From an uncultured Anaerolineaceae bacterium (lineage in GTDB: Bacteria > Chloroflexota > Anaerolineae > Anaerolineales > Anaerolineaceae), in contig CALMGN010000035.1 in NCBI GenBank assembly GCA_937863605.1, forward strand, positions 1 to 60,329: DNA of 60,329 nt, written 5' to 3'. A program made the position numbers and the translations under genes. Under the pieces are notes generated by a model, which saw only the letters and a program-made list of their open reading frames with translations, was not told where the DNA came from and did not search any database. Below, in pieces: positions 1 to 60,329 of the stretch (within the stretch, counting starts at the first letter, position 1; each line of letters begins with the position of its first letter).

Positions 1-1296
1 GAGGTCAACCTGGTGATCGAAGCCGGTAAACCCGTGCTTTTCGTCTCGCTTGGCAAGGCAGACAAGGTCATCGTCGACACTTACCGCCAGGCAGGCGGCA
101 AACTGGCCGATTGGCTGCTGAAACACCCGGTCAGCCAGCTCGGGTTGGATGCCGATACGCTTGGCGAGAGCGAACTTTCAGCTTTTGGGGAAGGTTTGCT
201 GCTGAATGCTTTCCGTTTTGACCGCTATAAGACATCGGAAAAATCACTCGAAGCGTGTACGGTCAATGTGCGCAGCGCCAGCAATAAAACTGAAGTCGGT
301 AAAGTGGTCGCGCATACAAACCACCTGGCGGCAGCCGTCAACCTGCAGCGCGACTGGGCGCACGAACCGGCAAACGAAATCAACCCTCAGTCTTTGTCTG
401 AACGTGCTCAGGATCTGGCTGCGACCCTGGGGGTTAAATGCACTATTCTGGATGAGCAGCAGCTCCTCCAGATGGGCGCAGGAGCCATCACTGCGGTTGG
501 CAAAGGCAGCAAAACCCCTGCCCGGATGATTGTGCTCGAATATGCCGGGAAAAACAAAGGGGTAGATAAACTGCCCGTTGCGTTGGTTGGCAAGGCAATC
601 ACCTTCGACACTGGCGGCTATTCATTAAAGGATACGACCAACATTCAGACCATGAAATATGACAAATGCGGCGGATTAAATGTACTGGCAATTATTAAAG
701 CCGCAGTTGAGCTTGGGTTGGAAACCCCGCTGGTCGGTGTGATTTGTGCGGCCGAGAATATGATCTCTGGCAAAGCCTACCGCCCGGATGACATCCTCAC
801 CAGCCTGTCGGGCAAGACCATTGAAATTGTCACAACCGACGCCGAAGGACGGCTGATTCTGGCGGACGGATTAACCTACGCCCAAAAGAACTTTTCCCCA
901 CGTGCGGTCATCGATATGGCAACGCTTACCGGTGGGATTGTGACTGCCCTGGGACAGGTGCGCGCAGGTCTATTCTCAAACGATGACACCCTGGCGGGAG
1001 AGTTGTTCCAGGCCGGCGAGGCGACCCACGAACGTCTCTGGCGGATGCCGCTGGATGATGATTACTTCCCGCAAATCAAAGGCGATGACGCTGACCTGCG
1101 TAATTCGGGCGGAAAAGCGGCCACCCCGGTCATTGGCGGTATTTTCCTCAAACAATTTATCGAGGAAGGCACGCGCTGGGCGCATCTGGACATCGCCGGG
1201 GTAGCCGACGTGAACAAGGACCTGCCTTACAGCCAAAAAGGCGCGACCGGCTTTGGTATTCGCCTGGTTATCAAATACCTGGAGGGGTTGGAATAA
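1..1296 (+). CDS. pepA: Leucyl aminopeptidase (M17 family), 5'-partial
   Basis: Motifs VGKAITFDTGG, MKYDKCGG, TTDAEGRL, DMATLTG and WAHLDIAG. The frame is open from base 1, so the true start lies upstream of the window. Confidence 0.93.
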   Translation, partial: EVNLVIEAGKPVLFVSLGKADKVIVDTYRQAGGKLADWLLKHPVSQLGLDADTLGESELSAFGEGLLLNAFRFDRYKTSEKSLEACTVNVRSASNKTEVGKVVAHTNHLAAAVNLQRDWAHEPANEINPQSLSERAQDLAATLGVKCTILDEQQLLQMGAGAITAVGKGSKTPARMIVLEYAGKNKGVDKLPVALVGKAITFDTGGYSLKDTTNIQTMKYDKCGGLNVLAIIKAAVELGLETPLVGVICAAENMISGKAYRPDDILTSLSGKTIEIVTTDAEGRLILADGLTYAQKNFSPRAVIDMATLTGGIVTALGQVRAGLFSNDDTLAGELFQAGEATHERLWRMPLDDDYFPQIKGDDADLRNSGGKAATPVIGGIFLKQFIEEGTRWAHLDIAGVADVNKDLPYSQKGATGFGIRLVIKYLEGLE

Positions 1297-1328
1297 ACCC
1301 CTCGGTCGAGAAAAATCTTGATTCACAC

Positions 1329-1358
1329 AAAAAAAGGACTGTTTTGCAGTCCTTTTTT
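1329..1358. terminator. Bidirectional intrinsic terminator between convergent pepA and alaS
   Basis: A-run, GGACTG stem, TTTTG loop, CAGTCC stem, T-run. Confidence 0.85.
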
Positions 1359-1370
1359 GTTTATTTTTCT

Positions 1371-4106
1371 TTACCCCAACTTCTTTTTGACCCAGGGCAG
1401 TACCTGGTCCATGGCTTCATTCAATTTCGAGGCGTCCTTGCCGCCAGCTTGAGCCAGGTTTGGACGTCCACCGCCGCTGCCGCCGATCACCGCCGCCACA
1501 ACTTTCACCAGTTCACCCGCATTCCAACCATTTTTAACCAGATCATCCGTGACGGCAGCAATCACCATGGGACGCTCCTCCAGGGCGCTGCCGAGCACCA
1601 CCACCCCGCTTGGAAATCGCTGGCGGAAGCGGTCGGTCAAAAGGCGCAGGGTGTCGGCATCTGCCTGGTTAATCACCGCCGAAACGACACGCACGCCCTC
1701 CACCTCGCGGGCGTTGACCAGGGAAGGTTCAAACTCCGCAGAGGCCAGTGCCTGCCGTAGTTTCGAAATTTCTTTATGTAAATTCGAAACCTCGGCAACC
1801 AGGGCCTCAGCCTTAAAGCTGACATCGTCCACATTACTGACCAAAACATTGGCTGCCATTTTCATTAATTTAAAACTGCGTTGGACCAGACGGTAGGCTT
1901 TACGTCCGGTAACAGCTTCAATGCGGCGAATGCCGGCAGCCGCACTGGCTTCGCTGATGATCAGAAAAATCCCAATATCTCCAGTGGAATCCACATGCGT
2001 ACCACCGCACAGTTCATAAGATAAGGCTTCCTCATCGCCAATGGTGATGGTCCTCACGGTCTCGCCGTATTTTTCACCAAAGAGCGCCATAGCACCCTCT
2101 TCCATCGCCTGGGCGAGCGGTTTTTGGACGATCTTCAAATGATAATTATCGAGGATGTCGCGGTTCACACCAGCCTCTATCTGCTCGAGCTGTTCCACAG
2201 TCAACGCTTCCGGATGGTTGAAGTCGAACCGCAAGCGGTCCGGGGCAACCAGTGAGCCTGCCTGACGCGCGTGCGCTCCCAGGACATGGTGCAGTACAGC
2301 ATGCAGCAGGTGCGTGGCAGTGTGATTGCGCATGATATCCCGGCGCCGCTGCGCATCGACGGATGCAATCGCAAAATCGCCTAGCGCAGGTTTGCCTCGG
2401 ACAACTTCACCGATATGGACGATGATCCCAGCCGCCGGTTTACGGGTTTCATCCACGCGGATCTCCCAGCGCGGTTCCTTGACGGATACGATCGTGCCGG
2501 TATCGGTGACCTGTCCACCCGACTCGATATAGAAGCAAGTCGCAGGCAGGACTACCTCCACTGGGTCACCGGTAATAGCTTCTTTCACCGGTTCGCCATT
2601 GCGGACGATTGCCAAAAGTTCCCCTTCCACTTCCAGCGTTGAATACGGATCATAGGCTACGCCGCTGACGGTCAACTTGCCGCTGATTTGCAAGCCCTGA
2701 AAAATGGCGCGGTAAACATCCACCATGTCACCGCCCATCGTTCCAAAGGCTTTTCCAGCCCCGGATGCCAGCCGGTGCTCCTCCATGGCTCGGGTGAAGC
2801 CCCCCTGGTCAACATCCAGAAATTGTTCACGGGCGACATCACGAGTCAATTCAAGCGGAAGCCCATGGGTAGCATACAAGTCAAAGGCTTTTTCGCCCTC
2901 CAGAACAACCCTGCCGGATTTCTTGACTTCATCTAGCATTTCTTCCAGGTGTTCCAAGCCCTGCTCCACAGTTCGCTGGAACCGGATTTCCTCGCGGGTA
3001 ATCGCATCCAGAATGGCAGAACGGTTGCGTTCCAACTCGGGATATGCACCGCTGTAATTGTCAATGACTACTTCGGCGACTTTTGCCATGAAGGGTTCTT
3101 TTAACCCAATTTTTCCGCCAAAGCGCGCCGCCCGACGGATGATCATGCGGACGATGTAATTTCGGCCGGTATTCCCGGGTACAACTCCGTCTGCAATCAA
3201 GAAAGTGGAAGCGCGGACATGATCGGCAACCACCCGGTAAGGAGTCAGAAATTCCTCGAACTGAGCCAGCGTGTGTCCGGTCAGCGTTCGAATCTTCTCG
3301 AGCAACGGCAAGAACAGGTCAGTTCGGTAATTGGATGTGACGTGCTGTAATACGGATACGATACGATCCAGACCCATGCCTGTATCCACGTGTTTGGCGG
3401 GCAACGGCGTCAGTTGGGTAGGTGAAAGCCGGTTGTATTGAATGAAAACCAGATTCCAAATTTCGATAAAGCGTTTGCAGTCACCGTTCACCTGACATAC
3501 ATGACCGGGCACATCCTGCTTATTGCAGTAGGATTGTCCCATGTCGATATTGATTTCACTGCAAGGACCGCACGGACCGGTCTCCGCCATCTCCCAAAAG
3601 TTATCCTTGCGTCCGGAGTAAACCACATGCTCGGGGATGAATCCAGGCTGCGCGCGCCAGTTTTCCGCGGCTTCTTCGTCGGTTGGGATTTCACCTTTCT
3701 CGTCCTTGAAGCATGTCGCCCACAAAAGACGTTTATCGATACCCCAGACCTCGGTCAGCAGCTGCCAGGCCCAGGTGATGGCTTCTTTTTTGTAATAATC
3801 GCCAAACGACCAGTTCCCCAGCATCTCGAAAAAGGTATGGTGGGTGTCATCGCGCCCGACCTCGTCCAGGTCATTGTGTTTGCCCGCGACCCGCAAGCAT
3901 TTTTGAGAATTGACAGCTCGGGTGTACGGCCGGTGATCGGTCCCCAGGAAAACGTCCTTGAATTGCACCATGCCTGCATTGGTGAACAGCAGGGTTTGAT
4001 CTCCACCCGGGACGAGCGATGAGGACGGAACAAAGGTATGCCCATTTTCAACAAAAAAATCAATAAACGTCTGCCGGATCATCGCGCCGGTCAATTTGTC
4101 ATTCAT
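1371..4106 (-). CDS. alaS: Alanine--tRNA ligase
   Basis: LLFTNAGMVQFK, HHTFFEMLGNWSFGDYYK, editing-domain HTATH and ELCGGTH, and C-terminal GGSGGGRPNLAQAGG. Confidence 0.98.
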   Translation of the reverse strand: MNDKLTGAMIRQTFIDFFVENGHTFVPSSSLVPGGDQTLLFTNAGMVQFKDVFLGTDHRPYTRAVNSQKCLRVAGKHNDLDEVGRDDTHHTFFEMLGNWSFGDYYKKEAITWAWQLLTEVWGIDKRLLWATCFKDEKGEIPTDEEAAENWRAQPGFIPEHVVYSGRKDNFWEMAETGPCGPCSEINIDMGQSYCNKQDVPGHVCQVNGDCKRFIEIWNLVFIQYNRLSPTQLTPLPAKHVDTGMGLDRIVSVLQHVTSNYRTDLFLPLLEKIRTLTGHTLAQFEEFLTPYRVVADHVRASTFLIADGVVPGNTGRNYIVRMIIRRAARFGGKIGLKEPFMAKVAEVVIDNYSGAYPELERNRSAILDAITREEIRFQRTVEQGLEHLEEMLDEVKKSGRVVLEGEKAFDLYATHGLPLELTRDVAREQFLDVDQGGFTRAMEEHRLASGAGKAFGTMGGDMVDVYRAIFQGLQISGKLTVSGVAYDPYSTLEVEGELLAIVRNGEPVKEAITGDPVEVVLPATCFYIESGGQVTDTGTIVSVKEPRWEIRVDETRKPAAGIIVHIGEVVRGKPALGDFAIASVDAQRRRDIMRNHTATHLLHAVLHHVLGAHARQAGSLVAPDRLRFDFNHPEALTVEQLEQIEAGVNRDILDNYHLKIVQKPLAQAMEEGAMALFGEKYGETVRTITIGDEEALSYELCGGTHVDSTGDIGIFLIISEASAAAGIRRIEAVTGRKAYRLVQRSFKLMKMAANVLVSNVDDVSFKAEALVAEVSNLHKEISKLRQALASAEFEPSLVNAREVEGVRVVSAVINQADADTLRLLTDRFRQRFPSGVVVLGSALEERPMVIAAVTDDLVKNGWNAGELVKVVAAVIGGSGGGRPNLAQAGGKDASKLNEAMDQVLPWVKKKLG

Positions 4107-4221
4107 AAAAACTCCTGGTTAGCCGTTAGATAAACACTAATTATAAGCGAGGGAAGGGCAGGAATCAATAATTCCTGGCTGCAAAGCCGGGCATTCGCAT
4201 CCTGACAAAGTTAATTGCTGG

Positions 4222-4376
4222 CATTGCAAGCCCGGCACAAAACGCCAGGTGCGCAGAATATTGTTGTCATTGCGATGGAGGCCAAAGGCCGACTGAAGCA
4301 ATCTACGCTTGCCGTGATGAAAGCCTGGCCTCCGAAACCAGGGCAGATTGCGTCACCCGGCACAAAACGCCCGGTC
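4222..4376. repeat. Degenerate REP-like palindromic element(s), TGTCATTGCGA...GAAGCAATCT/AGATTGC family, with an internal direct repeat
   Basis: TGTCATTGCGA at 4265-4275, GAAGCAATCT at 4295-4304, AGATTGCGTC at 4345-4354. CCCGGCACAAAACGCC occurs at both 4231-4246 and 4356-4371. Confidence 0.6.
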
Positions 4377-4399
4377 ACTACGGTAAAGCAACTTTTTAA

Positions 4400-4430
4400 G
4401 CAGTAGAGCCGCCTTGCGGCGGCCCTCTGC
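4400..4430 (-). terminator. GC-rich hairpin downstream of the C25 protease gene, probable terminator
   Basis: Minus strand GCAGAGGGCCGCC-GCAA-GGCGGCTCTACTGC with a GNRA tetraloop; the U-tail is weak. Confidence 0.55.
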
Positions 4431-4467
4431 ACACACAGAGACAGGAGGGAGGATATGATCAGGAAAT

Positions 4468-7137
4468 TTATCGCGAGATCGCCATTTTCATCAATTTGCC
4501 ATCGCGGTTCATCGTGACACGGGCATAATGGAAATGATCGTGCTCGCCCATTTTGACCTGCCGTCGGAAGATAACCACAGTACGATCGGCGACCTGTTTT
4601 TGAGCTTGCTTGCGCCCAAGATTCAGCCCACCACCCCGGTGAACCTTGCTCTCGACTTCGAATTGCTGATGGTTTACGCTGATCTGAGCGTGATCAAGGC
4701 CGGGCAGGTACGGCGAAACCGCCTGTTTGGCAAACTGCAGCCATTTATCACTGATGGCCTTTTCTTCATTTGCTTCACTGGCGTTGTCGCTGATGGTTTT
4801 CACTAATGGGTAGTTCTGGAAGCGCACCGCTTTTTTGGGACTGACCTGCACGCCATCGTGATACACCAGCGGGTCGCCGTACAACACGAAGGAAATCAAC
4901 GTCTTCTGGTCTTCCCCATCCAGGAAACCCTGGCGGTTGGTCATTTCACGCACCATCGAAACTTTTGCCTGCACTAGTGCATCCCCGACAGAGTAGCCTT
5001 CCCGCAGTGCTGACCAAAAGTAGAAACCGAGCAGATCAGCCCCGACCAGCGGGGTGGTAACGGAACCGTAGGAGATGCAGGTCGAGCCTACGACTGCCAA
5101 AGTCCCAATCGATAAGAAACGTAGTGCCAGCGACGTCAGTTCAGTTTTCTGCATGGTTAAACCGCCGTAACAAGCCTCGGTGAACACCACCTTGGGGGAA
5201 TGACCATTTTTCGGCAGATCGGTCAAGCTGAGCGCGACCGGATATTCCGGACCGCTGCCCCGTTCTAGCGGGTCACCCTGGCCGTACCATTCGGCCGTTT
5301 CAGACAGACCGTGCAAATTGTAGAAACTAAGCGGGGAGCTGGTGATTTTATTCTGGTTAAAGCTGCCGCTGTTGGTCGGGGGTGACACCTGCAAGGTGCG
5401 GCCCTCACCGATAGGGCGGTAGGTTGCCAGAGATGAGCGGCGCCAGACGGAAGCCGTGTAACCGAATGCGCCGACTTTTCCGTTGGAACTGGGCGACGGC
5501 AGGAACCAGCGCCACCAGGCCAACCACTGGGTCACCCGGCGAATGGTTTTTCCACCCTTTGCGGCCGTATTCTGGTATTTGACTGCCTGGCGCAGCTGCT
5601 GCAGGAGTAAACCAGCATCTTCACCAACCTCACCCATAATGCGGCCAACTGGCCACTCAGGCACAAAATAATTCGAATCCAACGAGGCATAGGGATTGTC
5701 TGAAAGAACTTCCTCATCCATGTCATCGGTCGGGTTCGGCAGGCGGTGGAACGGAACCACCTCAGGCCCGCCTACAATGACCAGAGCGCCGATCCGGCCG
5801 CCTTTTTTGGCCAGGGCTTTGTCCAGGTCGGCAATGGCAAGTTTGAGTTTCCAGGGGTCAACCTGGCCGGTGGTATTGATGCCCAATTTGCCGGTAGTTT
5901 CAATATCATCCGGGTAAAAGACCATCGAGCCCCAACCCGCGCGTTTTTTAACTGCATCCGACAACCGGGTCATTTCCTTATCAATTACTGCCAGCGTCTG
6001 ATCGCCGTACTTATTGCGAAGACCGGTGCGCGATGAGAACACCACATAGATCGGGAAACGCCCGTCAGCCTTGGCGGTTTCTGGTGATTTCATCCGTTTG
6101 GCCAGCCGCTCGAATTCTTTTTCAGTGTTTTTCAACCAGGCGGGTGGATTTAACTTTGCCTCCGCTGCTGCGGCAGCAGCCTTGGCTCTGGCCTTTGCCT
6201 GTTCCTCAGCTACCGCCTCCTGACTATACGCGTATTGCGCGGTTTGCAGGAATGCATTTGCTTCATCAGCCGACGGCTCAGCCGAGGAAAACGCCGGAGC
6301 CACTGCTCGTGCTGAGGATGCCAGGCGGTTCCAACCCATGCTGGTCGCCACGCTGGCCGGGATGGCAATATCCATTCCGATTTCCATGCGTTCCGGCCAC
6401 AATGGCTTGTACGGGTGATGTGCACCCCACCAGCGGCCGGTCACCTGGCCGGCAGCATCGGCTGCCACTGACTGGTGCAGGAGGGTCACTGCGCTTGCCT
6501 CGTCCCCCATCTCAAGTTTGGCTTCTGCCAGCGCTAATTTAAATATCACGGTTTCAGGCCACTGGCTATGATACAGGTCAGCAAATTTCAGCAGGTTGGC
6601 CTGGTCACGATGCGCCCGGATGACTTCCAAATGGGTTATCGCGGCCAGCAGCTGGTCCTGGGTCAACGCCAGTACTTGATAGACCATGGTTTCAGCGGCA
6701 TCCATGTTGCCGTCTGCCAGAGCCCGCCGGGCATTCCGCAAAATGGTGCTCCACCCGGGCATGGCGATCGAGGGATCGACACGCTGACCAAGGATGAAGA
6801 TGTCCACCAAAACCCGGGTGTACTCCTTTTGATTGCTTACACCGTAAGCCTTCGCCAGCGCCTTTTGAGCGGTAATGTCTTCCGGGTCCATCCGGCATAC
6901 TTTTTCGAGGATTTGCACCGCTTGCCCGGTCTTGTCTTCCAGGCTGAAGATTCGCGCCAGGGTGCGGTTGACTTCCAGGTCACCGGGATAAATGGACAGC
7001 CAGGTCAAGGTCATCTGGCGGGCAAACCGGAATTCTTTGGCTTCCATGGCGGCATTCAATACCATGACCATTGTTGAACGTGATAGGGAACGTGTGATTT
7101 GGGGATTGTTGAGGTTGGTTGGGTTGTTTACAGGCAT
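4468..7137 (-). CDS. TPR-containing, gingipain-like C25 (clan CD) cysteine peptidase, no signal peptide
   Basis: N-terminal TPR-like helices. C25 motifs LVIVGGPEVVPF, SDNPYASLD..PEWPVGRI and C-terminal FVLYGDP. Catalytic dyad YNLHGLSETAEW (His609) and VFTEACYGG (Cys656). SD AGGAGG upstream; overlaps the upstream gene by 10 bp. Confidence 0.8.
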   Translation of the reverse strand: MPVNNPTNLNNPQITRSLSRSTMVMVLNAAMEAKEFRFARQMTLTWLSIYPGDLEVNRTLARIFSLEDKTGQAVQILEKVCRMDPEDITAQKALAKAYGVSNQKEYTRVLVDIFILGQRVDPSIAMPGWSTILRNARRALADGNMDAAETMVYQVLALTQDQLLAAITHLEVIRAHRDQANLLKFADLYHSQWPETVIFKLALAEAKLEMGDEASAVTLLHQSVAADAAGQVTGRWWGAHHPYKPLWPERMEIGMDIAIPASVATSMGWNRLASSARAVAPAFSSAEPSADEANAFLQTAQYAYSQEAVAEEQAKARAKAAAAAAEAKLNPPAWLKNTEKEFERLAKRMKSPETAKADGRFPIYVVFSSRTGLRNKYGDQTLAVIDKEMTRLSDAVKKRAGWGSMVFYPDDIETTGKLGINTTGQVDPWKLKLAIADLDKALAKKGGRIGALVIVGGPEVVPFHRLPNPTDDMDEEVLSDNPYASLDSNYFVPEWPVGRIMGEVGEDAGLLLQQLRQAVKYQNTAAKGGKTIRRVTQWLAWWRWFLPSPSSNGKVGAFGYTASVWRRSSLATYRPIGEGRTLQVSPPTNSGSFNQNKITSSPLSFYNLHGLSETAEWYGQGDPLERGSGPEYPVALSLTDLPKNGHSPKVVFTEACYGGLTMQKTELTSLALRFLSIGTLAVVGSTCISYGSVTTPLVGADLLGFYFWSALREGYSVGDALVQAKVSMVREMTNRQGFLDGEDQKTLISFVLYGDPLVYHDGVQVSPKKAVRFQNYPLVKTISDNASEANEEKAISDKWLQFAKQAVSPYLPGLDHAQISVNHQQFEVESKVHRGGGLNLGRKQAQKQVADRTVVIFRRQVKMGEHDHFHYARVTMNRDGKLMKMAISR

Positions 7138-10100
7138 GAGTTTGCCTCCTGACAGTTGTGTACCAGGTTCAATGCAACAATCGCGCCAAGCTGCCGGCGA
7201 ATATTGACATCAGATGGAGCAAGGTTGGCGGCACGCCGAAGCATGGATTCAGCCGCCGGGTAATCCTTTCCGTCGCGCAGGATCAAGCCTGCCTGATAGA
7301 ACGAGCGGTAGTCATCGGGAGCGGTACGCATGGCCTGTTGGTAGGCTGTTAGTGCCTGCGAGAAGTCGCGCCGGTTGGTGTAAACCCGACCCAGGTCAAG
7401 GTAGGCATCGGACTGGTTGGGTGCTAGCCGGGCTGACTCAGTCAGATGATGCACGGATTTATCCAGCTGGCCCGAGTCGGCGAACAGGCGACCAAGCAAT
7501 AAATGAATTTCGGCTTTTTGAGGGTCAAGGCGCAAGGCTAATAACGCAGCTTTTTCAGCTTCCGCTGCCCGGCCAGTTTCTGCCAGCGCTGCAGCGTAGG
7601 TACTGATCACCTGGTCATTATCCGGGTAGCGTTCTGCCAACGGCTGCAGCACCTGAACTGCTGCTTCAGCACCGTGCAGCCGGTAAATCAGCCGGGCGCG
7701 TTCGCTTTCCAGCACCAGCGTTCCAGGCAATTCTTCGACCGCTTTGTTTAAGGTTGCAAGCGCTTCCTTGTCCTTGCCGCGGGCAACCAGGATCTTACTG
7801 GACAGTAGGCGGGTCTCCGGAACCATCGGCGCCATTTTCTCGGCGTCGCGGGCATAATCCATTGCCTTGCGATCATCCCCAGCAGCCAGCAGGATCTCTC
7901 CGCTGAGCACCAACGCTTTATAGGTGTCATCCCCGCTGTGCTGACCCGCCTGCCCAGCCGCTTTGAGCGCGTCTGCGTATTGCTTGTTGGCAAACAAAGC
8001 GCGGCCATAATTCAACCAGGCCGGGGCGTGCGTCGGAGCGATCTGGACCGCTTTGGCCAGCACCCCGACCGCCTTTGGAGCATCCTGTAATGTCTGGAAA
8101 ACCGCGCCTAGTTCGAGTGCCACGGTCAGGTTGGCTGGCATCAGTTCCATGGTCTTTTCCAGATGGTTCTTGGCTGCTTCGGGTTCATTGGATTGCAACG
8201 CCAGGGTTGCCGCCCAGTGCTGCCAGCCAGCTTCATTCGGCCAGTAGATCAGGGCTGTTTCGACAGCTTCCAACGCCCGGCCGATATCACCTGATTTTTC
8301 AGAAGTCTTCGCCAGGGTGATGTGGCAAACGGGATTTTTTGGTTCCAGGGCGACTGCCCGCAGCGCTGACTGCTGATTAAAGTCCAGTTTATTGTCAAGT
8401 TGGACGGAAGCCAGTTGAATGCAGACCTGCGCGTGGTCGTTAAATTGCTCTCCTACCTGGCAAGCGCCTTCGGGATTTCCGGTTCGGTTGAGCGCCATCA
8501 CCAACGCGGCAGCGTCCTCTCCGGTCATGGATAGAGCTGCAAATCCGCGAACACTGGCTGGTGAAGGCTGGAATACAGCCTCCCCGCGCACCTTCCAGCG
8601 CTCGATTTCCGTGGCATTATTCAGCTTGCGCAGTTCAGTGATCGACTGCGTGAAGCGGGTGTAAGCCGCCTCGCTGACGACCGATTTCTCGGGTAGGTGG
8701 GTTTCACATCCTAGTGCTGAACCGGTCAAATACCATTCAGCCGCCCGCACCATGGCGCGCGATAAGCGCATCAAAGCTAACGGTTGGGCCGGCTGGCGGC
8801 GGACGACGGAATCCAGCAATTGGATCGCATCTGCCCAGCGGTAGAGTTCAGCTGCAGCCTCAGCCAACCCGAGCAAGGTGGAGTCAGGCGTAATAACCGG
8901 AAGTTGATCATGGTCAGTGCGAATGGATTTACCCTTCAATGCCGGTCTTACCCGACGCCACAGGTCTGCATACAGTTCCTCCGCCTCGGCGGAATCCCCG
9001 GTGCGCACCATTACCCGCACTCGGGCAGCCAACAATCGGGTCCCGTCAGGGTCAAATTGCAAACCCTCGTTGATTTTGCGGTAAGCCAGATGCACATCTC
9101 CGTGTTCCAGGGCATATTCAGCTTGCAGGCTGATTAAGCCTCCCATCCAGGGATTGTTCTCATTAATTTCAGTTGGTTCATAATCAACCGCCGCCAGAGC
9201 GAGTGCTCGGTCGTCCTGTAATAGCTTGGCAGCCAGATCAGCTCCAGCGAACCGGTATTCAGCGTTCCCTGGTTCAAGTTCAATGGCTTTTTCAGCATGC
9301 GCCAGTGCTTCGCTGAGGTTGTCCACTTTTTGCAGCAGGCGCGTGAAACGCTGATGAATATCGACCGGTGAGGACGCGATGGCAAATGGTGCCAGACTAT
9401 GGGCAGTTTTCACTACCGGCTGGCTGCCGGACGTCTTGGCGCTCTCGCTGAGTTGGAGAGCATGCTCGAGGGAGGTCAGCGCGGCCTGGGTCCGGTTTAG
9501 CTTATCCTGCAGATCGGATTGGAAGGTGTAGTAGACTGCCTCAGTGGGGTTGGCGCGGATGGCGCGTTGAGTCAAATCCAAGGATTGGTCATACTTGTTG
9601 TCGTTTTTATTCAGGACCGCCAGTTCGAACAGGAGTGTCGCTTCCGGCTCGCCACTCACCTCGACAGCCTTCTCTAGGGTCGAAAGGGCGCTGGTTGTAT
9701 CTTCCATCTGCAGGAAGATGTGCGCTGCCTTCCGTAGCTGGGCCACAGTCACAGACGTATTGTCAACCACATTGGACAGTTCCATACGGCTGGCTTCCGG
9801 ATTGTCGTTGGCCAACAGCGCTTCAGCAAGCGAAAGGCGTAACTCTACCGCATCAGGCTGGACCTCGACGGCAGCTTTCAGTCCTTGAATGGCTTTGTCC
9901 AACTGGTGGATACGAACCATCAGATTGGCGTACCAGGTCAGGTTGCTGACGTCATCCGGCGCTAATGCCAGTGTCTGTTCGGCGGCAGCCGCGGCGGCTT
10001 CAGCCAGGTTGCCTTCTGCAAATGCATCCGCTAACAACCGGTTTAACCCGATCGATTCGGGATTGGCGGTCACCGCGTTTTGCAGCGAAGCCAACGCAGT

Positions 10101-12575
10101 CTCGACTTGGCCCAGGTTTAAGGCAGATCGGCCCAGGCCAGCTTGCATGCGCCAGTACCATTCTTCTTGAACAGCCTCAGGCAGCTCCATTAACTGGCTG
10201 TACGCTCCAAACGCAGGTTCGTTCTCGCCGCGCAGCAGCAGAACCTCAGCGGTCAACAGACGCGCTTCGAAATATTGCGGCTGCAAAGCAACTGCCTTTT
10301 GTAAGGCATGGAAGGCTTTGGTCATCTTGTTGAGATCAACAACCAGCTGCTCGCCTGCCAGGTAGGCTGTCGTGTCGCCAATCAGCGACTGGGCGTACAA
10401 CACATACCACTCGGCTTGTGGATTTTCCGACTGCAACGCGATCTCAAGAATGGACAACCCATCCTCGATAACGCCTTCTTTAAGCAGCAATTTCGCATGC
10501 AGAAAAGCCAGTTCATCGTGCACGCGCCATCTACCACGCGCCTTTTCAACCACTACCAGGGCTTCCTGCTTGTAGCCTAGCGTAATTAGCGCCTCTGCCA
10601 GTGCCAGCGCAATTTGAACCGATTCCGGAGCAAGCCGGGCAGACTGCCGCAAGAATGGCAGCGCTTCGGACATTTGATTGTTGTCAAGGTACGCTTTGCC
10701 AAGGGCGTAATGCAGTTCGGCTGAATCCGGGGCGGTCAACACCGCTGCCCGCAGCGTTTCCAGCATCTGCTGGTTGTCGCCCTTGCGGCGGTAGGCTTCT
10801 GCCAGCTCAAACCAGGGCATATATTCTTCCGGGATGAGCCCGATGGCTTTTGACAAATGGGCAATTGCTGTGTTCAGGTCGCCCTGCGCCAGGGCTGCTT
10901 TCCCCATCAGAGTGAAAGCCATGCCGTGGTCGGGGTTTTCCGCTAAAATTTTCTCGCAAATAGCGTAAACTTCGATAAATTCCTGGGCGCTAATCGCGGT
11001 CGCAGCCAGAGCCAGTTCGTCATCGATTACCGGAGATTGCCCCATTTTGACAACCTTACGGCGTTCTTCGAGAGCAGAATTCCAATCTTCACGGTCTTCC
11101 CAGACCTCGGCCAGCTTGCGCAGGTGCTCGGGTTCGTCAGGCTGCAACAGGATGGCGCGTAATCGGTAATTGACTGATTTTTCATCGTCGCCCAACCCAT
11201 GGCTTGCTTCAGCCAGCCAGTCGAGCAGCTTGACATCTTCCGGGCGACCCGCAAGGAATCGCTCCGCCGCCTGAATTGCCTCAGCGTGCAGCCCCTGACT
11301 GGTCAGCGATGCGAGCAAGCCGCTGGGATCCCAGTCGTAAATAAATTGACCTTTTAACTCGACCGGATTCCGATCGATTTCATCCAACCAGGTGTTAACC
11401 GCGTTACGGGCAACGTCCTGACCTTCCCGGGTATCACTGGAGGCAGATTTCGGAGCATGTTTGCTCAAGCGGGCGGCGATGGTTTCACTGTTATTTGGCA
11501 AGCCAGCCAGGCTTCCGTTAATGATTCCGTTGCCAACTGCGAACATGGCTTCATTTTGCAGTTGAGTTGATACCGGCATCTGCGCCATCAAGTTAGCGCA
11601 TTCCTGATAAAACGCGTCATTGGCCTTGCCTTCGCCGTCTAGGACGGTTGCCATTTGCAAGGTCGCACCGGCTAGCCAGTGCTGCAGCAGCTTACGGGTC
11701 TTATCCAGGTAGATACCTGCTTGAAGCGGCCGGCCAGCGATCTGGTACAGGGTGGCTGCCAGTTGATTGTCCAGCATCTTGCGCGACGCGGTTACCCACT
11801 CAGCATGGTCAGGCTGGAAAGGTTCCTCCAGTCCCGCGAAAAAGTCTCGTCCGGTGACCAGCAGTTGATCTGCAATTCCCGAAGCCAGCGCAAAGCGGCC
11901 TTTGCCGGACAGATAGCGCAGCCATTCCACCTGGTATTCGACCACCAGCTGACTCATAAGATCATGGAACATCTTGACCTGGGTCTGGGTCTCCAGCGGG
12001 TTGCTCAAAATAATATGTGAAATCCAATCAATGGCCGGGTGCATGAAATCTTGTGGCAGCAGCGATTCCAGGAAATCCCATTTGTCCGGAATCATGCCGT
12101 ACAGGCAAGCCAGCGGGGTTTGCCACAATTCAACCAGGCTGGTTGCGGTTATGGTTTGCACCGAGAGCAGCTCGCCCAAAAATCCACGCCAGGACTGCGT
12201 TTTGCGGCGGCGTTCGCGCATCGCTAACGCCAGCAAGCCAGCCTGGGCCAGGCTGGCCGGCGGTTGACCATTGCGCAGTGTATTTTCCAATAACTCTAAC
12301 GCTTGCTTACGCAGCGTAACTTCGATTCCCGGGATATGTTCCGCGGTTAAATCCGCAAAACTGACCCGGTTGCCAAGCGGCCGTAAAGCCAGGCTGGCCG
12401 GGCTCCAGGATGTCGGGATGACACTTTCATCCGATAACACTGAATGCAAAAATTCTGGCTGTTGGAGAGAATTCCACACCAACGCATCTTCCGATAAAGC
12501 AGCCAGCACATACGGCGCATCCGCTGGAGACAAGACCCGCCTGAGCCCAATCAATATTTCCGCAGGTTGCATCAT
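7128..12575 (-). CDS. Very large tetratricopeptide-repeat protein (1815 aa)
   Basis: Many TPR-type repeats from about aa 430 to the C-terminus (e.g. AYLDLGRVYTNRRDFSQALTAYQQAMRTAPDD). The N-terminal ~420 aa are helical and unrecognised. Confidence 0.88.
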   Translation of the reverse strand: MMQPAEILIGLRRVLSPADAPYVLAALSEDALVWNSLQQPEFLHSVLSDESVIPTSWSPASLALRPLGNRVSFADLTAEHIPGIEVTLRKQALELLENTLRNGQPPASLAQAGLLALAMRERRRKTQSWRGFLGELLSVQTITATSLVELWQTPLACLYGMIPDKWDFLESLLPQDFMHPAIDWISHIILSNPLETQTQVKMFHDLMSQLVVEYQVEWLRYLSGKGRFALASGIADQLLVTGRDFFAGLEEPFQPDHAEWVTASRKMLDNQLAATLYQIAGRPLQAGIYLDKTRKLLQHWLAGATLQMATVLDGEGKANDAFYQECANLMAQMPVSTQLQNEAMFAVGNGIINGSLAGLPNNSETIAARLSKHAPKSASSDTREGQDVARNAVNTWLDEIDRNPVELKGQFIYDWDPSGLLASLTSQGLHAEAIQAAERFLAGRPEDVKLLDWLAEASHGLGDDEKSVNYRLRAILLQPDEPEHLRKLAEVWEDREDWNSALEERRKVVKMGQSPVIDDELALAATAISAQEFIEVYAICEKILAENPDHGMAFTLMGKAALAQGDLNTAIAHLSKAIGLIPEEYMPWFELAEAYRRKGDNQQMLETLRAAVLTAPDSAELHYALGKAYLDNNQMSEALPFLRQSARLAPESVQIALALAEALITLGYKQEALVVVEKARGRWRVHDELAFLHAKLLLKEGVIEDGLSILEIALQSENPQAEWYVLYAQSLIGDTTAYLAGEQLVVDLNKMTKAFHALQKAVALQPQYFEARLLTAEVLLLRGENEPAFGAYSQLMELPEAVQEEWYWRMQAGLGRSALNLGQVETALASLQNAVTANPESIGLNRLLADAFAEGNLAEAAAAAAEQTLALAPDDVSNLTWYANLMVRIHQLDKAIQGLKAAVEVQPDAVELRLSLAEALLANDNPEASRMELSNVVDNTSVTVAQLRKAAHIFLQMEDTTSALSTLEKAVEVSGEPEATLLFELAVLNKNDNKYDQSLDLTQRAIRANPTEAVYYTFQSDLQDKLNRTQAALTSLEHALQLSESAKTSGSQPVVKTAHSLAPFAIASSPVDIHQRFTRLLQKVDNLSEALAHAEKAIELEPGNAEYRFAGADLAAKLLQDDRALALAAVDYEPTEINENNPWMGGLISLQAEYALEHGDVHLAYRKINEGLQFDPDGTRLLAARVRVMVRTGDSAEAEELYADLWRRVRPALKGKSIRTDHDQLPVITPDSTLLGLAEAAAELYRWADAIQLLDSVVRRQPAQPLALMRLSRAMVRAAEWYLTGSALGCETHLPEKSVVSEAAYTRFTQSITELRKLNNATEIERWKVRGEAVFQPSPASVRGFAALSMTGEDAAALVMALNRTGNPEGACQVGEQFNDHAQVCIQLASVQLDNKLDFNQQSALRAVALEPKNPVCHITLAKTSEKSGDIGRALEAVETALIYWPNEAGWQHWAATLALQSNEPEAAKNHLEKTMELMPANLTVALELGAVFQTLQDAPKAVGVLAKAVQIAPTHAPAWLNYGRALFANKQYADALKAAGQAGQHSGDDTYKALVLSGEILLAAGDDRKAMDYARDAEKMAPMVPETRLLSSKILVARGKDKEALATLNKAVEELPGTLVLESERARLIYRLHGAEAAVQVLQPLAERYPDNDQVISTYAAALAETGRAAEAEKAALLALRLDPQKAEIHLLLGRLFADSGQLDKSVHHLTESARLAPNQSDAYLDLGRVYTNRRDFSQALTAYQQAMRTAPDDYRSFYQAGLILRDGKDYPAAESMLRRAANLAPSDVNIRRQLGAIVALNLVHNCQEANSCL

Positions 12576-12622
12576 CGCTCCTGTTCTCTAATGGGAGGAA
12601 ACAAACGTCAAAAACGCACTGG

Positions 12623-12952
12623 CTATCGGAGCTGAAGTGCCAGACCGTACGAGGCCGCCAGCAGCAGCAATCCGATGATGATCAGGAAGACGCCAATGCC
12701 AGCGGCTGATTTAATCAATCCGTTCAACGATTCAACCAGCGTTGACGCATTGCCAACCAGTCCGGCAACCTCTTCCGCGATCCCTTTTTGAGCCAGCGTG
12801 GCTGTTTGCTCGGCAATTTTGCGTATATCGCCGCCCAGCACCCGCGAGATCAGGACGATTACCCCGATAATGATCAAAAGGACGCCGATAATCAATGCAA
12901 TCCCTGCCAAAATCAGGAAAAACTCAGTTGAAGTCAATTCTAAAAAGTTCAT
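12623..12952 (-). CDS. Small membrane protein: two TM segments flanking an amphipathic/coiled-coil helix
   Basis: Hydrophobic FFLILAGIALIIGVLLIIIGVIVLI and IGVFLIIIGLLLLAASYGLAL. Start reassigned to the ATG at 12952, 6 nt after AGGAGG, because the longer ORF start would overlap the sigma54 promoter. Confidence 0.75.
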   Translation of the reverse strand: MNFLELTSTEFFLILAGIALIIGVLLIIIGVIVLISRVLGGDIRKIAEQTATLAQKGIAEEVAGLVGNASTLVESLNGLIKSAAGIGVFLIIIGLLLLAASYGLALQLR

Positions 12953-12986
12953 TCCCATCCTCCTATACTCTGTCAGATGGGAATGA

Positions 12987-13002
12987 TGCAAGTAACGTGC
13001 CA
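12987..13002 (-). promoter_or_regulatory. Sigma54 -24/-12 promoter for the TM-TPR-protease operon
   Basis: Minus strand TGGCACGTTACTTGCA matches TGGCAC-N5-TTGC with the canonical 10-nt GG-to-GC spacing. It is intergenic, ~35 nt upstream of the start codon. Confidence 0.88.
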
Positions 13003-13017
13003 GATTATTTATTCTGC

Positions 13018-14190
13018 CTAATTTTTATGGGCGATATCGGATGGCAAATCGGGCAGGTCGATCGTTTGGCCGTCGCTGAACAGGATCGCATGTTCAATGG
13101 CGTGACTTAGTTCGCGGATATTGCCTGGCCAATTGTATTTCATCAAGGCTTCCATGGCGCGCGGGGTTACATTTTCAACATTCTGCCCCATCCTGACATT
13201 GCGCCGGCGTAGGAAAAACCCAACCAATTCCGGAATATCATCTTTTCGTTCGCGTAGCGGCGGCAGATGCAGATCCACCACTTTCAGGCGGTAATAGAGG
13301 TCTGAGCGGAACTGCTCTGAAGCGATCATATCCTTCAGGTTACGGTTGCTGGCTGCCAGCAGTTGGACATCGACCTTAATCAAGGTAGTGCCGCCCACCC
13401 GCCGGAAAGCGCTCTCTTCAATCACGCGCAGCAGTTTGGCTTGCATATCCAATGGCATGGACGAAATTTCATCCAGGAAAAGCACGCCGCCATCTGCCAC
13501 CTCCATCAAGCCGTGCTTGCGTTTCTCTGCGCTGGTGAACGCTCCAGCCTCATAGCCAAATAATTCCGATTCCAATACCGTGCTCTGAATGGCAGCGCAA
13601 TTGATGGCGATATAGGGTTTATTTGCACGCGGTCCGCTGGCATGGATGTATTGTGCCAGAATATCTTTGCCGACCCCGGTCTCGCCTGTGATCAGCACCG
13701 AGACCTGCATTACACCAGCCCGCTGAGCAAATTCCAGCATCCGCGTCACCTCCGGGTTATGCCCCGGGACAAATTCGAGGTTGCTCTTCTGCGTCTCGCG
13801 GAAATGCGCCAGCTCACGCCGCATGCGGACAGTTTCAAAGGCGCGCTGAATGGAGGTCTCCAGTTGATCTAATTTGAACGGCTTGGAGAGAAAATCATGC
13901 GCCCCATTTTTCATCGCATCGACCGCCATTTCAATGTCGCCGTGCGCGGTGATGATGATAATCGGTGGACGCGTCGGCATATTGGCGGTTTCATAGAGCA
14001 AGCTGGGACCGTAACCGTCAGGCAAAGACACATCCAGTACGACGACATCGCCGTCACCCCGTTGTAAAAACTTCCGTGCCTCTGCCAGAGTGGCGGCGCC
14101 CAGCACTTCATAGTTGAGCGGGGTTAAATAATCAGCAATATTCGCACGGGCATTGTCTTCGTCATCGACGACTAAAACGGTAATCGACAT
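13018..14190 (-). CDS. Sigma54-dependent response regulator (REC + AAA+), lacking the C-terminal HTH
   Basis: REC motifs VVDDE, VLDVSLPD, ITAHG, FLSKPF. Walker A GETGVGKD, ESELFGYEAGAFTSA, Walker B LFLDEI, FRSDLYYRL, WPGNIREL. The protein ends ~28 aa after WPGNIREL. Confidence 0.93.
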   Translation of the reverse strand: MSITVLVVDDEDNARANIADYLTPLNYEVLGAATLAEARKFLQRGDGDVVVLDVSLPDGYGPSLLYETANMPTRPPIIIITAHGDIEMAVDAMKNGAHDFLSKPFKLDQLETSIQRAFETVRMRRELAHFRETQKSNLEFVPGHNPEVTRMLEFAQRAGVMQVSVLITGETGVGKDILAQYIHASGPRANKPYIAINCAAIQSTVLESELFGYEAGAFTSAEKRKHGLMEVADGGVLFLDEISSMPLDMQAKLLRVIEESAFRRVGGTTLIKVDVQLLAASNRNLKDMIASEQFRSDLYYRLKVVDLHLPPLRERKDDIPELVGFFLRRRNVRMGQNVENVTPRAMEALMKYNWPGNIRELSHAIEHAILFSDGQTIDLPDLPSDIAHKN

Positions 14191-16142
14191 CAGGCTTTGT
14201 CCTCAATGGTAGGTAGGGTTACAGTGAAAACGGTACCGCCTGGGAAAGTGTTGACCGAAATAACCCCGCGGTGGGCGGTGACAATACGCTTGGTAATCGC
14301 CAATCCAAGACCTGTACCGGTCGATTTGGTGGTGACAAACGGCTCAAAAATTCTCCCCCGAATTTCATCGGGAATGCCGGGCCCGTTATCTGAAACCGCA
14401 ATTTCAACCTGCTTCCGATTGGCGCCATCCGTAGTCACACCAAGTCTCACCGAGAGTATACCGCCATTTTGGCTCATTGCGTCGGTGGCGTTGCTCACCA
14501 GGTTGGTAAACACCTGCTCCAGGGCTCGCCAATCTCCCATTACCTTCGGCAAGCCATCCGGCACCTGGTAGACCGGTGACACGTTTACCCGCGACATGCG
14601 CGGACGCCAACGTTCAATGATGCGCATGATCAGATTGCCCATTTCCACCGGTTCCTGGAAGGGCTCGTACGGTTTGGCGTAGCTCTTAAGCACTTCCATC
14701 TGGTGATGCAGGCGCTGGCAATCATTCTCCATGCGGTTGATCAGGTCAATGCTGGGGTGATCCGGACCCAGTCGGCGCGCTAGCACCTGGGCGCCGGTGG
14801 AAATACTATTGATCGGGTTAAGCACCTCATGCGCGAATACGCCCATGAATTCACCCAGCAGTGCGCGCTGCTCCAGTTGACGAGTCTGGGTGCGAATTTG
14901 TTCATGTTCGCTAATATCGCGGAAAATGACCACCACCCCGGCTATGCGCCCGTCAGATTCGTAGGACAGCACGTTTACATCTGCCGGGAAGGTCTGCCCG
15001 TCACGGTGATGCAGGGTAATGCTCTCCAGGTTTGGGGTGGAAATCCCTTCAGCGGCACTGGCTAAAACTGCTGCAATGCGGTCCGGGCTGATGAGGATAT
15101 TTTCGACCGGTTGTCCGGTGACTTCATGGTCGGTGTATCCCAGGATCAGTTCCCCCGCCGGGTTAATCGCAGCGATGGTCAAATCCGGGTTCAAGACCAG
15201 AATGCCATCCTGGACGTATTCATACATGACCTCACGTGCGGTGGTTTTCCGGGAGCTTTCATGGATCTCTATCGATAAATTTTCGCTCCGGATGGATTGC
15301 TCGTAAGCCATGCTGATGTAAGACCCAAGCAGCTCCATCAATGCCACCAGCAGCGGTGGGGGCTGCGAATCGATGCCGCCAACCACCAGTAGGCCGATGG
15401 CAGCTCTCGGGTCACCCAGAGCTACCGACGCCACGTAAAACAATCCGCCAATCCGCGCCGAGCGGTGCAATTCGGTGACCACCCGTTTGCCTGGCACCCA
15501 GACGTTGGAACCCGCCAGGCGGATCAGGTCGCTGGCAGGCAAGGTTTCAGGAAAAAAGGCAATCCGTTCCTCGGTCTTGACTTTGCTCAGCTCAGGGGCG
15601 TCATTTTGTGCGTGATAGATGCATACCAGATTGGTATCGAATAGCTCGCCTGGGATGGCGATCATCTGGCTCAAAGCTTGATCGAGCTCCTGTCCGCGCG
15701 CGATTCCGGGCAGGGTTTTAAGGATATGGATGATCTTTTCCTGCCACTCGCGGGTGTTGGTTTGATGCTCCACCAGCGGGGTAATGCGCAGCACGTACCA
15801 TTGACTGGCAGCCTCGACCTGGGTGAAACGCACAACCACCGGCAGGGTCGGCCGGTTGCGTAATTTCAGGGACAATTGGATAGCTTCCCCGGTATCGAGC
15901 GCAGTAGGATCAAAATTTTCGAACAGGGCTACATCGGGAGTGTTAGCCACTTCTGCAGCCGAGTAGGCAGTCAATACCAGGAAGGGGCTGTTGGCATGTA
16001 AAAAGCGACCCTGGGCGGCGTCGTACAGCAGCGCAGGGTCATCTACCAAATCCAATAGCATCCGAGCCAGGTGCCCCGGGTCAATTTTTTGTGCTGGTTT
16101 GCCCCATAAGGCCTGGAAAGGAGATGAAGATTTTTCTCTCAT
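14190..16142 (-). CDS. Soluble PAS/GAF-like/PAS sensor histidine kinase
   Basis: H-box FAHEVLNPI, N-box QVFTNLVSNATDA, DNGPGI, FEPFVTTK and GTGLGL. PAS motif DGILVLNPDLTIAAINPAGELILGY. No TM segment. Stop overlaps the regulator ATG. Confidence 0.92.
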   Translation of the reverse strand: MREKSSSPFQALWGKPAQKIDPGHLARMLLDLVDDPALLYDAAQGRFLHANSPFLVLTAYSAAEVANTPDVALFENFDPTALDTGEAIQLSLKLRNRPTLPVVVRFTQVEAASQWYVLRITPLVEHQTNTREWQEKIIHILKTLPGIARGQELDQALSQMIAIPGELFDTNLVCIYHAQNDAPELSKVKTEERIAFFPETLPASDLIRLAGSNVWVPGKRVVTELHRSARIGGLFYVASVALGDPRAAIGLLVVGGIDSQPPPLLVALMELLGSYISMAYEQSIRSENLSIEIHESSRKTTAREVMYEYVQDGILVLNPDLTIAAINPAGELILGYTDHEVTGQPVENILISPDRIAAVLASAAEGISTPNLESITLHHRDGQTFPADVNVLSYESDGRIAGVVVIFRDISEHEQIRTQTRQLEQRALLGEFMGVFAHEVLNPINSISTGAQVLARRLGPDHPSIDLINRMENDCQRLHHQMEVLKSYAKPYEPFQEPVEMGNLIMRIIERWRPRMSRVNVSPVYQVPDGLPKVMGDWRALEQVFTNLVSNATDAMSQNGGILSVRLGVTTDGANRKQVEIAVSDNGPGIPDEIRGRIFEPFVTTKSTGTGLGLAITKRIVTAHRGVISVNTFPGGTVFTVTLPTIEDKA

Positions 16143-16151
16143 GGAATGGGA

Positions 16152-17555
16152 TTAGCCAGAAAGTGAGACTCGGCGAAGATGCGCCGGTAAAATTCCTTCC
16201 ATGGCCCGGTACTTGGCAACTGTGCGGCGAGCGACGTCGTAACCTTGCGTGGACAACATCACAGCCAATTGAGAATCACTTAATGGGTTGCGTTCAACCT
16301 CAATCAGCTCGCGCAGCGCAGTCCGCACATTCAAACTCCGGTCAAAGAAGGAGGCCAATGGAATGATGCGCTTATTGGGTAATTGTACCGTTTTATTTGA
16401 AACTGCGCGCGAAATTGTGCTCTCGTGTACTTCTAATTCTACCGATAACTTCGCCCTGGTGAGCGGTTTGATATAGCGGTCGCCACGCGTAACATAATCA
16501 CGCTGAAAAACCACTACATTGTGCATCAAACGCTGCATGGTGTGGTTGCGCTGCTGAAGGCATTTGACAAATAACGCCGCCCGGTCCAGTTCGGACTTCA
16601 TGCCTTCTTTAGCTTCTTCGCTCGCCTGGCGGGTAGCCTGGCGGAAGAGCTGATTGATGCGTAGCGTCCCGCGAATCGGCATGATGATCTCGACCACCAG
16701 GGGATTGTCGGGGATGTCATTTAAATAACTGATGATGATGTCGGGATAATAGTAGGTTTGTCCGCCGCTGGAGGACGGCTGCCGGACGTCACCCCAATGC
16801 GCGCGGCCTGGGAAGGGGTTCAGGTTTTCACTGATGAACTTAACCGCCTCTTGAATTTGTGCCAGGGTGGTTTTCAACATTCGGGCCAATTCAGGGTACT
16901 GATGGCGGCTGAGCTGGTCCATGCCCTGACGGACAATGGCGCCAGCCATCGCCGGGACATAGCGCGATTCGCTTAGCACATCCAACTGCACCAGCAAAGC
17001 TTCCTGCGGTGTGTACGAGCCAACCCCCAATGGGTCAGCCCGCTGGATAATTTTTTGAATGTGTTCAACCTGCGATGGTAGGACATGAAAATAGCGCGCC
17101 ACATCGGTCAGCGGGACAGTCATAAAGCCGTCCTCGTCCAGGTGGGTCAACAGGTAAGCTGCGATTTTGCGGTCATTCAATTCCATGTCCATCGCGATTT
17201 GACGCAAAACATAGGTCGGCAGATCTTCGACAACTGGCGAAAGCGGTTCATCGGGGAAATTTTCTGCGCTTCCGGCGCCGGATGGATAGAAATCTTCGCG
17301 CGGTGAAACGAACACAACCGGTTCGTCACCTGGCTGTGAGCTCGGCCGGCTGCATACCGGACACATTCCCCCGTTTGGCAGCACGCGGTGGCAGCTCGGA
17401 CAGCGGTGCTCCTCCACCAACTCCAATGCCGGATTCGTTAATTCTTTTTGAATTTGCTCGTACAGCTCATCCACTGTCTGGTTGAGCAGGGTCATAGTCT
17501 GCGCCAGGTGGGCTGTGGTTACCGGTCGGATTTGGGTGCGCTGGAGTTGAAACAT
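16152..17555 (-). CDS. rpoN: RNA polymerase sigma-54 factor
   Basis: Gln/Leu-rich region I, NPALE, LDEDGF, DPLGVG, HESTISRA and the RpoN box ARRTVAKYR. Confidence 0.96.
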   Translation of the reverse strand: MFQLQRTQIRPVTTAHLAQTMTLLNQTVDELYEQIQKELTNPALELVEEHRCPSCHRVLPNGGMCPVCSRPSSQPGDEPVVFVSPREDFYPSGAGSAENFPDEPLSPVVEDLPTYVLRQIAMDMELNDRKIAAYLLTHLDEDGFMTVPLTDVARYFHVLPSQVEHIQKIIQRADPLGVGSYTPQEALLVQLDVLSESRYVPAMAGAIVRQGMDQLSRHQYPELARMLKTTLAQIQEAVKFISENLNPFPGRAHWGDVRQPSSSGGQTYYYPDIIISYLNDIPDNPLVVEIIMPIRGTLRINQLFRQATRQASEEAKEGMKSELDRAALFVKCLQQRNHTMQRLMHNVVVFQRDYVTRGDRYIKPLTRAKLSVELEVHESTISRAVSNKTVQLPNKRIIPLASFFDRSLNVRTALRELIEVERNPLSDSQLAVMLSTQGYDVARRTVAKYRAMEGILPAHLRRVSLSG

Positions 17556-17579
17556 GGCATATCCCTATTTTCTAGTGGC

Positions 17580-17608
17580 AGTATACAAGATTAGCCGATT
17601 AGATGCAA
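17580..17608 (-). promoter_or_regulatory. Candidate sigma70-type promoter for rpoN, overlapping the sigma54 site
   Basis: Minus strand TTGCAT (17603-17608), 17-nt spacer, TATACT (17580-17585). Confidence 0.45.
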
Positions 17609-17619
17609 GTTATATGCCA
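17604..17619 (-). promoter_or_regulatory. Sigma54 -24/-12 promoter upstream of rpoN
   Basis: Minus strand TGGCATATAACTTGCA with correct spacing, ~48 nt upstream of the rpoN ATG. Confidence 0.85.
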
Positions 17620-17668
17620 GGTTAATTTACCAGGCTTCATGGTAAAATTTTGACCAGACAGGTAACCT

Positions 17669-18562
17669 ATGAAGCGAACTTCACGCACCATCCTCGCAGC
17701 TGTAGTCGCTGTCATCCTCATCGTCAGCATTATATGGTTGACTAAAAACAACCAGGCGGTTACATCCGCCGGTTTTAACGGTGACCGTGCTTACGCCGAT
17801 GTTAAAGCCCAGGTTGATCTGGGTCCGCGAACACCGGGCAGTCCGGCGCACCAGGCCGCCATCGAATACTTTCAAACCGAGCTGAGGAAGGCTGGTTGGA
17901 GCGTAGAGCTGCAGGAAATGGAATACGGTGGGCATCCGGTCAAAAACGTGATTGCCAAACGCGGCAGTGGTTCTTGGCTGATTTTGGGAGCACATTATGA
18001 TTCCCGGCTGGCAGCTGACCAGGATCCCGACCCCGCCAACCATTCGGCGCCGGTACCAGCCGCAAATGACGGTGCGTCCGGCATAGCGGTACTGCTCGAA
18101 CTGGCGCGCAGCCTGCCAGCAGACTTGAACCAGGAAATTTGGTTGGCATTCTTCGATGTAGAAGATCAGGGTAACCTGCCCGGCTGGGACTGGATTCTCG
18201 GCTCCACTGCCCTGGCAGAAAGCCTGCCAGAGACAAATTTGCCCGAAGCGGTTATCATTCTTGACATGATCGGCGATGCCGATTTGAATATTTATATGGA
18301 GCGAAATTCCGATGGTGATTTAACCCGTGAAATCTGGAATACGGCCGCAGAACTCGGCTATGCGAAATCCTTCATCCCGGAATATAAATTTGCGATGCTC
18401 GATGACCATACCCCCTTCCTGCGGCGCGGCATTCGTGCGGTGGACTTGATCGATTTTGACTACAGGTACTGGCACACAACCCAGGACACGCTTGATAAAG
18501 TCTCCGCCGAGAGTCTGAATATTGTCGGCGATACCCTCTACCAGTGGATCACTACCCGCTGA
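17669..18562 (+). CDS. M28 family peptidase (glutaminyl cyclase-like), N-terminal membrane anchor
   Basis: LGAHYDSR, ANDGASG, FFDVED, LDMIGD, DDHTPF and YWHTTQDT, plus an N-terminal hydrophobic helix. Confidence 0.88.
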   Translation: MKRTSRTILAAVVAVILIVSIIWLTKNNQAVTSAGFNGDRAYADVKAQVDLGPRTPGSPAHQAAIEYFQTELRKAGWSVELQEMEYGGHPVKNVIAKRGSGSWLILGAHYDSRLAADQDPDPANHSAPVPAANDGASGIAVLLELARSLPADLNQEIWLAFFDVEDQGNLPGWDWILGSTALAESLPETNLPEAVIILDMIGDADLNIYMERNSDGDLTREIWNTAAELGYAKSFIPEYKFAMLDDHTPFLRRGIRAVDLIDFDYRYWHTTQDTLDKVSAESLNIVGDTLYQWITTR

Positions 18563-18652
18563 TCGCAAAGGAACCCGGCTGACAACCTCCCGGATTAACG
18601 AGGGACTCGTTTCACAAATGACATAGGATTTTTACACGGGAATTCGAACACC

Positions 18653-19999
18653 ATGGCTAAGAAATCGACTAAATCAACCACCCCGCCGCGCGAGCGTGCC
18701 TTTCTGGTGGGCGTGGAACTGCGCGGAGAACCTTCTCTCTTGCCGCTGGAAGACTCACTGGCAGAACTGGCGCTGCTGGCAGAAACCGCTGACCTTGAAA
18801 TCGTCGGCGAAACTTCTCAGAAGCTGGATAGACCCCACCCTGAGACCTTCATCGGCTCGGGAAAGGTGGAAGAACTCAAAATCCTGGCCGAAGAGACACT
18901 GGCTGACCTGATCATCTTTGATTCCGAGCTCTCGCCGCGCCACCAGCGCGAACTGGAAGAGAAATTCGGCGAACAGGTGCGCATCCTTGACCGCACCGCG
19001 TTGATACTGGACATTTTTGCCCGGCACGCAGACACTCGCGAAGGCATCCTGCAGGTTGAGTTGGCGTACTACGAGTACCGGTTGCCGCGTCTGACCCGCG
19101 CATGGACACATCTGGCGCGCCAGGCGGGCGGCGGCGGCGGGCGCACCGGTTCCACCGGCGGGGTTGGCTTACGCGGTCCAGGCGAAACCCAGTTGGAAGT
19201 GGACCGCCGAGAGATTCACAAGCGGATCACCCACCTGAAGGAAGAATTGGAAAAAGTGCGCGCTCACCGGCACCGCTACCGCGAGCAGCGGCGGCGCTCG
19301 AACGTGCCGACGGTGGCGCTGGTGGGCTATACCAATGCCGGAAAATCCACCCTGCTCAACAAGCTATCGCGCTCGGATGTTTTTGTCGCCAACCAGCTGT
19401 TCGCCACCCTCGATCCCACCACCCGCCGTGTTGAACTGCCAGCCGGGCATACTGCGCTGTTCACCGACACGGTCGGCTTTATCCAAAAGCTGCCAACCTT
19501 GCTCGTGGCTGCCTTTCGCGCCACGCTGGAAGAAATCAACGAAGCAGACTTGCTGTTGCACGTGGTGGACGTCACCCACCCGAACGCGCTGGAGCAGTGG
19601 CAGTCGGTACAGGAGACGCTGGTCGACATCGGGGCGCAGGATATCCCTATGGTGACCGCACTCAACAAAATCGACCGGCTGGCGAGCCCTGAGACCATCA
19701 GCGCATCGCTTTCGAATCGGACCCCTACCATCGCCATCTCCGCGCTCACTGGTCAGGGCGCCGAAAATTTACTGCGGTTGATCGAAGGCCAGCTTTTCGA
19801 GAACTACACCCAGGTCACAGTGCATGTCCCTTATCGGGAAGGGTACCTGGTTTCAATGTTTCACGAGCAGGGCAAGGTTGAATCCACGCATCCGGCGGAG
19901 ACCTACATCACGATTAAAGGGATGCTGCCAACCCGCATGCTCTACCACTTCAAGGATTTCATGAAACCGCCGGCTAAACCGAAACAGGATTCGGCTTAA
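18653..19999 (+). CDS. hflX: GTPase HflX
   Basis: LRGPGETQLEVDRR, GYTNAGKS, LFATLDPT, DTVGF and NKID. Confidence 0.97.
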   Translation: MAKKSTKSTTPPRERAFLVGVELRGEPSLLPLEDSLAELALLAETADLEIVGETSQKLDRPHPETFIGSGKVEELKILAEETLADLIIFDSELSPRHQRELEEKFGEQVRILDRTALILDIFARHADTREGILQVELAYYEYRLPRLTRAWTHLARQAGGGGGRTGSTGGVGLRGPGETQLEVDRREIHKRITHLKEELEKVRAHRHRYREQRRRSNVPTVALVGYTNAGKSTLLNKLSRSDVFVANQLFATLDPTTRRVELPAGHTALFTDTVGFIQKLPTLLVAAFRATLEEINEADLLLHVVDVTHPNALEQWQSVQETLVDIGAQDIPMVTALNKIDRLASPETISASLSNRTPTIAISALTGQGAENLLRLIEGQLFENYTQVTVHVPYREGYLVSMFHEQGKVESTHPAETYITIKGMLPTRMLYHFKDFMKPPAKPKQDSA

Positions 20000-20046
20000 A
20001 TCCGGGAGGGCGGAACCAACCCGTCGCACTTCCGTTATCGGATAGC

Positions 20047-20090
20047 AACATGAAAACCCCCGAAAATTTTCGGGGGTTTTCATGTTTTTT
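20047..20090. terminator. Bidirectional terminator (perfect 40-bp palindrome) between hflX and rpmF
   Basis: AACATGAAAACCCCCGAAAA|TTTTCGGGGGTTTTCATGTT (20047-20086), followed by a T-run. Confidence 0.85.
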
Positions 20091-20107
20091 TGAATAAATC
20101 AAAAAAA

Positions 20108-20305
20108 TTACGACTTCTTTTCTTCTTTACCCATCGCTACAATTTCGCGCCCCTGATAGTAGCCGCATTTGGGGCAAACAGTATGCGAAAGCCGCATTTC
20201 ACCGCAATTGCTGCATTGCACCAGGTTGGTGACGCCCAGGGCGTCGTGTGCACGCCGGCGATCGCGGCGGCCTTTCGAATGTTTCCGTTTTGGATGTGGG
20301 GTCAT
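20108..20305 (-). CDS. rpmF: 50S ribosomal protein L32 (Zn-binding form)
   Basis: MTPHPKRKHSKGRRDRRRAH...CSNC...HTVCPKCGYY. AGGAG lies upstream of the ATG at 20305. Confidence 0.95.
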   Translation of the reverse strand: MTPHPKRKHSKGRRDRRRAHDALGVTNLVQCSNCGEMRLSHTVCPKCGYYQGREIVAMGKEEKKS

Positions 20306-20544
20306 AATGGTAACTCCTGTCACTTTCGCCAGTACACTGGCATAATTTCATTCTTTAGAAAAGCCGTCAAATTATACCGAGTGTGCCCCATTTATGTCAA
20401 GCAAATACCCGGGTTTGGAACATCCTGGGTTCAGGTAAAGTTGCTTGGAATTTCACCCCTCCCCTGATCGATTTATTGAGAGTATAATCGGCACGTTAAG
20501 CCAGCAAACAGCTGGCATTTGTATGAACCGGAGGCATTGACTGC

Positions 20545-21957
20545 ATGAATCGTCGTTATGTAAGCCTGATTATCATCCTCCTTCTGCTTGCAATCTCGAT
20601 CTGGATTGACCTTCCCTCAAACCCTGGAATTAAAATAGGATCCTTTGAACGCAGCCTCGAAACTGTTTTGGGGTTGGACCTGCGCGGGGGCATGCAGGTG
20701 ATCCTGAGCGTCCCCTCAGAAATTGCTGTCACCCAGCAAAATCTCCAGGATGCCGCTCAAATTCTTGAGAACCGGTCAAACGCCCTGGGGGTGGACGAAG
20801 TCGTTTACCAGACTGCTGGTGAACGCATCATCGTCGGCGAATACCCTGGCGCATCGAATGCAGAAGACGTTATCGGAAAAATCAAACAGACCGGTCAACT
20901 CGAGTTTGTTGATTTTGGAGATATCCGTGTACCGGAAGGTACCGTGGTTGAAACCGATTTCGGTTTAACCGCCCCCGCCGGCACTGAAGCGACCCCAACG
21001 GTCGAGGTCACACCTACCACCGAAGCAACAGCCACTGCTGAAACTACTCCGGAAGCAACACCGACTGAGACCACATCTGCTACCCGCTACCATACCGTTT
21101 TAACCGGGGCTAATCTCAAGTCGGTCAGTGTGGTGCGCGGCCAACTCAATGAATATACGGTCGCTCTCGAGTTCAACACCGAAGGCGCTGGTATTCTCAA
21201 AGAGTGGACAACCAGTAACGTCGGCAAAATTCTGGGAATCGTGCTGGATAAGACCGTTATTTCCTCACCATCGGTAAATAATCCGATCCCCGACGGTCAA
21301 GCTGAAATTATTGGTTCCTTCACCAACGAATCTGCTAATTCTTTGGCGGTTCAGCTGCGCTACGGTTCACTGCCGATCCCCCTGGAAATCGAGCAAATCC
21401 GTGTGATTGGCCCGACGCTTGGCCAGGACTCACTGGATAAGTCGCTGTTAGCCGGCATCATCGGGTTCGGAATTGTCATGCTGTTCATGGCGATCTACTA
21501 CCGCGTTCCGGGCGTCGTCGCTGACCTGGCTTTGATTTTCTATGCCTTATTCACCTTTGCCATCTTCAAGCTTGTCCCGGTCACTTTAACCCTGCCCGGC
21601 ATCGCCGGCTTCCTCCTCAGTACCGGCTCGGCGCTGGATGCCAACATCCTGATATTCGAACGCTTAAAAGAAGAACTGCGCAACGGCCGCACCATGCGGC
21701 AGGCTATTGACCTCGCCTGGCGGCGCGCCTGGCCATCCATTCGTGATTCGAACATCGCCGCGTTGATTACTGCAGCGATCTTGTTCTGGTTCGGGTCAAC
21801 CTTCGGCGCCAGCTTCGTTAAAGGCTTTGCGCTCACCCTGGCTTTTGGCGTGGGCGTCAGTCTTATGACCGCATTCACCGTAACCCGCACGCTGCTCGGA
21901 CTGGTAGTTGATTTGTTCAAAGATCCTGAACAACGCCCCGGTTTGTTCGGGCTATAA
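20545..21957 (+). CDS. secD: Protein translocase subunit SecD
   Basis: LGLDLRGG, LRYGSLP, IGPTLG, LTLPGIAG and DANILIFERLKEE. Confidence 0.96.
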   Translation: MNRRYVSLIIILLLLAISIWIDLPSNPGIKIGSFERSLETVLGLDLRGGMQVILSVPSEIAVTQQNLQDAAQILENRSNALGVDEVVYQTAGERIIVGEYPGASNAEDVIGKIKQTGQLEFVDFGDIRVPEGTVVETDFGLTAPAGTEATPTVEVTPTTEATATAETTPEATPTETTSATRYHTVLTGANLKSVSVVRGQLNEYTVALEFNTEGAGILKEWTTSNVGKILGIVLDKTVISSPSVNNPIPDGQAEIIGSFTNESANSLAVQLRYGSLPIPLEIEQIRVIGPTLGQDSLDKSLLAGIIGFGIVMLFMAIYYRVPGVVADLALIFYALFTFAIFKLVPVTLTLPGIAGFLLSTGSALDANILIFERLKEELRNGRTMRQAIDLAWRRAWPSIRDSNIAALITAAILFWFGSTFGASFVKGFALTLAFGVGVSLMTAFTVTRTLLGLVVDLFKDPEQRPGLFGL

Positions 21958-21968
21958 AGGAATGCATC

Positions 21969-22907
21969 ATGATTAATATTCTTGGTAAACGCTACTATTA
22001 CTTCCTGCTCTCCATGGTATTGATCGTCCCCGGATTGATCATCCTGGCGATTAACGGCCTGCCGCTGGCGATCGATTTCAAGGGCGGGACGATGCTCGAG
22101 TTGCAATTCCCCTCCACCCAGCTGCCTGAAACCAGCGATGTGGTCGCCCTGTACAATGACATGGGCTTTAAAGAAGTCCAGGTGCAAACCGCGATTGGCA
22201 TTTCTGGCGAACGTGACATCCTGGTCATCCGCTCGCCCTTCATGGACGACACGACTAAGATTGCTTTGGTTGACCGGATGCAGACCGATTTTGGCGTTAG
22301 TGAAATTTCCGTCAACCGCTTCGACAGCGTCGGTCCGGTCATCGCCGAGCAAGTTACCAGCCGGGCTGCCCTGGCAGTAGCTATCGCTGCATTAGCGGTT
22401 ATTCTCTACATCACTTACGCGTTCCGTGGGATTCCGCATGCCTTCCGCTACGGCGTATGCGCAATCATCGCCATGCTCCATGACATCCTGATTGTCTTTA
22501 GCATTACCGCAATTGGGTCAGTGCTTTGGGGTTGGCAAATGGACTCCATGTTCCTAACCGCCCTGCTGACTGTAATCGGCTTCTCGACTCAGGACAAAAT
22601 CGTGGTGTTCGACCGCATTCGCGAAAACAGCAGCTTCCTGCGCAAACTTCCCTTTGAAAAGCTGGCGAACCACTCCATCGTCCAGACCCTGCAGCGCTCG
22701 ATCAACACCCAGTTGATGACGGTTGAGTTCATGCTGCTGTCGCTGGCGCTGTTTGGCGGGGTCACCTTGCGTGAATTCGCGGTCATTCTGCTGGTCGGTT
22801 TGCTAAGCGGTACCTACTCCTCCATTTTCATCGCTGCACCGCTGCTGGTGGTGTGGGAAAATCAGGAATGGAAGACCTGGTTCCACAAGCAGAGCGCCAA
22901 CGCTTGA
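21969..22907 (+). CDS. secF: Protein translocase subunit SecF
   Basis: IDFKGGT, VGPVIA, LHD, DKIVVFDRIRE and GTYSSIFIA. Confidence 0.96.
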   Translation: MINILGKRYYYFLLSMVLIVPGLIILAINGLPLAIDFKGGTMLELQFPSTQLPETSDVVALYNDMGFKEVQVQTAIGISGERDILVIRSPFMDDTTKIALVDRMQTDFGVSEISVNRFDSVGPVIAEQVTSRAALAVAIAALAVILYITYAFRGIPHAFRYGVCAIIAMLHDILIVFSITAIGSVLWGWQMDSMFLTALLTVIGFSTQDKIVVFDRIRENSSFLRKLPFEKLANHSIVQTLQRSINTQLMTVEFMLLSLALFGGVTLREFAVILLVGLLSGTYSSIFIAAPLLVVWENQEWKTWFHKQSANA

Positions 22908-22929
22908 TTGCCCGAATAGATCGATAAAA

Positions 22930-22971
22930 AAAACAGGGTCAATGGTCAAAACCCAGGACCCTGTTTTATTT
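22930..22971 (+). terminator. Intrinsic terminator after secF
   Basis: AAAACAGGGTC...GACCCTGTTTT inverted repeat with T-rich tail. Confidence 0.7.
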
Positions 22972-23124
22972 TGCTCGAAACCTGATAATACTCGCAGAAA
23001 ATTTAATCCATCTGAAAAATAGAATCCAGTAAAATGGATTGGGCGAATTTTCACGAGAGCACTTCAATGGGAATTTAGCCATTTTCGCACAAATTCCAAC
23101 CTAAACCACCTCAAGAGGAATAAT

Positions 23125-24144
23125 ATGCGTAAAGAAGTCGTTCTGATCACTGGCGCAAACGGTGAAATAGGCCATGGGCTCATCACGCATCTGGGTGAAC
23201 AGGGTAATTTTGGCGTCATCGCGCTGGATGTTCAGCCACTGGATGAGGCTCTCCGGCCTTATGTTGAGAAATTCATCCAGGGAGACATCCTGGATACCAT
23301 GCTGCTAGGCCGGCTGGTGGCTGAATATGAAATCCGGGCGGTGTACCATCTGGCGTCCATCCTCTCGACCAAGGCTGAGTACAACCCGGAGACCGCACAC
23401 CGGGTCAACGTTGAAGGTACGCTCAATTTACTGCGTCTATCAGTGGAGCAATCGCAGTGGCAAGGCCGGCCGGTCAAATTTCTCTATCCCAGTTCAATTG
23501 CCGCTTACGGCCTGCCCGACCTGGCTTCCAAAAATTCGGCCGGAAAAATCAAAGAACACAACTGGCTGGAACCGACCACCATGTACGGCTGCAACAAGTT
23601 ATACTGCGAGCACCTCGGACGGTATTACACTCGCCACTACCGCCAACTTGCAGCTGACCAGGGCCCGACTGCCATAGACTTCCGCTGCATCCGCTTCCCC
23701 GGGCTGATCAGCGCCATGACCGTCCCGACAGGCGGCACCAGCGACTACGGACCGGAAATGCTGCACCATGCCGCCCAGAGCTTGCCCTATGACTGCTTCG
23801 TACGGCCAGACACACGTCTGCCATTCATGGTAATGCCCGATGCGATCAAGTCACTTCTAATGCTGGAAGCTGCGCCGAAGGAAAATCTAAAGCAGTTGAC
23901 CTACAATGTGACCAGTTTCAGCCCGACTGCGCTCGAGTTCCACGATATTGTCCTTAAGGCTTTCCCGGGTGCAGTCATCGGCTTTAAGCCGCATGCGGCC
24001 CGCCAGGGGATAGTAGACACCTGGCCGGCGGACGTGGACGACTCTGCCGCCCGCCGCGACTGGGGCTGGCAGCCGGACTACGATCAAGTCCGCTCGTTTG
24101 ATGAATATCTGATTCCAGCTATTCGCGAGCGGTATGCGGAATAA
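23125..24144 (+). CDS. Extended SDR, probable NAD-dependent L-threonine 3-dehydrogenase
   Basis: ITGANGEIG, HLASILS, PSSIAAYG, PTTMYGCNK, RFPGLIS, GGTSDY and RQGIVDTWP, which resemble SDR-type TDH. Confidence 0.78.
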   Translation: MRKEVVLITGANGEIGHGLITHLGEQGNFGVIALDVQPLDEALRPYVEKFIQGDILDTMLLGRLVAEYEIRAVYHLASILSTKAEYNPETAHRVNVEGTLNLLRLSVEQSQWQGRPVKFLYPSSIAAYGLPDLASKNSAGKIKEHNWLEPTTMYGCNKLYCEHLGRYYTRHYRQLAADQGPTAIDFRCIRFPGLISAMTVPTGGTSDYGPEMLHHAAQSLPYDCFVRPDTRLPFMVMPDAIKSLLMLEAAPKENLKQLTYNVTSFSPTALEFHDIVLKAFPGAVIGFKPHAARQGIVDTWPADVDDSAARRDWGWQPDYDQVRSFDEYLIPAIRERYAE

Positions 24145-24174
24145 TAGCGTTTGACTTGATTCAGACTGACAATT

Positions 24175-24205
24175 TTTCAGGGCAGGCGTTGAGCCTGCCC
24201 TGAAA
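24175..24205. terminator. Hairpin terminator
   Basis: TTTCAGGGCAGGC-GTTGA-GCCTGCCCTGAAA. Confidence 0.7.
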
Positions 24206-24477
24206 TGGTATTACGGAATTAATCGTTAGAGCTGAGTGAATTTCGTAAAGTGTGTCCCGTCCGCAGGGTGCTCCTTAAGCAGCTTTGAACGCAGTCACCA
24301 ATCATCATGTCACAAAGCGCTGCATTCGACCTGTGAGACTTTAGCCAGGCACCAGTCGTTCCCAGGATAAAATGGATCACCAAAGTCGAACACACACTGC
24401 AACAACCCGCTTCATTGATAGAAAATTAACATTTTTGCGGTATCATCAAAATTCAAACAACAATCTTGAGGGAAATT

Positions 24478-26358
24478 ATGTCTGAAAAAGATCCAACTGA
24501 ATCCTGGGAAAAAGTCCCCTTTAAAACTGAAACCAGGCAAATTCTAAACATCCTGATCCACTCGCTTTATTCCGAACGGGAAGTGTTCATCCGTGAACTG
24601 ATCTCCAATGCGTCTGATGCGTTGACCCGCATGCAGTTCGAACTGCTGACGAACCGGCACGTAGTGGATGCGGATGCCGAACCGGGCATCTGGATTAGCG
24701 GCGACCCGGAGGCTAAGACCTTAACCATCCGCGACACCGGTATCGGGATGGATGCGCAAGAATTGGCCGATAACCTGGGAACCATTGCCCATTCCGGTGC
24801 GCGCGCCTTTATCGAGGCAGCAGCATCACAACCTTCCGCCATCAGCGACATTATTGGCCAGTTCGGTGTCGGGTTTTACTCTGCCTTCATGGCTGCTGAG
24901 TCGATCGAAGTAGTGTCCCGCAGTTACCGCCCGGACGACTCGGCTGCCCGCTGGATTGCACTCGATGAAGAAACCTTTTCCATTCAGCCGGCCGAAAAAA
25001 CCGATCGCGGAACAACGATCTTGATCCACCTAAAAGAAGATGCGCAAGAATTTGCTCAGGAAGACCGCCTGCGCGAAATCATTCGCAAACACAGCGACTT
25101 CATCCCCCACCCGATTTATCTCGGCAGCGGTCTCGAGCCAGTCAACCAGCAAAGCGCAGTCTGGCGCAAACAGCCATCGGCTCTGAAGGATGAGGATTAC
25201 ACCAATTTCTATCACCAATTCACCCTTGACCATCAAGAGCCGCTGCTTAAGCTTCACCTCTCGGTGGACGCCCCGGTGCAGATGTACGCGCTGTTATACG
25301 TGCCGCCATCGCCGGAACGCAGCATTTTCTCGCCGCGCAAAGATGAGGGGGTCAAGCTGTATGCTCGCAAGGTGCTGATTCAAGAATATTCCAAAGACCT
25401 GCTGCCGCCCTACCTGCGTTTTGTGGACGGGGTGGTTGACTCGGAAGATCTGCCGCTTAACGTGGCCCGTGAGTCAGTCCAATCCAACCGGGTCATGGCA
25501 CAGCTCAAACGCGTCATCACCAATAAGCTGGTCGATGCGCTGAATACCCTGGGAAAAGAGCAGCCTGAAAAGTACGCTCAGTTCTGGAAGGTTTACAGCC
25601 GCTACATCAAAGAAGGCATCGCCACTGACCCTGAAGCATTAGTTCCGCTGACGCCCTTGCTGCGCTTCCAATCTGCTAAAAATCCAGACGTTTTGACTTC
25701 GTTGGAAGAATATACGGCCGCCAGCCCATCCCATCAGGACAAAATCTACTACCTGCTTGGCGATGACGATCGCCTGCTCGCCTCCAGCCCGCACCTGGAA
25801 GGTTTTAAAGCGCAAGGGACAGACGTTTTGCTGATGGCGGATCCACTGGATTCCTTTGTCTTGCTCAAACTGGATCAATTTGACGGCAAGGAGTTGGTCA
25901 ATGCCGCCCAGGTGGATGCTCCCGCTCCAGCTTCCGACGAATCCAACTCGGAGCCCGATTCGACCTTGAGCGACGAACAGCGCAGCCAGGTTTTGGAACA
26001 AATTCGCGAAGTTCTGGGTGACCGGGTGACCGATGTCCGTGCCACGGACCGGCTGGTCGAATCGCCGGCACGCCTGGTGGATGCTGACGGGGCGATGAAA
26101 CCGGAAATTCAACGGGTTTACCGTCTGCTCAACCAGGAAATGGATGCTCCAAAGAAAGTATTGGAAGTCAATCTACACCACCCGCTCATCCAGCGCCTGG
26201 CGCAGGCCCCCTCAGCGAGCACCGTAGCGCCGCTGGTGATTGAACAACTGTACGAAAACGCCCTGTTGCTGGAGGGCAGCCTCCCCGATCCGGGAAAAAT
26301 GATCGCACGCATTCAAAATTTAATGGCAGCCGCCCTCGAGAAGCCTCATGGCGAATAA
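24478..26358 (+). CDS. htpG: Chaperone HtpG (Hsp90)
   Basis: HSLYSEREVFIRELISNASDA, DTGIGM, NLGTIAHSG, IGQFGVGFYSAF and DSEDLPLNVARE. Confidence 0.97.
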   Translation: MSEKDPTESWEKVPFKTETRQILNILIHSLYSEREVFIRELISNASDALTRMQFELLTNRHVVDADAEPGIWISGDPEAKTLTIRDTGIGMDAQELADNLGTIAHSGARAFIEAAASQPSAISDIIGQFGVGFYSAFMAAESIEVVSRSYRPDDSAARWIALDEETFSIQPAEKTDRGTTILIHLKEDAQEFAQEDRLREIIRKHSDFIPHPIYLGSGLEPVNQQSAVWRKQPSALKDEDYTNFYHQFTLDHQEPLLKLHLSVDAPVQMYALLYVPPSPERSIFSPRKDEGVKLYARKVLIQEYSKDLLPPYLRFVDGVVDSEDLPLNVARESVQSNRVMAQLKRVITNKLVDALNTLGKEQPEKYAQFWKVYSRYIKEGIATDPEALVPLTPLLRFQSAKNPDVLTSLEEYTAASPSHQDKIYYLLGDDDRLLASSPHLEGFKAQGTDVLLMADPLDSFVLLKLDQFDGKELVNAAQVDAPAPASDESNSEPDSTLSDEQRSQVLEQIREVLGDRVTDVRATDRLVESPARLVDADGAMKPEIQRVYRLLNQEMDAPKKVLEVNLHHPLIQRLAQAPSASTVAPLVIEQLYENALLLEGSLPDPGKMIARIQNLMAAALEKPHGE

Positions 26359-27343
26359 ATCACAGGTTTTTATCACCCGCGCCATCCACCCGGAAGCCCT
26401 GGAAAAATTAGCAGCCGAAACCGAGGTCGAAGTCTGGCCGGAAGCCTACCCCCCTTCCAAAGATGTCTTGCTGCAGAAAATCGGAAGTGTTAATGGGCTG
26501 TTGACCATGCTGACCGACCCAATCGATGAGGAGGTCATCGCCAGGGGTACACCCGCACTCAAGGTCATTGCCCAGCTTGCTGTTGGCTATGACAACATCG
26601 ACGTTGCGGCTGCCACCCGGCGCGGCATCCCGGTCGGTCACACCCCGGGCGTGCTTACCGAAACCACCGCTGATTTTGCCTGGGCGCTGATGATGGCCGC
26701 TGCCCGGCGAGTCGGCGAGGCCGAACGCGAGGTACGCTCCGGTCTTTGGCAGCCCTGGGGACCGGATGTGCTCACCGGATTGGATGTGTACGGTAAAACC
26801 CTCGGCATCATCGGCCTGGGACGCATTGGCAAAGCGGTAGCCCGCCGGGCGCGCGGTTTTTCGATGCGCATCCTGTACAACAACGCGACCCGCGACCTGG
26901 AGGCTGAGGAGGAGTTGGGGGTGGAATTCGTCACCTTTGATCGGCTGCTGGCACAGTCCGACTTTATCTCGCTGCACTTGTATTATTCGCCGGAAGCCCG
27001 CCACTTGATCAACCGGTCGGCGTTTGAGCAAATGAAACCCAATGCCGTGCTGGTCAACACCGCACGCGGCGCAGTGGTCGATCCCGAAGCGCTGACCTGG
27101 GCGTTGCAAACCCGCCGAATTGCTGCTGCCGGCATCGACGTGTTCGACCCGGAACCCATCCCGCCCAATCACCCCCTGCTCGAGCTTGAAAACGTGGTCA
27201 TCGCCCCGCACATAGCCTCGGCGGGAATAGAAACCCGCCAGAAGATGGCGATGATGTCGGTTGAAAATATTCTGGCTGGATTAAAAGGCGCACCCATCCC
27301 CTATTGTGCCAACCCGCAGGTGTATGAGCCGCGCGGTACTTAG
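26348..27343 (+). CDS. D-isomer-specific 2-hydroxyacid dehydrogenase (glyoxylate reductase-like)
   Basis: AVGYDNID, TPGVLTETTAD, GLGRIG, NTARG, DVFDPEP and PHIASA. Confidence 0.9.
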   Translation: MANKSQVFITRAIHPEALEKLAAETEVEVWPEAYPPSKDVLLQKIGSVNGLLTMLTDPIDEEVIARGTPALKVIAQLAVGYDNIDVAAATRRGIPVGHTPGVLTETTADFAWALMMAAARRVGEAEREVRSGLWQPWGPDVLTGLDVYGKTLGIIGLGRIGKAVARRARGFSMRILYNNATRDLEAEEELGVEFVTFDRLLAQSDFISLHLYYSPEARHLINRSAFEQMKPNAVLVNTARGAVVDPEALTWALQTRRIAAAGIDVFDPEPIPPNHPLLELENVVIAPHIASAGIETRQKMAMMSVENILAGLKGAPIPYCANPQVYEPRGT

Positions 27344-27699
27344 CTCAGCTTTCGGACCCTGGCGGCACTCCTACATTAAAACCTATGCGCAATTAATATA
27401 TAAATATTCCTCTGCAAACCACAGATTGAGTTTGTCACCCTGCAATTCGTCAAAAAGATGATGAATATACTGTGAAAAAAGTACGTTTGTTTCGCGCAAA
27501 ATTGCTTACAATATTCTTGTCATTACCTTCAAGATGTCTGAGGAGTTCAGCGTTCCCCGTTTATAACCACCGCAACCTGAAATAGACACCTTCGGGCGAG
27601 CGGTGTCTGCATTTTTGAGATATCTTGTTTTGGCGGAGGGCTTCCCTCCTAGAATGAAATATGTCTACAACTACAACACCCAATTCAGGAGGAAGTAAC

Positions 27700-29811
27700 G
27701 TGAAAAACGAAGTCTTAAACAGCCTGCTAACGCCAAAGTCCGTTGCCGTGGTTGGCGCATCCGCTACCCCCGGCAAAATCGGTTATTCGGTGATGAAAAA
27801 CCTGATCGACGGCGGTTACCCGGGCGCAATCTACCCGATCAACCCCAGCGCCACGGATATTCTTGGTATCAAGTGCTATTCCTCCATCATGGACGTCCCC
27901 GGTACGGTTGATGCCGCCATTATTACGGTTCCCGCGAAGCTGGTGGACAGCGTGACCGATGAGTTGGGACGCAAAGGCGTCAAAGGCATGATTGTGATTT
28001 CCTCGGGTTATTCCGAGGTTGGCAATCGCGACCTCGAGGAGGCGTTGGTCAAAAAAGCGAACGGCTACGGCATGCGTGTCCTTGGACCGAATATTGTGGG
28101 CGTACTCTCCAATACGGATAAATTCAACGGGTCGTTCGCCCCATTCCTGCCCCTACCGGGAAAAGCCTCTTTGGTCTCCCAGTCTGGCGCCCTGCTGATC
28201 GCGCTCGATGCCGCCACCTACACCCGCCGCGTCGGCTTTGACAAACTCATTTCCATCGGTAACATGTCGGATGTTGATTTCGCCGATATTGTCGCATGGC
28301 TCGACAACGACCCGAACACCTCCTGCATCACCTTGTACATCGAAGGCTTTAAAGACGGACGGGCATTCATTGATGCTGCCCGTAAAGCCAACAAACCAAT
28401 CATCGCTCTGAAAGCCGGCGTTTCTGCCCATGGTGCCGCGGCCGCTGCTTCCCACACCGGGTCACTGGCCGGCGCGGCCAAAGTTTACGGCGCTGCCTTC
28501 CAGCAGGCCGGCGTTATCCAGGCAACCGATTTGGACAACCTGTTCGACCGCACCCTGGCGCTGTCGCTGCAACCCCCGATGAAGGGTGACAATTTGCTCA
28601 TCATTACCAACGGCGGTGGAGTTGGCGTGCTGGCGACCGATGCCGCGGAACGTTCCGGTTTACCGCTGAAATTTGCCCCGAAAGATGTGCAAGTCGAGTT
28701 GAAGAAGCACATGCCGGAATTTGGTTCCGCCAAGAACCCGGTGGACCTGACGGGTATGGCTGGTAATGACTGGTACGGCGATTCGGTTCGCTATTCCTTT
28801 GCCCATCCCTGGACCGAAGGGCTGGTGGTGCTCTACTGCGAAACCGCCATCACCGACCCGATGCAGATTGCCCAGGCGATCAAGAAATCGGTCGATGAAT
28901 CCGGTGTCAAGGATAAACCGATTACCGTCTCCTTCGTTGGCGGCGAGAAATCCGAAGTTGCCATGCGCTGGCTGGTTGAAAACGGTATTCCAGCGTACGG
29001 CGCTCCCGATGTTGCGGTGGATGCGATTGCATCTCTGCGCGAGTTCTCCCGCATGAAAGCGCTGTCCCTCCAGACCACCGAGCCTTGCGCGGCGTACGAC
29101 TCCGAAGCTGCTCGAGAGGTGATCCGCAAAGCCCGCGCTGACGGACGCGACTCGCTGACCGAGATCGAAGCCAAACAGGTCTTCTCGGCCTACGGCATGC
29201 CCGTCACCAGCACTGAATTGTCCAGAACAGAAGATGAAGCCGTCGCATTGGCTAAGAAGGTTGGCTTCCCGGTTGTAATGAAGATCGTCTCCCCCGACAT
29301 CCTGCACAAATCGGATGCCGGCGGTGTGAAAGTCAACATCAAAGACGAAGCTGGTGTCCGCGATGCCTTCAAAACCATCATGAAGAATGCCAAAGTATAC
29401 AAGGCTGCTGCCAACATTCACGGTATCGCGATCCAGGAAATGGCACCCTGGGGTACAGAGGTCATCCTTGGTTCGGTCAACGACCCGACCTTTGGTCCAA
29501 CCATGATGTTCGGCCTTGGCGGTATCTTCGTTGAAGTCCTCAAGGATGTCACCTTCCGCGTTGCGCCGGTCGCCGATACCCAGGCGCGCCGCATGTTGGA
29601 CGAAATTCGCGGCGCCCCTATCCTGGCAGGTGTCCGCGGTGAAGAACCGCGCGACCGGCAAGCCCTGTCCGAGGTTATTTGCCAGTACTCGACCATGATT
29701 ATCGATCTGAAGGATGAAATCGCCGAGTCGGACGCCAACCCGGTGTTGGTGTACGAAATCGGTGCCGGCCTTAAAGTGGTCGATGCCCGCATCATCCTCA
29801 AGAAAAAGTAA
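27700..29811 (+). CDS. ADP-forming acetate/acyl-CoA ligase, fused alpha+beta subunits
   Basis: CoA-binding VGAS..PGKIG, SQSGA, phospho-His ASHTGSLAG, TNGGG, NPVDLTG and ATP-grasp HKSDAGGV. GTG start 7 nt after AGGAGG. Confidence 0.9.
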   Translation: MKNEVLNSLLTPKSVAVVGASATPGKIGYSVMKNLIDGGYPGAIYPINPSATDILGIKCYSSIMDVPGTVDAAIITVPAKLVDSVTDELGRKGVKGMIVISSGYSEVGNRDLEEALVKKANGYGMRVLGPNIVGVLSNTDKFNGSFAPFLPLPGKASLVSQSGALLIALDAATYTRRVGFDKLISIGNMSDVDFADIVAWLDNDPNTSCITLYIEGFKDGRAFIDAARKANKPIIALKAGVSAHGAAAAASHTGSLAGAAKVYGAAFQQAGVIQATDLDNLFDRTLALSLQPPMKGDNLLIITNGGGVGVLATDAAERSGLPLKFAPKDVQVELKKHMPEFGSAKNPVDLTGMAGNDWYGDSVRYSFAHPWTEGLVVLYCETAITDPMQIAQAIKKSVDESGVKDKPITVSFVGGEKSEVAMRWLVENGIPAYGAPDVAVDAIASLREFSRMKALSLQTTEPCAAYDSEAAREVIRKARADGRDSLTEIEAKQVFSAYGMPVTSTELSRTEDEAVALAKKVGFPVVMKIVSPDILHKSDAGGVKVNIKDEAGVRDAFKTIMKNAKVYKAAANIHGIAIQEMAPWGTEVILGSVNDPTFGPTMMFGLGGIFVEVLKDVTFRVAPVADTQARRMLDEIRGAPILAGVRGEEPRDRQALSEVICQYSTMIIDLKDEIAESDANPVLVYEIGAGLKVVDARIILKKK

Positions 29812-29825
29812 ATCGCACAAGAATC

Positions 29826-29859
29826 AAAGACCTCCCCGAAATTGGGGAGGTCTTTTTTT
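29826..29859 (+). terminator. Intrinsic terminator
   Basis: AAAGACCTCCCC-loop-GGGGAGGTC followed by a T-run. Confidence 0.88.
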
Positions 29860-29860
29860 G

Positions 29861-29983
29861 TGTCATCGCGAGCCGTGAAGCGGCGATCTACGCTGATGGG
29901 ACAACACTCCACTTCCATCAACTGGCATAACTTTCAACCGATGCAGTTTGCTTCGTCGCAAAGAACGCACCGTCGCATTGACA
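29861..29983. repeat. REP-like palindromic element
   Basis: Left end TGTCATCGCGAG...GGCGATCT; right end TTTGCTTCG...TCGCATTGACA, forming an imperfect terminal inverted repeat. Confidence 0.6.
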
Positions 29984-29984
29984 A

Positions 29985-30398
29985 TTAACCCCTCCGAAAT
30001 CTTTCGTATGCTCCGACCCACGGTTGGCCAATCCGGTTGCGTTCCGGGATGGTAATCTTGTTCAATTTCTGCGCAATTTTGGCCGTATTCATGGCGATCT
30101 GCGCCCAATCTTCTGCCTTAAGTGCACTGCGCATGCTGCGCCCCAACGTTCCAGTCCATTCCCACTCCATGCGGAAGCGGTCTGCCTTGACCCAGTAATC
30201 ACGTTTCTCCCAGGCCTGGACCGAAACATCGATGGATGCGGCTATTTCTTCCAGTGCCAGGGTCATAAAAGACGCCAGGTCGTGCGCCTGGGCATTGGGC
30301 TCAGGTTGTTTCATCAATTCACGGATTGCCAGGACGATCGCCCGTGTCAGTTGGTTGCGCTGTTTGCCAGCGCTTTCGGGATTGATTACACAGCTCAA
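29985..30398 (-). CDS. Hypothetical helical protein
   Basis: 137-aa ORF with a TTG start after AAGGAG and a protein-like Trp-rich motif AWEKRDYWVKADRFRMEWEW. Confidence 0.75.
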   Translation of the reverse strand: MSCVINPESAGKQRNQLTRAIVLAIRELMKQPEPNAQAHDLASFMTLALEEIAASIDVSVQAWEKRDYWVKADRFRMEWEWTGTLGRSMRSALKAEDWAQIAMNTAKIAQKLNKITIPERNRIGQPWVGAYERFRRG

Positions 30399-30528
30399 GG
30401 ATCAGTCTCCTTCATTAATTTCAATCTCCCAAAAATGACAGGCCGATTATATCCTATAGAACGCTAATAAAGAATTTACAAAACTACAAGTCCCGGGCAT
30501 GGTATAATTCCCGCGCGAAAATTGCGAT

Positions 30529-30610
30529 GGGGAAGTGTCGGAATTGGCAGACGAGCGTGGCTTAGGACCACGTGCCGCGAGGCGTGCGGGTTCAAGTCCC
30601 GCCTTCCCCA
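30529..30610 (+). tRNA. tRNA-Leu (anticodon TAG)
   Basis: Acceptor stem GGGGAAG/CTTCCCC, anticodon arm CGTGG-CTTAGGA-CCACG, long variable arm, GGTTCAAGTCC T-arm. TGGTATAAT lies upstream at 30500-30508. Confidence 0.95.
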
Positions 30611-30646
30611 CTCAATGCAAAAAATAAAACATAAAGGAAAATCAAG

Positions 30647-32092
30647 TTGAAACTCGACGTCCAACCCCTTGAAGACCATCAGGTTAAAGTAATCGCTGAA
30701 TTGGAACCGGCGGTATTGGAAGATTTCATGCGCCGTGCTGCCCGGAAGGTCTCGCGCGAGACACGCATTCCCGGTTTTCGCCCCGGAAAAGCCCCCTACG
30801 ACATGGTCCGTCGCCACGTTGGGGAAGAAGCGCTGCAACAGCAGGCAGTCGAAGATCTGATCGACGAATATTACCCCAAGATCCTCGACGAAGCCCAAAT
30901 CAAACCCGGCGCAGTCGGCTCGCTGGAAGAGGTTGTCAGCGTCAATCCCCCCAAGTTCTCCTTTATCATTCCGCTCGAGCCCACCGTCGAACTAGGCGCC
31001 TACAAAGATATCCGTCTGGATTACAACCTGGAAGCGGTCAAGGATGAGGATGTGGATGAATTCATCCAACGCCTGCGCACCAATTACGCTACCGCCGAAC
31101 CCGTGGAACGCCCGGCCGAAGATGGCGATCTGGTTTACGTTAAATTCAGCGGCAAGTTGACCAAACCGGCTGAAGGCGAAGACGAAAATATCTTCCCCGA
31201 ACGGCCCGCTCAGTTTATCGTCGGCAATGACGTCATTCAGAATCGCGACTGGCCTTACCCAGGCTTCAACGAGTCGCTGAAGGGTCTCTCGGCCGGCGAC
31301 GAAAAAATCGCGAAGCATAAATTTGCTAAAGATGAGAAGGATGAGGCGCTGAAAGGCAAGACCGTTGAATTCAAGGTCAACGTTCAGAGCATTAAGGCGC
31401 TGCACCTGCCTGAATTGAACGATGAATTCGCTCAGACAGTTGGCCAATTCGAGAACATTGCTGATCTGCGCAAAGCGGTTCAAGACCAATTGGAAGCTAC
31501 CAAAAAGGACGAGGCTGACGACGCTTATTACACTGCGCTGATCGACAAGGTGGTCGAAGGCGCGACCATCAAATTCCCACCGCAGGTCCTCGACCACGAG
31601 GTCGAGCATATGATGGAACACGTCAAAGAGGACGTTGGGCGTCAGGGAATGGAACTGGACGCCTACTTCAAGATGATCGACAAGGACCGTGAAAAGTATA
31701 TCGAAGACGAAGTCCGCCCGGCAGCCCGCCGCCGCATTGCCCGTTCGCTGGTGATGGATGAGCTTGCCCGTGCCGAGGAAGTCAAACTGGAACAGGACGA
31801 CTACAACGAGGCTATTACTGCCACTGTCTCCCAGTTGCAATCGCAACCCAAACCACGCAAAGCCAAAGAAAAAGTCAGTCCTGACCTGGTCAACGACATG
31901 ACCATGAATGAACTGTCGCGTAAATTCAATATCAAAGTTCTTGAACGGATGAAGGCGATAGCCACCGGTCACGGCGATGATGCTGCCCAGCCTGCTGAAG
32001 GTGAAACTCCCGTCGAAGGTGAAACTGCAAAGGCCAAAAAACCGGCCGCCCCCAGAAAACCGCGGGCCAAGGCGAAGCCAAAAACCGAATAA
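30647..32092 (+). CDS. tig: Trigger factor
   Basis: IPGFRPGKAP signature, FKBP-like domain and LPELNDEFA. Confidence 0.95.
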   Translation: MKLDVQPLEDHQVKVIAELEPAVLEDFMRRAARKVSRETRIPGFRPGKAPYDMVRRHVGEEALQQQAVEDLIDEYYPKILDEAQIKPGAVGSLEEVVSVNPPKFSFIIPLEPTVELGAYKDIRLDYNLEAVKDEDVDEFIQRLRTNYATAEPVERPAEDGDLVYVKFSGKLTKPAEGEDENIFPERPAQFIVGNDVIQNRDWPYPGFNESLKGLSAGDEKIAKHKFAKDEKDEALKGKTVEFKVNVQSIKALHLPELNDEFAQTVGQFENIADLRKAVQDQLEATKKDEADDAYYTALIDKVVEGATIKFPPQVLDHEVEHMMEHVKEDVGRQGMELDAYFKMIDKDREKYIEDEVRPAARRRIARSLVMDELARAEEVKLEQDDYNEAITATVSQLQSQPKPRKAKEKVSPDLVNDMTMNELSRKFNIKVLERMKAIATGHGDDAAQPAEGETPVEGETAKAKKPAAPRKPRAKAKPKTE

Positions 32093-32131
32093 GAACTTCT
32101 CCTTTTTTCAGAAAGGTTTACAGGAAAAAGA

Positions 32132-32737
32132 ATGAGCATTTCTAATTTTCAAAATGTTATCCCGATGGTGATCGAATCGACGGGACGCGGCGAACGTGCT
32201 TATGACATCTACTCGCTGCTGCTGAAAGAACGCATCATTTTTGTCGGCACCCCCATCGATGATCAAATCGCCAACCTGATCGTAGCCCAACTGCTCTACC
32301 TGAGCAACGAGGACCCCGAACGCGGCATCCAGATGTACATCAACTCGCCCGGCGGAATGATCTATGCGGGAATGGCGATCTACGACACCATGCGGATGAT
32401 CCCTAACAAGATTAGTACCTTCGCGGTAGGCGTAACCGCCTCATTTGGTACTGTTCTGTTAGCCGCCGGCACCAAAGGTCAACGCTACGCGCTGCCCAAT
32501 GCCACCATTCACATGCACCAGCCGCTCGGAGGTGCGCAGGGTCAGGCTTCGGACATCGAGATTCAGGCCAAAGAGATCCTGCGTCTGAAAGCCAACCTCA
32601 ACCAGATTATGTCTGACAGCACCGGCCAGCCGCTCGAGGTGATCGAGCGCGACACGGAGCGCGACTTCTACATGGACGCCCAGGCTGCCGTAAATTACGG
32701 CCTGGTGGACCAGGTACTGCACCAACCTGTCAAATAA
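32132..32737 (+). CDS. clpP: ATP-dependent Clp protease proteolytic subunit
   Basis: [24 protein letters not shown] (catalytic Ser), HQP and ERDFYM. Confidence 0.96.
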
Positions 32738-32826
32738 GGACGGCAAGTCCGCCTGATTTATCAGCCCAAAATGCCGGATGGCCGCTGCTGTCCGGCATTC
32801 TCATTCATCCAATCCGTGGGGAAGCT

Positions 32827-33609
32827 ATGCTAAGCAGCTTGCAACCTAAAATCAGAGCCTTGGTCCTTGACATGGACGGCGTCCTTTGGCGGGGGTCCCA
32901 GCCCGTCGGCGACCTGGCAGCCGTATTTGCCCGCATCGAAATGCTCGGGTTGAAGGTCATTTGCGCAACGAATAACTCGACCAGCACCCCGGAACAGTTC
33001 GCTGAAAAACTGGCGGGAATGGGCGCCCAGCTTGCCCCCCAATTCATCCTGAATTCGGCGCTGGCTGCAGCCCATTACTTGAAAAGACAGCACCCGGAAG
33101 GCGGTCCGGTATTCCTGGTGGGCGAGATCGGCTTGATGCAAGCCTTGCAGGAATCGGGTTTCTGGCAGGCGGAAAAAGATGTACTCGCGGTTGTGGCTGG
33201 CATGGACCGCCAGTTCAGCTATGCGAAGCTCGCTGCTGCCACCCGGCTGATCCGAAATGGCGCTCCGTTTATCGGCACCAACCCGGATAAAACTTTCCCG
33301 ACTCCCGATGGTCTGGCGCCCGGTTCGGGTTCGATGCTGGCAGCCATCGAGGCAGCTTCAGGCGTGATCCCAACAATTATAGGGAAACCATTCCCCTACT
33401 TATACCAGGTCGCTCTCGAACGCCTGGGGACCAGTCCGATGGAGACTCTAGCAGTCGGAGACCGGTTGGAGACCGACATTCTTGGCGGTCAACGGGCTGG
33501 CATGCGCACTGCGCTGGTGCTGTCCGGTGTATCCTCCCGCTACGACCTGGCGGACTGGGCTTCCCCGCCCGATCTGGTTGCGACCGATCTATCTGAACTA
33601 TTGGGGTAA
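32827..33609 (+). CDS. HAD-IIA family hydrolase (NagD-like)
   Basis: DMDGVL, TNNS, GTNPD, GKP and VGDRLETDI. Confidence 0.9.
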   Translation: MLSSLQPKIRALVLDMDGVLWRGSQPVGDLAAVFARIEMLGLKVICATNNSTSTPEQFAEKLAGMGAQLAPQFILNSALAAAHYLKRQHPEGGPVFLVGEIGLMQALQESGFWQAEKDVLAVVAGMDRQFSYAKLAAATRLIRNGAPFIGTNPDKTFPTPDGLAPGSGSMLAAIEAASGVIPTIIGKPFPYLYQVALERLGTSPMETLAVGDRLETDILGGQRAGMRTALVLSGVSSRYDLADWASPPDLVATDLSELLG

Positions 33610-33615
33610 TCGTAC

Positions 33616-33882
33616 TTCATTCTCGGCACATATAGGCCATCCTGAGCACTCATGGGTCCTCCTGGGCACTCATTCGTCATCCTGAGCACTCATGGGTCAT
33701 CCTGAGCACTCATGGGTCATCCTGGGCACTCATTAGTCATCCTGGGCACACATGGGTCATCCTGAGCACTCATTAGCCATCCTGAACACTTATGGGTCAT
33801 CCTGAGCACTCATTAGCCATCCTGAACACTTATGGGTCATCCTGAGCACTCATGGGTCATCCTGAGCGTAGCGAAGGATCTC
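33616..33882. repeat. 20-bp tandem repeat array (consensus GTCATCCTGAGCACTCATGG) ending in a REP-like element
   Basis: Eleven 20-bp units at 33636-33855 plus one degenerate unit at 33616, followed by GTCATCCTGAGCGTAGCGAAGGATCTC. Confidence 0.95.
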
Positions 33883-33971
33883 TCCGCCCTGACTTTAACC
33901 AATCCCAATCGCGCTATTACAAACCTGCTCAATGGTAGAATCGAATAGTCGCACCACCGGAAGGAATCAGC

Positions 33972-35042
33972 ATGATGGATAACCCCCGCCGTTTGATTTT
34001 TGACCTCGACCTCCCCGAATTGGAGCAGGTATTTTCGGCTGCCGGAGAGCCTGTTTACCGGGCCAGGCAGGTCTGGCAGGGACTTTACCACCAGTTGTGG
34101 AATCAGTCCGCGCAATTCACCAACCTGCCAAAAACGCTGCGCGAATGGCTGGCGGAAACCTTTGTCTTTCAAAACCTGACCCCTGACCAGGTGTTGTATT
34201 CCACTGACCGCGAAACCCGCAAGACCCTGTTCCTTTTACCGGACGGACGCGCGATCGAAGCGGTGATAATGCATTACGACCGCCGCAAGACCCTGTGTAT
34301 TTCCACCCAGGCCGGCTGTGCCATGGGCTGTGTTTTTTGCGCAACCGGTCAAATGGGCTTCAAACGGCACCTGACCAGCGGCGAGATTGTGGAACAGGTG
34401 TTGTATTACGCCCGTATGCTGCGCGCCGAGGGCGAACAGGTGACGAACGTGGTATTCATGGGCATGGGCGAGCCATTCCACAACTATGAGGCCACCATGA
34501 GCGCTATTCACCGCCTGAACCATCCGGACGGCATGAACCTGGGTGCGCGCCGCTTTACGATTTCAACGGTCGGGCTGGTACCGGTGATCAAGCGCTTTGC
34601 TGACGAGAAAAGCCAGGTTAACCTGGCGATCAGTCTGCACGCCGCCAATGATGAGCTGCGCTCCAGTATGCTGCCGATCAACCGCAAATACCCCATCGCC
34701 GACCTGATATCAGCCTGCCGCGAATATATTGAAAAGACCGGCCGTCGTCTGACTTTCGAATGGGCGCTCATTCAGGATGTGAACGACTCGGTGGAGACCG
34801 CCCGGGAATTAAGCAACCTCCTCAGAGGCATGATCGCACACGTCAATGTCATTCCGCTCAACCCGACCCATAAGTATGCGGGCAAGGGCAGCACTCGCGA
34901 GCGGGCAGCAGCCTTTAAAGCCGAGGTGGAAAAAGTGGGTATCCCCTGCACTGTTCGCATGCGCCGAGGCATCGATATTCAAGCCGGGTGCGGCCAGTTG
35001 GCGACCCGGGCGGCCGAAAATAGCCTGACCCATCCCCTATGA
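33972..35042 (+). CDS. rlmN: Dual-specificity rRNA/tRNA methyltransferase RlmN (radical SAM)
   Basis: CISTQAGCAMGCVFCATG, FMGMGEP, ISLHA and IQAGCGQL. Confidence 0.96.
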   Translation: MMDNPRRLIFDLDLPELEQVFSAAGEPVYRARQVWQGLYHQLWNQSAQFTNLPKTLREWLAETFVFQNLTPDQVLYSTDRETRKTLFLLPDGRAIEAVIMHYDRRKTLCISTQAGCAMGCVFCATGQMGFKRHLTSGEIVEQVLYYARMLRAEGEQVTNVVFMGMGEPFHNYEATMSAIHRLNHPDGMNLGARRFTISTVGLVPVIKRFADEKSQVNLAISLHAANDELRSSMLPINRKYPIADLISACREYIEKTGRRLTFEWALIQDVNDSVETARELSNLLRGMIAHVNVIPLNPTHKYAGKGSTRERAAAFKAEVEKVGIPCTVRMRRGIDIQAGCGQLATRAAENSLTHPL

Positions 35043-35057
35043 TATAATCTCTGCGCT

Positions 35058-35969
35058 ATGGCTGAATTCTTCAACAAATGGAAACAAGCGCTTAATCGCA
35101 CCAGCAAAGCCGCTTTTGGACGCCTGGCAACCGTATTTGGCGCAACTGAAATCGATGAAACCACCTGGGAAGCCCTGGAAGCGCTGCTCCTCCAGGCTGA
35201 CCTGGGGATTGCCACGACCGGCGAGGTCGTCACCGCCCTGCAGAAGCGAGTCTTGCAGGAGGGTATTACCAGCGCGCAGGAGTTGAGCGGCATCCTACGG
35301 TCTGAATTGCTGGCGCGGCTTGACGCACCGCCAGAGCTGGATTTTAAGGCACACAAACCTGCTGTGATTTTAATTGTTGGCGTGAACGGTTCCGGCAAGA
35401 CCACCACCATTGCCAAACTAGGCCGGCAGTTTAGCGAACAAGGCAAAACGGTGATTCTGGCGGCTGCGGATACCTTCCGCGCTGCAGCGGTTGAGCAGTT
35501 GCAGGTGTGGGCTGACCGTCTGGACATCCCGATTATCACCGGGCAGCCCAACGGCGATCCTGGGGCGGTCGCGTACGATGCCATCCAAGCTGGCGTCGCC
35601 CGCAAGGTTGACCTGGTACTGGTGGATACCGCCGGGCGGCTGCATACCCGCACCAATTTGATGGAAGAGTTGAAAAAAGTTTACCGGGTCAGCGGCAAGG
35701 CGCTGGAAGGGGCACCGCATGCCGTCTGGCTGGTGCTGGACGCGACCACCGGGCAGAACGCCCTGCAGCAGGCGCGAGTCTTCAAGGATGCCGTCAAGGT
35801 CACCGGCGTTATCCTGGCAAAACTCGACTCGTCCGCCCGCGGGGGAATGGCTTTTGCCATTCAGAAGGAGTTGGGCATTCCCATCCTCTACGCCGGGTTA
35901 GGTGAGAAATCGGAAGATCTGGAAAAATTTAACCGCGAATCCTTCGTGGATGGCATATTAAGTTCTTAG
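35058..35969 (+). CDS. ftsY: SRP receptor FtsY (short, NG domain only)
   Basis: GVNGSGKTTT, DTFRAAA, DTAGR, DATTGQN and GLGE. Confidence 0.96.
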   Translation: MAEFFNKWKQALNRTSKAAFGRLATVFGATEIDETTWEALEALLLQADLGIATTGEVVTALQKRVLQEGITSAQELSGILRSELLARLDAPPELDFKAHKPAVILIVGVNGSGKTTTIAKLGRQFSEQGKTVILAAADTFRAAAVEQLQVWADRLDIPIITGQPNGDPGAVAYDAIQAGVARKVDLVLVDTAGRLHTRTNLMEELKKVYRVSGKALEGAPHAVWLVLDATTGQNALQQARVFKDAVKVTGVILAKLDSSARGGMAFAIQKELGIPILYAGLGEKSEDLEKFNRESFVDGILSS

Positions 35970-35990
35970 CATATTGAAGGTGGAGGGATA

Positions 35991-37071
35991 ATGCAAGCGA
36001 TGGTCGAACGGCTGGCGGATGAACAAGCCAGAATCAAAGAATTAATGGTGCATCTTTGACTTCGATAAACTGAAGTCAGGGTTACTCGACCTCCAAAAGA
36101 CTTCGGAAGATCCCAATCTGTGGGACAATCCCGGGCGCGCCCAGCAGATCATGAAAAAGCTGGCAGACACCCGCAACGAAATTGAGTCCTGGGAAAAATT
36201 AGAAAAACGCATCCACGATCTCTTTGAGCTGGCGCAGTTGGAAGACGAGTCTTTGACGGCTGAAATTGAGCATGAAGCGGCCGCCATCCAACAGGAGCTT
36301 GACAAGCGCGAGCTGAGCACACTGCTATCTGGACCTTTTGACCGCGGCAACGCGCTGCTGACCATCAACGCCGGAGCCGGCGGTACTGATTCGCAAGATT
36401 GGGCGTCCATCCTCCAGCGCATGTACCTGCGTTGGGCCGAGCGCAGAGGCTATGAGACCGACATCATCGACCTGACCGAGGGCGAGGAAGCCGGTATCAA
36501 AACCGTCACCATCTCGGTCACCGGGCAATATGCTTACGGTTACCTGAGAACGGAAAAGGGGGTCCACCGCCTGGTGCGGCTCTCGCCATTTGATTCAGCC
36601 CACCGCCGCCACACTTCGTTCGCTCAGGTCGAAGTGCTGCCAGAAATCGAGGATGACTCGGAAATTGTCATTGGCCCGGATGATGTGCGCATTGATATTT
36701 TCAAATCATCCGGAGCGGGCGGCCAAAATGTGCAAAAAAACGCCACCGCTATCCGTCTGACCCATATCCCGACCGGAATAGTCGTTACCTGTCAGAATGA
36801 GCGCTCGCAGATGCAAAACCGCGAAAATGCTTTCCGGGTGCTCCGCGGCCGCCTAGCCACCATCCGGCAGGAAGAGCAGGATAAGCAGCTAGGAGAACTT
36901 CGCGGCGAATACCAGAAGGCCGAATGGGGTTCCCAAATCCGCTCCTACGTCCTGCACCCCTACCAGATGGTCAAAGATCACCGGACAGAATTTGAGGTCG
37001 GTAATACACAGGGCGTATTGGACGGCGAAATCGACGGGTTTATCGAAAGCTTCTTGCGCTGGCGGAAGTAA
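35991..37071 (+). CDS. prfB: Peptide chain release factor 2 with a programmed +1 frameshift at CTT TGA C (36054-36060)
   Basis: A 22-codon ORF from ATG 35991 ends in CTT-TGA-C. The +1 frame (GAC at 36058) is in frame with the 36151-37071 ORF, which carries SPF and GGQ. Confidence 0.95.
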
Positions 37072-37094
37072 AAAATTACCTCCCCTTTGGGTGG

Positions 37095-38063
37095 TTAATC
37101 TAATTTCTTCGCCAGTTCGATTAGACTTTCATCCAGTTTTTTAGGTTTGCCAACCACCTCGTCCAGTGGTGTGGTTTTGACCGCGCTGTTTATCATGCCA
37201 ACCAGCACCCCGGTCTCGCCTCGCGCTAGCGCATCGGTCGCACCAGCCCCCAGCCGTGAAGCCAGAATGCGGTCATAGGCTTGCGGGGTTCCACCGCGCT
37301 GCACATGCCCGAGGATGGTCACGCGCAGGTCAAAACCCAACCGCTCACGATGCTGCTTGAAATACTCGTCCAGTTTATTGGCGTTATACCGGGCGCCTTC
37401 CGCCACAACAATGATCGCGTGGGCTTTGCCGCGTTCGTAAGCTTCGGTCAGCGAGGCAGCAATTACTTCCGGGTCGACTTCCAGTTCAGGCAGGACCATT
37501 TCTTCTGCGCCGCCTGCAATGGCTGCCATCATCGCCAGGTAACCGCAATTGCGGCCCATCACTTCCACCAAGAATGCGCGCTGGTGGGATGACGCAGTGA
37601 TTTTCAGGCGGTCAATCGCTTCCAGGGCGATGTTGAGCGCTGTATCGACGCCAATCGTGATGTCGGAGCCGTAAAGATCATTATCGATCGTGGAAGCCAC
37701 ACCGACGACTGGAAAACCCAGGGTGTGCAGCGCATGGGCGCCGGTTTGCGAGCCGTTGCCGCCAATCACGACCAACCCTTCAATGTCGAACTGGTTCAGG
37801 TTGCGGATGGCTTTCAATTGCCCGGCCCGGGACTTAAATTCCTGGGACCGGGTGCTTCCAAGGATGGTGCCGCCGCGTTGCAATATACCGCCAACCTCGC
37901 GATCGCCAAGTGGGATGATTTTCCCATCAATCAAGCCCTCATAGCCGTTGCGAACCCCGAATACTTCCCAGCCATTGGCAATCCCGGTGCGGACAACCGC
38001 CCGGATGGCTGCATTCATTCCGGGAGCATCTCCCCCGCTGGTCAAAACGGCGATTTTCTTCAT
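37095..38063 (-). CDS. pfkA: ATP-dependent 6-phosphofructokinase
   Basis: TSGGDAPGMNAA, GGTILG, GGNGS, TIDND, EVMGR and GHVQRGG. Confidence 0.95.
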   Translation of the reverse strand: MKKIAVLTSGGDAPGMNAAIRAVVRTGIANGWEVFGVRNGYEGLIDGKIIPLGDREVGGILQRGGTILGSTRSQEFKSRAGQLKAIRNLNQFDIEGLVVIGGNGSQTGAHALHTLGFPVVGVASTIDNDLYGSDITIGVDTALNIALEAIDRLKITASSHQRAFLVEVMGRNCGYLAMMAAIAGGAEEMVLPELEVDPEVIAASLTEAYERGKAHAIIVVAEGARYNANKLDEYFKQHRERLGFDLRVTILGHVQRGGTPQAYDRILASRLGAGATDALARGETGVLVGMINSAVKTTPLDEVVGKPKKLDESLIELAKKLD

Positions 38064-38378
38064 TGTTCCACTATCCTCTCAAGGTTCCTTACAAAGCTAT
38101 GCGCGATTCTAACACGGTTTGAGGCTGCGTTCACGGCCGGTACCCGGCCCCACACCGCTCCGGGCGGGGTTCGCGCTGGGAAATATTTATGACACTTGGG
38201 GTACCAAGATTTGGCTTAATTGCAGTATGAACTCACTTGCCCTTTTGTTAGAATGATCTGGCATAAAATCTCGCATTGGGCAAATCCCTCGAATTAATCA
38301 AACAGTAAGTTGTTTCGAAACACCACTGGGTGCTCCTGATCAATTCAGGATGACCACTACCTCATACAAGGGAAAAAA

Positions 38379-40478
38379 ATGTCGGATTATCGTATCAGGC
38401 AACATCCCATCCTTCCCATTCCTGATCGTGAAGCGATCGAGTTTTACTGGCGTGGTAAAAAATTAGATGCTCTCGCTGGAGAAACCATTGCTTCAGCCTT
38501 ATTCGCCAACGGGGAACGGGTCTTTGGACATCATCACAAGGACGGTTCCCCGTTAGGCATTTTCTGCGCCAACGGGCAATGCTCGCAATGCATGGTGCTG
38601 GCTGAAGGTATGCCGGTTAAAGCCTGCATGGAACTGGTCAAGGCTGGGCAGCACATTGAACCCGCTGACGGGCTGCCGGAACTGCCACTGGTCACAGAAG
38701 CGCCAACGTTCAAACCCATTATTGACCGCAAGGTACAAGTATTGATCATCGGCGGCGGACCTGCCGGCTTATCAGCGGCGATTGAATTGGGTAACCGCGA
38801 CGTTCAGGTGCTGCTGGTGGACGATAAACACCGCCTTGGCGGCAAGCTGGTGCTGCAAACCCACCGCTTTTTCGGCTCAACCAAAGCGGTGTATGCCGGC
38901 ACGCGCGGCATTGACATCGCCACCCGGCTGGAAAAAGATCTACGCGCTCACCCTACGGTCGAAATATGGCTCAACAGCACCTGCCTGGCCGTTTTCAGCG
39001 ATAAAAAAATTGGCATCTTGAAACAAGGGCATGATTATGCGGTCATCGAGCCTGAAGTGCTGCTGGTGGCCTCGGGTGCCCGCGAAAAATTCCTGGCCTT
39101 CAAAGGCAATGCGCTGCCCGGTGTGTATGGTGCCGGCGCCTTCCAGACCCTGGTCAACCGCGACCTGGTACGCCCGGCTGAAAAGCTGTTTATCGTCGGC
39201 GGTGGCAATGTTGGACTGATCGCCGGCTATCACGCGCTCCAGGCAGGTATTCAAGTTGTCGGGCTGGTCGAAGCGCTGCCGGAATGCGGCGGCTACAAAG
39301 TTCATAAGGATAAGCTGGCGCGCATGGGTGTGCCAATTTACACCTCGCACACCATTTTGAGCGCCAATGGCGGCGAGAAAGTTGAATCGGTCACGATCGC
39401 CCAGGTTGACAGCGATTTCAAGCCGATCGCCGGCACCGAGAAATCTTTCGGGTGCGACAGCATCCTGATCGCCGTCGGATTAGACCCGGTCAACGAGTTT
39501 TATCTCAAAGCCAAACAGTACGGGTTGAATTGCTTTGTCGGCGGCGACGCGGAAGAAATCGCTGAAGCCTCTGCCGCAATATTCTCGGGGAAAATTCGCG
39601 GCATGGAGATTGCGCGATCCCTGGGCGTAGAAAAAGCGGAAATTCCGGTCGAATGGTATTGGACCAGTGAGATCCTGAAATCTAAGCCGGGCGACACCTT
39701 CTCGGAGGAACTGCCTGAAATCGAATCCGGCGTTTTCCCGGTGATCCATTGCACGCAGGAAATTCCCTGCGACCCGTGCTCCGGATTATGCTCGCACGGG
39801 CTGATTTACATTGACCGCAAGGATATCCGCCACGTTCCCTCTTTTCTGGGCAACAGTTACTGCTGCGAGGTGTGTGAAAAGTGCGTGGCAGGCTGCCCCG
39901 GGCTGGCGATCACCCTGGTCAATTACCGCGAGAACCCGGATTTGCCAGTGGTCTCGATCCCTTATGAATTCACCCGCCAGACGATTCAGGCCAACGACCG
40001 CGTGAGCGTATTGGATACCGAGGGCGGCGAACTCGGGCAGGTGGATGTCCTTTCGGTGCACGCTATTGAGAACAATGACCGCACCCTGGTCGTGGAGGTA
40101 AACGCTCCGCGCGAAATCGCGCAGCGGATTGCGGGGATTAAAGTGCAGGATGAAAAAGTCACACACCCGCTCGACCATTACGTGGCGCACATCGAGGACG
40201 ATACCATCGTCTGCCGCTGCGAGCATGTGACGGCCGGAGAAGTCCGCTCCCTCATCCGCGCCGGTTACCGGGACATGAACGAGATCAAGACCGTGTCACG
40301 GGCCGGCATGGGCGCCTGTGGTGGCAAGACTTGCGTCAGCTTGATCCTTCGTCTGTTCCGCGAGGAAGGCATCACCCGCGAGGAAATTACAGAATATTCG
40401 AAGCGGCCGGTTTTCATTGAAGTGCCGCTTGGCTTTTTGGCTGGTGCTAACGGACAGGAGAATGACGCCAATGATTAA
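38379..40478 (+). CDS. Multidomain Fe-S flavoprotein (sarcosine oxidase alpha / dye-linked proline dehydrogenase alpha-like)
   Basis: N-terminal 2Fe-2S (CANGQCSQC...AC), FAD/NAD Rossmann motifs GGGPAG and GGGNVG, a ferredoxin-like CDPCSGLC/CEVCEKCVAGCP, and a C-terminal BFD-like CRCE...GMGACGGKTC. Confidence 0.82.
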   Translation: MSDYRIRQHPILPIPDREAIEFYWRGKKLDALAGETIASALFANGERVFGHHHKDGSPLGIFCANGQCSQCMVLAEGMPVKACMELVKAGQHIEPADGLPELPLVTEAPTFKPIIDRKVQVLIIGGGPAGLSAAIELGNRDVQVLLVDDKHRLGGKLVLQTHRFFGSTKAVYAGTRGIDIATRLEKDLRAHPTVEIWLNSTCLAVFSDKKIGILKQGHDYAVIEPEVLLVASGAREKFLAFKGNALPGVYGAGAFQTLVNRDLVRPAEKLFIVGGGNVGLIAGYHALQAGIQVVGLVEALPECGGYKVHKDKLARMGVPIYTSHTILSANGGEKVESVTIAQVDSDFKPIAGTEKSFGCDSILIAVGLDPVNEFYLKAKQYGLNCFVGGDAEEIAEASAAIFSGKIRGMEIARSLGVEKAEIPVEWYWTSEILKSKPGDTFSEELPEIESGVFPVIHCTQEIPCDPCSGLCSHGLIYIDRKDIRHVPSFLGNSYCCEVCEKCVAGCPGLAITLVNYRENPDLPVVSIPYEFTRQTIQANDRVSVLDTEGGELGQVDVLSVHAIENNDRTLVVEVNAPREIAQRIAGIKVQDEKVTHPLDHYVAHIEDDTIVCRCEHVTAGEVRSLIRAGYRDMNEIKTVSRAGMGACGGKTCVSLILRLFREEGITREEITEYSKRPVFIEVPLGFLAGANGQENDAND

Positions 40479-41637
40479 TCCAACCCTGCCCCATTATGAT
40501 GTCGTGGTCATTGGCGCCGGCTCGATTGGCGCACCGGCAGCATTCTACCTGGCCCAGGCTGGCTACCGGGTGCTGGTATTGGACAGCGCTCCCAGCGTCG
40601 GGCAGACCTCTAATAAACGCGCCATCGGTGGTATTCGCGCCACCCATTCCGACCCGGCCAAAATTCGGCTATGTTTGCGCAACATCGAAATTTTCTCCAC
40701 CTGGAAAGAGCGCTATGGTGACGATATCGAATGGTCGGAAGGCGGGTATGTGTTCGTCGCCCGTGGGGAACGTGAAGAGAAAACCCTCAAGAACCTGCTC
40801 ATCACCCAAAAATCCTTCGGCCTGAACATCGATTGGCTCGATCAAAAGCAGCTGCTGCAGGTGGTGCCTGATTTGAACCCGGCCGAGGTTATCGGCGGAA
40901 CCTTTTCACCCGAAGACGGCAATGCCTCTCCGCTCCTAGCTGTGCACGCCTTTTACACCCATGCCATGGAGTATGGGGCTGAGTTCAGATTCAATGAAAA
41001 AGTTCAGGAAATCATCGTCCGCAGCGGGAAAGTGGTAGGGGTCAAGACGAACCGCGGCGAATACGGCACCGACGTTGTGGTGAACGCTGCCGGCGCATAT
41101 GCCAGTGAAATAGCGCAGTTGGCCGGTTTGAACGTTCCAGTCCGCCCCGATTCACACGAGGCTGCCATCACCGAAGCAGTGGCGCCCTTCCTCAAGCCCA
41201 TGATTGTTGACATTCAACCAGGACCAGGTTCCTCGAATTACTACTTTTACCAGCATCTAACCGGGCAAATCATTTTCTGTATCACCCCCTCGCCCAACAT
41301 CTGGGGTTTCGATACCGAAGAAACCAGCAGCTTCTTGCCCATGGTCGCCAAACGCATGGTTGATTTGATGCCGCGGCTCAAGAACATTCGTGTGCGGCGC
41401 ACCTGGCGCGGCCTCTACCCGATGACTCCCGATGGCGCACCGATTATTGGCTATGCGAAAGAAATTGATGGGTACCTGTATGCCGTGGGTATGTGCGGCC
41501 AGGGCTTTATGCTCGGTCCAGGGGTTGGTGAGCTGGTCACCCGGATCGTATCCCATCAATTGTTTGAGACCGACCCGAAAATCCTCGACATCTTATCTCC
41601 CTACCGCCAGTTCGCCGGGCAAGAGCTGTTGAAGTAG
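40471..41637 (+). CDS. FAD-dependent oxidoreductase, DAO family (sarcosine oxidase beta / proline dehydrogenase beta-like)
   Basis: DVVVIGAGSIG, VVNAAGA, WRGLYPMTPDGAPIIG and GQGFMLGP; overlaps the alpha gene. Confidence 0.85.
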   Translation: MINPTLPHYDVVVIGAGSIGAPAAFYLAQAGYRVLVLDSAPSVGQTSNKRAIGGIRATHSDPAKIRLCLRNIEIFSTWKERYGDDIEWSEGGYVFVARGEREEKTLKNLLITQKSFGLNIDWLDQKQLLQVVPDLNPAEVIGGTFSPEDGNASPLLAVHAFYTHAMEYGAEFRFNEKVQEIIVRSGKVVGVKTNRGEYGTDVVVNAAGAYASEIAQLAGLNVPVRPDSHEAAITEAVAPFLKPMIVDIQPGPGSSNYYFYQHLTGQIIFCITPSPNIWGFDTEETSSFLPMVAKRMVDLMPRLKNIRVRRTWRGLYPMTPDGAPIIGYAKEIDGYLYAVGMCGQGFMLGPGVGELVTRIVSHQLFETDPKILDILSPYRQFAGQELLK

Positions 41638-41646
41638 ACGGTGTAA

Positions 41647-41726
41647 CTGAAGCAATCTGCGCCAATTGTTCAAAACGCCAATCCTGTCCACCCAATGTAG
41701 TTTGCTTCACTTCGTTCGCACGGACA
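41647..41726. repeat. REP-like palindromic element (partial)
   Basis: CTGAAGCAATCT ... AGTTTGCTTCACTTCGTTCGCACGGACA, the same family as the copies at 4265 and 29861. Confidence 0.55.
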
Positions 41727-41854
41727 CTTAAGCCCTTTCCCGCCGGTGCTCAGCCGTCATTCTGGTAAATTGGAAATCGAACCAATAAATTGGTATAATT
41801 CCGGGTCGCTGTGAGCACGTCTATTAATCCTATCCTCGCAGCCTGGGAAAATTT

Positions 41855-42535
41855 ATGGGTTTAATTAAAGGTCTGATTTTTGATTTCGACGGCCTGATCC
41901 TCGATACCGAAGAGCCGTCTTACAGCGCCTGGGCGCAAATTTACACCGACCACGGGGTCGAACTTGACATCAACAATTGGGCAGGCGGACTTGGCTCGTC
42001 CGAAGCGGGGTTTAACCCCGTCGCCCACCTGCAAGGGATGCTCAACCACACCGTGGACGAAGCGATGCTGCGCAATACCGCTCGCATCAGCACCGATCAG
42101 GCGATTCATGGGCTTAAACCCCTGCCAGGCATTCTTACCACTTTGATCACCGCCAGGCAGATGGGTCTCAAATTGGCGGTTGCTTCCAGTTCGCCCCGTT
42201 CGTGGGTTGCCGGCCACTTGAAACGGCTTGACCTGTACCACTTCTTCAATTACGTCGTCTGCATGGAAGATGTGCCGCAGGTAAAACCGGCGCCCGACCT
42301 GTTTCTGGCTGCGCTGTCTGGTCTGGGCTTGAATTCGCCGGAAGCCATCGTATTCGAGGATTCGCCCAACGGCATCACCGCCGCCCGGCGCGCCGACATT
42401 TTCACCGTCGCTATCCCCAACATCGTCAGCAACCGGTTGAATACCTCGCATGCCAATCTGGTACTGCCGCGCATTGATGCGTTGCCTCTGTCAGAGTTGC
42501 TGCAAAACGCGGAAACCGCGGAAGTGCCTGCTTAG
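41855..42535 (+). CDS. HAD-IA family phosphatase
   Basis: FDFDGLILDTE, VASSS, KPAPD and FEDSPNG. Confidence 0.9.
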   Translation: MGLIKGLIFDFDGLILDTEEPSYSAWAQIYTDHGVELDINNWAGGLGSSEAGFNPVAHLQGMLNHTVDEAMLRNTARISTDQAIHGLKPLPGILTTLITARQMGLKLAVASSSPRSWVAGHLKRLDLYHFFNYVVCMEDVPQVKPAPDLFLAALSGLGLNSPEAIVFEDSPNGITAARRADIFTVAIPNIVSNRLNTSHANLVLPRIDALPLSELLQNAETAEVPA

Positions 42536-42681
42536 CTGGCAAATGTCTGGTCAACCAAGGGGGGCGGGTACCATAAAAGCTTCAATCGCTCTTGAATCTG
42601 GAATAAAGGGCGATATACTTGTTCTATTCAATTTACGGCTAAATCCTGGCCGTCAGCAGGAGCAATGCAGGTAAAGGTCGT

Positions 42682-44886
42682 ATGCAAATCGCTAATCTGA
42701 TGGAAATCCTTCCCCAGAATTTCAGCGTCGTTGACCGGGATATGGTCATGCGGGCATACCACTTTGCCGATGAAATGCATGCCGGGCAAAAACGCGTTTC
42801 CGGCGAGCCGTATGTCAGCCACTGCGTGGCAGTAGCCGGCATTCTGGCTGAAATGCAGGTCACCCCGACCATCATTATCGCTGCGCTGCTGCACGACACG
42901 GTAGAAGATACCCGCGCCACCCCGGCCGTTATCCAGAAAGAGTTTGGTGAAGAGGTCGCCAAACTGGTCGAAGGCGTTACCAAACTGACCAATCTGCCGC
43001 GCGTCAGTCGCGGTGACCAACATAACGGCAACGCTGCCAGCGCCGATGAACCGCCCGAAGAACTTCCGCCCATGGCGGCCAAATTGAAACGGCGCGACCT
43101 GGCCAATGAAACCCTGCGCAAGGTGTTTTTGGCCATGGGTGACGACATCCGGGTGGTTCTGATCAAACTTGCCGACCGGCTGCACAACATGCGCACGCTG
43201 GGATACATGTCTGAGGTCAAACGCCAGCGCATTGCCCAGGAAACCATGGACATCTTCGCTCCTCTGGCCAACCGTTTGGGTATCTGGCAAATCAAATGGG
43301 AACTGGAGGATCTGGCGTTCCGCTACCTCAACCCGGACAAGTACCGCGAGATCGCTGAAAACCTGGCCGAACGCCGCCAGGACCGTGAAGGCATGATCCA
43401 GAAGATTATCGATAATCTGCAGGCCGTGCTGGCCCGTAACGAGATCAAAGCCGAAATTTCCGGCCGCCCGAAGCACATCTATTCCATCTACAAAAAAATG
43501 GCCGAGAAGGGCAAACCCTTCGAGATGGTACGCGACCTGCGGGCATTCCGCTGCATCGTCAAGGACATCCCTTCCTGCTACGCCGCGCTGGGCGTTATCC
43601 ACACTACGTGGCGGCCCATCCCGCAGGAATTTGACGATTACATTGCGGCGCCAAAAGACAATTTTTACCAGTCCCTGCATACCGCGGTGATTTACGATGA
43701 CGGCAAGCCGCTGGAAGTTCAAATCCGTACCGTGGAAATGCACCAGAATGCGGAATTTGGTATTGCCGCCCATTGGCGCTACAAAGAACGCGGGCACCGC
43801 GACGAGTTGTACGAGCAGCGCATCAACTGGTTCCGGCACATCATGGAATGGCGGCAGGAAATCGAGGACGCCCAGGAATTCGTCGACTCGATGAAGAGCG
43901 ACGTCTTCCAGGATCGGGTTTATGTCTTCACCCCGCGTGGCGACATCATCGATATGCCTGCCGGTTCCACGCCCATTGACTTTGCCTATCACGTCCACAC
44001 CGAAATCGGCAACCGCTGCCGCGGCGCCAAGGTGAACGGCAAGCTGGTTACATTGGATTACGAGCTTAAAACAGGTGACCAGGTCGAAATTTTAGCTGCC
44101 AAACAGGGCGGTCCCAGCCGCGACTGGCTCAACCCGTCGCTCGGGCTGGTGAAAACCCAGCGCGCCCGCTCCAAGATCCGTGCCTGGTTCAAGCGTCAAG
44201 ACCGCGACCAGAACCTGGTGCAAGGCAAGGCGATGCTCGAAAAAGAGCTGCGCCGCCTGGGTGTGAGCGATTTCTCCGTCGAGACTCTAGCCAAGGATTT
44301 CGATTTTCGCTTGGTGGATGACCTGTACGTTGCCATCGGCACCGGCGACATCGGTCTCGGCCGCATCGTCAACCGGGTGAGCGAGGAGACAGCGCCCAAA
44401 GACCCGGTTCTCTTCCCCCTGTCGCCGCGCGAAGCCAAAACCGGGGATGGCGGTGTGACAGTACTCGGCTTGAAAGGCTTGCTCACCACCATGGCACGCT
44501 GCTGCAACCCGGCTCCGGGGGATCCGATCGTGGGATACATTACCCGCGGACGCGGCGCCACTATTCACCGCCAGGACTGCCCGAACATGCTGCGCATGAA
44601 AGACCGCGAACGGATGATCAAGGTGACCTGGGGCGAGGCGCACCAGGTATACCCGGTTTCGGTGGCCATCAAGGCCTATGACCGGGCCGGTTTGATGAAT
44701 GATATCTCGCTGATCATTGCCAATGAAGACGTCAACTTGATCGATATCGAAATCAAGGTGACCCAAAATCTGGCAACCATTCTCATGGTACTGGAAGTGA
44801 GCGACATTTCGCAGTTAAGCCGGGTGCTGAACCGCATCGAGAACCTGCCCAATGTGATGGAAGCTCACCGCCAACACCCAGGTTGA
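42682..44886 (+). CDS. rel: Long RelA/SpoT homolog, (p)ppGpp synthetase/hydrolase
   Basis: HD domain LHDTVED and [12 protein letters not shown]; synthetase [14 protein letters not shown] and EVQIRT; TGS, CC and ACT domains. Confidence 0.96.
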
Positions 44887-44893
44887 GGTTTTA

Positions 44894-46153
44894 ATGTCCG
44901 ATTCCCCATTGCTGCCCGTCAAAGACGCCTTGAATCGCATATTAGCAAATTTTTCTCCGCTTTCCACTGAACCAGCGGATCTTTTCCAGGCAGCCGGCCG
45001 TGTGCTGGCGGAGGACATCCTCGCGGAATTCGACCTGCCGCCTTTCGACAATTCCAGCATGGACGGGTTTGCCCTGCACGCCGCCGACCGCCCGGCGCAA
45101 CCCGGGTCCGAGCCGGTGACTGTCAAAGTAATCGGCGACATCCCGGCAGGTGTCCGCCCGATCCTCACTTTACATCCCGGGCAGGCAGCCCGCATTATGA
45201 CGGGTGCTCCCCTACCCGGGGGGGCAGACTGTGTTGCTCCCGTCGAAGATACTGATTTTCCGTACCGCGAGTCGCGCGAACTGCCGGACTCGGTGCGCAT
45301 AATGCGTTTTCCGTCAACTGGCGCCAACATCCGGCCGCGCGGGCAGGATACGGCTGCAGGCGAGGTTTTACTGCGTGCCGGGCAGCTGCTGCATCCATCG
45401 GCTGTCGCGCTGCTGGCTTCGCTCGGGCATGCGGATGTTTTTGTCCAGCGCCAGCCGCGGGTCGCCATCCTGTCCACCGGCGACGAGCTGATCAAGCCAG
45501 GCACCCCGCTGCAGCCCGGCCAGATCTACGAATCCAACAGCCTGCTGATCAGCGGTTTGACGGCTCAAGCGGGTGCAATTCCGCTGCAGCTTGGCATCGC
45601 CGTTGACCAGCCGGAGATCATCCGGGAGAAGCTGGACCAGGCCGTCGACGCCGGCGCTGACCTGATTTTGACCTCCGCCGGGGTCAGCGTGGGCGTGTAT
45701 GATTACGTCCGGCAGGTGATCGAGGCGAACGGACGGCTGGACCTATGGCGGGTCAACATGCGGCCAGGGAAACCGCTGGCTTACGGCCGCTATCACAACA
45801 CTCCCGTCATCGGGTTGCCCGGTAACCCGGTCTCCGCTTTTGTCGGATTTATGGTCTTCGTCGTCCCGGTGATTCAACGCCTGCTGGGCCTGCCTGATAG
45901 ACCGCGAAATTTGCGCCGGGCACGACTGGGGCATCTGGTGGTATCCGATGGGCGCGAGAGTTACCTGCGCGCCGAAGTGCAGGCCGGACCGGACGGCCTG
46001 ACCGCGCGCATCACCTCACATCAAGGCTCCGGCAACCTGCTGTCCATTGTCCGGTCAAACGCTTTACTGATTATCCCCTCTGGGGTAAAATCGCTCCCGG
46101 CGGGTACTGAAGTTGATATCTGGTTATCGGCTGACACTATTATGGAAGGATAG
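44894..46153 (+). CDS. moeA: Molybdopterin molybdotransferase MoeA
   Basis: [37 protein letters not shown] and LPGNPVS. Confidence 0.95.
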
Positions 46154-46165
46154 GAACTGAGCGTT

Positions 46166-46597
46166 ATGAAATCGTTGCGTACCATCGCAATCACCGCAGC
46201 TGTCCTTGGCATTCTTGATTCGGTTTACCTGCTCATTATCAAATTATCCAATAACAAAGCCCTGTGCATTCAGGGGGTAGGCGACTGCTGGTCGGTCAAC
46301 ACCAGCCGTTACTCCGAAGTCTTTGGCATCCCCCTGTCCGTCCTCGGGATCATCGCCTATGCTGTTATTCTGACGCTGTGGATTTTGCTGCCGCGCAACG
46401 ATTTCTTCAAGCGCAATATCCCCATCGTCAATTTTATGCTGTCGCTCATCGGAGTAATTTATTCTGCATACTTGACGTACCTTGAAATTGCGGTTATAAA
46501 AGCGATTTGTCCATTCTGTGTAGTTTCAGCAATTTTGTTAGTTATTTTGTTTATCGTCTCATTGATTCAGCTAATTCAGGGGCCAGGGGACGAATAA
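46166..46597 (+). CDS. Vitamin K epoxide reductase (VKOR) family membrane protein
   Basis: Loop cysteines C..C..V..S.YS, TM helices and a CPFC redox motif. Confidence 0.88.
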   Translation: MKSLRTIAITAAVLGILDSVYLLIIKLSNNKALCIQGVGDCWSVNTSRYSEVFGIPLSVLGIIAYAVILTLWILLPRNDFFKRNIPIVNFMLSLIGVIYSAYLTYLEIAVIKAICPFCVVSAILLVILFIVSLIQLIQGPGDE

Positions 46598-46615
46598 TCT
46601 TTCGAGGAGCATTCA

Positions 46616-46846
46616 ATGCCAAAAATCCGCTGCCATTATAACGACTGCGCTTTTCTTGACGAAGGCTATTGCAGCGCCGCCCTTGTCGAAATCAACCCTG
46701 ATAAAGGCTGCCTGACCTATAACCCCATCGCTGAAGCGGAACACGATGACGATTGGGATGACCCTGAAGAAGAAGAATGGGAAGAGCTCGAAGAGGAACC
46801 CGAAGAGGATGATGAGGACTGGGGAGACGAGGAAGAAGAGTTCTAG
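46616..46846 (+). CDS. Small four-Cys protein (DUF1540-like) with a highly acidic tail
   Basis: IRCHYNDCAFLDEGYCSAALVEI...CLTY followed by a D/E/W-rich tail; GAGGAG SD. Confidence 0.7.
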   Translation: MPKIRCHYNDCAFLDEGYCSAALVEINPDKGCLTYNPIAEAEHDDDWDDPEEEEWEELEEEPEEDDEDWGDEEEEF

Positions 46847-46902
46847 GCCTTTCCCCCGCTGCAGATTGGAAGGGATCTGCCCCAAATAATTCTGATTGAG
46901 AC

Positions 46903-46935
46903 CTCGCCCCGGGAATGATGACCGGGGCTTTCTTT
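46903..46935 (+). terminator. Probable intrinsic terminator
   Basis: GCCCCGG...CCGGGGC followed by TTTCTTT. Confidence 0.6.
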
Positions 46936-46949
46936 ACCAAAATACCCAT

Positions 46950-48194
46950 ATGAATAGCCATCCTGAACTTACCAAAAACCTCAAACATAATTTCATCGTC
47001 AATGTTCTGGATGGAACGTTTTTTGGATTCGGCCTCGGGTTTGCCTCCTTCGCCACCGTCATCCCGTTGTTCGTTTCCAATTTGACCGATTCCGCCACGC
47101 TGATCGGACTCATCCCGGCAGTGCATAACGTCGGCTGGATGCTGCCGCAATTACTGACCGCCAAATCCGTCTCGCGCATGCAGCAATTCAAACCGGCGAC
47201 CATTTTTTGGACCATCATCGAACGGACGCCGTTCCTCGGGTTGGCCATTGTTGCCCTGCTGATGGGCTGGTTGAGCAAACCCGCTGCGCTGGCGCTCACC
47301 TTCCTGTTTCTCATTATCCAGGGCCTTGGCGCGGGCATGACCGCCAACCCCTGGCAAAATATGATCGGCAAGATCATCCCCTCCAACATCCGCGGCACCT
47401 TTTTTGGGGCGCAATCGGGTGCGGCCAACCTGCTGGCCGGCGCCGGAGCAATTGCCGCCGGCTTGATCCTGAACCAGCGCGGCTTCCCCGACGGGTATGC
47501 GCTGGTGTTTCTGGCGTGCATTGGCAGTATGGCGGTTTCGTTTGTGTTTATCTCGATGACCCGCGAGCCGGCGCACAGTGTCGAGCCGCTCCCTTCCGAT
47601 CAAGTTTCCTTCTGGGGGAATGTCCGCCAAATTCTGCGGCGCGATCGCAGCTTCCGCTGGTTTATCGTCAGCCGTTTTGTTTTTCAGTTTGGCACCATGG
47701 CATCCGCTTTCTACACCGTCTATGCGGTCCGGCAGTTGGGCATGGATGCTGCCGAAGCCGGCGTCATGACCAGCGTCCTGTTCATCGTCCAGGTGGCCTC
47801 CAACGGGTTATTTGGCTGGGCAGGGGACAAGATCGGTCATCTGCCGGTGCTGCGCCTGGGAGCCGTCTGTGCGGTCATTGCAGCGGTTGTGGCCTGGCTT
47901 GCGCCTTCCGCGGGCTGGTTTTTCGCTGTAATGGTCTTTGCCGGAATCGCCAATTCCGTGTTCTGGACTATCGGCATGGTGGTAACCCTGGATTTTGGCG
48001 CTGACCAGGACCGGCCGACCTATGTCGGGCTCGCCAACACGCTCATCGCCCCGGCGGCGGTATTGGCGCCCCTGCTGGGTGGCTGGATCGCCGACGGGTT
48101 CAGCTACCAGCACACCTTCGCGGTTGCGGCGGTGCTGGCGCTGGTGTCACTGGTGGTCCTGGTCAGGTTTGTCAAAATACCGCACAAGGCGTGA
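46950..48194 (+). CDS. MFS transporter
   Basis: About 12 hydrophobic segments and motif A-like GWAGDKIGH; start set at ATG 46950. Confidence 0.85.
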   Translation: MNSHPELTKNLKHNFIVNVLDGTFFGFGLGFASFATVIPLFVSNLTDSATLIGLIPAVHNVGWMLPQLLTAKSVSRMQQFKPATIFWTIIERTPFLGLAIVALLMGWLSKPAALALTFLFLIIQGLGAGMTANPWQNMIGKIIPSNIRGTFFGAQSGAANLLAGAGAIAAGLILNQRGFPDGYALVFLACIGSMAVSFVFISMTREPAHSVEPLPSDQVSFWGNVRQILRRDRSFRWFIVSRFVFQFGTMASAFYTVYAVRQLGMDAAEAGVMTSVLFIVQVASNGLFGWAGDKIGHLPVLRLGAVCAVIAAVVAWLAPSAGWFFAVMVFAGIANSVFWTIGMVVTLDFGADQDRPTYVGLANTLIAPAAVLAPLLGGWIADGFSYQHTFAVAAVLALVSLVVLVRFVKIPHKA

Positions 48195-48200
48195 GGTGGT

Positions 48201-48458
48201 TGTCATTCTGAGCCGCAGGCGAAGAATCTCGGCGCTTGGTTGCTCGCAGAGCATCCTGTGGGTGGGGATGCATAGACCGCAACGCGCACCTGAACCACGC
48301 GTAGGGAACGGTCTTGACCGTTCCGAATTGAAGCATGCGGACGGGTCAAGACCCGTTCCTACGGAACACAATCTATATTTCTTATCATCCTGCCCGCACT
48401 CACAGAGCACCCCTCGGGTGAGGTACTTTGGTCGTGAACAAAGGCGAAGAATTTCGCT
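48201..48458. repeat. Cluster of REP-like elements: GTCAT-type copies flanking a GTAG-type REP doublet (REPIN-like)
   Basis: TGTCATTCTGAGCCGCAGGCGAAGAATCTC at 48201-48230. GTAGGGAACGGTCTTGACCGTTCC...GGACGGGTCAAGACCCGTTCCTAC at 48301-48362. Degenerate TATCATCCTG...GGCGAAGAATTTC at ~48382-48457. Confidence 0.7.
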
Positions 48459-48669
48459 ATTGGCAATCGGCGCGCTCGGTCTGGAGACCGGCGCGATCTG
48501 AGTTATGCAGCAGGAACACCATGAACCTCTGCAATTCGTCTGAATAATATTCGATGGTCCCGGCTGCCAGTCGGCGGCTTTGTCTCTCGATGATGAACCC
48601 TTGCAGGTATTCCCCCAAATTCCCCTGAAAAAGTAAAAGAGTCTGTTTGCTTACGGTGACTTTCCCCAT
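48457..48669 (-). pseudogene. Tyrosine recombinase/integrase N-terminal (SAM-like) remnant
   Basis: YLQGFIIERQSRRLAAGTIEYYSDELQRFMVFL resembles the integrase core-binding N-terminus. No catalytic domain follows. It lies just 3' of tRNA-Gln. Confidence 0.6.
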
Positions 48670-48674
48670 AATGC

Positions 48675-48719
48675 GAGAGACCTCCTTAACCGTACCCGTG
48701 GGGGTTAAGAAGGTCTCTC
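48675..48719. terminator. Hairpin downstream of tRNA-Gln
   Basis: GAGAGACCTCCTTAACC...GGTTAAGAAGGTCTCTC. Confidence 0.55.
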
Positions 48720-48742
48720 TACGCCAGATATGCCGTTTTAGG

Positions 48743-48813
48743 CTGGGGGCAAAGGATTCGAACCTCTACAAACAGATTCAGAGTCTGCTGTCCTGCCGTT
48801 AGACGAGCCCCCA
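48743..48813 (-). tRNA. tRNA-Gln (anticodon CTG)
   Basis: Minus strand acceptor TGGGGGC/GCCCCCA, anticodon arm GCAGA-CTCTGAA-TCTGT, GGTTCGAATCC T-arm. Confidence 0.95.
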
Positions 48814-48900
48814 TCTTTGCAGCCGAAATTTTACCACCCTCTCAAACGGATTGCAAGGTTTAGCGCCGCGGGAGTAACCCTGGGCTTCGTCCGCTCCCTG

Positions 48901-48919
48901 GGCTTCGACGGGCTCAGCC
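48901..48919. repeat. REP-like motif (CTTCGAC..GCTCAG family)
   Basis: GGCTTCGACGGGCTCAGCC, preceded by a duplicated CCCTGGGCTTCG. Confidence 0.45.
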
Positions 48920-48947
48920 ACCGGGCGAAGGGCAGCCACAACGGGTC

Positions 48948-50438
48948 CTACATTGCCTCGAGCAGTCCTACGGCACGGCGCATGCGCGCCAACACCTTGT
49001 CCTTGCCGATGATCTCCATGCTCTCGAACAGCGGCGGGCTGACCCGCTGCGCCGTGATGGCTATGCGCATCAAACCGAACACCTGACCGGCCTTCAACCC
49101 GCTCTGCTCCACCAGCTCGCGCATGGGCGGCTCGGCGGTTTCCGGTTTCAGATCTGGCAGGCTTTCGAGAATCGCCAGGATTTTCTTCGCCAGTTCGGCG
49201 GACTCTGCGGATGTCAGATCTTTGATGACCAGCTCCGCGGCGTCCGGCTGGACATCCGGCTTGAAGAAGAAACCCGCCAATTCAGGTGCGTCGTCCATAC
49301 CCTGCAGGCGTTCCTGCACGATGGGCGCAATTTTCGCCAGGGTGGCATCATCCGGCTGGTAGCCTTTTTCGATAAAAAACGGCTTCATACGCTGGACCAG
49401 TTCGTCCAGCGGCAGTGCGCGGATGTGCAGCCCGTTAAAATGGTCTAACTTGGTGAAATTAATGGCTGCCGGCGATGGATTTAGTTTTTCCAGGCTGAAT
49501 TTTTCCACCAGGTCCGGCAGAGTGAAAACTTCAGTGTGGTCATCGTAGCTCCAGCCCATCAATGCCGTCCAATTGACAACCGCCTCGGGCAAGTACCCCA
49601 GCTTCTCCAGATCCTTGACAAAAATCGAGTGGCCGTCCTGGATCAGTTCAGCTGACTCGCGTTTGCTCATTTTGCCCTTGCCGCTTGGCTTGAGGAACAC
49701 CGAGAGATGCACCCAGACCGGTTCCTGCCAGCCGAAAGTGCGGTGAATCAGGCTGTGCAGCGGGAGGGATGGCAGCCATTCCGAGCCGCGAATTACGTGC
49801 GTAATTTTCATCAAATGGTCATCAACCGCTGCCGCCAGGTGGTACAGTGCCAGCCCGTCGGATCTGACTAGAATATAATCATCCAGTGTGCGGTTTTCCA
49901 CCGTGATTTCGCCGCGCAGCAGGTCGGTGACGGTGGTAGTGCCTTCTTGCGGCATTTTGAAGCGGATCACATGCCGCTCGCCGGCTGCCACCCGTGGCTT
50001 GACTTCGTCCGCGCTTAAGTTGCGGCAGGTGCCGTCATAATGCGGCGGCTCTTTGCGCCTTTGCTGCTCGCTGCGCACCAGATCCAGCCGTTCCGGCGTG
50101 CAGAAGCAGGTGAAAGCATGCCCGCTTTCGATCAACTGGTCGGCGTACTGCTGATAGATCTCTTTGCGTTCGGACTGGCGGTAAGGTCCATAATCCCCGC
50201 CGACATCCGGACCCTCATCCCAGTCAATCCCCAGCCAACGCAGGCTGGCATAAATTTCTTCTTCTGCGCCAGGGACGAACCGTCTGCGGTCGCTATCCTC
50301 GATGCGCAGGATAAATTGACCACCGGTCTGGCGAGCCAACAGGTAGTCGTACAGGGCTGTTCGAGCGCCACCAAGATGTAAATGGCCGGTAGGTGACGGT
50401 GCAAAACGCACCCGGACGGGTTGTGAGGATGTTGCCAT
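48948..50438 (-). CDS. gltX: Glutamate--tRNA ligase
   Basis: VRFAPSPTGHLHLGG, LRIED, YRQSER, THVIRG and KMSKR. Confidence 0.97.
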   Translation of the reverse strand: MATSSQPVRVRFAPSPTGHLHLGGARTALYDYLLARQTGGQFILRIEDSDRRRFVPGAEEEIYASLRWLGIDWDEGPDVGGDYGPYRQSERKEIYQQYADQLIESGHAFTCFCTPERLDLVRSEQQRRKEPPHYDGTCRNLSADEVKPRVAAGERHVIRFKMPQEGTTTVTDLLRGEITVENRTLDDYILVRSDGLALYHLAAAVDDHLMKITHVIRGSEWLPSLPLHSLIHRTFGWQEPVWVHLSVFLKPSGKGKMSKRESAELIQDGHSIFVKDLEKLGYLPEAVVNWTALMGWSYDDHTEVFTLPDLVEKFSLEKLNPSPAAINFTKLDHFNGLHIRALPLDELVQRMKPFFIEKGYQPDDATLAKIAPIVQERLQGMDDAPELAGFFFKPDVQPDAAELVIKDLTSAESAELAKKILAILESLPDLKPETAEPPMRELVEQSGLKAGQVFGLMRIAITAQRVSPPLFESMEIIGKDKVLARMRRAVGLLEAM

Positions 50439-50446
50439 GATTCTCC

Positions 50447-51574
50447 TTAAAAATCGAGGGTCTGGCTGTGGGCAGCGACGCTCTCAACCAATCCAATGCC
50501 AAGCACGAGCGATAACAAAGAACTGCCGCCATAACTGACAAAAGGCAAGGTTAGCCCGGTCACCGGCAGCACGTTCAAATTAACCCCAATATTAACGGCC
50601 ATTTGAAAAAAGATCAATGTCGCAATTCCATAGGCGATCAAAGCCCCAAACGTGTCCATCGACTTGCGCGCCACATACAAACAGCGAATGACCACAAAAA
50701 TCAGCAGCGCCATCACAATCGCCGTACCGACGAAACCGAACTCCTCCGCCATCGCCGAGAAAATGAAGTCGGTGTGGCGCACCTTGAGGAAGCGCAGCTG
50801 CACCTGGGTGCCGTTGCCATATCCCGCGCCAAACCAGCCGCCGGAGCCGATACTGATCAGCGCCTGTTCGATGTTGTATTGTTCGCCGTGGGTTGCATTC
50901 GGGTCGCGGTAGACAAAATTGACCACGCGCTGCAGCTGGTATCCTTCGATAAGCGGGATCTTGACGCCGTTGACCACCAATAACAGGAACAATGCTAGCA
51001 CAACGACCGCCAACCCGCCGAAGATCAAGATGTACTTGAGTTCTAGCCCGCTGATCCACAGCATCGAAAACCAGATCACCATTAGCACGATGGATGTGCT
51101 CAAATTGGGTTGGAGCAGCACCCAGATGGTCATGCCCATGGTGATGCCAAAACTCTTCAGGATCCAGATTAAATTATGTGGATCGTCCATGGTGTTGGAA
51201 AAATAATTCGCCAGCGCAATGATCAGGATGATCTTGCCAAGCTCTGAGGGTTGGATATTGATGCCGCCGACCTCAAACCAGCGGGTTGAACCAAAGGCCG
51301 CGTCGCCGATCAGGTAAATACCGATCAGCAGCACAATCCCGCCGGTGTAGAGCAGACGGGTCGTGGAAGCCCAGGTACGGTAATTGACGGCTGCCAGCAC
51401 TAAAATGAGGGCCAACCCAAGCCCGACAAAAATGGTCTGATTGCGCGGGCTGGTAGCCAGTTCCGCATTCCCGGCAATGGCAGAGCGAATCATGACAATG
51501 CCGAAAACCGAGAGCAGCAGCACTGCCCCGAACAGCCAATAGTCAAAATGCCGCCAGGTTTCGCGCCTTAACAT
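50447..51574 (-). CDS. rodA: Rod shape-determining SEDS protein RodA
   Basis: IQPSELGK, IGSGG, HTDFIF..EEFG and LPVTGLTLPFVSYGGSS; follows PBP2. Confidence 0.93.
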   Translation of the reverse strand: MLRRETWRHFDYWLFGAVLLLSVFGIVMIRSAIAGNAELATSPRNQTIFVGLGLALILVLAAVNYRTWASTTRLLYTGGIVLLIGIYLIGDAAFGSTRWFEVGGINIQPSELGKIILIIALANYFSNTMDDPHNLIWILKSFGITMGMTIWVLLQPNLSTSIVLMVIWFSMLWISGLELKYILIFGGLAVVVLALFLLLVVNGVKIPLIEGYQLQRVVNFVYRDPNATHGEQYNIEQALISIGSGGWFGAGYGNGTQVQLRFLKVRHTDFIFSAMAEEFGFVGTAIVMALLIFVVIRCLYVARKSMDTFGALIAYGIATLIFFQMAVNIGVNLNVLPVTGLTLPFVSYGGSSLLSLVLGIGLVESVAAHSQTLDF

Positions 51575-51699
51575 CGTGTCCTCATCAAAATATTGCCAAG
51601 CACTCGATCATTCAACTTTCTTACCTGTAACCACCACCGCAGAATTATAGCAAATCCGCTGTGTCGCAAAGGGATTTGGTATACATTTCCCAGCCCGCA

Positions 51700-53766
51700 T
51701 TAAGGCTTTTCAGCGGTTTTCAATTCGAAATAGGCCTCCATGACCTGCCGTGCAACCGGTGCGGCTAAAATCGCGCCTTCATCGCCGTCATAAACAAAAA
51801 CCACTACCGCGATTTCCGGGTTGTCAAAGGGAGCGTAGCCAACATACCAGGCGTGTGCCGGCCAACTGCCAGAAACACAAAGCCCTAAGGGGCGGGCAAT
51901 GTCATCGCAGTATTCAGCCGTGCCTGTTTTTCCAGCGGTTTGAATTTCAGCATCTTCGAAAATGCTTTCCGCCGTTCCCGAGACGACCACCTCGCGCATC
52001 CCCACTTTGGCAAGGTCAACCACCCAGGGCTCGACCACTTTGACCTCGTCCGTCTGGAAGAAATTCTCGTCGTAAACATGAATGAGTGGATCTTTGGTGA
52101 TATCCCACAGCATATCCGGTTCGAACGGTTTGATCACATTGCCTTCGCTGTCCAATATCTCTTTGACCAGCGTGGGGCGCATCAATTTGCCGTCATTTGC
52201 CAGGGCAGCCACTGACACTAGCACCTGCAGCGGGGTGGATAACACATAGCCCTGTCCAATGGTGGAGATATAAGTATCACCGGTTGACCAGTTTTCTCCA
52301 ACGGTGATGCGTTTCCAATTTGGATCGGGAATTAATCCATTCTGCTCACCAGGCAATTCGATGCCAAGCACCTGACCGTAGCCCAAAGCGCGGGCGTACT
52401 CTCCTAAACGCCAGATGTTCAAACCTGCCGGTACCTCGTCTTTATACCCCCCGCCGACTTTGTAGAAATAGACGTCGCAGGATTGTGACAGGCCGCCAAG
52501 GAAATCCAAATCTCCATGGGATCCGCCGGATTTAAAGATCCAACACACGTAGTCGCGGGTTCTAGGATTCGGGTCGTTTTCAAAGAATTTCTCTTCAATC
52601 GAAATCTTCCCGGGATCATTTATGAGTTGATCCGGTGTGACGACACCTTCATTCAAAATGCCGATGGCAGCTGCCATCTTGAACACCGACCCTGGTGGAT
52701 GTTCCGCCGATATGGCGTGATTAAAGAGCGGTTTATGCGGATCCTCGTTTAATTGATTGTAGTAATAAGCCGGTATCAACCGCGCCATGCGGTTGTTTTC
52801 ATAACTGGGGTACGAGACCAGCGACAGGATTTCGCCGGTTTTTGGGTTCATGGCAATGACCACCCCGCTGGTGTAGGGTCTGCCCAACTGAAGGCTTTTC
52901 CGTTCCATCCAATTGACCAGAGCTGCTTTTGCTGCCGCTTGCAAGCGCGTGTCGATCGTCAACGTGATACTGTTACCCGCCACCGGTTCAATAGGTGCTT
53001 CGAGGTTGCGCAGAATCTGACCGGAGTTGTCCACTTCCACCACGCGTGACCCGTTTTTACCGATCAAAATATCGTTCAGGTAATTTTCAATACCGGCGTA
53101 GCCAACTTTATCCCGGTTGGCAACAAAACCCAGGTTTTCCCAGTAATCCTGTTCGATTGCCGGAATAGGACCTAAAAATCCGACCACTTCCGCAGTGGTT
53201 TCACCCGTCGGGTATTCGCGCACGGCTTCGATCTCAATGGATACGCCAGCAAGGTCGGAAGATTGTTCCTGAATGATTCGGGCAGTCATTTCGTCAATGT
53301 TGCATTTGATCCGAACCGGGTCATAGGGAGCCAGGGAATCACCAATATATACAATCTGAGAGATCCCAAGATCGGTCTGGCATGGAGTAAAGTTGCGTAC
53401 GGTTTCTGCTTCGGTATTGCCGAAATTGACGGGGATATCGATCAAATCGGATAGCCGCCGGTAAACTTCCTGAATCGCTCCCTCATCGCCTGGCAAATTA
53501 GCCGGCGTGACGACCACATTATAAGATGCCTCATTTCGAGCCAGCACAATGCCGTTGCGGTCAAAAATTTGACCACGGGTGGTCGTAACGCTGATTTCCC
53601 GGGTGCGATTATCCACCGCCCGGGTCAAATAATCCTCACCCTGTACCACTTGCAGCGTAAATAGCCGCACCAGGAAAAACAGAAACACCACACCAATCAA
53701 AACATACACGATGAGCAGCCGTCCGCGGCTTATTTCATTTTTAGGTTCAAGTGATTGTCGGTTCAT
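51700..53766 (-). CDS. mrdA: Penicillin-binding protein 2
   Basis: N-terminal TM, RGQIFDRNG, SVFK (SxxK), SCD (SxD) and KTGT; located in the mre cluster. Confidence 0.93.
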   Translation of the reverse strand: MNRQSLEPKNEISRGRLLIVYVLIGVVFLFFLVRLFTLQVVQGEDYLTRAVDNRTREISVTTTRGQIFDRNGIVLARNEASYNVVVTPANLPGDEGAIQEVYRRLSDLIDIPVNFGNTEAETVRNFTPCQTDLGISQIVYIGDSLAPYDPVRIKCNIDEMTARIIQEQSSDLAGVSIEIEAVREYPTGETTAEVVGFLGPIPAIEQDYWENLGFVANRDKVGYAGIENYLNDILIGKNGSRVVEVDNSGQILRNLEAPIEPVAGNSITLTIDTRLQAAAKAALVNWMERKSLQLGRPYTSGVVIAMNPKTGEILSLVSYPSYENNRMARLIPAYYYNQLNEDPHKPLFNHAISAEHPPGSVFKMAAAIGILNEGVVTPDQLINDPGKISIEEKFFENDPNPRTRDYVCWIFKSGGSHGDLDFLGGLSQSCDVYFYKVGGGYKDEVPAGLNIWRLGEYARALGYGQVLGIELPGEQNGLIPDPNWKRITVGENWSTGDTYISTIGQGYVLSTPLQVLVSVAALANDGKLMRPTLVKEILDSEGNVIKPFEPDMLWDITKDPLIHVYDENFFQTDEVKVVEPWVVDLAKVGMREVVVSGTAESIFEDAEIQTAGKTGTAEYCDDIARPLGLCVSGSWPAHAWYVGYAPFDNPEIAVVVFVYDGDEGAILAAPVARQVMEAYFELKTAEKP

Positions 53767-53770
53767 ACGA

Positions 53771-54268
53771 TTAAGCAATTTCTGCCGGGTATATCCAATG
53801 CGCCAGATCCGTGATCAGCGTATATACCGGTAATGCTAACATAAGATTGATCAGCGCGCTTGGCAGCGTGACCAGGGTAAGGCTGTCGCCGATAGGCAGT
53901 CCGCGTCCAGTAATTTGAAGAACTGCCAGCGACAGACCGTGATAGATCAAGGTGGTGGAAAAAGTTGTGACGAACATCGCCAACAGCTGGGTTTGCCATA
54001 CCTGGCGCCGCAACAATAAGGCGATACCGGTGGCAATCAAGTACCCAAAAATGGGCATGTAAAACGGCAGTCCGGACACCAGCGTGACCATGATCCCGCC
54101 GAGCAGCGTCCATAACCAGGCAGTGCGGACGCGTTCCTGCAATGCCCAGGCCACCAACACCAGCAGCATTAAATCGGCGGTACCGTGCAGCAGCGGTAAT
54201 CGGCTGATGATAGCCAATTGCACCATCAGGGTGATGATTAATACTGGAAAGGCTGCCAGCGATCCCAT
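53771..54268 (-). CDS. mreD: Rod shape-determining protein MreD
   Basis: 165-aa integral membrane protein between mreC and PBP2, with a DLMLLVLVAW motif. Confidence 0.8.
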   Translation of the reverse strand: MGSLAAFPVLIITLMVQLAIISRLPLLHGTADLMLLVLVAWALQERVRTAWLWTLLGGIMVTLVSGLPFYMPIFGYLIATGIALLLRRQVWQTQLLAMFVTTFSTTLIYHGLSLAVLQITGRGLPIGDSLTLVTLPSALINLMLALPVYTLITDLAHWIYPAEIA

Positions 54269-54273
54269 GAAGA

Positions 54274-55116
54274 TTACGGATTGGTGGGAATAAGCGGTGA
54301 AATATCCACGGGGCGAAAGTTGGTGATGACCAGCACCGCTTGCAGGGAACCAAAATCGACCACCGACTGGATACTGGCGGATTGGAATAAGTTGGTACCG
54401 GATGAACGGACACTGATCACCTGCCCGACCAACAAGTCAGCAGGATAACCGCCGCCAAGTCCGGAGGTTAACACGATTTCTCCCGGCAGGAGGGTCGTGT
54501 CCTGAGAAACCAGGCCCAACTCGATTTCACCAGTCACCGAACCAGTAATTTGCGCCTCGGTTCGGGTAGATTGCAGCCGCACATTGACGGTCGAGCCGGG
54601 ATCGGTAATCAACTGAACGCGGGCAGCAGTGGCGGTCAACGCGTCGATCCGCCCGACTAATCCCTGGTCGGTAATGACTGGCATGCCGTGGCGCAACCCG
54701 TGATCAGACCCGTGATCGATAATCACATAGTGTAGAAAAGGACTGGGATCCCGGCCGATGACCGCTGCCGCAACGTACTGACTTTCAGGCCTGCCGCGAG
54801 CAAAGCCAAGCAGTGCATACAAGACCTGAGCTTCGCGCAGCTGCTGCTCGAGCTCAATAATTTGAGTCTGCAATCCCGCTACCTCGGATTTCAACGCCTG
54901 GTTCTGTGAGCGCAGGCTGGCAATATCGCGCGGGACGGTAACGAATTCATAAACCACCATAAAACGGGACGAAAGCCAGGTTTGCGCCGAGACTAACGGG
55001 CTTATGGCAGCGCGAAAAAGCGGCTGCATATAGCCGCTCAATGCAAAGATGACCAGGCCCACAACAACAATTCCAATGGTTGCTGAACGAAAGAACTGAG
55101 AGCCACTTGTTTTCAT
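54274..55116 (-). CDS. mreC: Rod shape-determining protein MreC
   Basis: TM plus coiled coil, IDHGS..G, GLVGRI, VQLITDP and TSGLGGGYP. Confidence 0.93.
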   Translation of the reverse strand: MKTSGSQFFRSATIGIVVVGLVIFALSGYMQPLFRAAISPLVSAQTWLSSRFMVVYEFVTVPRDIASLRSQNQALKSEVAGLQTQIIELEQQLREAQVLYALLGFARGRPESQYVAAAVIGRDPSPFLHYVIIDHGSDHGLRHGMPVITDQGLVGRIDALTATAARVQLITDPGSTVNVRLQSTRTEAQITGSVTGEIELGLVSQDTTLLPGEIVLTSGLGGGYPADLLVGQVISVRSSGTNLFQSASIQSVVDFGSLQAVLVITNFRPVDISPLIPTNP

Positions 55117-55175
55117 GGATAAAAGGTCCTACAGGCCGAATAGTCAGCGGAAATATTCCACTGACCTCTGACAGC

Positions 55176-56237
55176 CTAGCGTCCTCCGCCCCGGTCCAGG
55201 CCGACCAGGAAATCGTTGTACTTATCCAGGTCCTCAAGGATCATGCCGGCGCCGCGGGCAACACAGGTCATCGGATCTTCCGCGACCCACACACGCAGGC
55301 GGAGTTCGTCCGCCAAACGCTCCCGCAGCCCACCCAACAAGGCCCCGCCGCCTGCCAGGCAAATGCCGGTTTCGATTAGATCGGATACGATTTCTGGAGG
55401 ACTTTCGTCCAGCGCGTCTTTGATCGTATCGACAATCACCTGAACGGAGCCGGAGACGGCTTCGCGAATTTCTACGGATGAAATTTCAAGGGATTCGGGC
55501 AAGCCGCTGATCAGGTTGCGCCCGCGAACAGTCATAGTTTTTTCAGTGGGCAAAGGGTAAGCCGAGCCGATTTGCATTTTAACCTGTTCAGCCATCCGCT
55601 CGCCAATTAAAAGGTTGTACTTGTTGCGGATGTACTGAATGATGTCCTGGTCGAGTTCATCACCGGCGACGCGCAGGGATCTTGAAACCACAATCCCGCC
55701 CATCGAGATGACCGCCACTTCGGTCGTGCCGCCGCCGATATCCACCACCATGCTGCCCTGCACTTCTGATACGGGCAGTCCGGCGCCTAATGCAGCTGCT
55801 CGCGGTTCCTCGATAAGATAAGTCTCACGGGCACCAGCTGACATGGCAGCGTCATAGACGGCGCGTTTCTCAACTTCAGTCGCACCTGAGGGGATGCCCA
55901 CCACCACCCGCGGCCGGGGCATCGGGACAATGGTTTGTTGGTGCGCTTTACCGATGAAATACCCAAGCATCGCCTGGGTGATTTCAAATTCGGAAATCAC
56001 GCCATCACGCAGCGGCCGAATCGCAACAACGTTGGCCGGTGTACGGCCAACCATTTCCTTCGCTTGCAGGCCAATAGCCAATGGACGCCGAGTTCGTTTG
56101 TCTACTGCCACCCAGGACGGCTCATTGATTACGATTCCTTTTCCCCGGACGTTGACCAGCGTGTTCGCTGTCCCCAAATCAATCCCGATGTCCAGAGAGA
56201 ACAATCCCATCAGCCAATTGAAAGGATTGAACGCCAA
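55176..56237 (-). CDS. mreB: Actin-like MreB
   Basis: IGIDLGTANT, IRPLRDGVI, DIGGGTTEVA, LLIGERMAE and LAGGGAL. Confidence 0.97.
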   Translation of the reverse strand: MAFNPFNWLMGLFSLDIGIDLGTANTLVNVRGKGIVINEPSWVAVDKRTRRPLAIGLQAKEMVGRTPANVVAIRPLRDGVISEFEITQAMLGYFIGKAHQQTIVPMPRPRVVVGIPSGATEVEKRAVYDAAMSAGARETYLIEEPRAAALGAGLPVSEVQGSMVVDIGGGTTEVAVISMGGIVVSRSLRVAGDELDQDIIQYIRNKYNLLIGERMAEQVKMQIGSAYPLPTEKTMTVRGRNLISGLPESLEISSVEIREAVSGSVQVIVDTIKDALDESPPEIVSDLIETGICLAGGGALLGGLRERLADELRLRVWVAEDPMTCVARGAGMILEDLDKYNDFLVGLDRGGGR

Positions 56238-56379
56238 TATTTACTCCTATTCCCTGAGGGCACTACGGCTACAGTCAAAGTTCATTGAAGAGAAATTATA
56301 CCATACACAATTTATCGGCCTTAATATTATTTTAAGCGGAAACACGCCTGTTAATGACCTCTGATCGTAGAGCGCGCGC

Positions 56380-56408
56380 TTGACATTCCTGTTCAGCGCG
56401 CATATAAT
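56380..56408 (+). promoter_or_regulatory. Consensus sigma70 promoter for tRNA-Gly
   Basis: TTGACA (56380-56385), 17-nt spacer, TATAAT (56403-56408). Confidence 0.9.
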
Positions 56409-56420
56409 CCAAATCTGCCA

Positions 56421-56492
56421 GCGGGTGTAGTTCAGTGGTAGAACGTTTGCTTCCCAAGCAAAATGTCGTCGGTTCGAGTCCGATCACCCGCT
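56421..56492 (+). tRNA. tRNA-Gly (anticodon CCC)
   Basis: Acceptor GCGGGTG/CACCCGC, anticodon arm TTTGC-TTCCCAA-GCAAA, GGTTCGAGTCC T-arm. Confidence 0.95.
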
Positions 56493-56508
56493 CTTTGGGT
56501 CAAATTAT

Positions 56509-56541
56509 AAAAAAAAACGGAAGCGTTTCTGCTTCCGTTTT
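56509..56541. terminator. Bidirectional terminator
   Basis: A-run, CGGAAGC stem, loop, GCTTCCG stem, TTTT. Confidence 0.8.
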
Positions 56542-56584
56542 GCGGTTTTAGTGACCAGATTTATCCATGGGCCAGCCAGCGGCA

Positions 56585-57385
56585 TCAAAACTTAACAGCC
56601 GGTGGTTCGCCGCTTGGCTCCGCCCTTTCGGTTTCAAGCAAATAACCTGAACCGCGAATCGACCGGATCCACCCGCCCTGCACTGGAATTTTCTCCAACT
56701 TGCTATTCAACCGTGAAAGAATCGGCCTGAGAATTTTAGCCGCTTCACCGGCGCCTATGCGGTAACCGTAGGCTTTTTGCACCAGTTCCTGGTGCCGGAC
56801 TACCAGGGCGTTATTTTCCAGCAGAACCCCAAAGATCTTGGCTTCAGTAGGCGTCAAGTGAATCACAACATCCTGCCAGGTGATGCGCCGCCGCATGCAG
56901 TCAATGATCACCCCATTGGAAGCGTGGAAAACCGTCTGTTCGTAAGGTTTGCTGATTGCTGCCACTGACCGGTTGGCAGCCCGCACGTCGCTCACCTCGT
57001 GTTCACTCCCGGGGAGCGACTCACCGGAAAGGGCTTTCTCCAGGCTCTTCAAAATATCTTTTGGCGAGGCTGGCTTGATCAAATAATCATTTACCCGGTA
57101 GCGCAGCGCCTGGATGGCCGTGTCCATGCTGCCAAACGCCGTCAAAATGACCACTTTCAGGTTGGGAAACGCCTCCGAAGTTTGAGTAACGACTTCGATC
57201 CCGCTCAAACCATGCATTTTCAGGTCAAGGATCATCAGGTCAAAGGCAGACCGACTTAATTCCCGCAAGGCGGTCTCGCCGTCACCCACTGCTGTGACTT
57301 CGTAGCCCTCCAGTTGTAAGATGCGCAGCAGCGATAAGCGGGCAACCTCTTCATCATCTACGACCAATATTCTTGCTTTTACCAT
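56585..57385 (-). CDS. Response regulator, REC + winged-helix (OmpR-like)
   Basis: VVDDE, LDLKM, LTAFG and LIKP; C-terminal LTPTEAKI...IRSIRGSGY; start at ATG 57385. Confidence 0.88.
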   Translation of the reverse strand: MVKARILVVDDEEVARLSLLRILQLEGYEVTAVGDGETALRELSRSAFDLMILDLKMHGLSGIEVVTQTSEAFPNLKVVILTAFGSMDTAIQALRYRVNDYLIKPASPKDILKSLEKALSGESLPGSEHEVSDVRAANRSVAAISKPYEQTVFHASNGVIIDCMRRRITWQDVVIHLTPTEAKIFGVLLENNALVVRHQELVQKAYGYRIGAGEAAKILRPILSRLNSKLEKIPVQGGWIRSIRGSGYLLETERAEPSGEPPAVKF

Positions 57386-57386
57386 T

Positions 57387-58994
57387 TTAATCCTTCCTCG
57401 GTAGCACAATCCGCGCCCGTGCGCCTTTTTCGTGCAGCGGTTGAACAAAACTCAACTCCCCGCCATGCACATCGACCACCAATTCATAACTAATCGACAG
57501 CCCCAACCCGGTTCCGAACGGTTTTGTGCTAACAAAAGGTTCAAACAACCGTTCTTCTATCTCCGGAGACAATCCGCCCCCATTGTCTTCGATACAAATT
57601 TCGATTCCATTTTCGAGTTCATGCACCTCGATCCAGATCTGGCGTGGATCAGGCTGGTTGGTGACTGCGTCCATGGCATTGATCAACAAATTGAGGATCA
57701 CCTGTTGAATATTGTCACGGATGATTTCGATCTCGAGCGGTCTGCCTGGAAAATCACGGACGACCGAGATCCGGTTATTCCGTAATTGAGGTTCCACCAG
57801 GTTCAATACTGTCTCCAATGACGCCAGCAGTTCCACCTCCTGGCGAACCAGACGCTTGGGGCGGTAATATTCCATCGCGGTTTGCGCCAGTGCAGAAACC
57901 CTTTCCACTTCCTTGCGCGCCAGGGCAATAAATTCCTGACGTTGGGTTTCTGGCAGATCGGTGCGTTCAGCAAGATGAAGACAATTTTGAACACCCTGCA
58001 GCGGGTTATTTAGTTCGTGCGCCAGAGATGCCATCAAACGTCCCAAGGCCGCCATTTTTTCAGCCATAATCAGGCTGCGCTGAGACTCTTCCAACTGGCG
58101 GATAAAATCCTTAAGCTCTTTATAAAGCGCTGCATTCTCCAGGGCAACTGCCGCTTGCCGGGCAAAAATGACGATCAGCTCAAGATCTGGGTTGGCCCAC
58201 TCAGGCTGGTCGTTCGAGCGAATTGCATAGAATAGATAGCGATTGTTCGCTCGGCTTACCGGTACGCAGACCATATCTCGGAAATTGTTTTCCCGCAGCC
58301 ATTTCCCCATCGGTCCAAGAAACGGATCATTCTGATTTAACAGAATATAGGGTTCGATCATGGAGATTTTTTCCAAGGCTCGGTCAATAACAGGCGACCC
58401 CATCGGTTGAGATAACAGGTCCGGGTTGGAGCCTGCCAGCACTTTCCAGGGGGATTCTTTGGCATTCTGGACAAATATCCCGGTAATCGCGGCCTGTGTT
58501 TGTTGGCGAATGTCGTTTACGATCAGATCGCTTAAGACATCCGGGGTGGTCTCGGCAAAGATGTGCTCGCTGATGTCGAATAGCGGGTGGAGAACACTCA
58601 AACGCATTGCGTCTAGCTTCGTCTGGCGTTTCTGCAACACCGACCCGACAGTTTCAACCAAATCACCTGCGCTGGTCAGCGGTTTGAGCAGCAACCCATC
58701 GGCTCCAAAGCGCAGCGCCTGAACTGCGTTTTCCACCGAGCCAAAACCTGTCATCAGTAGAATCGCCAGGTCCGGGTTGGATTGGGACGCCAGAGCCATC
58801 AACTCAAACCCGTCCATGTCCGGCATACGGATGTCAGTGATCAATAAATCGTACGGCGTCGATTTCAGATGAGCCAGCGCGTCGGCAGTATGGTTGACGG
58901 CTTTTGCCTCGAACCCGGCGCGTTTCAACAACCGCTGACATAGCAGCGCGTTAGCCATATCATCATCAACGATCAGGATTTTTTCACCTGCCAT
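57387..58994 (-). CDS. Hybrid REC-GAF-histidine kinase
   Basis: REC motifs IVDDD and TDIRMPDMDG; GAF end QAAVALENA; AHELNNPL, NLLINAMDA and GTGLGL; start at ATG 58994. Confidence 0.9.
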   Translation of the reverse strand: MAGEKILIVDDDMANALLCQRLLKRAGFEAKAVNHTADALAHLKSTPYDLLITDIRMPDMDGFELMALASQSNPDLAILLMTGFGSVENAVQALRFGADGLLLKPLTSAGDLVETVGSVLQKRQTKLDAMRLSVLHPLFDISEHIFAETTPDVLSDLIVNDIRQQTQAAITGIFVQNAKESPWKVLAGSNPDLLSQPMGSPVIDRALEKISMIEPYILLNQNDPFLGPMGKWLRENNFRDMVCVPVSRANNRYLFYAIRSNDQPEWANPDLELIVIFARQAAVALENAALYKELKDFIRQLEESQRSLIMAEKMAALGRLMASLAHELNNPLQGVQNCLHLAERTDLPETQRQEFIALARKEVERVSALAQTAMEYYRPKRLVRQEVELLASLETVLNLVEPQLRNNRISVVRDFPGRPLEIEIIRDNIQQVILNLLINAMDAVTNQPDPRQIWIEVHELENGIEICIEDNGGGLSPEIEERLFEPFVSTKPFGTGLGLSISYELVVDVHGGELSFVQPLHEKGARARIVLPRKD

Positions 58995-59179
58995 CAGTAC
59001 CGTATGATCCTTCTGCTGGAAATAATGTTTTAGAGGTTTGAAAATTGTTTCGGTCAATTGTAGCAAAGAAATGCCGGGAAGTTTAGGGGGCGTAAGACAT
59101 TGTGAAACTCCCTGCGAGGTTTATTAAGGCAGGCAGGAGGTGCCTGATGCTGCTGGATGCTATAATCCCAGCAGTAGCC

Positions 59180-60329
59180 ATGCCATCTCCCCTTTTCTTC
59201 TCCGACCAACCCGAAAAAGCTTTTGCTGCCCGGCTGCCAAGGTCACAGCGCAACCGGCTGGGACAGGTTTTTACCCCCTACGAAATCGCCAATTTCATGG
59301 CGCAGTGGGTAAGCGCAAGGCAATTTCCAGCTACGGTGCTCGACCCAGCCCTTGGTCTTGGAGTCTTCCTGCGGGCTTTACTGGAAGCCAACCCGTATGC
59401 GCCATCCAGGTTGGTCGGGTTTGAAATTGATGACCGCACCACTGAGATAGCACGCGATTTATTCACTAAAAATGGCTATGCGCAAATAGAATTCCACCAG
59501 GAAAGCTTTTTGACCGCCGGCTGGGAAGATCAATTCGACGGCATCCTTTGCAACCCGCCCTACCGTAAGTTCCGCGGGCTTCCGGACAAAGACTCGCTCG
59601 TATCAGCGGTAAATCAGCATACCGGAATCTCTGTCAGCCGGACCGCTAATCTGTACATATTTTTTCTCATCAAAGCCGTCTGGCAACTGGCGCCGGGCGG
59701 ACGAGCGGCATTCATCCTGCCGTATGAATTCCTCAACGCTGATTACGGCGTGCCGGTCAAGCAGCTGCTGCTCGACCAGGGAATCCTGCGCAAGGTCATC
59801 CTGCTTGGAGACGGCTTCCAGCCGTTTGAGGATGTGACCACGACCACCTGCATCCTGTGCCTGGAACGAACGCCTGCCGCGCATCCCCCGGAATGGATTA
59901 CCGTTCACTCAATGGAGGATTTAACCCATTTAGCGGTCGGTTTTTCGGGCAACGAACGCCCATTGGAATCAATAGGAGAGACTAACCAACCCCCGCCCTC
60001 TGCTCGCGCGAAATGGCACGTCAGCGTTGAGCCGTTTCCCTCGGATAAACTGGGCGGATTAGTACCGCTATCCACCTTCGGCCGGATCATGCGCGGCATT
60101 GCCACCGGTGATAACCGCTTTTTCCTTTTGACCGAAGCAGAACGGCTGCAATACGGCCTTGACCTGGATTACGTCCTGCCTTGCCTGCCAAAATCGAGCT
60201 ACGCACCCGGACATGTTTTTACAAGCGCCCACTTTGAGAAATTGGTCCAGGCCAAAAAGCCGGTCTGGTTGTTGAACGCCTGCGGGAATGAAATGAATCC
60301 TGGCGTTGGAACTTATCTGGCATTGGGAG
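59180..60329 (+). CDS. N6-adenine DNA methyltransferase (gamma class, Eco57I/TaqI-like), 3'-partial
   Basis: Manual translation gives GQVFTP, VLDPALGLG, NPPY (59552-59563), NLYIFF and RGIATGDN. It is absent from the ORF track, consistent with no stop codon inside the window. Confidence 0.88.
   Translation, partial: MPSPLFFSDQPEKAFAARLPRSQRNRLGQVFTPYEIANFMAQWVSARQFPATVLDPALGLGVFLRALLEANPYAPSRLVGFEIDDRTTEIARDLFTKNGYAQIEFHQESFLTAGWEDQFDGILCNPPYRKFRGLPDKDSLVSAVNQHTGISVSRTANLYIFFLIKAVWQLAPGGRAAFILPYEFLNADYGVPVKQLLLDQGILRKVILLGDGFQPFEDVTTTTCILCLERTPAAHPPEWITVHSMEDLTHLAVGFSGNERPLESIGETNQPPPSARAKWHVSVEPFPSDKLGGLVPLSTFGRIMRGIATGDNRFFLLTEAERLQYGLDLDYVLPCLPKSSYAPGHVFTSAHFEKLVQAKKPVWLLNACGNEMNPGVGTYLALG

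Follow-up and report, generated by a model that had tools for sequence, protein, structure and literature searches.

A sigma54 locus that likely switches filamentous Anaerolineae into a special division and wall-remodelling mode

The window, a 60,329-nt stretch of DNA from an uncultured Bellilinea-like Anaerolineales bacterium, carries on its minus strand the genes for RpoN, a PAS histidine kinase, a REC-AAA+ activator and an effector trio made up of a small membrane protein, a TPR protein and a TPR-C25 protease (Table 1). The initial annotation had described six co-oriented genes with two overlaps and a pair of -24/-12 sites identical at 16 of 19 positions, and all of these were found again, with every ORF at the coordinates claimed. 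The intergenic gaps from rpoN to the protease gene are 9, -1, 65, 47 and -10 nt, so that the kinase and activator genes overlap, as do the TPR and protease genes. The domain calls (Sigma54_CBD/DBD, PAS-HisKA-HATPase, REC-Sigma54_activat and many TPRs) and the assignment of the host to the filamentous Chloroflexota also hold. The same six-gene order is present in cultured Bellilinea caldifistulae (L030), in which rpoN is truncated by the locus edge. Scans for sigma70 promoters and terminators gave chance-level matches only.

Table 1. Genes and predicted promoters of the sigma54 locus in the window
Feature	Coordinates	Strand	Product	Remarks
Predicted -24/-12 promoter of rpoN-kinase-activator	17620-17602	(-)		pattern, matrix and conserved position
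rpoN	17555-16152	(-)	467 aa	single copy
PAS histidine kinase gene	16142-14190	(-)	650 aa	
REC-AAA+ activator gene	14190-13018	(-)	390 aa	
Predicted -24/-12 promoter of effector trio	13003-12985	(-)		pattern, matrix and conserved position
Small membrane protein gene	12958/12952-12623	(-)	111/109 aa	
TPR gene	12575-7128	(-)	1815 aa	
TPR-C25 protease gene	7137-4468	(-)	889 aa	

RpoN has a CxxC..CxxC insert after region I, and both the RpoN box and the four-Cys insert are present in its orthologues. The kinase, with PAS, HisKA and HATPase_c domains, is soluble, having no membrane segment and a maximum 19-residue hydropathy of 1.49. The activator consists of a REC domain and an AAA+ sigma54-interaction domain with the loop-1 motif GAFTSA; GAFTGA is also seen among its orthologues, and PMC3162934 gives the G5-to-S change in GAFTGA as 'putative' functional. 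No C-terminal HTH was found in the activator, which stops 37 residues past the WPGN motif and had no HTH_8 match; orthologues of other orders are about 100 residues longer and keep HTH_8. No second activator of this kind turned up in the genome. The protein fits the FlgR/CtcC type of sigma54 two-component activator without a DNA-binding domain, a type for which phosphorylation-dependent, enhancer-independent activation of -24/-12 promoters would be expected.

The site before rpoN scored 26.5 bits, the top upstream site among 2570 called genes. The two locus sites were the sole matches to the earlier 19-mer with up to 2 mismatches allowed, and 0 of 100 shuffles matched, a test that is circular because the pattern had been written from those same two sites. 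The generic TGGCA-N6-TTGC gave 4 matches against 1.32 expected, with at least 4 in 5 of 100 shuffles, an excess that is suggestive only. The main backing for the predicted promoters is conservation of site position, not the shuffle tests. A promoter-like site occupies the equal position in 23/23 rpoN loci of the order, in line with the rpoN autoregulation predicted at the outset, and one precedes the membrane gene in most loci. Where the trio has moved away from rpoN, the site is retained in 11 of 12 unlinked loci (two of the 11 being identical in sequence; L058, at a contig edge, was left out), as scored with a matrix trained on other loci. In the one exception, G039, a glycosidase-ftsZ2 run bearing two sites ends in the trio. 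No site was found in any of the 3 trio loci of genomes without an rpoN match (G367, G218 and G371). Predicted sigma54 control of the trio is thus strengthened, since the site travels with the trio and is absent from the rpoN-less trio genomes. A further site 51 nt before the protease gene (11.2 bits) lies inside conserved TPR coding sequence and is probably a coding artefact. An intergenic site was seen at that same position in G037.

Linkage of the module, expected from the initial annotation, is conserved. Each in one copy, the protease occurs in 36 and rpoN in 38 of 41 relatives; rpoN and the kinase gene are adjacent in 14/14 loci, and the TPR gene is immediately upstream of the protease gene in 19 of 20 stretches compared. 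The position in the chromosome is stable, with alaS, hflX, an M28 peptidase gene, or division and wall genes as neighbours. Among 151 genomes sampled from the class, 22 have both rpoN and the protease, 2 the protease only, 6 rpoN only and 121 neither; such counts overstate significance because kin are not independent, and Fisher tests were set aside since the genomes are related. In some other classes the trio is present where no rpoN was detected and no ftsZ2 lies close by, so that a role of the protease in division is not obligatory.

The small membrane protein is of a two-helix type, with two hydrophobic segments and a conserved cytoplasmic-type loop. It had no Pfam or NCBIfam match, and its ESM Atlas look-alikes were unnamed Chloroflexota proteins or clusters only. 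The TPR protein has no signal peptide and no membrane segment, and its C-terminus is its most conserved part. The protease is made up of N-terminal TPRs, a C25 (gingipain-fold) domain and a C-terminal domain (about 770-889). The window's own protease had no Pfam match in the profile search; its C25 identity is based on orthologues above the PF01364 cut-off, a precomputed PF01364 label and fold searches. The last matched RgpB at Z 29.7 (rmsd 2.9 over 308 residues) and Kgp at Z 25.9, with a Foldseek match to gingipain at E 3.9e-9 and identities to gingipains of 13-16%. His-Gly and Ala-Cys motifs are present, and His609 and Cys656, the putative catalytic dyad by comparison with clan CD motifs, are invariant in 175/175 alignment rows. 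With the gingipain fold and an intact His/Cys pair, the earlier assignment to clan CD stands. Matches to SAVED-CHAT, separase, DdvA and Csx29 were weaker, at Z 12-14, with the CHAT-related fold overall at Z 11-14 against 26-30 for gingipains, and neither the protease nor its orthologues had a CHAT Pfam match. No signal peptide, export signal or hydrophobic segment above 1.8 was found in the protease, the N-terminus of which is TPR, and a cytoplasmic location is predicted. Three runs of complex prediction with protease residues 16-889 and TPR residues 1690-1812 scored 0.51, 0.00 and 0.00. The two proteins are fused in a single frame in one genome only (G079), a weak search among longer proteins having given no further fusion. 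Gene order, overlap and the fused frame suggest that the trio may form a membrane-anchored complex.

The switch had initially been called self-contained. It is not, since the same promoter recurs off the locus before ftsZ2, ftsL-ftsI, LysM and glycosidase-fold genes, and the same genes continue the run in other orders. A scan of 13 genomes found sites before orthologous genes for rpoN (8), the membrane protein (7), the glycosidase-fold protein (5), LysM (4), a 335 aa membrane protein (4; only unnamed Chloroflexota clusters in ESM Atlas), a PP2C-like protein (4), ftsZ2 (3) and ftsL (3). None of the 18 site matches in 5 rpoN-less genomes joined an orthologue cluster; raw pattern counts in rpoN-less genomes were 0-8, not zero, and two module genomes had only 1 and 2 pattern matches. 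Targeted tests of ftsZ2 and ftsL used a matrix trained on the rpoN and membrane-gene sites alone. Sites above 12 bits precede 15 of 23 ftsZ2 orthologues (L045 excluded) and 0 of 40 ftsZ1 genes. Sites above 8 bits lie inside the dcw cluster, before ftsL-ftsI, in 13 of 18 module genomes and 0 of 12 genomes without the module. This leaves 8/23 ftsZ2 and 5/18 ftsL without a site, and the respective backgrounds are 18 and 46 of 2320 upstream windows. Five other candidate targets were rejected or considered doubtful, with sites above 8 bits in 0/5 orthologues of a 366 aa protein, 0/4 of a 1080 aa TPR protein, 0/4 of an HTH protein, 1/4 of Amidase_3 and 2/4 of CpaB. LCP, with 2/5, failed the conservation test as well.

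The gene run in three other families reads protease - glycosidase-fold - (DivIVA-like - mraZ) - Amidase_2 - ftsZ2 - LysM proteins - SpoIID-domain protein - (LCP). The ftsZ2 gene is two genes past the protease in six Anaerolineales families, and the glycosidase-fold gene comes next after the protease in 5 of 6 distant trio loci. Because sequence searches of solved structures were uninformative for the protease (TPR matches only) and for the glycosidase-fold domain (no match, the SpoIID matches stemming from fused members), fold searches were needed for both; the glycosidase-fold protein has a fold like GH39/PslG, and its catalytic Glu motifs are lost in Anaerolineales. The only sporulation-type domains met were SpoVS and, in relatives, non-specific SpoIID/LytB.

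Within Anaerolineales, two ftsZ genes were found in 19/19 genomes that carry the protease and in 0/5 that lack it, the latter all having a single copy. At least two ftsZ genes were found in 19 of the 22 class genomes with rpoN and protease and in 12 of the 129 others. L090, with no ftsZ match, was dropped. In a quick, unrooted tree with long branches, the ftsA-linked FtsZ1 forms one clade (SH-aLRT 100) separate from all FtsZ2. FtsZ2 keeps the Tubulin and FtsZ_C domains, the GGGTG motif and the C-terminal peptide, and scored 374 bits against TIGR00065 (cut-off 295). None of the Anaerolineales ftsZ2 genes adjoins ftsA, and the T7-loop catalytic Asp (E. coli D212) is present in 0 of 24 proteins, the residue being His in 21 (His221 in G000), Asn in 2 and Ala in 1; FtsZ1 retains the Asp in 40/40. 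The E. coli D212N FtsZ is GTPase-defective and forms stable filaments, and judging from the replaced residue the Anaerolineales FtsZ2 is likely GTPase-weak. Loss of GTPase activity is not universal in FtsZ2, since 6 of the 9 copies outside Anaerolineales have the Asp.

Since predicted promoters precede the protease unit, the likely GTPase-weak FtsZ2 and cell-wall genes, the locus is likely a switch, undescribed so far, into a special division and wall-remodelling mode. It probably commands a sigma54 programme as its master switch and supplies what is predicted to be the proteolytic core. We lean, with modest confidence, towards a signal-triggered, self-amplifying programme for an alternative division/wall-remodelling event in filamentous Anaerolineae. 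What the analysis shows is which genes are present and conserved, where promoter-like sites lie, and which folds and catalytic residues the proteins have; from this we infer a causal chain in which an intracellular cue would activate the soluble PAS kinase and lead to phosphorylation of the activator. Because the activator has no HTH and is the sole one found, it would act on every sigma54 promoter at once, and through the site before rpoN sigma54 would boost its own synthesis. Switched on in this way would be the effector trio, the glycosidase-fold protein, FtsZ2, additional FtsL and FtsI, and wall proteins of the LysM and LCP kinds. Lacking the T7 Asp, FtsZ2 may assemble into filaments that are slow and stable and that mark special septa or keep them in place, and the TPR scaffold would tether the gingipain-fold protease, itself cytoplasmic, to the membrane and permit an irreversible cleavage, for which a protein of division or wall control is the most likely target. 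Filaments would probably fragment or give rise to a resting or dispersal cell type. Separase is a protease whose cut commits a step of division, and we regard as less likely than not a separase-like reading in which sigma54-run differentiation, with a dedicated septum built by a catalytically dead FtsZ2 and a membrane-tethered TPR-gingipain irreversibly cutting the division apparatus, severs resting or dispersal cells from the filament. Counting against a programme of this kind, no differentiated cells have been seen in Litorilinea, which may or may not carry the module, Longilinea arvoryzae is recorded as non-spore-forming, and 121 of the 151 class genomes have neither rpoN nor the protease.

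A rival explanation is a stress or starvation brake, in which sigma54-induced FtsZ2 co-polymerises with and stalls FtsZ1, the envelope is thickened or mended by the wall proteins, and the protease returns the response to its starting point, with no new cell type. The missing Asp in 24/24 Anaerolineales FtsZ2 and the missing catalytic Glu motifs of the glycosidase-fold partner in the same order fit such a brake, and the literature reports that an overexpressed Agrobacterium FtsZ paralogue inhibits division and that sigma54 is generally linked to the cell exterior (PMC3162934). However, stalling FtsZ1 would need neither extra FtsL-FtsI from an internal dcw promoter nor the amidase, SpoIID-domain and mraZ paralogues of the same run, and FtsZ2 keeps the Asp in 6/9 copies outside the order; we consider the brake doubtful. 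It is quite unlikely that the trio, together with the glycosidase-fold gene, is an older independent module that is only co-regulated with division genes, with a job such as the processing of a surface polymer or protein or the control of its export. The trio without detected rpoN or site in G367, G218 and G371, and the GH39/PslG-like gene after the protease at distant loci, point in that direction, as does the purely hypothetical nature of any substrate link to FtsZ2. On the other hand, presence or absence of the protease and a second ftsZ agree in 24/24 Anaerolineales, among them G027 and G033, which have rpoN but neither protease nor ftsZ2 (both are fragmented and the loss is unproven), and ftsZ2 lies two genes past the protease in six families.

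The initial annotation had also offered developmental, stress and programmed-death roles. The developmental option gains from our results, and cell death or defence, which is unlikely, gains nothing, since no defence model matches the protease and the locus is fixed between housekeeping genes. Death or anti-phage defence would make the protease a caspase-like executioner, the membrane protein pore- or holin-like and the hydrolases agents for lysing sacrificial cells. Sacrificial cells are one known route of filament breakage, the clan CD fold has its weaker matches to SAVED-CHAT, separase, DdvA and Csx29, and the run includes amidase, LysM and SpoIID-type hydrolases. Nevertheless, no CRISPR or defence neighbours were found, PADLOC gave only generic TPR matches at the locus and none for the protease or membrane protein, the module is single-copy and stably placed beside alaS, hflX and the M28 peptidase gene, and synthetic genes (ftsL-ftsI, ftsZ2, LCP) are co-regulated with it, which makes this version very improbable.

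Anaerolineae are abundant filamentous bacteria in digesters, sludge, sediments and soils, and the gingipain family is known chiefly for secreted virulence proteases. Our literature search found no description of this sigma54/protease/division arrangement and nothing on Anaerolineae control of septation, filament length or survival forms, and two published FtsZ surveys make no mention of Anaerolineae. The sigma54 division and wall programme that we favour is a concrete, testable one for this class, with a named switch, promoters and outputs, and the cultured carrier Bellilinea caldifistulae opens its main predictions to experiment. If true, sigma54 would gain a further developmental regulon, FtsZ a natural variant with weak GTPase and a conditional role, and the gingipain family a task inside the cytoplasm.

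The regulatory genes resemble CtcB-CtcC of Chlamydia, where CtcC has a developmental role, and FlgS-FlgR of Helicobacter and Campylobacter in having one kinase, one HTH-less REC-AAA+ activator and one sigma54. The variant residue at G5 of GAFTGA is also common to the locus activator and these systems, according to PMC3162934. Unlike in those systems, rpoN, kinase and activator genes are adjacent here with a predicted rpoN autopromoter, RpoN bears a four-Cys insert, the HTH loss is restricted to Anaerolineales, and control is predicted to extend to the protease unit, cell-wall genes and ftsZ2 instead of flagella or secretion genes. The protease shares its catalytic-domain fold and the His-Gly and Ala-Cys motifs with the gingipains RgpB and Kgp (C25, clan CD), but it has no signal peptide, has N-terminal TPRs and another C-terminal domain, is predicted to be cytoplasmic, and is encoded beside a giant TPR protein. 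TPR-CHAT proteins (Csx29 of type III-E CRISPR, Myxococcus DdvA and SAVED-CHAT) and separase likewise combine a TPR or helical part with a caspase-fold domain, whereas the locus protease is far closer to C25 than to CHAT, is outside any CRISPR or defence surroundings, and stands downstream of a sigma factor instead of acting above it as an anti-sigma. Finally, FtsZ paralogues (Agrobacterium FtsZ1, archaeal FtsZ1/FtsZ2 and chloroplast FtsZ) are described as a similarly long-kept second copy outside the dcw cluster; in contrast to these, FtsZ2 is full length with a C-terminal peptide, has its catalytic Asp replaced, and is distinguished by a predicted sigma54 promoter and a tie to a protease unit.

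All six ORFs of the minus-strand locus, together with their two overlaps and two -24/-12-like sites, lie where the initial annotation had placed them, and Pfam and NCBIfam upheld its identification of sigma54, the PAS kinase, the REC-AAA+ activator and the giant TPR protein. The 109-111 aa product has two hydrophobic segments; no membrane segment or signal peptide was found in the window's kinase, TPR protein or protease. The host genome, G000, totals 2.86 Mb over 299 contigs and is 92% complete; the host is a Bellilinea-like member of the Anaerolineales, because the titled records of proteases 85-89% identical to the window's include one from a Bellilinea sp. The window protease itself had no Pfam match in the domain search; its orthologues passed the Pfam C25 cut-off, and its stored copy is labelled PF01364. 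The AlphaFold2 model (pLDDT 83.7) matched Kgp (Foldseek, E 3.9e-9), in agreement with the C25 assignment made from sequence, and RgpB (VIA-align, Z 29.7, rmsd 2.9, 308 residues, range 362-765), the best non-gingipain match having Z 13.9. His609 and Cys656, which we take from clan CD motifs to be the catalytic dyad, do not vary in any of the 175 aligned rows, a partly redundant set of 120 proteins and 55 locus ORFs, and among the enzymes compared only the protease has catalytic residues that never vary. Since C25 matches, a gingipain-fold model and the invariant His609/Cys656 coincide, the window protein is predicted to be an active, cytoplasmic TPR-C25 protease rather than a secreted gingipain, and it does not clearly qualify as a CHAT protease. 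Two more, shorter protease-domain relatives alternate with small Cys-rich membrane-type proteins in genome G088 (C7, L098).

The expected linkage was found in relatives: the TPR gene is directly upstream of the protease gene in 19 of 20 fetched stretches, and the complete order of six genes is kept in 8 of these and in genome G252. In one genome a single 2945 aa frame encodes both the TPR protein and the protease, and a search for further such fusions found none. The protease was found in 36 of 41 relatives. The class-wide sample (n=151) held 22 genomes with rpoN and protease, 2 with protease only (one on a weak match), 6 with rpoN only and 121 with neither; in the phylum sample (n=201) rpoN is common (75 over the cut-off) and the protease, with 15 matches of which 3 are weak or partial, is rare. 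The trio of membrane protein, TPR protein and protease, where it is separated from rpoN, retains the site in 11 of 12 loci, two of them of the same sequence, by a matrix not trained on these loci; the exceptional trio ends a gene run with two sites upstream. Three phylum-sample genomes have the trio and no rpoN match, and the site search at these trios gave 0/3. Because moved trios keep the site and trios without an rpoN match have none, the site, judged from sequence, tracks sigma54, and the trio is apparently not always under sigma54. The trio's operon starts, in other orders, with a gene for a stand-alone receiver protein (L084, L085, L092, L099, L083).

The switch genes are also stably arranged. 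A single rpoN copy is present in 38 of 41 relatives; the kinase adjoins rpoN in 14/14 fetched rpoN loci, and the activator follows in 12, the other two being cut by contig ends; no second such activator was found in G000. A second hybrid kinase sits between kinase and activator in family f62. Autoregulation of rpoN is predicted because the matrix scan placed a site before it in 23/23 loci of the order (the strict pattern used to train this matrix finds 21); this site is weak or absent in several other orders. RpoN has a CxxC..CxxC insert (residues about 52-68) that separates region I from the core-binding domain and has counterparts in 27 orthologue rows, from several orders, whose N-terminus is intact; the insert likely binds zinc and is possibly a metal or redox sensor.

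The initial annotation was mistaken in calling the switch self-contained, since the site recurs before the second ftsZ, LysM, ftsL and other genes elsewhere. In the G000 matrix scan the two window sites ranked first, followed by those at the second ftsZ, LysM and other genes.

Coordinates of sites and associated features (C, contigs of G000; L, fetched loci; upstream sites from the G000 matrix scan)
Feature	Location	Remark
Site before rpoN	window 17620-17602	
Site before membrane gene	window 13003-12985	
RpoN CxxC..CxxC insert	window 17330-17410	
Second ftsZ	C230	site upstream
Glycosidase-fold protein	C230, L100:14621-15997	before ftsZ2; no signal peptide
LysM lipoprotein	C214	site upstream
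ftsL inside dcw cluster	C123	site upstream
LCP protein	C33	site upstream
335 aa membrane protein, no known family	C179, L102:5333-6340	site upstream; also in 4 other genomes
Tad/Flp pilus operon	C68, L104:3560-9352	18-bit site
Divergent ftsZ-like frame	L282:11214-12824 region (G103)	27% identity

Pattern scans gave 1-15 hits per genome in 13 rpoN genomes versus 0-8 in 5 rpoN-less genomes; because these ranges overlap, hit counts alone do not separate the two groups, whereas recurrence at orthologous genes does. Among the 13, the site recurs at rpoN in 8 genomes, the membrane gene in 7, the glycosidase-fold gene in 5, the LysM, 335 aa and PP2C-like genes in 4 each, and ftsZ2 and ftsL in 3 each, while 0 of 18 control hits in the rpoN-less genomes fell into an orthologue cluster. 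In tests aimed at single genes, for which the matrix was trained on the rpoN and membrane-gene sites alone, sites above 12 bits precede 15/23 copies of ftsZ2 (the second, module-associated copy) versus 0/40 of ftsZ1 (the ftsA-linked housekeeping copy), and an ftsL site above 8 bits occurs at a fixed position in 13/18 module genomes versus 0/12 without the module (antisense score at most 3.3); of 2320 G000 background windows, 18 exceed 12 bits and 46 exceed 8 bits. Five other candidate targets failed or were doubtful in the orthologue site test, and the LCP site held only within the genus. A site precedes the PP2C-like gene (a weak match) in 4 genomes, which represent three orders or families (L158, L179, L240, L247), and none was found at the G000 copy (C207). 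Orthologues of the Tad/Flp operon have sites above 8 bits in 2/4, at varying distances. Site-like sequences of 16 and 10 bits lie upstream of a Clp ATPase-like gene in genome G037 (L188) and G000 (C131). Genome G051 (L096, L256, L259), with rpoN and no protease, keeps strong sites before Amidase_2 and GHL10 protein genes, so that sigma54 may remain linked to the wall where the trio is gone.

At least two ftsZ genes occur in 19/22 class genomes with rpoN and protease versus 12/129 others, and among 24 Anaerolineales genomes all 19 protease carriers have two and all 5 non-carriers one. In one of the three class exceptions (G103, family f39) the protease gene is followed immediately by a very divergent ftsZ-like frame. 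A quick tree separates 40 housekeeping-type FtsZ (ftsA in the locus for 39), as one clade with SH-aLRT 100, from all module copies. The residue five positions after the T7 Asn, which by motif spacing we presume to be E. coli D212 (PMC8456036), is Asp in 40/40 FtsZ1; in 24 Anaerolineales FtsZ2 it is His (21), Asn (2) or Ala (1), and Asp is kept in 6/9 FtsZ2 of other orders. The E. coli D212N mutant forms stable filaments and is GTPase-defective (bioRxiv 2024.12.31.629942). In families f18, f22 and f62, genes scattered in Bellilinea form one run 3' of the protease, with glycosidase-fold, Amidase_2, ftsZ2, LysM and SpoIID-domain proteins, joined in f22 and f62 only by a DivIVA-like paralogue (a weak match, below cut-off), an mraZ paralogue and LCP. 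The glycosidase-fold partner is a GH39/PslG-like barrel (model of the f18 copy) whose Glu motifs are lost or degenerate in Anaerolineales and intact in several other orders; some of its paralogues are fused to SpoIID domains.

Building on these observed genes, folds, residues, conservation and site positions, we lean towards a signal-triggered, self-amplifying sigma54 programme. A signal would trigger a phosphorelay from kinase to activator, sigma54 would transcribe from the sites and so amplify its own expression, and a TPR-protease complex, acting on its substrate, would be the commitment step of an alternative division and wall-remodelling event. That the system is instead a division brake under stress seems unlikely, and an independent protease module, merely co-regulated, more doubtful still. 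A role in cell death or defence is improbable, as the protease had no PADLOC match. Three sources speak against differentiation: it was not observed in Litorilinea, although the filaments there become shorter late in growth (bioRxiv 2025.08.19.671072), Longilinea arvoryzae is recorded as non-spore-forming (PMC12901349), and Brevefilum is without clear spore genes (PMC5481317).

In the searched literature (main texts, with few subscription papers) we found neither this locus nor the regulon nor the FtsZ paralogue described, and passages of PMC10608941, PMC9871819 and bioRxiv 2025.09.29.679267 do not cover them either. The locus is real and conserved; its parts are of known kinds and their combination is undescribed. 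The activator's C-terminus is without an HTH in Anaerolineales and keeps it in other orders. PMC3162934 notes sigma54 only in 'some Chloroflexi', lists the G5-to-S variant as putatively functional, and groups activators without an HTH, such as the window's, with CtcC and FlgR.
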